36,698 bases of DNA from a virus (lineage: Duplodnaviria; Caudoviricetes), in the IMG/VR virus record IMGVR_UViG_3300032327_000087, positions 1 to 36,698 of that record. One strand, given 5' to 3'. The first letter of the stretch is position 1, and each line of letters opens with the position of its first letter. Position numbers and translations under genes: made by a program. The notes beneath the pieces are model-generated. The model saw only the letters and a program-made list of their open reading frames with translations. It made no database searches and had not been told where the DNA came from. Positions 1-36,698 of the stretch are shown piece by piece.

Positions 1-123
1 AATGGCTCACGTTGAGGCGACCCGCCAATTAGATCACCCGCATCCAAAGCTGCTGCAACCGTACCATGCACAATGTCTTGAATTTGTTCAAAAGTCATGC
101 CCGCCTGTACCGCTGAAATACGT
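1..123. repeat. Terminal direct repeat, left copy (identical to 36576-36698); probably a circular-assembly overlap
   Basis: aatggctcac...gctgaaatacgt occurs at both ends and lies inside the portal reading frame. Confidence 0.95.
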
Positions 124-2066
124 TTAGTTTCAGCATCAAACGCTTTAATTTGCGCTTCGTAGTTTTTGCGCTCAATGTCTTGGGCTTCCATAGATTTAGA
201 CACATTTTGCAGCATGGAATGCATATTTTCCATTTCTTTAGCCATTGCTTGCATCTGCTGCTCGGCGGCTTGGAGTGCAGGGTCTTTGTTGCTGTCGTCC
301 ATTAACTTAGGGTCAATAGTTTTAGCAAAACGTTTAGCCATTTCTTGAGCGCCTGGCCAATCCATGTTCTTAATAAACAGATCGCCCGCAACTGACCACA
401 ACTGTGGATTACCTTGCAGCAATTGACCCATTGACTCAAGCGCTTCTTGGCGTTTGGTCATGTAGCTTGGGCCGGTAGTCACCATTACGTCGTAAGTACC
501 GACGCTCGGATTATAAATCCTGTCAATTTCTATACCGTTTTGGTCAACAATTTTCTTGACCGGTTCGGGTTGATTAGGGTCAATTTTGGCTGAATCGGGC
601 TCGCCATCCTCGCCCATGATTCTAGCTACCCGTTGCGTGTCGTAAATTTTAGGCACTAAACCAATAATTTGACGTGTTATGTGGCGTACCGCACGCGCCA
701 AGTTGTCAACGTAGTGGTAAGTGCCGGTATCAGTCTGACGCTCACGCGCCATGATAGCCTTGCCAGAACGCTCGTTAGAGGTTGCGCCAAGGCTAGAGTC
801 ATATTGCCCTGTCGTTGATTTAATATCGTCGCTAGCGCCCGCTTTGGCTTGCAACAAGCCACTTGAGGCCATTGGGGGTTGCGCGCGTTGCGGCAAGGGC
901 AATGTACCGCCCGCGCCGTCTGTTACATCAGGGTTTACCTCTAGATACGGCCAGTTGGTTGTATTGGCTGTTTTCCATTGTTGTTCGTAGCCTTCAAACT
1001 GACCGCCGTAACCAATAAAAGGTGCCTTGGGTGCCAAAGCCAGCATTTCTGCTTCTTGGCTGACCCAATAGTTGTACATACGCTGTGCATCCTTGGCATT
1101 ACGAACAATGCCCGACACATGAATGCGCCCGTCAATTTCAAATTCGTTGCCGACTACCCGCACAACCGGAATCCAATCGCCCGCCCAATCGTTATGCTCC
1201 AACACCTCAAAACCATTGATTTTGCAATGTTTGACTTTTTTGATGTCAACCATACGACTTTTAATCGGTTTCATGCCGTTCATCACCATTTGCTGGTCTT
1301 CAGGCGAGCCTTTAATAGCGCTTACGTTGCCGTAATACAGGTTTAACGTAGCTTTTTCATGCTCAACGTAGTAATAATCGGCAATCCGAATGGTATCTAC
1401 GCTTAACCACGGTGCGTAGGATTCGTTGCCCACGCTTTGCGCTTGTAAGGATGACACGGGTTGCGCGTCAGGAAACATACGCTCAAAATCCTCGAGCATT
1501 ACGTCTTCAGTCACAAAACACCATTTGGCGTCTGACCCGCAAGGGTCTTGGATCGTTGGGTCCATGTAAACTGAGAATGAATTGCGAATACGCCCGATCT
1601 TGATGTTTTGATCAAACGAATTAGGGCTTTCGTACTCGGTTAGCAACCGAATATAACCCTCACCATACGCCACTTGGTTTTCACAAGCGGTGTCGTATGC
1701 CACATCTGCGTCAGACATATACTCAATGTGACGCACCATGCCATTAAAAATCTCGGCAACTTCAACGTCAGCTTTGTCGTCGGCGGGGATTACTTTCCCA
1801 CTTGGTCGATTTTGGCGTTGGTCGTTGGTGACTTGTCTGACGTGCTGGGGGAGTTTGTTGATGGTAAGGCAAGGTCGAGCGTTAATTGTCTGGCCTTGAA
1901 CTGAGCCTCGCGTTGCAAGTACGTCGGCTGGCCATTGGAATTGGTTGTCTGGACTTGCTGCATAGAATCGAAGGTCATCTAGTTCATCCTCACGGCTGTC
2001 AGAATAGGCGGCAATCGCCATTGTCATGCGATGCAGTGCGGTTTCTATGATGTCTTTATCGTTCAT
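1..2066 (-). CDS. P22-like portal protein, N-terminal part (continues across the join to a stop at 36461; ~726 aa in total)
   Basis: Missing from the ORF track because it runs off the edge. ATG at 2066 overlaps the GroES stop. Translates MNDKDIIETALHRMTMAIAAYSDSREDELDDLRF...QWP...RPCLTINKLPQHVRQVTNDQRQNRP, typical of P22-type portals. In frame with 36461..36673. Confidence 0.9.
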   Translation of the reverse strand, partial: MNDKDIIETALHRMTMAIAAYSDSREDELDDLRFYAASPDNQFQWPADVLATRGSVQGQTINARPCLTINKLPQHVRQVTNDQRQNRPSGKVIPADDKADVEVAEIFNGMVRHIEYMSDADVAYDTACENQVAYGEGYIRLLTEYESPNSFDQNIKIGRIRNSFSVYMDPTIQDPCGSDAKWCFVTEDVMLEDFERMFPDAQPVSSLQAQSVGNESYAPWLSVDTIRIADYYYVEHEKATLNLYYGNVSAIKGSPEDQQMVMNGMKPIKSRMVDIKKVKHCKINGFEVLEHNDWAGDWIPVVRVVGNEFEIDGRIHVSGIVRNAKDAQRMYNYWVSQEAEMLALAPKAPFIGYGGQFEGYEQQWKTANTTNWPYLEVNPDVTDGAGGTLPLPQRAQPPMASSGLLQAKAGASDDIKSTTGQYDSSLGATSNERSGKAIMARERQTDTGTYHYVDNLARAVRHITRQIIGLVPKIYDTQRVARIMGEDGEPDSAKIDPNQPEPVKKIVDQNGIEIDRIYNPSVGTYDVMVTTGPSYMTKRQEALESMGQLLQGNPQLWSVAGDLFIKNMDWPGAQEMAKRFAKTIDPKLMDDSNKDPALQAAEQQMQAMAKEMENMHSMLQNVSKSMEAQDIERKNYEAQIKAFDAETKRISAVQAGMTFEQIQDIVHGTVAAALDAGDLIGGSPQREP

Positions 2067-2308
2067 ACAAGCCCGATTACGTCCTTGTCTTTCATTAAAA
2101 TCAAATCTTCGTACTTGCGATCAATTGTGCCGCTGTACATGACATGATCACCCACGCTCACCATTAAAGGTCGTTTGGAGTCTTTCTTGCCTGGCCCAAC
2201 AGCAATAACCACGCCGGTACGCATATCTTCCTCGGGCAAGATTAGCAGCCCGCTTTGCACAAACGGGTCGGGGCGTACCGCGATATTGTCGTGTAGGGGT
2301 TGGATCAT
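2063..2308 (-). CDS. groES: GroES/Cpn10-like co-chaperonin
   Basis: IQPLHDNIAV, mobile-loop-like SGLLILP, GVVIAVGPGK, VSVGDHVMY and LMKDKDVIG match the Cpn10 pattern. Confidence 0.88.
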   Translation of the reverse strand: MIQPLHDNIAVRPDPFVQSGLLILPEEDMRTGVVIAVGPGKKDSKRPLMVSVGDHVMYSGTIDRKYEDLILMKDKDVIGLV

Positions 2309-2418
2309 TTCTTTTTAGTCATTTGGCGTTTATCCATCTTTTCTTCGCGCTTAGAGCCTTCTTTCATGTTCTTAGGCTCGACATCTTTTTTGGATTTTTC
2401 AAAAGGTTTAGCTTTCAT
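2305..2418 (-). CDS. Lys-rich microprotein (37 aa)
   Basis: MKAKPFEKSKKDVEPKNMKEGSKREEKMDKRQMTKKK; ATGA overlaps at both ends. Confidence 0.7.
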   Translation of the reverse strand: MKAKPFEKSKKDVEPKNMKEGSKREEKMDKRQMTKKK

Positions 2419-2552
2419 TTCTTTCCTTTAGGTGATGCTCGTTTGGTTGCGTATGCGATGGCGACGGCTTGCTTAACAGGCTTACCGGCTTTGATTTCAG
2501 CTTTTACGTTTGCACGAAAAGCAGCGGGGGATGCAGATTTTTTAAGAGGCAT
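2415..2552 (-). CDS. Lys/Ala-rich microprotein (45 aa)
   Basis: MPLKKSASPAAFRANVKAEIKAGKPVKQAVAIAYATKRASPKGKK; TAATG and ATGA coupling. Confidence 0.78.
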   Translation of the reverse strand: MPLKKSASPAAFRANVKAEIKAGKPVKQAVAIAYATKRASPKGKK

Positions 2553-2701
2553 TATTTCTTCTTTGCAGTCTTGGCAGACTGCTTAAAATCTTTAGCGCTT
2601 GGCGCGCCCGCTGCGCCAGGCTTACGCATCTTCTCGCCGCTTCCGGCTTTAATGCGTTCTTGTTTTGCGTGAATGTTGCTATACAAACCAGTTTTAGCCA
2701 T
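2552..2701 (-). CDS. Lys-rich microprotein (49 aa)
   Basis: MAKTGLYSNIHAKQERIKAGSGEKMRKPGAAGAPSAKDFKQSAKTAKKK; starts 2 nt after the upstream stop. Confidence 0.78.
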   Translation of the reverse strand: MAKTGLYSNIHAKQERIKAGSGEKMRKPGAAGAPSAKDFKQSAKTAKKK

Positions 2702-2703
2702 GA

Positions 2704-2961
2704 TTAACACTTCCACCGTTTAAGGGATGCCTTAGCACGTTCGCCGTCTTTAGCGTGGGCAGCGACCGCGCCCATTCTTGCACAAAATGACGCCTTGCGT
2801 CCTTTGTCTGCTTCAGTCTTTGGGCTTGGCGCGGGCGCCTTTAAGTTTGAACCCGTTTCCGAGTTGTACTTGGCGCGACCTTTGGCGGTCAATCCAGCGC
2901 CCTGACTTGCGGGTAGTTTCTCGCCTCGCCCTACCGATAACGACACGGATTTCTTAGCCAC
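2704..2961 (-). CDS. Small basic phage protein (~85 aa; possibly DUF6321-like)
   Basis: GLTAKGRAKYN...NLKAP...RKASFCARM...SLKRWKC; likely GTG start overlapping the terminase stop. Confidence 0.75.
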   Translation of the reverse strand: MAKKSVSLSVGRGEKLPASQGAGLTAKGRAKYNSETGSNLKAPAPSPKTEADKGRKASFCARMGAVAAHAKDGERAKASLKRWKC

Positions 2962-4481
2962 TATGACCCCATCCAAGAAGTTTGTACGCCTTGCGGCGAA
3001 TAGTTGCGACTTTTAGGTTCTACGTACTCACGGTGCGCGACAGGAAACGCAAACGTCACGCATATAGCATCTGCGGCATCAGGCGAGGCTAGGCCCCTCG
3101 CTTTCATGTCTTTCTTAGACTCTAAAAAGATTGTACCTTTAGAATCCGGTTTCATTACAGGTGATATTAAATCAGTTTTTAGTATTCTGTCACTAGGAAT
3201 CGACGCAGTTTTAAGCCATTGACGCATATCACCCCACATTTGCGCCCTTAAATTGCCGTACATGAGTGGATTTCGTGACTTATTTCCAAAATTGACCCCT
3301 CTTATCTTGTACCGCTGCTCTTTTAACCGATCCACAACGCCCCCACCCACACCACCTTCGTCTATCACCACCAACGCGGGCTTATATTCCTCAATCGCCT
3401 CGATAACGTGGCCCACGACCGTCATCGTATCGTCGCCTTTGAAGCGTTTGATGCCAATGATGTCACGCCCTTGGCGAATGGCAATCACCGTTGAGTCTGA
3501 TCCAAAGCGCGCTGGGTCAACGCCCACAATAATGGGGGCGGACAGGTCTTTAAGTTTGGCTCTCCGCATAGCTTCGTCTACGATCAGGCTAGAGATAAAC
3601 TGATCATCACCGGCAGACGGAAAGTCACCGTAGACCTCGACTGCCGCCTGTGATGAATCGGCGCCGTATTCGTCGATGATTTGTTGGTACACCGCTTTGT
3701 CGGTGCCCTCGACCGTCCTTGCGTCCACGATCTTGGTTTGCCAAAAGTCACGCTTGGAGTTGTGGCATTCGTAGAAGTAGCCGGTGTTGCGACGCGGGTT
3801 CGAGAACGCCAACCAAAAACGGTTAGGTGTGTTTTCTGTAAAGAAACCTGCGGTGACTGCCCAGATGGCGTCATCAATACCAGAGGCTTCGTCAAAGATC
3901 ACCATCACGCCGTCGTAATTGTGAACGCCAGCATAAGCGTCAGGGTTCTCGCTTGACCACAATCTGCCCTCAACCGACCAATAACGTGTGCCTTTCTTTA
4001 GGTCACGCTCAACCAGTTCGGTAATCCACTTGGCGGGCATGAGCCTAGTTGCGCTAACTTCAAACCAATGGCTGTTAAGTGACATAGCCAACCACTTGGT
4101 AATCTCTGCCCAAGTGACTGAACGTAGCTGTGATTCGCTGTTTGCCGATATGATGGTTGTTGAACCAATCCGTGTGGAAAGCATCCACAAGGTTAGCCAA
4201 CTGACTAACGCCGACTTGCCAATCCCCCGCCCCGAGCTTGTGGCCATTCTGAATGTGTTGAAGTCCACCAAGCCATTGTTAGCTTTAATGTGCGCGGTCA
4301 GGTCGGTCAGCACTTCCCGCTGCCATTTGCGTGGGCCGGTAAAGTTCTCAAGCGGCGTACCCTTTTGACCCCAAGGAAACGCGTACAACACAAACGCTAG
4401 GGGGTCATCCTTGATCTTGGGTGACCAAAGCGCTGACATTAGGCGCATCTCTTCGGCGGCGCTGTACTGTGTCGTTTGCAT
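2961..4481 (-). CDS. terL: Terminase large subunit
   Basis: Walker A SGRGIGKS, Walker B VIFDEASG, coupling motif FSNP, nuclease motifs GVDPARFGSD and SPDAADA. Confidence 0.95.
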   Translation of the reverse strand: MQTTQYSAAEEMRLMSALWSPKIKDDPLAFVLYAFPWGQKGTPLENFTGPRKWQREVLTDLTAHIKANNGLVDFNTFRMATSSGRGIGKSALVSWLTLWMLSTRIGSTTIISANSESQLRSVTWAEITKWLAMSLNSHWFEVSATRLMPAKWITELVERDLKKGTRYWSVEGRLWSSENPDAYAGVHNYDGVMVIFDEASGIDDAIWAVTAGFFTENTPNRFWLAFSNPRRNTGYFYECHNSKRDFWQTKIVDARTVEGTDKAVYQQIIDEYGADSSQAAVEVYGDFPSAGDDQFISSLIVDEAMRRAKLKDLSAPIIVGVDPARFGSDSTVIAIRQGRDIIGIKRFKGDDTMTVVGHVIEAIEEYKPALVVIDEGGVGGGVVDRLKEQRYKIRGVNFGNKSRNPLMYGNLRAQMWGDMRQWLKTASIPSDRILKTDLISPVMKPDSKGTIFLESKKDMKARGLASPDAADAICVTFAFPVAHREYVEPKSRNYSPQGVQTSWMGS

Positions 4482-5068
4482 TAGCGTTTACCAGTTCGGG
4501 TGTAAACCTTTAACCCCTCAAGCATTGCTTTTTGTTCGGGGCTGTAATTCATTTGGGTGTTTACCTCTTCCGGCCATTGGCCCATGACGTAGCCGCGCAG
4601 CCCTGAATCTATCGTGTTACGCATGGCGTCTTCTTCGCTCATGCCTAAATCTATAGAGTGTTGGTAGTCGCGCGCGTTGTGTTTTAGTACGTTGATCTGT
4701 TCAGGCGTTAGATTCTTAGATAACGCACCGCGCACTTCGTTAGCGTAAGGATCAATGTGCAACATCTCCGCCGCTAAGTCGTGATGTGAAAACTTAGACG
4801 GTTGATATATTTCAACGCCCACTCTATCTATAGGCAGAGTCTTAGGTCGCGAAAACCCACCACCAGGCAACGGCGCACCAGTTTCGTTAATAGGGTAAGT
4901 TTCAGCAAACCCTTCGCCTTGGCCCATAACAACCGCTGGGTTATGACTGCGTATAAAAGGATATTCTTCTTGCGCGCGTTGCATAAGCGATGCCAAGTAC
5001 GGGTTTGAATCTGTGGGCGCTAAAGCGTTTACTATTTGCCCGTTAGGCGCTAATGCGTTGGTTGCCAT
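4481..5068 (-). CDS. Hypothetical protein (195 aa) between the terminase subunits; possible degenerate zincin-like motif
   Basis: Overlaps both neighbours; duplicated N-terminal NALAP; HHDLAAEMLH. Confidence 0.75.
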   Translation of the reverse strand: MATNALAPNGQIVNALAPTDSNPYLASLMQRAQEEYPFIRSHNPAVVMGQGEGFAETYPINETGAPLPGGGFSRPKTLPIDRVGVEIYQPSKFSHHDLAAEMLHIDPYANEVRGALSKNLTPEQINVLKHNARDYQHSIDLGMSEEDAMRNTIDSGLRGYVMGQWPEEVNTQMNYSPEQKAMLEGLKVYTRTGKR

Positions 5069-5459
5069 CTGTGGGTTCCATATCTATAGTTAACCGCTGT
5101 TCAGCTTGCTCAAGCGCTGTGATGATGCTGATCTGTTGCGTCACATCAACCTGCACTTGCTGCTTGGCCACCCAATCGTGCTTGTGTTTCAGAAACTCTA
5201 ACGCCATCTTAGCGTCGCCGCCAAGCGCTGCGTCACGCACGACTTGCGACATTTCGGCTTCTGAATCCGCACGGCCTTGTTCAACTGCCATTTCCACCAC
5301 AGGGTCTAGCTGGCAGAGTTTACGAAACTCTTCGGGCATCATGCCTGCACGGATTGCCAACGCATTGTTTGACAAACCAAGACGCGCAGCTTCATAGACG
5401 CGCAACAAACGCGACTCGGTGGCGCGGACTTCGCGGGGTGTGAAGTGTAGAGATAGCAT
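5043..5459 (-). CDS. terS: Putative terminase small subunit (alternative start 5477)
   Basis: First gene of the late operon; HTH-like N-terminus (ARLGLSNNALAIRAGM), GDAKMALEFLKHKHDW and a beta-like C-terminal strand. Confidence 0.7.
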   Translation of the reverse strand: MLSLHFTPREVRATESRLLRVYEAARLGLSNNALAIRAGMMPEEFRKLCQLDPVVEMAVEQGRADSEAEMSQVVRDAALGGDAKMALEFLKHKHDWVAKQQVQVDVTQQISIITALEQAEQRLTIDMEPTDGNQRISA

Positions 5460-5626
5460 TTTGCGATTGTAGGTCATGTAGGCAATTTATTATATAAAAA
5501 AAATCGACAGCCTTATTGCACACATTTTTATAAAAAAAATTTTGAGCGTGAACCCTCCGCTAGCTAGGGCTCCCCGCAGGGCCCTCCCCCCCCTACCCCC
5601 ATGCCCTCAAGAATGCTTAATGCCAC

Positions 5627-5766
5627 ACTCACTAAGTCTTAGGTTGTTGGACAACCAACAAGCTCACTAAGTCTTAGCTTTGTACTCACTAAGTCTTAGT
5701 CACTCACTAAGTCTTAGCATACAAATACTCACTAAGTCTTAGCATCTGGTACTCACTAAGTCTTAG
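5627..5766. repeat. Array of six ACTCACTAAGTCTTAG repeats with palindromic core CTAAG-T-CTTAG
   Basis: Copies start at 5627, 5662 (first base G), 5684, 5702, 5727 and 5751; a degenerate seventh copy lies near 5777-5790. Confidence 0.95.
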
Positions 5767-5791
5767 GATTATATGCATACTAAGTTTAACT

Positions 5792-6037
5792 TGTAGGTCA
5801 TGTAGGTCATGTAGGTCATGGGGAAAACGTCGCACTGGCTCTTCAGCGTGTGCGTAAACGCTCCGACAATTTCATGCTCTAAAGTAATACTTAATATTAT
5901 CTATCTTTTAAATATATATCTAATAAATGACTATCTAATACTACAAAGCCCGTAAAGCCTTAATTTATATAGCCTTTTATGTAAGTCATTTGCCCCTATT
6001 TCATGACCTACAAAATAACCCACATGACCTACAAAAT
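5792..6037. promoter_or_regulatory. Candidate replication origin: convergent TGTAGGTCA repeats flanking an AT-rich core
   Basis: TGTAGGTCA at 5792, 5801 and 5810; reverse complement TGACCTACA at 6004 and 6025; 1-mismatch copy at 5980; AT-rich stretch ~5878-5980. Confidence 0.55.
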
Positions 6038-6070
6038 TATGAGCTTTTGTGAGCATTTTGCTATAAATAG

Positions 6071-6099
6071 TTGTACACTGCTATAAAATCATGTACAAT
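6071..6099 (+). promoter_or_regulatory. Sigma70-type early promoter
   Basis: TTGTAC-17 bp-TACAAT, ~30 nt upstream of the first rightward ORF. Confidence 0.65.
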
Positions 6100-6127
6100 A
6101 GAATCTCTTACTTAATAGGTGACCTAC

Positions 6128-6346
6128 ATGAAAAAGTACAAATTAGATGTAAAGCGCGACGTTGATTTTGACGGCGAAGGGTATATGTTTAACCTTTTAT
6201 GTGGTTGGCGTTTTTATGACGACGCTGTACATGTGCGCGGCTTTGATACATTAGCCGAGATACGCGCAGCGGCTAAAACTGACGTTGTGCCCTGTATTTG
6301 CCGCGAATGCGCAGCGGCTGCCGAGCCACTTTCCGCTGCCGTTTAA
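6128..6346 (+). CDS. Early hypothetical protein (alternative GTG start 6119)
   Basis: First ORF after the promoter; C-terminal CICREC. Confidence 0.7.
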   Translation: MKKYKLDVKRDVDFDGEGYMFNLLCGWRFYDDAVHVRGFDTLAEIRAAAKTDVVPCICRECAAAAEPLSAAV

Positions 6347-6362
6347 CTTTAAGGTGCACAAA

Positions 6363-6434
6363 ATGTCTAAACTTTCCGACGTAATCGCCGCGCTGCTAAT
6401 GTGCGTCGCGCTGCTACTGGCTTGCTTTCTCTAA
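6363..6434 (+). CDS. 23-aa hydrophobic peptide
   Basis: MSKLSDVIAALLMCVALLLACFL with an AAGGTG SD-like sequence upstream. Confidence 0.5.
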   Translation: MSKLSDVIAALLMCVALLLACFL

Positions 6435-6465
6435 ACTTCACTTCCATAAACTCAAAGGGCTAAAA

Positions 6466-7155
6466 ATGACACAAGTACACTTAACTTTAAAATCATCAAA
6501 CGTAAAAACAGGTGCGATACCTGTATCAACTACCGGTCGCGCATCGTGCCCGACGTCTTGCCCGTTTCAAGCGGCCGGATGCTACGCCGATAACTACGGG
6601 CTAAATTTTCTGTGGAACCGCGTAACCAATGGTACGGCCGGCACAGATTGGGCGACATTTTGCAACACGATCACGACGCTACCCAATGGCCAATTGTGGC
6701 GCCACAATCAAGCGGGCGATTTACCGCAAGACGGCCACGGCCACATTGACGGCCATTTGATGGGCTATTTAGTTGCGGCCAATATTGGCAAGCGCGGGTT
6801 CACTTACACGCATCACGCGCCCGAATTAGGCGATAACGCCAAGTATATTAAGGGCGCCAACGATTGGGGCTTTACTGTCAATCTGAGCGCTAACACGCCC
6901 GCACACGCCGACACGTTGGCCGCGCTCGAGATTGGCCCTGTGGTGGTCGTTTTACCGTCTACTCAAACCACTAACACGACGACGCCCCAAGGGCGCCCGA
7001 TTGTCATTTGTCCGGCCACCACACGCGACGACGTCACTTGTGAATCATGCCAATTATGCGCGCGCGTTGATCGTAAGGTAATCGTGGGTTTTCCCGCGCA
7101 TGGCTCGGGCACTAAGAAGGCCGAGCAAGCCATTACCTTTTGGAGCAAAAAATGA
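6466..7155 (+). CDS. Cys-rich radical-SAM-like (GP88-like) phage protein
   Basis: CPTSCPFQAAGCYA (CxxxCxxxxxxC), WRHNQAGDL, GFTYTHH, and a C-terminal CPA...TCESCQLC...IVGFPAHG cluster. Confidence 0.6.
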   Translation: MTQVHLTLKSSNVKTGAIPVSTTGRASCPTSCPFQAAGCYADNYGLNFLWNRVTNGTAGTDWATFCNTITTLPNGQLWRHNQAGDLPQDGHGHIDGHLMGYLVAANIGKRGFTYTHHAPELGDNAKYIKGANDWGFTVNLSANTPAHADTLAALEIGPVVVVLPSTQTTNTTTPQGRPIVICPATTRDDVTCESCQLCARVDRKVIVGFPAHGSGTKKAEQAITFWSKK

Positions 7156-7298
7156 CCAATTTAGAAATTATAGAAATGGCCGCGCTTCGCTTGGGATGTG
7201 AGCGCGCGCTTGAGTTATTAGAAAACCCCGACGCGTCGCATTTTGACGCTGATAAAGTTATCGCTTTTTTAACCATCGTATTGGACAAACAAAAATGA
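7152..7298 (+). CDS. Early hypothetical protein (48 aa)
   Basis: MTNLEIIEMAALRLGCERALELLENPDASHFDADKVIAFLTIVLDKQK; GGAG SD and ATGA overlaps at both ends. Confidence 0.7.
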   Translation: MTNLEIIEMAALRLGCERALELLENPDASHFDADKVIAFLTIVLDKQK

Positions 7299-7477
7299 AT
7301 ACTTATATTCGGTCTACCTATTCGCGCGAATACGCGGCCATACGCGCGCATCATACGCGCGTTAAAGCCCTAGGCCTTGAGATAGTACCGGCCACGCCTA
7401 AACTGCGCTACGCGGCCCGCATAGGGATTATTGCTACTTTTCGCATTTTGCCAAACAATACTTTGGGGTATTTATGA
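7295..7477 (+). CDS. Early hypothetical protein (60 aa)
   Basis: ATGA-coupled on both sides. Confidence 0.65.
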   Translation: MNTYIRSTYSREYAAIRAHHTRVKALGLEIVPATPKLRYAARIGIIATFRILPNNTLGYL

Positions 7478-7641
7478 AATACTTTATTTGCCACCCTGAT
7501 AATGACGGCGATTTTGTGCCTTGTTTTAATAAAACCTTTGAAAGTATTCAAGCGGCCGAGTTTTCATTAGCTGAGTTTTTGCTACGCGACGCCGTGGGTT
7601 ATATACGCGGTGATTTCAAAATCTTAGGGGATTTAACATGA
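7474..7641 (+). CDS. Early hypothetical protein (55 aa)
   Basis: MKYFICHPDNDGDFVPCFNKTFESIQAAEF...GDLT; GGGG SD and ATGA coupling. Confidence 0.68.
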   Translation: MKYFICHPDNDGDFVPCFNKTFESIQAAEFSLAEFLLRDAVGYIRGDFKILGDLT

Positions 7642-7841
7642 AATATAAAAACGGCCAACCGGTTGACGTTGGCGACGTGGTACACGTTAAAAACCGGCCA
7701 TATACCGTCTATTCAATAGGCGACACGGTAACACTTCGTAGTATGTGCGAGCGTGGGTATATTAAGCGCGTTTTTCCGAGCGATATCGGGGCCTATATCC
7801 CGCGCTTACACCCTTTGTTTGCTGCGCTGGTGCCCTTATGA
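7638..7841 (+). CDS. Early hypothetical protein (67 aa), SH3/KOW-like pattern
   Basis: MKYKNGQPVDVGDVVHV...YTVYSI...VTL; GGGGA SD. Confidence 0.7.
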   Translation: MKYKNGQPVDVGDVVHVKNRPYTVYSIGDTVTLRSMCERGYIKRVFPSDIGAYIPRLHPLFAALVPL

Positions 7842-7900
7842 CCTTTTCCCTTATCGCAGCCGCTACCGCCGTTTTATTGATTCTAGTCTTTGACCTATAA
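7838..7900 (+). CDS. 20-aa hydrophobic peptide
   Basis: MTFSLIAAATAVLLILVFDL; ATGA-coupled, last ORF before the terminator. Confidence 0.5.
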   Translation: MTFSLIAAATAVLLILVFDL

Positions 7901-7919
7901 CCCCACGCAAACCCCACGG

Positions 7920-7940
7920 CCCGCTTACGCGGGTTTTTTT
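7920..7940 (+). terminator. Intrinsic terminator of the early operon
   Basis: CCCGC-TTAC-GCGGG followed by T7; overlaps the primase stop codon on the other strand. Confidence 0.75.
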
Positions 7941-10234
7941 ACGCTCTTAAGATGCGTGACAGCGGCCATTGGTGTATCGGCGCGCACGACCACGCCTTCT
8001 GCCATTGCGCGCAAATCGCTTTTAGTATGATCAAGCATATTGGGCGCACAATAAATCTGTTTTTTAGACGTGTAATCACGCGATGACACGCGCCCCATGT
8101 CTACCCATTGGCACTCTTGCAAAGCGTGTAAAAGTGCCGTTTGAGATACCTTGTACATACCAGGGGCGTTAATTGATAGCGTGTCGCATATCGCGTGAAA
8201 GGGCGACGCAATAACACCATTTGCAAACAAGCCTTTGCGCTCGCGTATCGTGTCAACTAAAAATGACTCATTGGCACTCATACCCTGCTCAACTAGGGTT
8301 AGTTTAAATTCGGTCATTGGGGGCGCCGCACCAGGGTTAAACGCTGACACGTCGCGCGCATACAACCACGCCGCACACGCGCTCACCCCGCCATTGTCAA
8401 ACCATCGCCACATGGCCGCGCCCGCTTCAGAAGTCATACGCGGCGCCGTCGATTTGATGGCAAACCATCGGCGGTCTTGTGAATCTAAAGTGATAGGTAC
8501 AGGGTCATTAGAAAAAGCCAACACAAGCAAACGATTCGCCATGTCGTATGGGTGCAACCCTTTCCTGTTGATCGACAGGTACTCAGGGGGCGCCGCTATT
8601 ACAGGTTTAAGACGATTGGCCAACGCGCGGCGATCCTTGGCATCGGGCTCGCGTAACTCATTCAAAATTAGAATCTCAGACTCAAGCGCGTAATTAAACT
8701 GCGAGGACATGGTGTCGGAATCCAACAAACCACGGTTAGTCGCGTTATTGCCACAGACGCCCCATATAAACGGGTGATACATCGTATCCTTACCCGACCC
8801 TTGTACGCCTGTGTGTAGGATCGCGTGATTGATCTTGCGTTGAGGGTGTTGCAATTTGAACGCCATCACGTCAAAAATGTGGTTAAGCGAATCAGGGTCC
8901 GGCACTAAGCGTTTGCAATGCTCAAGCCACGGGGTCACGTCGCCCTTCATGGCCACGGGGCGCGCATCGCGCCATCGGTTACCGTACACGTCACCACCAC
9001 GCGACACCAGTACGGTTTCACCCGCCGCGTAAGTAATGCCAACCAACGCAGGGGCGCCGCATTTTTGGCGTAATTCATCAAAGCAGACGGACGCCTCAAT
9101 ATGGCGCCCTGTACGTGCTGACTTGCACACAATATGCCGGTAAAGCGCGTTAAACGTGCCACGGGAAATTTCACGGCGGTCTTGCATATCAAAATAACTA
9201 TCGTCAGACTGAATGTACGCAAAACGGCCAAACCACTCGGCCTTTTCAACCCGTCCTAACTCGCGCTGTTCAATCTCAGACTGGCGGCGTTTTACATCGT
9301 CAGGAAAAGCGGCGGTAGGGGCGATAATTGAATACGTTTTAGCCATGACGGACGCCAACAACTCGTCGCGCAACCCTGGTGCAGCACTCGGCCCACCCTG
9401 ACCCTCAACCCATTCGAGAAAAATGTGGCTGTCTAATTGCAAGCAATGGCTGTGCAAACAGCAATATGCGCGCATGGCGGGGTTGTAGCGCCCCTGTGGA
9501 TTGCCGTCGGTATGTTCGTGCGCGTTTGGACAAACAACCCCCGCCCAACCCTCGGAGTTCGGGCGACTGATAACAAGGCTATTCTCGGCAAGCCATGCAA
9601 AAATCGTGTCGGTGCCGTCGTCGTCAATGTGAATGGGTTTGTAGACGGACTCGGGCGCACCTGCCACTACCCCAAACGCGCCCATGATTTGCGGCAAACT
9701 AAATTCACGGTCAGGGTGAAACTCGGTAAGCACCGATTTAAACTTGTCACGGTCAGGCTTGAGGTTAACGCTGCCAGGTATCCTAAAGTTACGCACCGCA
9801 TTACACGCGCCCTTATCGGTGTAACCAGCTTCAGCAATGGCTTTTATGGCCGCGCTAAATTCTTCATGCTTAGGCTGGTCGTCTAAACTAAACGTATAAC
9901 CCCATTGGAAATTGTCGGGGGAGGTTTCAATCTTCCAAGTTGGCTCGAGCGGGGGCGCTTTCGATTTGGTGCCTACGTCATCAAGCACAAGAAAAGCGAC
10001 GTGTGTGCAGTTGTGAATTGACGCGCTTGGCTTGCTTTTAAACCGCTCGATAATAAAACTTGCGGTGTTGCAATACCACGCCCCACCTTCTTTATATTCA
10101 TTGGGATAAAAAGCTGGCCAAGTGGCTTTGATCGTGCCGTCAGCGTGTTGCTCATTTCCAACAGGCTTTTGCTTGACAAGTAAGCAAGTTTCGCCGTCAG
10201 GCGCTTGTTTCGAGATATAATCGATAAAGTTCAT
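7925..10234 (-). CDS. Primase-helicase fusion (RepB-like primase plus SF3/D5-like NTPase)
   Basis: LVLDDVGTK, ETSPDNFQWGY, RIPGSVNLK; CPNAHEH...CCLHSHC Zn motif; Walker A GVQGSGKD; AAGGAG SD before ATG 10234. Confidence 0.88.
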   Translation of the reverse strand: MNFIDYISKQAPDGETCLLVKQKPVGNEQHADGTIKATWPAFYPNEYKEGGAWYCNTASFIIERFKSKPSASIHNCTHVAFLVLDDVGTKSKAPPLEPTWKIETSPDNFQWGYTFSLDDQPKHEEFSAAIKAIAEAGYTDKGACNAVRNFRIPGSVNLKPDRDKFKSVLTEFHPDREFSLPQIMGAFGVVAGAPESVYKPIHIDDDGTDTIFAWLAENSLVISRPNSEGWAGVVCPNAHEHTDGNPQGRYNPAMRAYCCLHSHCLQLDSHIFLEWVEGQGGPSAAPGLRDELLASVMAKTYSIIAPTAAFPDDVKRRQSEIEQRELGRVEKAEWFGRFAYIQSDDSYFDMQDRREISRGTFNALYRHIVCKSARTGRHIEASVCFDELRQKCGAPALVGITYAAGETVLVSRGGDVYGNRWRDARPVAMKGDVTPWLEHCKRLVPDPDSLNHIFDVMAFKLQHPQRKINHAILHTGVQGSGKDTMYHPFIWGVCGNNATNRGLLDSDTMSSQFNYALESEILILNELREPDAKDRRALANRLKPVIAAPPEYLSINRKGLHPYDMANRLLVLAFSNDPVPITLDSQDRRWFAIKSTAPRMTSEAGAAMWRWFDNGGVSACAAWLYARDVSAFNPGAAPPMTEFKLTLVEQGMSANESFLVDTIRERKGLFANGVIASPFHAICDTLSINAPGMYKVSQTALLHALQECQWVDMGRVSSRDYTSKKQIYCAPNMLDHTKSDLRAMAEGVVVRADTPMAAVTHLKSVKKPA

Positions 10235-10253
10235 GCAGTACTCCTTAGTTTTG

Positions 10254-10282
10254 AAGCCACCCTCGCCGGTGGCTTTTTTTTT
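10254..10282 (+). terminator. Terminator-like hairpin oriented antisense to the polA-primase operon
   Basis: AAGCCACC-ctcgcc-GGTGGCTT followed by a T run on the + strand. Confidence 0.6.
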
Positions 10283-12185
10283 ATTTACCGTACCTAGCCA
10301 TTGTGTGAATTTCAACGTCTAGCGGCAAACCTTTCGCCCACGGCGGGGGCGTACACATTACTTTTCTTAATTGTTCGGTGACTTGTTCGGGCTGATCGGT
10401 TTCGATGACAATCTCATCGTGGACGTGCAAGACGACATCATCAAGTTGGCGAAGGGCGTAACGTAATACGTCGTTCGCTGCGGCTTGGGTGATGTTCTCA
10501 CAGGCCAAGCCACGCCATAGTCGTGCGCGGGGCCATTCACGGGCGTCTGCGGCGGGTTTCCAAGCAGCTTTTGCGTATGAAATACCATCTTCTTCTATTT
10601 TGGCAAATGGGTAGCAAAGGATGCGACCCGAGGGTAAAGCGTACCACAGGTGTAGACCATCAAACAGATAGGTTACCCTACCCGCTACGATTTCGCGCCC
10701 CTTATTACGCATGGCAATCATGTAACCACTTTCTAATTCTTGCCAATACCTGACAGCCCATTGATTAGCACGGCGCCAAGCGTCTACGGTACGCTGCGCG
10801 TCCGATTCTGTCATGGTTAACCCGTAGGCGCGGCCCATTGCAGAAAAAGCACCGATACCCCCGCCGAAACCACAGGCGAGGATTGCCACTTTGCCTATCT
10901 GACGCTGATCGGGGGTGACTTGATCTTCAGGTATCTTGTACATAGCGGCTGCTTCCCGTATGTAGATGTCACGCCCTGACCTGAACACGTCAAGCACATC
11001 ATCACCGCGCCCTGACAACCACGGGGTCATCCTAGCTTCAATCTGCGCCCAATCGGCTACCACCAAGGACTTACCTTTGGCCGGTATGATCGCGGGGCGT
11101 AGCATCCCTTTTAGAACGTCTGTGACCCTTTTGCCAAACTCGGGAACAATGGAACGCCCGCAAACCATACTATTTCTAACAGATTCGGGGTCTTTGGCGC
11201 ATTTGCGCGTGAAATTGTGAACTTGAGCGCCGAAAGAAGACGCACGGCCTGTCGCCGATCCTCCAGCGAAAACGAAGGCTCCTCGGACGCGAGCATCCTC
11301 CACGTCTGCCAAGTCGCGTAAGCGTGAGAACTTCGCAACCGACGACGCCCAAAGATCATCGGCGCATTGGATAACCTCGGCAACGTCGGGCGGTAAGTCT
11401 TCGACCGCGAGTAGGTTTGCGCGGACGCGCTTGTCGATACTGTATTTTCCATCTTCCACTTCCATTAGTTTAAGTTGTTCGGGGCTCAGTCTTTCTTGAA
11501 CCCAAGCGCGCATCTTCGGCGAGCGGACTGACGTGATCGCGCCATTGGTGACGGCTCGGACAATGGACTGTATGTCCTCGAGTTCGGTGGCCGCGTAAGT
11601 AATGGCTGCGTCGGCAAGACGCGCGTCCACCAAAACACCTCGGTCGTTGATTTTTTCGTTGACATGATAATCCTCGAGTTCTTCATCAGATAACGGGCGT
11701 AGGCTTTGACTGACGGCGCGCATGGCGCGCACGTCTTGTTCACAGTATCGGACAAGTTCAACCATAAGCGCAACATCATCTTTAAACGGCGGCACACACA
11801 ACGCACGGATAAGCTGCGCGCCACGGTAATCTTTCTTCATACTGGCACCGGCAAAGCGGCCCACGTCTTCAAGGCTACCAGGCGCACAGTTGGCGCGCGC
11901 TTGTGTTGCGGTGCAATAGAACTGCTCGAGCGTAAAATTGATTTGTAAAACGTACCAAAAAATCAGGCGCTCAAAGGCTGCGTTGTGGGCGTAGATTAAG
12001 CCCTTATGATCGCGTACACGCTTGGGGAAGGGCTGCGTGGGTAGCCATGTAGCCACGTCTTCATCGTCAAAAGCGTAGGACATACACAAGACGTCGGTCG
12101 TTGCGTCTTGCGCGTAGTTGTAGACGCCATGCTTCTTTAGGTCGCAATGGCTGCGAGTTTCAAAATCTAGATATAGGATTGTCAT
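10281..12185 (-). CDS. polA: Family A DNA polymerase with 3'-5' exonuclease domain
   Basis: ExoI LDFETRS, ExoII AHNAAFER, ExoIII YCEQDV; motif A ADWAQIEAR, motif B RQIGKVAILACGFGG, motif C HVHDEIV. Confidence 0.95.
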   Translation of the reverse strand: MTILYLDFETRSHCDLKKHGVYNYAQDATTDVLCMSYAFDDEDVATWLPTQPFPKRVRDHKGLIYAHNAAFERLIFWYVLQINFTLEQFYCTATQARANCAPGSLEDVGRFAGASMKKDYRGAQLIRALCVPPFKDDVALMVELVRYCEQDVRAMRAVSQSLRPLSDEELEDYHVNEKINDRGVLVDARLADAAITYAATELEDIQSIVRAVTNGAITSVRSPKMRAWVQERLSPEQLKLMEVEDGKYSIDKRVRANLLAVEDLPPDVAEVIQCADDLWASSVAKFSRLRDLADVEDARVRGAFVFAGGSATGRASSFGAQVHNFTRKCAKDPESVRNSMVCGRSIVPEFGKRVTDVLKGMLRPAIIPAKGKSLVVADWAQIEARMTPWLSGRGDDVLDVFRSGRDIYIREAAAMYKIPEDQVTPDQRQIGKVAILACGFGGGIGAFSAMGRAYGLTMTESDAQRTVDAWRRANQWAVRYWQELESGYMIAMRNKGREIVAGRVTYLFDGLHLWYALPSGRILCYPFAKIEEDGISYAKAAWKPAADAREWPRARLWRGLACENITQAAANDVLRYALRQLDDVVLHVHDEIVIETDQPEQVTEQLRKVMCTPPPWAKGLPLDVEIHTMARYGK

Positions 12186-12192
12186 AGGTGTG

Positions 12193-12294
12193 AGGTGGGG
12201 GCGTTGATTTGGTCGTTGCAATCTGTGCGCTGGAAGGCAAGAAAAACACGCACTTACGACATCCTCAAATGCTTGCCTAACCGCCCCCTAACCT
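12193..12294 (-). ncRNA. Candidate structured RNA (four nested stems plus a 7-bp pseudoknot) in the polA leader; strand uncertain
   Basis: Perfect complementary pairs 12197-12203/12282-12288, 12207-12211/12266-12270, 12212-12216/12256-12260 and 12225-12229/12249-12253, plus crossing pair 12235-12241/12272-12278. Confidence 0.65.
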
Positions 12295-12437
12295 TACTCG
12301 GCTACTGCTGATGGCAACTGCGGCAACGCTTGCGCGCGAATCTTAGCGATTAGGCCTTCAACCTGTTCGTAAGGTTGACGCCCGAGCATCGCCATGATCG
12401 AATTAACTTCTGCAATAGTTAAGTTCAAGTCAATCAT
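12294..12437 (-). CDS. Small hypothetical protein (47 aa)
   Basis: MIDLNLTIAEVNSIMAMLGRQPYEQVEGLIAKIRAQALPQLPSAVAE; AGGAG SD and ATGA overlap. Confidence 0.75.
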   Translation of the reverse strand: MIDLNLTIAEVNSIMAMLGRQPYEQVEGLIAKIRAQALPQLPSAVAE

Positions 12438-13060
12438 GTTGCGCTCCTACGACGACGGGCGGGTGCTGCCTCGGCAACTTCTTCGACTTCCGCAACTGGC
12501 TCTTCACCATCCATCGACACCCACGACTGAATGTCAAACAATGGTGTAAAGATGCGACCGTACGACTTATGCTGATAGTGGTCTTTTTTAAGCAACACAA
12601 CAGGCACAGGCTTAGACTGATCTTTATCAACTTGTTCAGCAATCGCCACGGCTAGGGTCTGGACGCCACGCTTGCCACCCGCAGATGTAGTGGTGTACCG
12701 CGCTTCCATGCCCTTATCTTCGCCGGTCAGGCACTTGAGTGACATACCGACTTGGACTTCCCACCCACGTTTTGCCATTGCTGGTGCGTCATCCATTTCG
12801 GGTAATGGCTCAGATACAGACACCATTTTCTCGCCGAGAACGTCACCATCACCCCACGCAATGTAGCCGTGAACGAAACTGAAGGGGTTGACTGCCCACG
12901 TTGAGTCAGCTTCGACTTCATCTTGATCGGCACCAAAAACCCAATGACCAGTTTTGTCCATCTTGATGATGACTGTGCCGGTAGGGCCCACGTCTGCTTG
13001 AATGGTACGCAGGGCGGTTGACAGGCTTTTTACTTCAGGGAGTTTTGCTAAGTTAAACAT
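12434..13060 (-). CDS. Putative single-stranded DNA-binding protein
   Basis: Lies between the DUF2800 nuclease and polA; aromatic beta-rich core, YQHKSYGRIFTP, acidic C-terminal tail. Confidence 0.55.
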   Translation of the reverse strand: MFNLAKLPEVKSLSTALRTIQADVGPTGTVIIKMDKTGHWVFGADQDEVEADSTWAVNPFSFVHGYIAWGDGDVLGEKMVSVSEPLPEMDDAPAMAKRGWEVQVGMSLKCLTGEDKGMEARYTTTSAGGKRGVQTLAVAIAEQVDKDQSKPVPVVLLKKDHYQHKSYGRIFTPLFDIQSWVSMDGEEPVAEVEEVAEAAPARRRRSAT

Positions 13061-13071
13061 TTTACTTTCCT

Positions 13072-14160
13072 TTAGATTAGTTTTAGGTTTGCAAGTTGCG
13101 CGCCTAGATTAATAACCGCTGGCCTTGGATCAGAGTCCGCCGCCAACGTACTGCCCGAACTAACGCTTACCGCTACGTCAGCCGGAAAGTTCTTTTTGCC
13201 GATCAACTTCTCGGCTTGAGCGACAGAGATTAACTTACTCTCATACGCTTTGTCACCTAATAATTTTACGGGCGCTTCGTCGTTGATCCATTGGCGCGTA
13301 CCGCGCTTGGCGACCAACTTAAAGCCTGGCACACGCACATTGTTCTCGAGCATTTCAAACGCCAACGCGCGTACCGAGTCAATCCACTCTTCAAGCAACT
13401 CGGCTTGTGAAAGATATTCGCCGATCTTGTCAGCGTCAATACGCACAAGCGCAGTTTTCAACGCACGATCAACAGCACCGGTGACCATTGGGCAAGTGGG
13501 TTTGGCCGCGCACCACCGGCAATGCTCACCGCTCTCTAGCTTAGTGCGTGGGCCTTTCACGGCTGAGATCAATTCCAACTCAAACGCTTTAATGCGCTCA
13601 GGCGTTGTCACCCAACGCTTGATCATAGGCGGTTGAACAATGATGATTTCAACTTCTTCAACGTCTTCAAACACCCATTGAGTTTCAAGCGTACGCATGG
13701 CAGCAGCGGCGTAGAACATTCCTTGGTAGTTTTCGGTGGCTTCAACAGCCACGCCATTGCCAAATTTCCAATCGAGAACAATTGCCTTCTTACCGATCCG
13801 GCCAAGTAAATCAGCACTTCCAAACACGCCATGCAACAGATCACCAAAGTTGACGCTACTTTCCACAGCAAACTCCATCTGCTTGTCGGGATCAATTTCA
13901 TCCAACGCCGCAAGCGCCACAGCAATCTTGTCATCGAACAACTCCTGAGTAAGGGTAATCCCTTCGTAAACCATACCAATAACCGACTCGGGCGTAGCCT
14001 TGCAGTCAAGGATTTGGCTAATGGCGTCGTGTAGTAACGTGCCTTCGTCAGCGTATTTACTGCTGGGCTTTGGCGGCATCTTAGCGACCAATTCAATTGA
14101 AGCAGGGCAAGCGATAACGCGTTTGGCGGTCGAGCCGCCAACGATAGTTGAGTGGTTCAT
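13072..14160 (-). CDS. DUF2800-family PD-(D/E)XK (Cas4-like) exonuclease
   Basis: GGSTAKRVIACPAS, ADEGTLLH, FGSAD, VLDWKFGNG, NYQGMFYA, GEHCRWCAAKPTCP. Confidence 0.85.
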   Translation of the reverse strand: MNHSTIVGGSTAKRVIACPASIELVAKMPPKPSSKYADEGTLLHDAISQILDCKATPESVIGMVYEGITLTQELFDDKIAVALAALDEIDPDKQMEFAVESSVNFGDLLHGVFGSADLLGRIGKKAIVLDWKFGNGVAVEATENYQGMFYAAAAMRTLETQWVFEDVEEVEIIIVQPPMIKRWVTTPERIKAFELELISAVKGPRTKLESGEHCRWCAAKPTCPMVTGAVDRALKTALVRIDADKIGEYLSQAELLEEWIDSVRALAFEMLENNVRVPGFKLVAKRGTRQWINDEAPVKLLGDKAYESKLISVAQAEKLIGKKNFPADVAVSVSSGSTLAADSDPRPAVINLGAQLANLKLI

Positions 14161-14463
14161 TTAGATTATCTCCACAGATTTTAATTTTGTAGTTTCACCG
14201 TTAAACGTACACTTGATAATGCTGTGTTTGTTTACCAAGTCTTTATCTGTATACGCTTCTGAGAACCTATGCCCAACCAATGGGTTTACTTCTAAATAAA
14301 AACGCTTAACAAAATCGGGGTGAGGTTCGGGCGCTACGCGGTATTGATTGTGTTCAAACCATGATGGAGTAGGCATAGGAGCCCAATCGCCGTTAGGCTC
14401 CCTAACTTCAATTCGCGCGCCGCCAGCCCAAGCGACAATCAAATCATAATGTTTGTGTTTCAT
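14161..14463 (-). CDS. Hypothetical protein (100 aa), first gene of the leftward replication operon
   Basis: ATG ORF abutting the DUF2800 gene. Confidence 0.75.
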   Translation of the reverse strand: MKHKHYDLIVAWAGGARIEVREPNGDWAPMPTPSWFEHNQYRVAPEPHPDFVKRFYLEVNPLVGHRFSEAYTDKDLVNKHSIIKCTFNGETTKLKSVEII

Positions 14464-14496
14464 TTTGTGTAGTCCAATTTAGTTTAGAGAAATTTA

Positions 14497-14527
14497 ATTG
14501 TACACGATTTTTTGCTTGTGCTATACT
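14497..14527. promoter_or_regulatory. Divergent promoter region
   Basis: + strand TTGTAC-18 bp-TATACT with a TGn extension; - strand TACAAT at 14497-14502; lies between divergent operons. Confidence 0.55.
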
Positions 14528-14550
14528 TTTTTACATGAAAGGAGAAATAA

Positions 14551-15030
14551 ATGAATATGAGCCAAGTACATGAGTTATTTGAATATCGCGACGGTCATCT
14601 TTATCGCCGAGTAACTACGTCGCACAACGCAGTAAAAGGAACTTTAGTTAAAGGCAGCATTAGCGGTCAGTATTACCGCGTTCGCGTAGGTAACGAACGA
14701 TATGGCGTGCATCAAGTTATCTTTTATATGTTTAACGGATTTTTACCCGTAGAAATAGATCATATAGACCGAAACAAATTAAACAACCGCATAGAGAATT
14801 TGCGCGCGGCTACCGTAAGTCAAAACGCAAGTAACCGCCCTACACCTAAAAGAAATACATCCGGCGCTAAAGGTGTTAGCTGGCATACCCCTAACTTAAC
14901 ATGGCGGGTTCAAATATCGCTTAACAGGAAAGTAAAACATATTGGGTACTTTAAAGATTTTGAGTTAGCAGAACTTGTGGCTGCTGAAGCAAGAAATAAG
15001 TACCACGGGGCGTTTGCTAGCCATGCGTGA
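14551..15030 (+). CDS. HNH homing-type endonuclease with AP2-like C-terminal domain
   Basis: IDHIDRNKLNNRIENLR; NTSGAKGVSW...WRVQI...HIGYFKDFELAELVAAEAR. Confidence 0.9.
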   Translation: MNMSQVHELFEYRDGHLYRRVTTSHNAVKGTLVKGSISGQYYRVRVGNERYGVHQVIFYMFNGFLPVEIDHIDRNKLNNRIENLRAATVSQNASNRPTPKRNTSGAKGVSWHTPNLTWRVQISLNRKVKHIGYFKDFELAELVAAEARNKYHGAFASHA

Positions 15031-15301
15031 GTCGGCGATAGAGCATTATTTTAAGTGGTGCGTTGAAAGAGCCGGAGGGAAAAGTTACAAGTTTACGTCG
15101 CCAAGCCACCGTGGCGTGGCTGACCGTATAGCGTGTTTCCCTGACGGGGCGACATGGTTTGTAGAATTAAAAACTAAAGGAGGTCGATTGTCAGAATTAC
15201 AAAAAATTTTTGCTGCCGACATGGCTAAATTAAACCAAAACTACACAACACTATGGACTAAGGAACAAGTAGATGCTTACATTACGACCTTATCAAACTG
15301 A
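15023..15301 (+). CDS. VRR-NUC domain nuclease
   Basis: MRESAIE...KFTSPSHRGVADRI...WFVELKTKGGRLSELQK. Confidence 0.9.
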   Translation: MRESAIEHYFKWCVERAGGKSYKFTSPSHRGVADRIACFPDGATWFVELKTKGGRLSELQKIFAADMAKLNQNYTTLWTKEQVDAYITTLSN

Positions 15302-16589
15302 AGCCGCAGCTTTCCTCGGCACACATGACCGCGCTATGGTGCTGGCCCCCGTAGGAGCCGGTAAGACTCTTATTACGTTGACCGCTATGCAAGCCTCACC
15401 CGTGCGCCGTTGGCTTGTCTTAGCCCCTAAACGTGTGGCCACAAGCGTATGGCCAGCCGAGGCGCGTAAGTGGGCACCCGACCTTGACATAGCCGTAGCC
15501 GTGGGCACTCCCGCGCAACGCTTGAAGGCGCTCGGCGCGCGCGTTGTCGTAACCAACTACGACAATCTGCAATGGTTGGCCGCGCAAGAGTTGGACTTTG
15601 ACGGCATTGTGTTTGACGAACTGACACGGCTAAAGAACCCCTCGGGCGCACGGTTCAAGGCGTTGCTGAAAGTCATTGAGCCTATGACTGTGCGGTGGGG
15701 CCTGACCGGATCGTTTACGTCGAACGGTCTAGAAGACGTGTTTGGTCAATGCAAGATCGTTGACCAATCGTTGCTTGGGCGCAGCAAAGGCGCGTTCATG
15801 CAGACTTATTTTGTGTTGATGAATGCCGAGTATGGCGAGTGGGCGCCGCGCCCCAAGGCGTTGCAATCGGTCATGGAGCGTATCAAACCCGCAACCTATC
15901 TGCTTGAGCCTGGTGAGTACGCTGATAAGCTGCCGCCCTGCCACACAGTCGAGATGCGCGTTGATATGGACATGACCGAGTACAAAGTGATGAAGAAAGA
16001 GTTTGTGGTGCGCTTTGGTGATACGCAGATTGAGGCGATTAACGCAGCGGTTGTGACGGGCAAGTTGCAACAGATGGCGTCGGGGTTTATTTATCAAACT
16101 GACACGTTTGCAAGCGAACGGCCAGGCAAGTTTGATACCACGCAAACTGTTATTTGGTTAAGCCGTCACAAATTTGATTTGTTAGATGATTTGTTAGAGG
16201 AGAACCAACGTGCCAACACCATTATCGTTTACTCATTTATCGCAGAACTTGCCATGCTCAAGCACCAGTACCCTCACGCCGTCACCCTTGACGACAAAGA
16301 CGCAATCGACCGATGGAACGCGGGGAAGATTGAGCTTCTCCTTGTCCATCCTAAAAGCGCAGGGCACGGACTCAACTTGCAACACGGCGGTTGTCGAATG
16401 GTCTTTTTGTCGTTGCCTTGGAGCCTCGAGCTTTACGAACAAACCGTAGGGCGTATCCACCGCTCGGGGCAAAAAAATGACGTGTGGGTCTATGTGTTGC
16501 TCACCAACAATACTGTTGATGAAAAAATTTGGAGCGCGCTGCATGACAAGCGCGCCGTGTCTGATATAGCTTTGGAGGCTTTGAAATGA
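15273..16589 (+). CDS. SNF2-like superfamily 2 helicase
   Basis: LRPYQ, GAGKT, VFDELT, GLTGS, GHGLNLQ, QTVGRIHRSGQ. Confidence 0.93.
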   Translation: MLTLRPYQTEAAAFLGTHDRAMVLAPVGAGKTLITLTAMQASPVRRWLVLAPKRVATSVWPAEARKWAPDLDIAVAVGTPAQRLKALGARVVVTNYDNLQWLAAQELDFDGIVFDELTRLKNPSGARFKALLKVIEPMTVRWGLTGSFTSNGLEDVFGQCKIVDQSLLGRSKGAFMQTYFVLMNAEYGEWAPRPKALQSVMERIKPATYLLEPGEYADKLPPCHTVEMRVDMDMTEYKVMKKEFVVRFGDTQIEAINAAVVTGKLQQMASGFIYQTDTFASERPGKFDTTQTVIWLSRHKFDLLDDLLEENQRANTIIVYSFIAELAMLKHQYPHAVTLDDKDAIDRWNAGKIELLLVHPKSAGHGLNLQHGGCRMVFLSLPWSLELYEQTVGRIHRSGQKNDVWVYVLLTNNTVDEKIWSALHDKRAVSDIALEALK

Positions 16590-16837
16590 AAACACCTGAC
16601 AAAATAATTGCTTTTTGCGTTAAGCCCCGCACAGCGCAAGAGCTTGCTGACCATTGCAAGGTGCAGCGCAGCAGCATCTACAGCGCCTTGGGGCGCCTAC
16701 AGATGAAGGGCCTTATCGCACGTATGGGGGATGGTACAGAGCGCGCGACTTATGTGTCATCTACGCCTACTGTCGTTGAGCATTTTGAAAACTTAATGAT
16801 TACCCACGCCCATAACCCTTTTGGATTGAGAGCATGA
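16586..16837 (+). CDS. Winged-HTH DNA-binding protein
   Basis: PRTAQELADHCKVQRSSIYSALGRLQMKGLI. Confidence 0.75.
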   Translation: MKTPDKIIAFCVKPRTAQELADHCKVQRSSIYSALGRLQMKGLIARMGDGTERATYVSSTPTVVEHFENLMITHAHNPFGLRA

Positions 16838-16995
16838 AAATTGAACTTGTACTAGCGCAACTGGCTGCGGCCAAGGACGTGTTGCGCCACCGGCAGAAGT
16901 TGATGAACGAGGCGACACGGGCCTACAACCGTGTTTTTGTAACTGTTAAAAAACTGGAGGAAAGATATGCAAATCACATGGCGAAAACTAAATGA
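16834..16995 (+). CDS. Hypothetical helical protein (53 aa)
   Basis: MKIELVLAQLAAAKDVLRHRQKLMNEATRAYNRV...; ATGA overlap; fills the gap in the operon. Confidence 0.65.
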   Translation: MKIELVLAQLAAAKDVLRHRQKLMNEATRAYNRVFVTVKKLEERYANHMAKTK

Positions 16996-17158
16996 GCGTA
17001 TGGCCACGCTTTCGGAGGACGAAATCATGGCCATGCTCGAGTACGAACGCACCCATGACAGGCGTGTGAAGATGCTGTTGCGCTTGCACCAGCGAGCAAA
17101 CAGTTTGCGTGTGGCGCGCGAGCGTATTGAATTGTTGAAAGAGGGGCTGCGGCCATGA
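16967..17158 (+). CDS. Hypothetical protein (63 aa)
   Basis: GGAGG SD; coupled to the next ORF. Confidence 0.75.
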   Translation: MQITWRKLNERMATLSEDEIMAMLEYERTHDRRVKMLLRLHQRANSLRVARERIELLKEGLRP

Positions 17159-17562
17159 AGAAAATTGACTTGATCATTGACGCGCTATCGGTTGCACAGA
17201 ACTCGGTTTGGTCTGCGCTCAATCAAGAGGCGCTTGCTTACGCAATTGAATTGAAATTAGAGTTAGCCAAACCTAAGCAAGAGCTTGTTGCTTGGTTACA
17301 CCCCGATAAAAAAGTTGACGTAGTTGTGCCAACTAGCCTTGCATGGTTTGATAAACCTATACCACTCTACACCGCATCACCACGCAAGCCGTGGCAAGGG
17401 CTGACGGATGATGAGATACATAAAATTATTGATTGTTGCACTCCAAACAATGCAGCGCAAGAAGAGTTAAATGATTTTGCAAGGGCTGTACGTTTTGTTG
17501 AAGCCAAACTAAGGGAGAAAAACTTACATGACCGAGAGCCAAGTATACAAACAAATCGTTGA
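17155..17562 (+). CDS. Hypothetical phage protein (135 aa)
   Basis: PLYTASP...WQGLTDDEI...FARAVRFVEAKLREKN, a common phage accessory pattern. Confidence 0.75.
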   Translation: MKKIDLIIDALSVAQNSVWSALNQEALAYAIELKLELAKPKQELVAWLHPDKKVDVVVPTSLAWFDKPIPLYTASPRKPWQGLTDDEIHKIIDCCTPNNAAQEELNDFARAVRFVEAKLREKNLHDREPSIQTNR

Positions 17563-17716
17563 GAACCTTGCACAGATCGACGACGACATTGCCCGTTTGC
17601 GCCATCAACACCTGATGTTACGCGTAGACATTCAAATACTAAAGGAAAAATATGAAAAACCTATACTCGGTAGCCGCCCACAAGTTAAGAACGATGGGGT
17701 ACAGCACCCCGTCTGA
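17528..17716 (+). CDS. Small coiled-coil protein (62 aa)
   Basis: GGGAG SD; heptad pattern. Confidence 0.6.
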   Translation: MTESQVYKQIVENLAQIDDDIARLRHQHLMLRVDIQILKEKYEKPILGSRPQVKNDGVQHPV

Positions 17717-17909
17717 AGGCGCTATTCTTGGTTTGGCAGCAAGCGTGTTGGGTGGTGGGCCGACAGAGCCTCGCGCCCTTTTGGAGGCGTTTATAGCGGC
17801 TATGCCACCCAAGTTAGTCAAGGGCGCATATCAGATGCCCAAAGCGTTACAAATCAACGCAAGACGCGCTGAGAAAGAGCAGGTCACAATCATAACGATA
17901 GGAGGTTGA
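17652..17909 (+). CDS. Hypothetical protein (85 aa)
   Basis: AAGGA SD; part of the operon. Confidence 0.6.
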   Translation: MKNLYSVAAHKLRTMGYSTPSEGAILGLAASVLGGGPTEPRALLEAFIAAMPPKLVKGAYQMPKALQINARRAEKEQVTIITIGG

Positions 17910-17910
17910 C

Positions 17911-18099
17911 ATGGTAGTTTACGAAATTATTATGTGGTTCTACGCGTCAATGGCGCTGATGGTTGGTGCTTTACTGTGGATATTTCACACACGCGAAAAG
18001 CCCCACGTTTACCCGCCCGAGTGGGTCTGCGACGGGTGCGGTCAAGTTTGTAGTGAACTTAAGGAGGGGTTTTGTGAATACTGCGCAAAACAATACTAA
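17911..18099 (+). CDS. Membrane-anchored Cys-rich (Zn-ribbon-like) small protein
   Basis: GGAGG SD; N-terminal hydrophobic helix; CDGC...CEYC. Confidence 0.65.
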   Translation: MVVYEIIMWFYASMALMVGALLWIFHTREKPHVYPPEWVCDGCGQVCSELKEGFCEYCAKQY

Positions 18100-18139
18100 T
18101 CTTTACGTTAAACCCCGCATCCCTTGGTGGCGCAGAATA

Positions 18140-18574
18140 CTATGGCGCTTGCTTAAATAACTCAAAGTGCGGGCTATCGGACTCACCATTCTCATGAATT
18201 GTGGCGTCCATATCCCAATTGCCGCCCCATCTGAGCGTCACGCCTAGCTCTTTTGCGGCGGCAAACATTGTGTTAGCCAACGCATCAAAGCGTTTATAGT
18301 CGTTCCAATCAATTGGGTAAGGTGCCAAATCTACAGCATGACCGTAGCCATCTTTTTGGATACCGTGGGTGCCGCTAGTTTGCACCCATGTCACGACGGG
18401 GCCAGGCTTGGTTCGCCCCTGAGCCCACAATTCATCTTGACGCGCTTGCGATCGCACACCTTCCAAGACGGTAAAATCAATCGGGCTTAGTTCTAGCGCA
18501 CGTTTGACCACGGCTACCAACTTGGGGTGTACGCCATTCAAATTATTTAATGACCGTTCTGAGAATGTAAACAT
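18140..18574 (-). CDS. Endolysin, M15-family (L-Ala-D-Glu peptidase-like)
   Basis: EGVRSQARQDELWAQGRT, H...GHAVDL, WGGNW, DSPHFEL. Confidence 0.9.
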   Translation of the reverse strand: MFTFSERSLNNLNGVHPKLVAVVKRALELSPIDFTVLEGVRSQARQDELWAQGRTKPGPVVTWVQTSGTHGIQKDGYGHAVDLAPYPIDWNDYKRFDALANTMFAAAKELGVTLRWGGNWDMDATIHENGESDSPHFELFKQAP

Positions 18575-18984
18575 TATTTGATACTCCTGATCCAATTCTG
18601 CAACTCAGTCAGTTGGAGCGTGGTTTCAGCACAGCGTCTAACAAGTCCTGCGTCGGGGGCGCTGACATTAGCACAGACGGCGGGCTTGGAAACGGGGGGC
18701 ACACGACTGCTACTGGCACCGGTGTCGAGCAACCGCTCACCATAATAACTGTGAACAGCGCTAAGACGCGCTTCGTATTGGTTAGTGATTGCAGTTGAAA
18801 TGACTTCATGTTCTTTCACCTTTGCTTGGTTGATGACCTCTTGCGCTTTGCCGACCGCTGCGACCTCAGCTTGGTACGCCAGTAGTTTTTTGTGTTCGTG
18901 ATTCCAACCCATGAAATACATGACCGCGCACAACGCCAAGGCAGCGCCGATTTTGATTAGTAGGGTGCTGGGTAGGGGAAACAT
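18574..18984 (-). CDS. Inner-membrane spanin (Rz-like)
   Basis: N-terminal TM segment, helical periplasmic region, contains an embedded lipoprotein ORF. Confidence 0.75.
   Translation of the reverse strand: MFPLPSTLLIKIGAALALCAVMYFMGWNHEHKKLLAYQAEVAAVGKAQEVINQAKVKEHEVISTAITNQYEARLSAVHSYYGERLLDTGASSSRVPPVSKPAVCANVSAPDAGLVRRCAETTLQLTELQNWIRSIK
18609..18809 (-). CDS. Outer-membrane lipoprotein spanin (Rz1-like), embedded
   Basis: KRVLALFTVIMVSGC lipobox followed by a Pro-rich mature peptide, in another frame inside the Rz-like gene. Confidence 0.72.
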   Translation of the reverse strand: MKSFQLQSLTNTKRVLALFTVIMVSGCSTPVPVAVVCPPFPSPPSVLMSAPPTQDLLDAVLKPRSN

Positions 18985-19583
18985 TATCGGCTTCTAAATG
19001 GGTGAAATTGGATCGCCACAAACTTCTTACCGTTGACAGTATCACCGGTCAACTTGTAGCCCAAGTACATCTCGAGATAGCGCGTAGCCGAGTAGTGCCA
19101 TGCAGCCTTGTAGCACCAGCCGATCTGACCTTGGGCGTTGACGACTTTCCAAAAGTAAGAACAGTTCACGCCTTTGCGCCATAGTGCGCCGTCCTCAACT
19201 GTCTGACTGTAGGTGTAGCCCCACTTTGCGCCAAACCCGTAGGCGGCGTTGCGCCATAGCCAGTTCACGCGGCACAGGTAGCGCAGCCATACGCTTGCGT
19301 CGTACTGCGCTTGCGTGTGGCCGTCTTTTGGCCACCCTGCGTAGTCACCATACCAAAATTCATCCGCGGGCGCGTCAGGCGTCTGCCATACGCGCAGCGC
19401 GGGGATTAGGAACGCGCGCGGTGCGCCAGGCAACAGGCTCGGAAACCCCGTGACTTCGGACTCTTCAGCGTAGACGATAAACAACGCAAAGATGGGCGCC
19501 AAGGGGAACGCTAGGATGGTTAGAATAATTAAGGCAACTGCCTTAACAAACCATATTGCAATCGAACTAATGAGGTTCAGCAT
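18984..19583 (-). CDS. Membrane-anchored hypothetical protein in the lysis cluster
   Basis: N-terminal TM region; WQTPD, WLWRNAAYGF, YLGYKL. Confidence 0.7.
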   Translation of the reverse strand: MLNLISSIAIWFVKAVALIILTILAFPLAPIFALFIVYAEESEVTGFPSLLPGAPRAFLIPALRVWQTPDAPADEFWYGDYAGWPKDGHTQAQYDASVWLRYLCRVNWLWRNAAYGFGAKWGYTYSQTVEDGALWRKGVNCSYFWKVVNAQGQIGWCYKAAWHYSATRYLEMYLGYKLTGDTVNGKKFVAIQFHPFRSR

Positions 19584-19782
19584 CTTTTTTAGCCCACACA
19601 GAAGCACCACCTGCGCCCGACACAATGCCAAGGCTTTCAGCCAACTCACGCAGACTAACCGCGCCGTGCATGACTACTTGGTATCCAGCAACCGCTAAGA
19701 CTGCTACAAGGCTTATTAACCATGCTACACGGGCAATGTCGTAAGTGACGTTATCTTTGCCGGTGAGCAATTGCTTGATCAC
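19567..19782 (-). CDS. Putative holin
   Basis: 71 aa, two hydrophobic segments, charged C-terminus, located in the lysis cluster. Confidence 0.55.
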   Translation of the reverse strand: MIKQLLTGKDNVTYDIARVAWLISLVAVLAVAGYQVVMHGAVSLRELAESLGIVSGAGGASVWAKKDAEPH

Positions 19783-20012
19783 TTGTCAGCCTTTTGATCG
19801 ACCTTATCTAAAATCTTATCTAGCTGGTTTTCTATTCGGTTAAACATTCGCTGAATGTCTTCTGTTCTCATGTAGTTTGTTGACACATGAAGCCTTAAGT
19901 CGCCGATCTCTTTTTTTAGTTCGTCAACAGCATCCCACAACTGACGGGCAAACCAACCAATTGCGCCCAAAGCAGCGCCAGCACCAATGTTAAATAGTTG
20001 TTGCCAATCCAT
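19779..20012 (-). CDS. Single-TM coiled-coil protein (holin/antiholin-like)
   Basis: N-terminal TM segment then coiled coil ending KVDQKADK. Confidence 0.55.
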   Translation of the reverse strand: MDWQQLFNIGAGAALGAIGWFARQLWDAVDELKKEIGDLRLHVSTNYMRTEDIQRMFNRIENQLDKILDKVDQKADK

Positions 20013-20013
20013 G

Positions 20014-21732
20014 TTATTGCCTTGGGGTTAAGTTGTTTAATTGACTAGGTACGTTTGTGGCTTGTGCGCCCAACAAATAATTTCGTAATTGAGGGTTCAT
20101 AATACCTTGCGCAAGATTATCATACCTACCATAATTAGGTATAGCATTTGCTTGCGCGCCTGCGGATAATAGTCTTTGCCGCATAAGCGCAGACGTAGCC
20201 GCCGGAACTATGGGCAATAAAGCGCCTGCCGCAGCCGCAGTACCGCCGTATTGTGAACCAAATGCAGCGCCGCCTGCGGAAGCCACCATACCGCTTAAAC
20301 TGTTTTGAAGCATCGTGCCCGCACCAGGCGTACCAATTGCGCTAGGCGCTTGGTTAACGCGCGGAAATACGTTAGCAAATTCAGCAGCGGTTTTTAAATC
20401 ACCAGTCATAAATCTACCGCGTTGTATGTCAGCGGCTAACTTTTTAGCGTTAACTGAACCCCCGCCTTCACGGATGGCGTCTTCAATCGTATGACTAATA
20501 GCCATGCGTTGACGCGATGCTTTAAATTGATCAAGTAAAGCCGTTGCATTTGGGTTGCCGCTGTTAGTTAATGACCTTTCAATTTGATTTTCCAACGCTT
20601 TTGCAATATCAAGTTTTGCGTGGCCAACTGCGGTATCACCTCTATTTATCGCAGCGTTGCCTTGTTCTTTTAAAACTTTGGTAGCGTTAACCGCGTCGGC
20701 AGAATTAAAATCATTAACTGTATAGGTTTTAATAAGGCTTTCAACTTCAGGCGGCACAGCACCTTTAAATGACCTATTGGGCCCAACATAAGTACCTTCT
20801 ACTTTTATAAGATCATCAATGAAATTATTGTCCGCCGCAATTGTTCCTAATTGTTTAATTGGCTCATAACCTTTTAAATATTCGTCTGCTCGAATAGCCT
20901 TCATAGCATCTGACGTAAGTGGTGCTGTTTCGTCAATACCTACTGCGTTGCGCGCTAATCTATCAGTTACGGCTTGGTTCTTGACTGATGCCAATTGTTC
21001 AACGTTAGTTTTGCCCGCTATACGTTCAGCAAGTACGTTTTTCCCCGCAGGCGCTACGCTGCCAGGCGTAACCACATACCCTTGTTCTTGCGCGGCTCTA
21101 ACAGTCGCATCCCGCACGGCATTGATTTGCCCTTCAGTTTGTAAAGCTGTAGCCGCGCGTTTAGCTATTGGTTGTACAACAGCCGCCACAGGCGCTAAAG
21201 GATTGGTTACTGCTGCGGCAGTTTTTAACGCCGCACCTACTACTGGCACTTTGGCGGTTGCCATAGCGCCGCCGGTAAATATCATAGATAAATCTGACGC
21301 TGCGCCAACAGGGTCTTCGGCAAACGTGCGTTTAATTTTTTCAAAATCGCCATACCGATCTTTATACATACCACCCATTGCGTTAGCAATTTTAATGTTT
21401 TCGTTTAACAGTTCTGGGTTAACCGATACGTCTTGCCAATACTTTTGCGCGCTTTCAGGCAACACGTTGTACACGCCGCCAATGACCGCTTGCGTAAGTG
21501 TCTTGGCTGTATCAACTGGATGAGTTACTGCGTGATACATACCTTTAGCCATTTCAGTTGCGCTGCTTGGTATATTTTTAACAAACTCTATCGGCACTTC
21601 TGATGCGGCGTAATTGCGCCGCGCTGGCATACCTTCGTTAACTGGCGCAGATTGCTCTAGCGTAAAACCTTTAGGCAACGTCATGCTTGGCGCTGCGGGT
21701 GCCTCAAGCGTAAAACCTTCAGGAAGTGCCAT
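20014..21732 (-). CDS. Putative DNA ejection protein (P22 gp16-like position)
   Basis: Large Ala-rich helical protein, last of three after the tail genes; N-terminal LPxGFTLE duplication. Confidence 0.65.
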   Translation of the reverse strand: MALPEGFTLEAPAAPSMTLPKGFTLEQSAPVNEGMPARRNYAASEVPIEFVKNIPSSATEMAKGMYHAVTHPVDTAKTLTQAVIGGVYNVLPESAQKYWQDVSVNPELLNENIKIANAMGGMYKDRYGDFEKIKRTFAEDPVGAASDLSMIFTGGAMATAKVPVVGAALKTAAAVTNPLAPVAAVVQPIAKRAATALQTEGQINAVRDATVRAAQEQGYVVTPGSVAPAGKNVLAERIAGKTNVEQLASVKNQAVTDRLARNAVGIDETAPLTSDAMKAIRADEYLKGYEPIKQLGTIAADNNFIDDLIKVEGTYVGPNRSFKGAVPPEVESLIKTYTVNDFNSADAVNATKVLKEQGNAAINRGDTAVGHAKLDIAKALENQIERSLTNSGNPNATALLDQFKASRQRMAISHTIEDAIREGGGSVNAKKLAADIQRGRFMTGDLKTAAEFANVFPRVNQAPSAIGTPGAGTMLQNSLSGMVASAGGAAFGSQYGGTAAAAGALLPIVPAATSALMRQRLLSAGAQANAIPNYGRYDNLAQGIMNPQLRNYLLGAQATNVPSQLNNLTPRQ

Positions 21733-23216
21733 TATTTTGCTCCTACTGGGTTCCAAGTTTTGCCACCGTCGGTTGACATAATTCTGTCTTTACCGTTTGT
21801 TGCGTACACGGGCGCTGCTGCTGGAGCCGCTCTTTCAGGCAATTTAATCACAGGGTTGTAAGGAAATTTAACGCCGCGTTGTTCAGCACCCGTAACTTCT
21901 TGGTTATATATATCAACTTTACCGCGAACAATATCGCCAAATACGTCAAGCACGGAACTCATAGCGCTTGGGTCTGTCCCCAAGCTGCCCAACGCTTGTT
22001 TCATAGCAGCTTGCTGTTGTTGCGAAGGTTGCGCGTCCATCTTTTTCAAATTGTCCATAATGCCCATAAACAATCGTGAATTTAATTCTTCGGCGCTTTT
22101 AATACCTGTGGTATCAATACTTGTACCAAGTCTATTATTCATAAACTTAGCAGTTTCAAGCATGGTTTCACCTCCGGTGCCCATAAACCCTTTGGCGGTA
22201 GGCACAAGAGCTTTAGCTTTTTCAATGTTATCAAGTACAGTAGACGCTTGCTTTAATTGATCAAAAGTAACTCTACTGCCTTGCATAAATTGTTTTTGTG
22301 CTTCTTCGCTTGCCGTTGTTTGCGTGTTTACGTTAATAACTGAATTAGGGCCTTTAGGTTGCGCTTGCGTATACCCACCAGTTGCCGCAGGTGGTGTTTG
22401 ACCCAACATATTGGCCTGCCCCGTGGTAGTTGCACCAACAATTGCAGGCAAAGTGTTTGGCGCGCCCATACCGTAAGCGCCTGTTCCTAACGCGCCGCTC
22501 TGCGCAAAAGGTACTACGGCAGGAGCCCCAGGAGGCTGGAAAATTGCTTGTGCCATTGGACGTAACACACCAGCATCCGCGCCAAATTTTTTATAAGTAT
22601 TTGGCCCTGTTGCGGTTTCAAGAGTTCCTATTTCTTCGCGCATACGTTTATCGGTAATATCTTGCCCGCGCATTGTTGCGCCAACGGTTGCAGCGTTAGT
22701 AGCAAGGCTAGTTCTAGAACTTAATTGCGCGTCAGCCGACTCATATAATCTGTCAGCAGTTAAGCCAAAGTTACGTTTATATGCTTCAAACGCTCTTGGG
22801 TCGGTGGGGATATTTGCCAATGCTTTATCTAACGGTACAACGCCAAACAACATTTGACCGCCAGGTGTCTTTGCAGCATTTTGCAAATACGTTGCCATGT
22901 CCGACGGCGTGTTGACTACCGCCACGTTATCTTTGAGCATTTTCAAAGAGTCCATGCCGGTCTTTACGTCGCGCGCGTTAATCTCACTTTGCGCGCCAAT
23001 AAGTTTGGCTCCCGAAGAACCAGTTTTTGCCATCAAATTTCGACGACCTTCTGCGGTAGATAAATCTCCGCCTTGAGCATAAAAATCTTTTACTGCGTTT
23101 TCGCTTTCGTAGCCTTGTTGCGCTTGTCGAATAGCCATGACTTGCGCCATTTGAGCAAGCATATTAGGCTGCTCTATCGGGCGTACGCCTAGCGCAATGT
23201 TTGGGTCAAGGGCCAT
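21732..23216 (-). CDS. Putative DNA ejection protein (gp20-like position)
   Basis: MALDPNIALGVRP start, Ala/Gln-rich, synteny. Confidence 0.65.
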   Translation of the reverse strand: MALDPNIALGVRPIEQPNMLAQMAQVMAIRQAQQGYESENAVKDFYAQGGDLSTAEGRRNLMAKTGSSGAKLIGAQSEINARDVKTGMDSLKMLKDNVAVVNTPSDMATYLQNAAKTPGGQMLFGVVPLDKALANIPTDPRAFEAYKRNFGLTADRLYESADAQLSSRTSLATNAATVGATMRGQDITDKRMREEIGTLETATGPNTYKKFGADAGVLRPMAQAIFQPPGAPAVVPFAQSGALGTGAYGMGAPNTLPAIVGATTTGQANMLGQTPPAATGGYTQAQPKGPNSVINVNTQTTASEEAQKQFMQGSRVTFDQLKQASTVLDNIEKAKALVPTAKGFMGTGGETMLETAKFMNNRLGTSIDTTGIKSAEELNSRLFMGIMDNLKKMDAQPSQQQQAAMKQALGSLGTDPSAMSSVLDVFGDIVRGKVDIYNQEVTGAEQRGVKFPYNPVIKLPERAAPAAAPVYATNGKDRIMSTDGGKTWNPVGAK

Positions 23217-23219
23217 GAT

Positions 23220-24533
23220 TTATCCTCTGTATGTGTAATCAATTCCAGACGTAAAGTCTGACCCAGTTAAACCACCGGTAGTTGGCGTTTGTCTATCTTT
23301 CATCATATTTAACAATTGATTTTGATAATACGCGTTGCTAATCCCGCTGATACCTGAGTTAATTGCATTAGCCCCGCCAACGTACCCCGACGCTGTTGCG
23401 TTAGCAGCGCCCGTAGTTAAATTAGATGCGTTGTTGCCATAGCCTGTCAAAGCGCCTGTCAACCCATTGATGTAATTACCGTAGGCTTGTTGCTGTTGCG
23501 TACCGCCTTGGCCGTAAATGTTAGACACGTTACTGCCATACGTTCCCGCTGCACCCGCTGTATTTGTACCGTACGAACTTGCTGCGCCGCCCGCTGCCGA
23601 GCCATAGCCGCCAAGCGCACCAATGGTTTGACCGCCCGCCGTGCCAATTGCACCTGCGCCAATGTTGCCATAAGCCGTTAACGCATTAGACCCTGCTTGA
23701 CCATATTGCCCGTACGCGTTTGCAATGCCAGTTGCCGCATTAAAACCAACACCTTGCAAACTTTGCAAAGGACTAAGCGTACCGGCTCTAGATGTTTGAT
23801 AGCGGTTGTATGCGTTTTGATATTCTTGCGACGCCATGTCTTGACCGTACGTCTGCGAGGCTTTAAGAGCATTACCCGAAATTAAACCACCTCGAGCAGC
23901 AGCCTGACGATCAACAGCTTTTAATCCTTCAGACATACGGAAACCGTAGCCTGGGTCTTGGTTAGCTAAAAAAGATTCTGGCGTAAATTCAGCCGTAGCG
24001 TATTTGCCGTAATCAGTTGAGCCCGCGTTACCACCAATACCAAGGTACTCAAGCAAACGATTTTGACCGGCTAACCCTGCTTGGTTGTACGGTTGATAGG
24101 TGCCTACTTGGTTATTTAAAACATTTTGGGCAAGCTGAAGTTGAGCGTTTTTGTTATTACCTGCAAAATCTAATTGTTGATTTTGCGTACCTTGCGCTGC
24201 TGCAATTTGTTGATCGCGCGTTTGCGCAGCAATATTAGTTTGTTGTTGATACGCATTGTCTAATGCGGTTTTTTGCTGTGCAAGGGCATCGAATTGCGCG
24301 CGAAGCTGCGAATCCATTGTGCCTTGCTGGGCATTAAGTTGTTTATTTAAAGTTTCTTGTTGCGCTGCAATAGACGCTTGAGCCATTGCTAATTGTTGCG
24401 CTTGTGCTTCAGCAGCAGCGTTTGCTTGTGTATTAGCAGCTTTACTAGAAGCATTGGCTCCAATGGCTGCGCCGCCTATAGTTGCGGCTGCGCCAATCAA
24501 AGTAGCTGTAGTTGCTGAAATCCCAAAAGTCAT
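23220..24533 (-). CDS. DNA transfer/ejection protein (gp7-like)
   Basis: Hydrophobic Gly/Ala N-terminus, Gln-rich coil, DPGYGFR...AAARGGLISGNALKA, periodic YG repeats. Confidence 0.75.
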   Translation of the reverse strand: MTFGISATTATLIGAAATIGGAAIGANASSKAANTQANAAAEAQAQQLAMAQASIAAQQETLNKQLNAQQGTMDSQLRAQFDALAQQKTALDNAYQQQTNIAAQTRDQQIAAAQGTQNQQLDFAGNNKNAQLQLAQNVLNNQVGTYQPYNQAGLAGQNRLLEYLGIGGNAGSTDYGKYATAEFTPESFLANQDPGYGFRMSEGLKAVDRQAAARGGLISGNALKASQTYGQDMASQEYQNAYNRYQTSRAGTLSPLQSLQGVGFNAATGIANAYGQYGQAGSNALTAYGNIGAGAIGTAGGQTIGALGGYGSAAGGAASSYGTNTAGAAGTYGSNVSNIYGQGGTQQQQAYGNYINGLTGALTGYGNNASNLTTGAANATASGYVGGANAINSGISGISNAYYQNQLLNMMKDRQTPTTGGLTGSDFTSGIDYTYRG

Positions 24534-25042
24534 GATATTTCCTTATTGCCAAATGAAGCAATTAAGCCTAAGTCATTGTAACTTGGGGCTATTACTTCGG
24601 CTTCCATTTTGTCAAGATTTTCTTCGCCAACGTGTTCAGTTAAGTGAACTGTTGTCCAAAGCGTATCTTCTTCGGCGTACACGGCGCGCTTGAGCCCGAC
24701 TTCTGAGATAAACGTACAAGGTGCTTCTAAATGTTTTTCACCAAACTCAGTAAAGACTGTAACTTTGCCCTTAGAGATAAAATTCAAATGCTGGTGGCGG
24801 TGAATTTTACCAATGATTAGCGTTCCTTTTGGGATTAGCATTTCGCGGGCATAGGTACAACATCCGTACTTTTCGTCTTTGGGCGTAAAGTAGTGCTTAA
24901 GCGTACAGTTTTCTAGCGTCGAGGGGATTGCGCCCTCGGCAATTAACTTTTCCATGCCTTCTTGCACAGTCATAATGTCTTGTCTAAATTTAATTTTAGC
25001 GGCTGTGTTTTGAAACAACGTGGAATCGTAAGTTATTTTCAT
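24530..25042 (-). CDS. Cupin-fold-like protein
   Basis: YAREMLIPKGTLIIGKIHRHQHLNFISKG...KRAVYAEEDTLWTTVH. Confidence 0.6.
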   Translation of the reverse strand: MKITYDSTLFQNTAAKIKFRQDIMTVQEGMEKLIAEGAIPSTLENCTLKHYFTPKDEKYGCCTYAREMLIPKGTLIIGKIHRHQHLNFISKGKVTVFTEFGEKHLEAPCTFISEVGLKRAVYAEEDTLWTTVHLTEHVGEENLDKMEAEVIAPSYNDLGLIASFGNKEIS

Positions 25043-25842
25043 GTCTGCAAGTTTGCCGATGAGTTAAAGACGTGAGTCGAGTAGCCGTTGACTAACGAGT
25101 AAGTGCCGCCGGTCATGCGTTGTGGGCCGAGATAACGGATAGCGATAAAGCCTGAACCGCCGTTTGAGCCAACTCCCGCACCAAGACCGCCGCCCCCGCC
25201 ACCGCCGGTATTGGGCGTACCCGCATTGCCTGTTCCGCCACCAGCAGTTGTTCCGCCAATACCGCCACCACCTGCGCCTCCTGCACCGCCTTCGCACCCG
25301 CCTCCACCGCCACCTCTAGTAACCGCCGTGCCGGTGATTGAAGATGAAAGTCCAGCGCCACCACCAAGGCCTCCCCCTGCGCCTGCGCCGCCGCCGCCGC
25401 CTGAAGTTGAATCAACTGTACCTGGGGCGCCTGAATTGCCTTGTCCTGATGTGCCAGCGCCGCCGCTACCCGCTGCGCCGCCGCCGCCGGTTACACCGCC
25501 ACCACCTCCCGAGCCACCGGTTTTTCCGTTAAGGCTACCATCATATCCCCCACCACCGCCGCCAAGCGATACTATGCCCGCCAACGATGAATTGCTGCCG
25601 TTTGCGCCGCCTGGACGACCGCCTGTACCGCCCGCGCCAATTACAACAGAATAAAGAGTGCCGCTAGTTAAATTAAAAGTGCCTGTCCGATAGCCGCCTG
25701 CACCGCCACCACCACCGTTGTAAAACGAATACGCGCCCGCGCCGCCGCCGCCAATAATGAGGTATTCAATAGGGATTAATGCGTTTGTGCCAAAGCCAAA
25801 CGCGCCCGAGGCTGCTACACCAATGGTCGATAAGCGTGGCAT
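25039..25842 (-). CDS. Glycine-rich tail-associated protein, possible adhesin
   Basis: EYLIIGGGGAG...GGGGAGG...NTGGGGGG...GGSGFIAIRY with many poly-Gly runs. Confidence 0.75.
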   Translation of the reverse strand: MPRLSTIGVAASGAFGFGTNALIPIEYLIIGGGGAGAYSFYNGGGGGAGGYRTGTFNLTSGTLYSVVIGAGGTGGRPGGANGSNSSLAGIVSLGGGGGGYDGSLNGKTGGSGGGGGVTGGGGAAGSGGAGTSGQGNSGAPGTVDSTSGGGGGAGAGGGLGGGAGLSSSITGTAVTRGGGGGGCEGGAGGAGGGGIGGTTAGGGTGNAGTPNTGGGGGGGLGAGVGSNGGSGFIAIRYLGPQRMTGGTYSLVNGYSTHVFNSSANLQT

Positions 25843-26808
25843 CTATGCGTACCTTGTTTGCGAGGCCAACACGGTAAACAATGCATTGGCAGTTTTGATA
25901 ATGGCGTAAGTGTAAGTATCTACCGAGTTAATGTTACCGGCGTTGGGCGTAATACCGCTTTGCCATTTAGGCGTGACCGCTACGCCGTCAATGGTGACCG
26001 CGCTGTTGTAGTAAGCGGTAGCACCTTGGGTTGCCATAAAAGTAACCGTAATGGTCTGCCCGATAGCCATCAAACTGTTTAGAGTTGCCGAGGACAACGC
26101 CCTAAAGTTCATTGTCCAATTGGCAGTTGCAGCAGTCGTGTAGTACACAATGGATTGTGTTGCTACATCGTAATTGATTGTGCCGGTTGAGGCGGTTGCC
26201 GAAATAGTAGTTGGCTCAACAATGTATTTGAAATTGTTGTTGGTGACGTTAAGCAACTGGAAACGCGTACCGTCGTACTCAATCAACGTAAGCGCACCGG
26301 CAATGATGTCACCCGCCGCCAAAGGCGTTGTGCCAAACTTGGTAATTGACTTTACTCCAAGCGTGTCAATGTCAATGGTGACCGCAGCGGTATTAGAATT
26401 TTGAGCAATAAAACTAAATTGAGCGCCACTAGCATACCCGCCTAAAGTAGGTGTTGCTAAACCTGTCAACGCGTTTGTACCGGCAACCGTAATCAGATTG
26501 CTAACGCTGGTTGTGTCGTTAATTGCGGGGATACTGTCGTAGGTGCCAATTTGAACGTAAGTTGAAGACTTCAACACAAACTTGTACAACACTCCGCCAT
26601 CAAGCCACACTTCAGCCGGTGTGCGCCCTGCGGCGTCCAACACGATTGGGTTGGTGTTGTTTGCCGCGCCCGAGCGTGAGGTGTAAGTCGTGGCTGGCGT
26701 AGTGGTGCCGGACAAATAGCTGTACAGCAAACCGCCGGTAAGCGGTGCGCCATTAGCATCTAAGAATTGAGCGCCCGCACCGGCAAAGGCTGAAAGATTG
26801 ATGGACAT
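25843..26808 (-). CDS. Tail fiber/spike protein
   Basis: N-terminal QFLDANGAPLTGG...NPIVLDAAGR virion-attachment-type domain; Thr-rich beta C-terminal domain. Confidence 0.75.
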   Translation of the reverse strand: MSINLSAFAGAGAQFLDANGAPLTGGLLYSYLSGTTTPATTYTSRSGAANNTNPIVLDAAGRTPAEVWLDGGVLYKFVLKSSTYVQIGTYDSIPAINDTTSVSNLITVAGTNALTGLATPTLGGYASGAQFSFIAQNSNTAAVTIDIDTLGVKSITKFGTTPLAAGDIIAGALTLIEYDGTRFQLLNVTNNNFKYIVEPTTISATASTGTINYDVATQSIVYYTTAATANWTMNFRALSSATLNSLMAIGQTITVTFMATQGATAYYNSAVTIDGVAVTPKWQSGITPNAGNINSVDTYTYAIIKTANALFTVLASQTRYA

Positions 26809-27017
26809 TAAACTATTCCTGTAATGATGCCGTTGACCACGGTTATGGTTTTAGGTATGGTATCCGCGCTTTTAAACGTTCCTGTCGCACCACCCGCGCC
26901 CCCGCCCAATTGTTCGTAAACCGCGTTAAGAAATCGAAACCACTCGCGGGAAATTAAACCTGTGTTGTCATCAATAAGTGGCACACGGGGGGCAGGGATT
27001 TGAGTAATGTTGTTCAT
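26808..27017 (-). CDS. Small tail protein (gp26 needle-like position)
   Basis: Directly after the gp10-like gene; IPAPRVPL...SREWFRFL; ends ITVVNGIITGI. Confidence 0.6.
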   Translation of the reverse strand: MNNITQIPAPRVPLIDDNTGLISREWFRFLNAVYEQLGGGAGGATGTFKSADTIPKTITVVNGIITGIV

Positions 27018-28540
27018 GCTTTGGTCGCCGTCACATCAAGTTCAGCCGCCATGATGGCAATCTTGACCGGATCGGTGCCTGAAATCTCATACACCCGATC
27101 ACGCAACTTTTCAGTCATCCCAAGGCGACGCCAAAAGACGCGAGTGCCGTATTCGCCTACGCCGCCCATCGTGCGCCAATGTTCGTTTGACCATGTGTGA
27201 CCGCCGTCATCTGACCAACGCAACATGACTTGGGGTTGCACAAAGTTGTCCACTTTGTTAATAATTTCAATTTGATCAACAATACCAACCGAGCCGGACA
27301 CAATAAAAGGGCTTAGGTAAACACGACCAGGCACCTCGACTACGCCTGGCAAGCCTACGCCGGTTTCGCAATCCAGTTGCAACGAATGCTGCGCGGTGCG
27401 CTTAAGCGTATTGGTGCCCGTAGGCAGCGCGCGCCATGAGCGTAACCATTTTTGAGCGCGAGGGCCGTCTGAATAAACTTTTAAGTCAAACGCATACAGA
27501 TTGCCGTTTTGAAAATCACCTACGATAACTTGGCTATTAAAAAACATTTGGCAATTGCTGCGATGACGACTAAAAAGGTCGTTAGTAAAACTTGCTCGCT
27601 CATGCCATGCTTGCGCTGCAATGTCGTAGACCCAAGTCGCTTGTGCGGTAGGAAATGTCAGCACATAAAACGAATGACCGTCTTGCTGATAAGTGTAGGC
27701 AATGGCATCCGAGATATTGCCGTATTGTTGAATCTGCCATTCAATAGCGTGGGTGCTAATACGCAACCCTGTGTAGCCTTGCGAGCGATAAACAATGCCT
27801 TGCCCACGGTTATCTGCACCTAACCAAAACAGTCCATTATCCAATTTGGCAACGGAAAATGTTGCAGCGCAACCGATTTCGTTAAACGCCCCTTGGATTC
27901 GTTGTAAGGGAAAACCCGCGCCTAGCGCAGCGTTGTACCAAACCTCGACTGATGTTGTGCCAAACAGCCAAACTTCAGAATGGTCTGTAATGGATGACAC
28001 CAAGTTGTCAGGGTTGCCTTCTGCGCTTGCAAAATCAAGAGGGTCGATAGATAGTGGGTCAAGCAACGCAGTCACCCATACGCGCTGGCTATTGGGTTCT
28101 ATGAACACAAAATAGCCGTCAAGATACGATACGGTTAATGCGCCAGGGAAATCGGGGTCAGTAATCTGACCAAACGCGCTTGTTGTGGCGTTGTAAACAA
28201 AACTTGGCCCATTGCAAGCCACAAATAATTGAGTACCGTTGTCTGACATTGACACGGGGCCGTCATTAGCAACCGTGCCTAAATAAGTAATGTTGTATTG
28301 CGAATCTAGGCGGTACAACGTATTGCCCGACACAACGTAGGCGTAACCGCCATATTGCCACAAGCCCCGCACAGGGCCGGTGCCAACAGGTGTAATCAAC
28401 CGCAGCCCAGGTGCGCGGTTTAAAAACGCGGGTTCTTTACCGCCCTCGGCGACAATCTCAGGAAACAGATTGACCATGCGGTTGTTAGCAGCGTTAATGC
28501 TGCGCGCTACATACGCCGAGCCAAGGATAGGCGACTTCAT
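27014..28540 (-). CDS. Packaged-DNA stabilization/tail hub protein (P22 gp10-like)
   Basis: VNLFPE, LDGYFVF, FASAEGNPD, WVYD...WHER, WSDDGGHTWS, WRRLG. Confidence 0.88.
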   Translation of the reverse strand: MKSPILGSAYVARSINAANNRMVNLFPEIVAEGGKEPAFLNRAPGLRLITPVGTGPVRGLWQYGGYAYVVSGNTLYRLDSQYNITYLGTVANDGPVSMSDNGTQLFVACNGPSFVYNATTSAFGQITDPDFPGALTVSYLDGYFVFIEPNSQRVWVTALLDPLSIDPLDFASAEGNPDNLVSSITDHSEVWLFGTTSVEVWYNAALGAGFPLQRIQGAFNEIGCAATFSVAKLDNGLFWLGADNRGQGIVYRSQGYTGLRISTHAIEWQIQQYGNISDAIAYTYQQDGHSFYVLTFPTAQATWVYDIAAQAWHERASFTNDLFSRHRSNCQMFFNSQVIVGDFQNGNLYAFDLKVYSDGPRAQKWLRSWRALPTGTNTLKRTAQHSLQLDCETGVGLPGVVEVPGRVYLSPFIVSGSVGIVDQIEIINKVDNFVQPQVMLRWSDDGGHTWSNEHWRTMGGVGEYGTRVFWRRLGMTEKLRDRVYEISGTDPVKIAIMAAELDVTATKA

Positions 28541-29256
28541 TAGTAGTTCCCTGCGAATATATTGAATCGCTGACGCGTTGCAACAATCGAATAGGGCAAC
28601 GACATAATATCGTCGGGGTTGTTGATGCGCTTCAGGTTGCGTTTAGAGTACATAGCAATCCGCGACACTTGGGCAGATGGCTCCACGCCAAACTCAGGTG
28701 CAAGTTCACACGCCAAGTTGTAGCGAAAGGCGCGAAGGTAGCCTGGAGGAAATGCCAAGGGGGTAGATAACAACGCGGGGGTATCTAAGGGGTCAACGCT
28801 AATGAAATGCCACTCTAGCACCTTAGTAGGAACCGGATAGACGTGCAGATCAACGTCAGGGTAATTGGTGTTAATCCACATGACTTGTGGATAGGTGGAC
28901 GTGACTGTTTTAACTGCAATCCCGTCGTATTGCTGTTGGTTGATCAATTTAATACCAAACGAAATACCGTTGGCAGGGTCGATAAAGTATGTGGCGTCAT
29001 CCAATAAAATTGGGCGCTTACCAACAAAGTCACCCGTGGGGCCAAGCGTTTGGTTAATCTTGCCTGGGGGCCACATAAAAATTTGTTCTTGGGTTGTAAA
29101 AATGGACAACCGTTCGGTTGACCATGAGTCAATCATTTGATTGAGCGCGGCTAACGCATCATTAGCAGTCGCCGCCGACGGCTCTTCAGCCTCAGCCAGT
29201 TGACCGATTAGGCGTAGCGCCCCATTAATTTGATCACCGGCTGTGGTTGTGGCCAT
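28540..29256 (-). CDS. Head-to-tail adaptor (P22 gp4-like)
   Basis: TAGDQINGALRLIG...ALAALNQMIDSW...YNLACELAPEFG; synteny. Confidence 0.8.
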   Translation of the reverse strand: MATTTAGDQINGALRLIGQLAEAEEPSAATANDALAALNQMIDSWSTERLSIFTTQEQIFMWPPGKINQTLGPTGDFVGKRPILLDDATYFIDPANGISFGIKLINQQQYDGIAVKTVTSTYPQVMWINTNYPDVDLHVYPVPTKVLEWHFISVDPLDTPALLSTPLAFPPGYLRAFRYNLACELAPEFGVEPSAQVSRIAMYSKRNLKRINNPDDIMSLPYSIVATRQRFNIFAGNY

Positions 29257-29258
29257 GC

Positions 29259-29423
29259 CTACTCCGTTTTACGACGTCGTTTTAACTCATTCACAGGCGC
29301 AGCCTCTACTACCGGTGCGTCTAAATTATATACTTCCCAACCGTTTTGAACGTCAACTTCAGCTTCCATATCAGAAATTGCTACCTTGCTGCCGTGTACG
29401 GGGTGCTTGAGATAAATGTGCAT
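29259..29423 (-). CDS. Small hypothetical protein (54 aa)
   Basis: MHIYLKHPVHGSKVAISDMEAEVDVQNGW...KRRRKTE; AAGGA SD. Confidence 0.72.
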   Translation of the reverse strand: MHIYLKHPVHGSKVAISDMEAEVDVQNGWEVYNLDAPVVEAAPVNELKRRRKTE

Positions 29424-29438
29424 TTAGAATCCTTTTGC

Positions 29439-29463
29439 GAGGGGTGAGGATCACCCACCCCTC
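29439..29463 (-). other. Intergenic stem-loop without a U-tract
   Basis: GAGGGGTG...CACCCCTC 8-bp inverted repeat just after the 29470 stop. Confidence 0.5.
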
Positions 29464-29469
29464 TACGCA

Positions 29470-29865
29470 TTAACCAGCGATGCGGTAAGCGACGTAAGTT
29501 GCGTCAGCGGTCTTGCGAACGCGCCAATTGCACGATGTTGCAGCCGAAACAGCAGCAGTACCAACCAAGGTAACGCCGGTGTTAGCGGTTACGGTTGCAG
29601 CGTTGGTTGCGCCCGTGTTAATAATATAAAAATCAAACGAACTGTTGACTTTCATACTGGCAAAAGCAGCGTCAAGATCGGCGCCCGTTGGTACTGTTAA
29701 GTTAACGGCGGCACCTGTGTAAGTGATGATACCGTTTGCCAATTCAGCGGCGGTCAGAGTAGCCGCTGCTGTTTTAGCAATAGGTGCTGATTGAACTGAA
29801 AGAATAACCTCATTGAGGTTACCGTCACCAAGCTGATAGCCGCCTGCGCCATTTGGAAGTGCCAT
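29470..29865 (-). CDS. Putative capsid decoration/minor head protein
   Basis: 131 aa, Ala/Thr-rich, directly downstream of the coat gene, AAAGGA SD. Confidence 0.55.
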   Translation of the reverse strand: MALPNGAGGYQLGDGNLNEVILSVQSAPIAKTAAATLTAAELANGIITYTGAAVNLTVPTGADLDAAFASMKVNSSFDFYIINTGATNAATVTANTGVTLVGTAAVSAATSCNWRVRKTADATYVAYRIAG

Positions 29866-29885
29866 GATGAAATTCCTTTAAAAAG

Positions 29886-29910
29886 TTTAGAAGAGGGGGC
29901 TTGCGCCCCC
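29886..29910 (-). terminator. Hairpin, possibly a weak terminator, after the major capsid gene
   Basis: GGGGGC-GCAA-GCCCCC followed by TCTTCT on the - strand. Confidence 0.5.
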
Positions 29911-29917
29911 ACTCTGT

Positions 29918-31126
29918 TTAGCCCCACATACGCACGGCTGTGATCGGACGGATTGCTGCAAAACCGTACAAGACGTCTACACGGCAAGGCATACGGTCGT
30001 TGTTGATGTCGTACTGACGTACGATACGCAACGAAATACCGTTATGCACTTGGCGTGAAGCCATGTCCACACCCTGTGGCAACAGCAAGTCAGCAGTAGC
30101 CAACGTGATCGCATCTTTGTGATAGACCAAGTTTTGTGGGTACGCTGTAGCCGATCCACCCAAGAACACCAACGCGGCGCTGGCTGCGGGGAATGAATCC
30201 ACGGTGGCCAAAGCATTTGTAGGAGTATAAATTGCTGGGCTGATTGACAGCGTTGCGGTAGTTGTTGACGAAACAGTTACGTCAGCAGTTACGACAAATT
30301 GCTGCAAAGAGCCAGTTGTTTGACGGGTTTGTGGGTTGACTGCAAACACACCGGCGATGGTGAACACGTCACCAATCTTAAACGTGGGTGAGCCGCTAGT
30401 AAAGCTGATTGACAATGAAGTTGAACCTTGTGCAGTAACCGCAGTTGCCACGATAGGCGACGTAGGTGTAACACCGGTTGTGTGCTGAACAATTGATTGC
30501 GACATATTGATTTCGTCTAAGCCCAACACGCCTTCGCCCATCATGCCGTTTTTGAACTGACGGCTGATAGTTGCAGTTGGGTTAAACAGACTCTTCAAAC
30601 CTTCAACCAAACCGGCGTTGGCGGCTGGGTTAACAGTCGCATAACGTGTGTTCATGGGGGTGGCAAACTCGTTTAACTTTTGCTGTGCTTGGAGCAGAAC
30701 CAGCGAAGTCGAAGGAGTTGAACCAGGTGTACCAACAGCGTTGTAAATGTTTTTGTAAACAGATGCAACGTCAGCGTCAACGCTTGATGCCAACTGGCTT
30801 ACGCGAGGCTTGAGAACACGCTCGGCAAAGTCATCCAACTGCATGGTGAGTTCGGCAGAAGTGAAGTTCACACCAATGTGTTTTTGACTTGCGACAGTCA
30901 AAGTTGTGAACTGTTCGTTGTCGTCTTGCACTTGCAAGGCGGCACCGTCAGTTACCAACGCGCGGTCGGGTAGACGAATACGCAGGGTTGAACCAATTTT
31001 TGCGCCTTCAATGGCGAAGGAATCGTCGTACTGACGATTGACGTTGCGACTGATCACCAAATTGTTCTCGAGGATTTCGAGGGATTTACGGGTGATCATG
31101 TCAATGGTTAGAATGCTATTGGCCAT
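29918..31126 (-). CDS. Major capsid protein, P22 coat (gp5) family
   Basis: MANSILT...LENNLV...KIGSTLRIRLP...NLVYHKDAITLATADL...RVDVLYG; follows the scaffold gene. Confidence 0.92.
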   Translation of the reverse strand: MANSILTIDMITRKSLEILENNLVISRNVNRQYDDSFAIEGAKIGSTLRIRLPDRALVTDGAALQVQDDNEQFTTLTVASQKHIGVNFTSAELTMQLDDFAERVLKPRVSQLASSVDADVASVYKNIYNAVGTPGSTPSTSLVLLQAQQKLNEFATPMNTRYATVNPAANAGLVEGLKSLFNPTATISRQFKNGMMGEGVLGLDEINMSQSIVQHTTGVTPTSPIVATAVTAQGSTSLSISFTSGSPTFKIGDVFTIAGVFAVNPQTRQTTGSLQQFVVTADVTVSSTTTATLSISPAIYTPTNALATVDSFPAASAALVFLGGSATAYPQNLVYHKDAITLATADLLLPQGVDMASRQVHNGISLRIVRQYDINNDRMPCRVDVLYGFAAIRPITAVRMWG

Positions 31127-31145
31127 GATAATTTCCTAAAATAAG

Positions 31146-31901
31146 TTAGCGGAGGTTACGCGCTTCGTGCTTCTTTACCTGTCTTGCTCTTTCTGCTTCA
31201 ATCCAATCTGACGTGGACATTGACTTAATAGAGCGTGGATCAGTCGTATCGTATGCCGGTGAACCGGATGATCGTGCTGATACAGGTGAAATTGGCGCTG
31301 GTGCGTTTGAAGTCTTTTTGACCGGTGGGTTTGCGGCTAACTGAGCCTCAATCTTCCCGATCTCTTTGGCTTGCATGATAGGCGAAAGACGTGAAATCCG
31401 TTCCGCTTCTCGGGGGTTTGCACCTAAGTGGTAAGCCACTTCGGGGCCATTGTCCGAGGCCTGAATAGATTGGGCCATCACGGTAGTAATCGGCAGATTC
31501 GGGTTGTATGCGACTTGTTCAAAGTCATCATACTTTGCACGAACTTCCTCTTCCTTGTCGTGATAGGTTTCGAGTATTTCAGCTTGTTGTCTGCGCTGAT
31601 CTCGCTCGGCTAATTTTTGCTCCGCACGTTGCTCTGCCAAGGCTTCGACATAATCTTCGTTTGAAGCAAACTGCTCGGGCGTAACCGGTGCTTGCTGCAC
31701 AACAGGTTGAACTGCTCTTTCCCTTTCCCACTTTCGCTGCTCGCGTGCGAGCCGCTTGCCGATGGCTGCGTCTAATTCCTCTTGTGAGAAGGTCTTAGGT
31801 GCTGCTTCGGGTACTTCCGGCGCAGATACTTCAACTACCGGTTCTGCCGTAACTTCCGGTGTCGGCGCGGGTACTTCCGCTGAACTTACTTCTTCTGACA
31901 T
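31146..31901 (-). CDS. Scaffolding protein
   Basis: Acidic Pro-rich N-terminus, KTFSQEELDAAI, coiled coil, GPEVAYHLG, C-terminal MSTSDWIEAER; upstream of the coat gene. Confidence 0.82.
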   Translation of the reverse strand: MSEEVSSAEVPAPTPEVTAEPVVEVSAPEVPEAAPKTFSQEELDAAIGKRLAREQRKWERERAVQPVVQQAPVTPEQFASNEDYVEALAEQRAEQKLAERDQRRQQAEILETYHDKEEEVRAKYDDFEQVAYNPNLPITTVMAQSIQASDNGPEVAYHLGANPREAERISRLSPIMQAKEIGKIEAQLAANPPVKKTSNAPAPISPVSARSSGSPAYDTTDPRSIKSMSTSDWIEAERARQVKKHEARNLR

Positions 31902-31905
31902 TTGT

Positions 31906-31949
31906 AACTCCGAGGAGTCCTGGTGGATCGCACCAGTACGATTAGTATA
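31906..31949 (-). promoter_or_regulatory. Scaffold leader: -10 element plus two hairpins, one covering the SD
   Basis: TATACT (31949-31944), CTGGTG-cgatc-CACCAG, then GACTC-ctcg-GAGTT containing GGAG just before the ATG. Confidence 0.55.
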
Positions 31950-31958
31950 TTACTTAGA

Positions 31959-32447
31959 CTATACGGGTGCAACATAATTCGGATCGTGCGCCCAAACCAC
32001 GGGTGGCAGGGCGGCTAACTGGTCAATCGTTGTGCATTCGTTAATGGTAATAATTCGGTTACCACATTGTGTTCGAATGTCTTGTCGCCATGTATTCCAT
32101 GCAAACGGAATAGTTGATTTGGTTTCGTAACTTTTAACCACTCGCCAATCTGAGGGTTGCAAAAGTGAGTACGCTTGCGCTTGCACGGCGTTGACCGCTT
32201 GCATCTGGCACTCAAACAAGTCTTTTGGTGTATTGATGTAAGTGATTTGTGCGCCGTTAATTGTTTCTGTAACGGTGTAAAAGTAAGTATTGGCGGGTTC
32301 ATTTGTATACGTTACTATTTGCGCGCCAATAGCCGCCATGTCTTCTGCGGTTGCAAGTGCAAACCAATTTTCGGGGTATTGATTGCCGTCAAAAGTAAAC
32401 GGGGTGCCTTGCCCAATGTAACGACCATCAGAAAGTAAGTAAATCAT
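31959..32447 (-). CDS. Tail fiber assembly/chaperone-like protein
   Basis: QYPENW; LLQPSDWRV...WNTWRQDIR...LPPVVW; follows the fiber genes. Confidence 0.62.
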   Translation of the reverse strand: MIYLLSDGRYIGQGTPFTFDGNQYPENWFALATAEDMAAIGAQIVTYTNEPANTYFYTVTETINGAQITYINTPKDLFECQMQAVNAVQAQAYSLLQPSDWRVVKSYETKSTIPFAWNTWRQDIRTQCGNRIITINECTTIDQLAALPPVVWAHDPNYVAPV

Positions 32448-34060
32448 TAGGGGTTTCCTTGAGCATTAGCGTTTTTAAATACCGCGCCGTTTGTCGTTAC
32501 CGAATAAGTGTTGCTTGTAGCTAAATTATACAAAGCTAACGCTGAACGAACTTTAAAACCGTTAGCAAGTTTATCGGCTTGGGTACCAAAAGTTACCGCA
32601 TTTCCGTTAATTGTCATGGCGGTAGGTACGCCATTAAGATAAACAACTGGCCCATCTGCATTTAAATTGCCCACAAATGAACCGTTGGTTGTAACTGCGC
32701 CCGCCGCAATGTTGTATGTGTTCAGGGCTACAAAACCTGTTGGGGGTGTGTAAGTGAAGGGGCGCTGTCCGAAGTTAATGTTGCCACTAAATGAACCAGA
32801 AGAGTTAATGCCGTAAGTAGAAAAGTAAATTGCTGTTGTAGGGGTAAATGAAATTGCCCCTTGCGATACGTTATTTTTGTAAAACGTAACTTGATTAGAC
32901 GTTGCGTTAAGCGCAATGCCAATTACATCTGTTGCTACATAAGATGAGCCGTAAGAAGTAACAGTATTGTTGACGCATTTTGTGCCATCAGTTCTGTATA
33001 TCACCCCCGCTGTGCGAGTGCTTTCGGATTGTGTGTACGCAATACCCACACCGTCTTGAATCGCCGCTACGTTGCCAATTGTTATTTCACAGTAAAACGA
33101 CCCCGTAGTCACGCCAATAGTTGAGCGACCTACTGAATCGTTTGTTATGTTACCAACAAAAGCTAAATTTCCTTGTGTTAGCGTAGCGTTTTGTGTTCCC
33201 GCTGATGTTGAAATAAACAACGGATTCAACACAGCAAAATTAGCCGCCGTAGCAGACGTCAACGTAGGCTCATCTGTCATGCTGTCATACGTCACACCAG
33301 CCGTTAAGCTGATGTTATTCGTAGTCCAGTAATTACCATTGCCACTAAAGTCTTTACCCAAGCCTACGTTGCTGCTTGTGGTCAGCGCAGAGTTGTCTGT
33401 GAAGGGTAAATAGAAACCGTTTGTGCCGTATGTGCCTGTGTATGCTGCGGGTTGCCATACGCCTGTTGTCGCGTTGGTTGAGCCGAATGATGATGGGGTT
33501 AGGGCTTGACCGTCTATAAGATTGATTTCGGCTAGGTAGCCGTCAAAATAATATATACCGCCTGTTTGGTTTAACCTGCCAATATTAAATACGTTTGTAC
33601 TATTGATGGCAGTATTATCATTTAATGCTGGATAAACTGAATTTGATAAAGCGGTAACTTGTACGCCATTTACATATATCTTTGCACGATTGCTTGCTGT
33701 CGCTTGTGTCGTATCTACGGAAACAACAATATGATACCAAGCAGAAGGATCACGAAAAACCTGAGTAGTTTGTAAAAAAAGACTTGCAGTGTAATTTACG
33801 ATGTATAAAGTATTTGAGGTACTTATTGTGCATTGAATAAAATCTGCATCTGTTGTACCTGCGCCTACACCAAATAACGTCTGTTGCAATGCGCCAGAAA
33901 CAACCCCCCGTTTTACCCACCCACTCCATGTCCAAACTTGCCGATTTCCCGCAACGCTAGGAGTCCGGTTTAAAAACGCAGACGCACTAGCCCTAAGCCG
34001 CAGCGAGCGTGTAAGGTTGTAAATAGGAGCCGCAGAGTTGCTTGCGAGTATTGGAAACAT
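32447..34060 (-). CDS. LamG/ConA-like plus SPRY-like domain protein, likely receptor-binding
   Basis: WTWSGWVKR...FRDPSAWYHIVV...YFDGYLAE; FYCEI...DVIGIALN...FYKN...NFGQRPF. Confidence 0.78.
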   Translation of the reverse strand: MFPILASNSAAPIYNLTRSLRLRASASAFLNRTPSVAGNRQVWTWSGWVKRGVVSGALQQTLFGVGAGTTDADFIQCTISTSNTLYIVNYTASLFLQTTQVFRDPSAWYHIVVSVDTTQATASNRAKIYVNGVQVTALSNSVYPALNDNTAINSTNVFNIGRLNQTGGIYYFDGYLAEINLIDGQALTPSSFGSTNATTGVWQPAAYTGTYGTNGFYLPFTDNSALTTSSNVGLGKDFSGNGNYWTTNNISLTAGVTYDSMTDEPTLTSATAANFAVLNPLFISTSAGTQNATLTQGNLAFVGNITNDSVGRSTIGVTTGSFYCEITIGNVAAIQDGVGIAYTQSESTRTAGVIYRTDGTKCVNNTVTSYGSSYVATDVIGIALNATSNQVTFYKNNVSQGAISFTPTTAIYFSTYGINSSGSFSGNINFGQRPFTYTPPTGFVALNTYNIAAGAVTTNGSFVGNLNADGPVVYLNGVPTAMTINGNAVTFGTQADKLANGFKVRSALALYNLATSNTYSVTTNGAVFKNANAQGNP

Positions 34061-35817
34061 TAAGCTACTGCCTGTGAGATACCTTGTTGATACAGGTTTG
34101 TGCCATCAGAGCGGAACGTGAAGTAGTCTTTGGCACCGGCGGCGGTAGACAACGTAGGTGCAACCCCTGCCGCCCACTTAAACACCGAGTTCCAAGTAAG
34201 CGTGTTGCTACCACCGTTTTGAATGACCGCTAACGCATAAAACGCACCGTTTTTTAGGTTAGTCGGTGCGCCAAAAGTGCGGTTGGTTGACACGAAAGTG
34301 AAAGTGGCAACCTGGTTGGTTGTATCCCACGCCACGGTGGCGGCATCAGTCAAGGCGGTGTTTGCCGCCCAACCAACTGTGACTTTAACTTCAGCGGGGG
34401 TTGTTGTGCCGATCGGAGGCGGTGACACCAAACTTAGTGTGCCGCCAAGGGTCAAGCTGCCCGACGATGTAACCGTACCTGTCAAAGTCAAACCGTTGAC
34501 CGTACCTGTACCGGCAACAGAAGTGACTGTACCTGTTGTTGGTGTTGTCCAAGTAGGCGGTGCAGCAGACCCACCAGACGTCAACACTTGCCCTGACGTG
34601 CCAAAACCGGTTGTGCCGGATAGGGCAGGGGTTGTGCCAAGGTTGGTGGTTAAACCAATAGCGCCCGAGGCGTTAATAACGTGCGAAGATTGACCTGTAG
34701 TGCCGTACGTTAAGTATGTTTTAAACCCGTTACCTGAACCAACCGACACGTCGCCGTCGTGACCTGAATAATAAATGCCATTGTTAATTGAATAAAAATC
34801 AATAGGAGTTGAAGCACTAAACGTCGAGGAATTCATACCAAATTCGCCGTAATACGTTGAGTCAGTGCCTAAATTGTTAGAGGTAACGTAATTTGTTGAT
34901 GCGCCCGCGCTATTGCTTTGGTTTTGGATAATCAACTGGTTGTACGAACTAGCAGTTGTTGTGCCAAAAGATGCAATCGTATTTGTAGCATTAAAACTTA
35001 ATACTGGCGTGGTGCTAGTAACCGTGTTTCCGCTAATCGTTGTGAAATCACCCGTTGAGCGAGTTGTTGCACCAATTGACGTACCGTTGATTGTGCCGCC
35101 GGTAATGGTTACCGCGCTTGCGGCTTGCGTAGCAATTGTGCCAAGACCAAGCGCTGTGCGAGCAGCCGCAGCCGTTGTAGCACCCGTACCGCCGTTAGCC
35201 AATGCCAATGTACCCGCCAAGGTAATTGTGCCTGTACCTGTGACCGGCCCACCTGAAGTCGTTAGACCTGTCGAGCCACCCGACACATCAATGCTGGTGA
35301 CCGTACCGGTACCCGCCACAGTAACCCAAGAAGGAAGACCAGCGGTAAGTGTTAAAACTTGTCCGTTTGTGCCGCTAGGCAATAACGCAGTTGCGCCAAC
35401 ACCAGTTTGATAAGGAATTGAGCCCGACAACCCACCCGCAATGTTAGTGGCGGTTGTGGCATTCGTAGCATTTGTTGCGTTTGTGGCGTTGGTAACGAAA
35501 GTTGACCCAATAACCGATACAACTTGTGCCGCAGTAGCCGCTGTCATGGCAGATGTGCCGTTGCCAAAAACCAACCCTGAAAGCGTTGTAGCACCAGTAC
35601 CGCCGTAAGCCACGCCAATGCGTGTACCGTTCCAGGCACCGGCAAGCACCGCACCGGTAAGCGTCAGGTTGCGAAAGGTTGCATCACCCGAGGCGTCTTT
35701 GACTGATAACGTACCGTCAACAGCCGGTACGACAAGCGTAAAGTTACCGACTGCATCAGCAGAAGATAAAGTAGTTGTGCCGCCTAATGTATCGGCATCA
35801 AAAATTAAGCGGCTCAT
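34060..35817 (-). CDS. Tail fiber protein
   Basis: Gly/Thr-rich; repeated GGTGATT, GQVLT, GTVTS and TNA repeats; C-terminal WAAGVAPTLST...DYFTFRSDG domain. Confidence 0.8.
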   Translation of the reverse strand: MSRLIFDADTLGGTTTLSSADAVGNFTLVVPAVDGTLSVKDASGDATFRNLTLTGAVLAGAWNGTRIGVAYGGTGATTLSGLVFGNGTSAMTAATAAQVVSVIGSTFVTNATNATNATNATTATNIAGGLSGSIPYQTGVGATALLPSGTNGQVLTLTAGLPSWVTVAGTGTVTSIDVSGGSTGLTTSGGPVTGTGTITLAGTLALANGGTGATTAAAARTALGLGTIATQAASAVTITGGTINGTSIGATTRSTGDFTTISGNTVTSTTPVLSFNATNTIASFGTTTASSYNQLIIQNQSNSAGASTNYVTSNNLGTDSTYYGEFGMNSSTFSASTPIDFYSINNGIYYSGHDGDVSVGSGNGFKTYLTYGTTGQSSHVINASGAIGLTTNLGTTPALSGTTGFGTSGQVLTSGGSAAPPTWTTPTTGTVTSVAGTGTVNGLTLTGTVTSSGSLTLGGTLSLVSPPPIGTTTPAEVKVTVGWAANTALTDAATVAWDTTNQVATFTFVSTNRTFGAPTNLKNGAFYALAVIQNGGSNTLTWNSVFKWAAGVAPTLSTAAGAKDYFTFRSDGTNLYQQGISQAVA

Positions 35818-35826
35818 GGCAACCCT

Positions 35827-36093
35827 TTATTCGTAAACAACAGTTGCAGCGACCGTACCGCTAATTACTACGTTTAGCCCTTGATTAAAAAAGCTACCGT
35901 CGTAATTGCCCATTGGGTAATATGTTGCGCCGACGGGTGTAAAAGCGCCGACCATTGTGGTGGCGGTGCCTGTTTGCACGTCATAAATGGTGATTGTAGG
36001 CGTACTAGAGGCAGAACTTACAAAGATGCCCTTTAGCTTGCCAGCGCCGACTTTAATCTGTTTAGACGCCGTGATGTAGGTGTAATTTGCCAT
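35827..36093 (-). CDS. Small beta-rich hypothetical protein, probably virion-associated (88 aa)
   Basis: In the late operon; ITIYD...FNQGLNVVISG. Confidence 0.7.
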   Translation of the reverse strand: MANYTYITASKQIKVGAGKLKGIFVSSASSTPTITIYDVQTGTATTMVGAFTPVGATYYPMGNYDGSFFNQGLNVVISGTVAATVVYE

Positions 36094-36101
36094 GATATGC
36101 C

Positions 36102-36464
36102 TTACGAAAGAAATTTGAGTCGATAAAGGGTTGAGAGATAAAGTTCAATAATCCCGTCGATTAAATTTTGTAACGGTGAATCGTCTTTGTCGCAAATTTC
36201 GTAACGACATTTTTCAATCTCATTTAATTGGTCTTCCAAAAACTCGGTTACGTTGCTAGTCTTTTTAGAAGATTGCAAAGTGACGGGGCCAATCAACCCG
36301 TGGCGCCCTTGATAGGCTTCCGCAAACGAATCAGCCAAGTCAATGATGTTTTCATAAAACTTTTGCAACGCTTTGTGTTTAGAGTAGCTGCGAGTGTTCA
36401 GGTGTACGCTATGCACCACGTCACGCGCTAAAAAAAACATACCTATAAAATCGCAGCATTTCAT
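36102..36464 (-). CDS. Ferritin/Dps-like four-helix protein (possibly DUF5856-like)
   Basis: HSVHLN...SKHKALQKFY...LADSFAEAYQG resembles the Dps H...H...D..AE ferroxidase spacing; ATGA-coupled to the portal. Confidence 0.65.
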   Translation of the reverse strand: MKCCDFIGMFFLARDVVHSVHLNTRSYSKHKALQKFYENIIDLADSFAEAYQGRHGLIGPVTLQSSKKTSNVTEFLEDQLNEIEKCRYEICDKDDSPLQNLIDGIIELYLSTLYRLKFLS

Positions 36465-36698
36465 TGTGGTTGCTCCATTGGGGGCGGTTGCATCTGCTCG
36501 GGTGGCATCATGCCTTGCTCGGGTGGTGGCTGCATACCTTGGTCAAGATGTTGTTGGGCTTGCTCAGGCATTTGGAATGGCTCACGTTGAGGCGACCCGC
36601 CAATTAGATCACCCGCATCCAAAGCTGCTGCAACCGTACCATGCACAATGTCTTGAATTTGTTCAAAAGTCATGCCCGCCTGTACCGCTGAAATACGT
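36461..36698 (-). CDS. Portal protein C-terminal part with Q/P/M-rich tail
   Basis: Position 36673 equals position 98 through the repeat, the same frame as ATG 2066; ends MQPPPEQGMMPPEQMQPPPMEQPQ. Confidence 0.85.
   Translation of the reverse strand, partial: RISAVQAGMTFEQIQDIVHGTVAAALDAGDLIGGSPQREPFQMPEQAQQHLDQGMQPPPEQGMMPPEQMQPPPMEQPQ
36576..36698. repeat. Terminal direct repeat, right copy
   Basis: Exact 123-bp match to 1-123. Confidence 0.95.

What the first reader, a model, noticed from the sequence alone, without database searches (positions are those of the whole stretch)
12186..12296. Pseudoknotted ~100-nt RNA element fills the gap before polA, whose start codon has no Shine-Dalgarno
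Seen: in mRNA sense the gap reads AGGU-UA-GGGGGCG-GUU-[AGGCAAG]-C-AUUUG-AGGAU-GUCGU-AA-GUGCG-UGUUUUU-[CUUGCCU]-UCCAG-CGCAC-AGAUUGCA-ACGAC-CAAAU-CAA-CGCCCCC-ACCU-CACACCU-AUG. This gives four nested perfect stems (7 bp extendable by 4, then 5, 5 and 5 bp) and a perfect 7-bp crossing helix between the apical loop and the first internal loop. It starts at the stop codon of the 47-aa ORF and ends 7 nt before the polymerase AUG, which is preceded only by C/A/U. The nearest G-rich SD-like sequence (UAAGGUUAGGGGG) is locked in the basal stem. Known: T4 genes 32 and 43 autoregulate translation through a leader pseudoknot and a hairpin. Inference: a cis-regulatory RNA (autogenous operator, reinitiation or shunt element), a small RNA or a ribozyme; I do not recognise the family.
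Basis: partly seen in the sequence, partly recalled or inferred. Interest (0 to 1): 0.8.

Follow-up and report, generated by a model that had tools for sequence, protein, structure and literature searches.

The report
Mobile pseudoknotted small RNA of phages
The gap before this phage's DNA polymerase gene holds a 92-base knotted RNA structure of an uncatalogued family found in hundreds of phage contigs, and because other phages carry it beside unrelated genes or on its own with a predicted promoter, it is likely a free small RNA that binds a host target rather than a switch for the polymerase.

Summary
The structure is real: window 12197-12288 (minus strand) belongs to a strongly covarying RNA family (248 distinct sequences collected; 98.3% of cells paired; 23 of 27 pairs change on both sides; pseudoknot perfect in 51 of 52 copies found without selecting for it). 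No Rfam match. It is not a polA operator. Only 21 of 200 copies precede this polA family. Copies also precede 42 other gene families, sit in arrays of other RNAs, lie antisense between two genes, or are inverted in an SSB-exonuclease gap with their own predicted promoter and U-tract. The ends look defined: a -10 box just before the basal stem, or a 7-bp stem followed by RCC, as in RNase P substrates (as here). Best reading: a discrete ~95-nt phage RNA, likely cut from the SSB-polA message by RNase P, acting in trans as a protein-binding decoy; the target is unknown and nothing is tested in RNA. The scan saw this family before on other DNA (e1-6072261) and read it as a cis gate behind SSB genes.

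The parts
12197..12288 (-). Whole structured RNA element, 92 nt; single copy in the genome
   Evidence: (93.8 bits; next hit 10.6)
12282..12288 (-). P1 5' strand (GGGGGCG); first G is the predicted RNase P +1 position
   Evidence: covariation at all 7 pairs; G at +1 in 69 of 79 RCC-tailed copies
12197..12203 (-). P1 3' strand (CGCCCCC)
12194..12196 (-). RCC tail (ACC) directly after P1; predicted RNase P anchor
   Evidence: RCC at the P1 end in 67 of 198 copies against 2% per position downstream; role inferred from PMC11143913 passages
12269..12281 (-). 13-nt one-sided bulge: conserved GUYA (possible U-turn, inferred), pseudoknot 5' strand AGGCAAG (12272-12278), conserved C12271
12265..12268 (-). 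P2 5' strand (UUGA); pairs with 12204-12207
   Evidence: 97.9% paired, 3 of 4 pairs with two-sided change
12204..12207 (-). P2 3' strand (UCAA), stacked on P1
12261..12264 (-). GGAU side of the conserved 4x4 internal loop
   Evidence: GGAUG was part of every search pattern, so its invariance is partly imposed
12208..12211 (-). YRAA (here CAAA) side of the 4x4 loop; likely tandem sheared G-A pairs (inferred)
12256..12260 (-). P3 5' strand (GUCGU); 3 bp conserved, 5 bp here; pairs with 12212-12216
12212..12216 (-). P3 3' strand (ACGAC)
12249..12253 (-). P4 5' strand (GUGCG); pairs with 12225-12229
   Evidence: 6 of 6 pairs with two-sided change
12225..12229 (-). P4 3' strand (CGCAC)
12233..12246 (-). 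Apical loop: conserved UUUU, pseudoknot 3' strand CUUGCCU (12235-12241), conserved UC
12217..12224 (-). Variable hinge between P4 and P3; carries an extra hairpin in some relatives
12294..12437 (-). 47-aa ORF, upstream neighbour; no Pfam or PHROG match; its family precedes 16 of 200 copies
12434..13060 (-). 208-aa beta-rich protein, probably the phage SSB (inferred from position and weak OB-fold matches; best Z 8.2, gp32 Z 4.3; PHROG 9528 labels it nucleotidyltransferase)
10281..12185 (-). Family A DNA polymerase (634 aa), downstream neighbour, no SD

Best explanation
The 92 bases form a covarying fold-back pseudoknot that is likely released as a free ~95-nt RNA and likely acts in trans as a decoy that binds a host protein. 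Shown: the fold (P1 and P2 stacked, GGAU/YRAA loop, P3, hinge, P4, apical loop paired 7 bp to the P1/P2 bulge), the strand, and the spread over unrelated phages and gene contexts, including stand-alone copies. Inferred: in this phage it is co-transcribed with the SSB-type gene and polA; host RNase P would cut at G12288, guided by the 7-bp stem and the ACC tail; a second cut or 3' trimming would free the 3' end. Other phages reach the same ends with a promoter just before P1 or a U-tract just after it. Inferred, weakest step: the helices vary freely while the bulge, 4x4 loop and U-rich loop stay fixed, which is what a docking surface looks like, and the cassette favours sites likely to be highly transcribed (behind SSB-type genes, near terminase genes, RNA arrays), which suits stoichiometric binding. 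The target is unknown; a host defence or RNA-handling protein is the guess. polA is a bystander with a weak, SD-less start.
For: Fold: 98.3% of 2592 cells paired, 23 of 27 pairs with two-sided change, 0 of 500 shuffles reach the covariation score, slid controls 36-50% paired; pseudoknot 7/7 in 51 of 52 copies found without asking for it; G-U 161 against A-C 7 fixes the strand. Not tied to one gene: 43 downstream families, none within 45 nt for 71 of 200. Stand-alone: antisense between endolysin and phrog_6637 genes (L264, L504), antisense before a polymerase (L217), converging on an endolysin (L522) or a phosphoesterase in a tRNA-bearing 367-kb contig (L518). Inverted in the SSB-Cas4 gap (L473, L512), each with one sigma-70-like promoter on its own strand (0.1 expected) and a U-tract; the same gap holds it forward in L279. 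Ends: -10-like hexamer 4-7 nt before P1 in 57 of 243; RCC right after P1 in 67 of 198 against 2% background, 18 of 69 after thinning to under 80% identity; stem of 7 bp in 49 of 79, G+1 in 69 of 79; U-tract in 58 of 198. RCC is rarer where a promoter already sets the 5' end: 9 of 58 against 86 of 183. Arrays: 30 of 200 lie within 280 nt of another conserved cassette frame; one follows a tRNA (L484). RNase P reads a 7-bp stem and RCC and cuts 4.5S, phage M3 and C4 RNAs (PMC11143913 passages).
Against: No RNA data at all. Most copies lie on the same strand as both neighbours (86 of 121), so a cis role is possible there, as here. The promoter-versus-RCC exclusion loses significance after thinning (5 of 22 against 27 of 65, p 0.13). 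Part of the -10 signal is stop codons; the stop-free signal is 29 of 241, or 9 against 2.7 expected after thinning. Two thirds of copies lack RCC at the stem end. How the 3' end would be freed 11 nt before the polA AUG without harming polA is unexplained. The SD-less start is itself conserved in front of this polA family (19 of 21). One lineage (L012, L014) has lost both pseudoknot strands, so the knot can be dropped. Nothing points to a particular target. The first alignment was filtered for pseudoknot and P2 pairing, and GGAUG was in every pattern.
Confidence: 0.42

Rival explanations
1. A self-cleaving ribozyme of a new class that cuts polycistronic phage RNAs and RNA arrays.
For: Size, pseudoknot and about 20 fixed nucleotides fit the criteria for ribozyme candidates given in PMC10085705 (passages). 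It sits between genes and in RNA arrays.
Against: No Rfam ribozyme match. Hammerhead CUGAnGA in only 5 of 248. Copies bounded by their own promoter and U-tract have nothing to cut. P1 encloses both ends, so a cut inside would not separate the flanks. The same paper found that ten look-alike candidates did not cleave.
Confidence: 0.15
3. A translational operator, coupling or shunt element for polA, bound by PolA or SSB.
For: Fixed short spacing to the stop and to an SD-less AUG in front of this polA family. T4 gp32 and gp43 bind leader structures in their own messages (PMC3014915 passages).
Against: 21 of 200 copies precede this polA family; 13 of 26 relatives keep it with the upstream gene when other genes are inserted; four relatives need no element; no SD is hidden in the 3' strand; T4 operators lie before the gene of the binding protein, whereas this lies behind the SSB-type gene.
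Confidence: 0.08
4. A free aptamer that soaks up a small signalling molecule (a riboswitch-like pocket with no expression platform).
For: Compact knot with fixed nucleotides at the helix junctions; class II c-di-GMP riboswitches also use a bend plus pseudoknot (PMC9495366 passage); no expression platform in stand-alone copies.
Against: No Rfam riboswitch match; no kink-turn consensus seen at the hinge, which varies in length; no link to any metabolic gene; no precedent that I know of.
Confidence: 0.08
5. The crossing helix pairs between molecules and builds rings, like phi29 packaging RNA (recalled).
For: Loop-to-bulge complementarity covaries within each phage; some 20 copies lie just before terminase genes.
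Against: The P3-P4 5' strand length is held to 13-16 nt and a hinge is always kept, as expected for an intramolecular fold-back; many copies lie in replication modules.
Confidence: 0.05
6. A single-stranded DNA signal (origin or primase site).
For: Common near replication genes; found in both orientations in one gap.
Against: Promoter, RCC and U-tract boundaries and the tRNA/RNA-array contexts point to RNA; this genome has a separate iteron-like repeat cluster.
Confidence: 0.03

Closest known systems
RNase P-matured non-tRNA RNAs: phage P1/P7 C4, phage M3, E. coli 4.5S (PMC11143913 passages); P4 CI and T4 RNAC/RNAD (recalled, and named in earlier notes)
   Same: Small RNA embedded in a longer transcript, closed by an acceptor-like stem of about 7 bp with G+1 and a 3' RCC.
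   Different: Different fold; no Rfam C4 or SRP match; no exposed seed (the variable loop strands pair with each other), so not an antisense RNA like C4; processing not shown.
Pseudo-ToxI RNA of phage PhiTE (PMC3475682 abstract)
   Same: Phage non-coding RNA acting in trans by molecular mimicry; the model for the proposed decoy role.
   Different: Pseudo-ToxI is a short tandem repeat copied from a host antitoxin; this element is single-copy, larger, and has no host chromosomal counterpart in the GTDB scan.
T4 gene 32 and gene 43 translational operators (PMC3014915 passages)
   Same: Structured RNA next to SSB and polymerase genes; a pseudoknot.
   Different: Those lie in the leader of the binding protein's own gene and overlap its ribosome site; this one follows the SSB-type gene, moves among 43 gene families and can stand antisense.
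Class II c-di-GMP riboswitch (PMC9495366 passage; detailed topology recalled)
   Same: A bent hairpin whose apical loop folds back to pair near the base.
   Different: No Rfam match, no kink-turn consensus, no regulated gene class, phage-restricted.

Membership tests
Any Rfam 15 family | Covariance-model match | tested here: not met
   0 in the window at gathering score, 0 at E<=10 in 12000-12500; no match on the element in 20 loci at E<=1 or 20 loci at gathering score
T4 gene 32/43-type autogenous operator | Lies in the leader of the gene for the binding protein throughout the family | tested here: not met
   21 of 200 precede this polA family, 6 another polymerase; it follows rather than precedes SSB-type genes
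T4 gene 32/43-type autogenous operator | Overlaps or abuts the ribosome-binding site | tested here: inconclusive
   11 nt from an SD-less AUG here; no ORF within 45 nt in 71 of 200
T4 gene 32/43-type autogenous operator | Binding and repression by the protein | not testable with these tools
   needs binding and reporter assays
RNase P-matured phage small RNA (C4/M3 type) | Terminal stem of about 7 bp, G+1, 3' RCC | tested here: met
   met in the window copy and 67 of 198 copies (2% background); 7 bp in 49 of 79, G+1 in 69 of 79
RNase P-matured phage small RNA (C4/M3 type) | Cleavage by RNase P | not testable with these tools
   no RNA run listed
C4-like antisense RNA | Exposed seed complementary to a phage target | tested here: not met
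   loop strands covary with each other; longest complement elsewhere in the genome is one 12-mer inside a coding region; tested in this genome only
tRNA/tmRNA | Cloverleaf or T-arm consensus | tested here: not met
   ARAGORN finds none in the window; T-loop word in 0 of 248
Hammerhead, twister and other catalogued self-cleaving ribozymes | Conserved catalytic core | tested here: not met
   CUGAnGA in 5 of 248, a recalled twister loop word in 0 of 248; no Rfam match
Self-cleaving ribozyme (new class) | Self-cleavage | not testable with these tools
   needs in vitro transcription
CsrA/RsmA-sponging RNA | Several CANGGANG words in hairpin loops (recalled) | tested here: not met
   the word occurs in 54 of 248; its CA lies in covarying P2 and GGA in an internal loop
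Pseudo-ToxI/type III antitoxin mimic | Tandem repeats resembling a host antitoxin | tested here: not met
   single copy; no Rfam antitoxin match; 5 real hits among 25 GTDB pattern matches, all on 2.6-37-kb MAG contigs
Class II c-di-GMP riboswitch | Kink-turn, ligand pocket, regulated downstream gene | tested here: not met
   no Rfam match; variable hinge; no common downstream gene; ligand binding untested

The most novel reading that the evidence does not exclude
A new class of phage counter-defence RNA: a portable, host-matured aptamer, one of a set of interchangeable RNA cassettes, that neutralises a host immune protein or soaks up an immune signalling molecule; or else a new self-cleaving ribozyme class.
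Probability: 0.3. Interest if true: 0.9.

Novelty: new variant of a known kind. Interest (0 to 1): 0.66.

Why it matters
Few phage non-coding RNAs have a known job. This family has a well-supported tertiary fold, hundreds of natural variants and a minimal size of about 85-95 nt, so it can go straight to cleavage, probing, pull-down and structure work. It has moved between small podovirus-like, terminase-operon and very large phage contigs while keeping its core, which points to a conserved host-side target. If it is a decoy, it would extend RNA mimicry beyond ToxI-type cases and give a handle on the other interchangeable cassettes in the same arrays. If it cleaves, it is a new ribozyme class.

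Tried and rejected
Rfam searches: nothing on the element. Thermodynamic folding alone: not better than shuffles and gives a non-conserved alternative. Scan for the crossing helix alone: almost all chance hits (one real copy, L199). Cultured phages: no real match for the window region or three variants in INPHARED; nearest relative is an uncultured spring phage whose polA is at the record end, so no host could be named. GTDB: 25 matches, 20 rejected on structure; the 5 real ones are MAG contigs (bins named Methylopumilus, Rhodoferax, Caulobacter, Beijerinckiaceae, proteobacterium), too unreliable for host calls. Expression: no RNA holder listed, which is no evidence either way; read laying not run. 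Literature: 9 searches showed no description of this RNA. It may still be an unnamed candidate in Fremin et al. 2023 (PMC10690425): motif words were absent from the four readable supplements, but the alignments and models could not be read. The supplement of Weinberg et al. 2017 (PMC5737381) could not be read, and the cluster database of bioRxiv 10.64898/2026.10.21.760802 was not seen (abstract and passages only). Rejected readings: hidden SD in the basal stem; GGA/UCC second knot (the UCC varies to UCU in 116 of 248; a G-C contact with the fixed C is not excluded); CsrA sponge; tRNA mimic for charging (acceptor pairs vary); a widespread knot-less form (1 of 52). The SSB label for the 208-aa protein got only weak fold support.

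Full report
Setting. The window is a complete 36.7-kb virus record with direct terminal repeats. On the minus strand a Cas4-like DUF2800 gene, a 208-aa probable SSB, a 47-aa ORF, the element, a family A DNA polymerase and a primase follow one another. The SSB label is inferred: Pfam has no match, PHROG 9528 says nucleotidyltransferase, and the model gives only weak OB-fold matches.

Observation. The sequence and the five helices are as quoted; such a set arose in 1 of 2000 shuffles. Folding energy alone is ordinary. Rfam has no match. The element is single-copy.

Family. Relatives of the polymerase gave the first homologues. Structure filters left 248 distinct sequences from 411 matches among all loci fetched; many contigs were fetched more than once. 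I aligned 96 of the 122 sequences then in hand, leaving out near-duplicates, short-P4 forms and forms with long insertions. On the revised structure 98.3% of cells pair, 23 of 27 pairs change on both sides, and slid controls pair 36-50%. That set had been filtered for the pseudoknot and P2, so P1, P3 and P4 are the independent helices there (96-100% paired). For the knot I used a pattern with no 5' constraint: of 119 matches, 99 were distinct and 52 passed P1/P2/P3 filters; 51 had a 13-14-nt bulge with a perfect 7-bp knot and one lacked both knot strands. Of the 47 dropped, 14 look by eye like members with an imperfect P1 and the rest are unrelated. G-U pairs outnumber A-C 161 to 7, fixing the strand.

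Corrected anatomy. P1 (7 bp) and P2 (4 bp) are contiguous on the 3' side, with a 13-nt bulge on the 5' side. Beyond P2 lie a GGAU/YRAA loop, P3, a variable hinge, P4 and a loop of UUUU, the knot strand and UC. Helix sequences vary (35 knot variants); GUYA, one C, AGGAUG, UUUU, UUC and CYRAAU do not, though GGAUG was in every pattern. The fold-back geometry and sheared G-A pairs are inferred.

It is not a polA operator. Of the 80 closest polA relatives, 26 carry the element in the flank fetched (7 loci had under 700 nt upstream); 13 have it within 50 nt of polA and 13 have 131-850 nt of other genes between. Of the other 54, 31 matched a simple SD-covering hairpin, 4 a different cassette and 19 neither pattern; four of these join the SSB-type stop straight to polA. 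Across 200 distinct copies, 21 precede this polA family, 6 another polymerase, and the rest exonuclease, terminase, NinG, methylase, Cas4 and many small genes (43 families, crude ORF calls); 71 have no ORF within 45 nt. The missing SD is real but local: 2 of 21 against 66 of 108.

It behaves as a stand-alone cassette. Among 121 copies with long flanks, 86 lie with both neighbours, 6 against both and 11 against the downstream one (some ORF calls are wrong). PHROG matches confirm real genes on the opposite strand for L264, L504, L217, L473, L512, L518 and L522 (16 proteins scanned). In L473 and L512 the element is inverted in the SSB-Cas4 gap that holds it forward in L279; each has one sigma-70-like site on the element's strand (0.1 expected) and a U-tract after P1. 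L518 is a 367-kb contig with five tRNAs nearby on the other strand and a TATAAATA word, the T4 late promoter as I recall it, just before P1. Thirty of 200 copies lie beside another conserved cassette frame, in chains of unrelated hairpin RNAs; L484 has a tRNA in such a chain and L293 a Betaproteobacteria-1 RNA downstream.

Defined ends. A -10-like hexamer lies 4-7 nt before P1 in 57 of 243 copies, against 0-6 per position elsewhere; without stop-codon look-alikes it is 29 of 241, or 9 against 2.7 expected after thinning. RCC follows P1 directly in 67 of 198 (background 104 of 5145 positions), 18 of 69 after thinning; such stems are mostly 7 bp and start with G. A U-tract follows in 58 of 198. 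RCC is scarcer where a promoter sits at P1 (9 of 58 against 86 of 183, p 1e-5 on related sequences; p 0.13 after thinning). RNase P pairs with RCC, leaves 7-bp acceptor stems and cuts 4.5S, M3 and C4 RNAs (PMC11143913, passages). The window copy has the 7-bp stem, G+1 and ACC, and no promoter nearby.

Mechanism. I commit to a free RNA of about 95 nt, 5'-matured here by RNase P, that binds a host protein in trans. I put the free-RNA part near 0.7 and the whole statement at 0.42. The model is pseudo-ToxI of phage PhiTE (PMC3475682, abstract). Against: no RNA data (one search listed no run); most copies lie in operons; release of the 3' end 11 nt before the polA AUG is unexplained; one lineage lost the knot; no target is indicated. 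Rivals are a new ribozyme (0.15), a message boundary (0.15), a polA operator like those of T4 (0.08; PMC3014915, passages), a small-molecule sponge (0.08), a ring-forming RNA (0.05) and a DNA signal (0.03).

Novelty. Not in Rfam 15 and not seen in nine literature searches. It may be an unnamed candidate in Fremin 2023 or the 2026 cluster preprint, whose models I could not read. No cultured phage carries the four variants tried. The scan found the family once before (e1-6072261) and read it as a gate behind SSB genes; the antisense, inverted and promoter-led copies found here do not fit that as a general account. I file it as a new variant of a known kind (host-matured phage small RNA) with an undescribed fold. 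Interest 0.66.

Noticed in passing
window 5627-5769: Six copies of a 16-nt direct repeat (CTCACTAAGTCTTAG core) at 18-35-nt spacing, plus TAGGTCATG/TGACCTACA repeats at 5467-6128, in an AT-rich non-coding stretch; looks like an iteron origin or packaging site.
   Followed up: no
L218 1440-1790; L416, L454, L467, L312, L246 upstream of the element: Chains of hairpin RNA cassettes with a constant outer stem and unrelated inserts, alternating with TTGG/CCAA-closed cassettes; no Rfam match.
   Followed up: partly
L025, L027, L032 and others, behind the SSB-type stop codon: A simple hairpin whose 3' strand holds the next gene's SD fills the same gap in at least 31 of 54 relatives; classic translational-coupling layout.
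   Followed up: partly
L056, L064, L068, L070, L074; L246, L294, L311, L312: Another uncatalogued cassette with GAAAG...GAGUA loop words, in the SSB-polA gap or directly upstream of the element.
   Followed up: no
L050 2440-2500: A third cassette type in the SSB-polA gap, also closed by a G-rich stem, GCC and an SD-less AUG.
   Followed up: no
L012 1637-1718; L014 1634-1715: Natural variants that lost both pseudoknot strands but kept P1-P4 and the GGAU/CAAA loop; ready-made controls.
   Followed up: partly
L386, L412, L461; L207, L215, L272: Two further conserved stem-closed RNAs ending in ACC or GCC directly upstream of the element.
   Followed up: no
L473 1130-1206; L512 1038-1105: The predicted antisense transcript of the inverted copies would begin with about 35-40 nt complementary to the start and SD of the Cas4-like gene.
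   Followed up: no
window 12434-13060: The 208-aa protein family ends in a conserved RRRR after an acidic tail; its best fold match is a chain in a PhiC31 integrase-RDF complex (Z 8.2, rmsd 4.6, 141 aligned); the PHROG label nucleotidyltransferase looks doubtful.
   Followed up: partly
L202, L209, L227, L229 and others: The first pattern also hits a coding stretch shared by many phage contigs (86-nt matches without the knot); these are false positives.
   Followed up: yes
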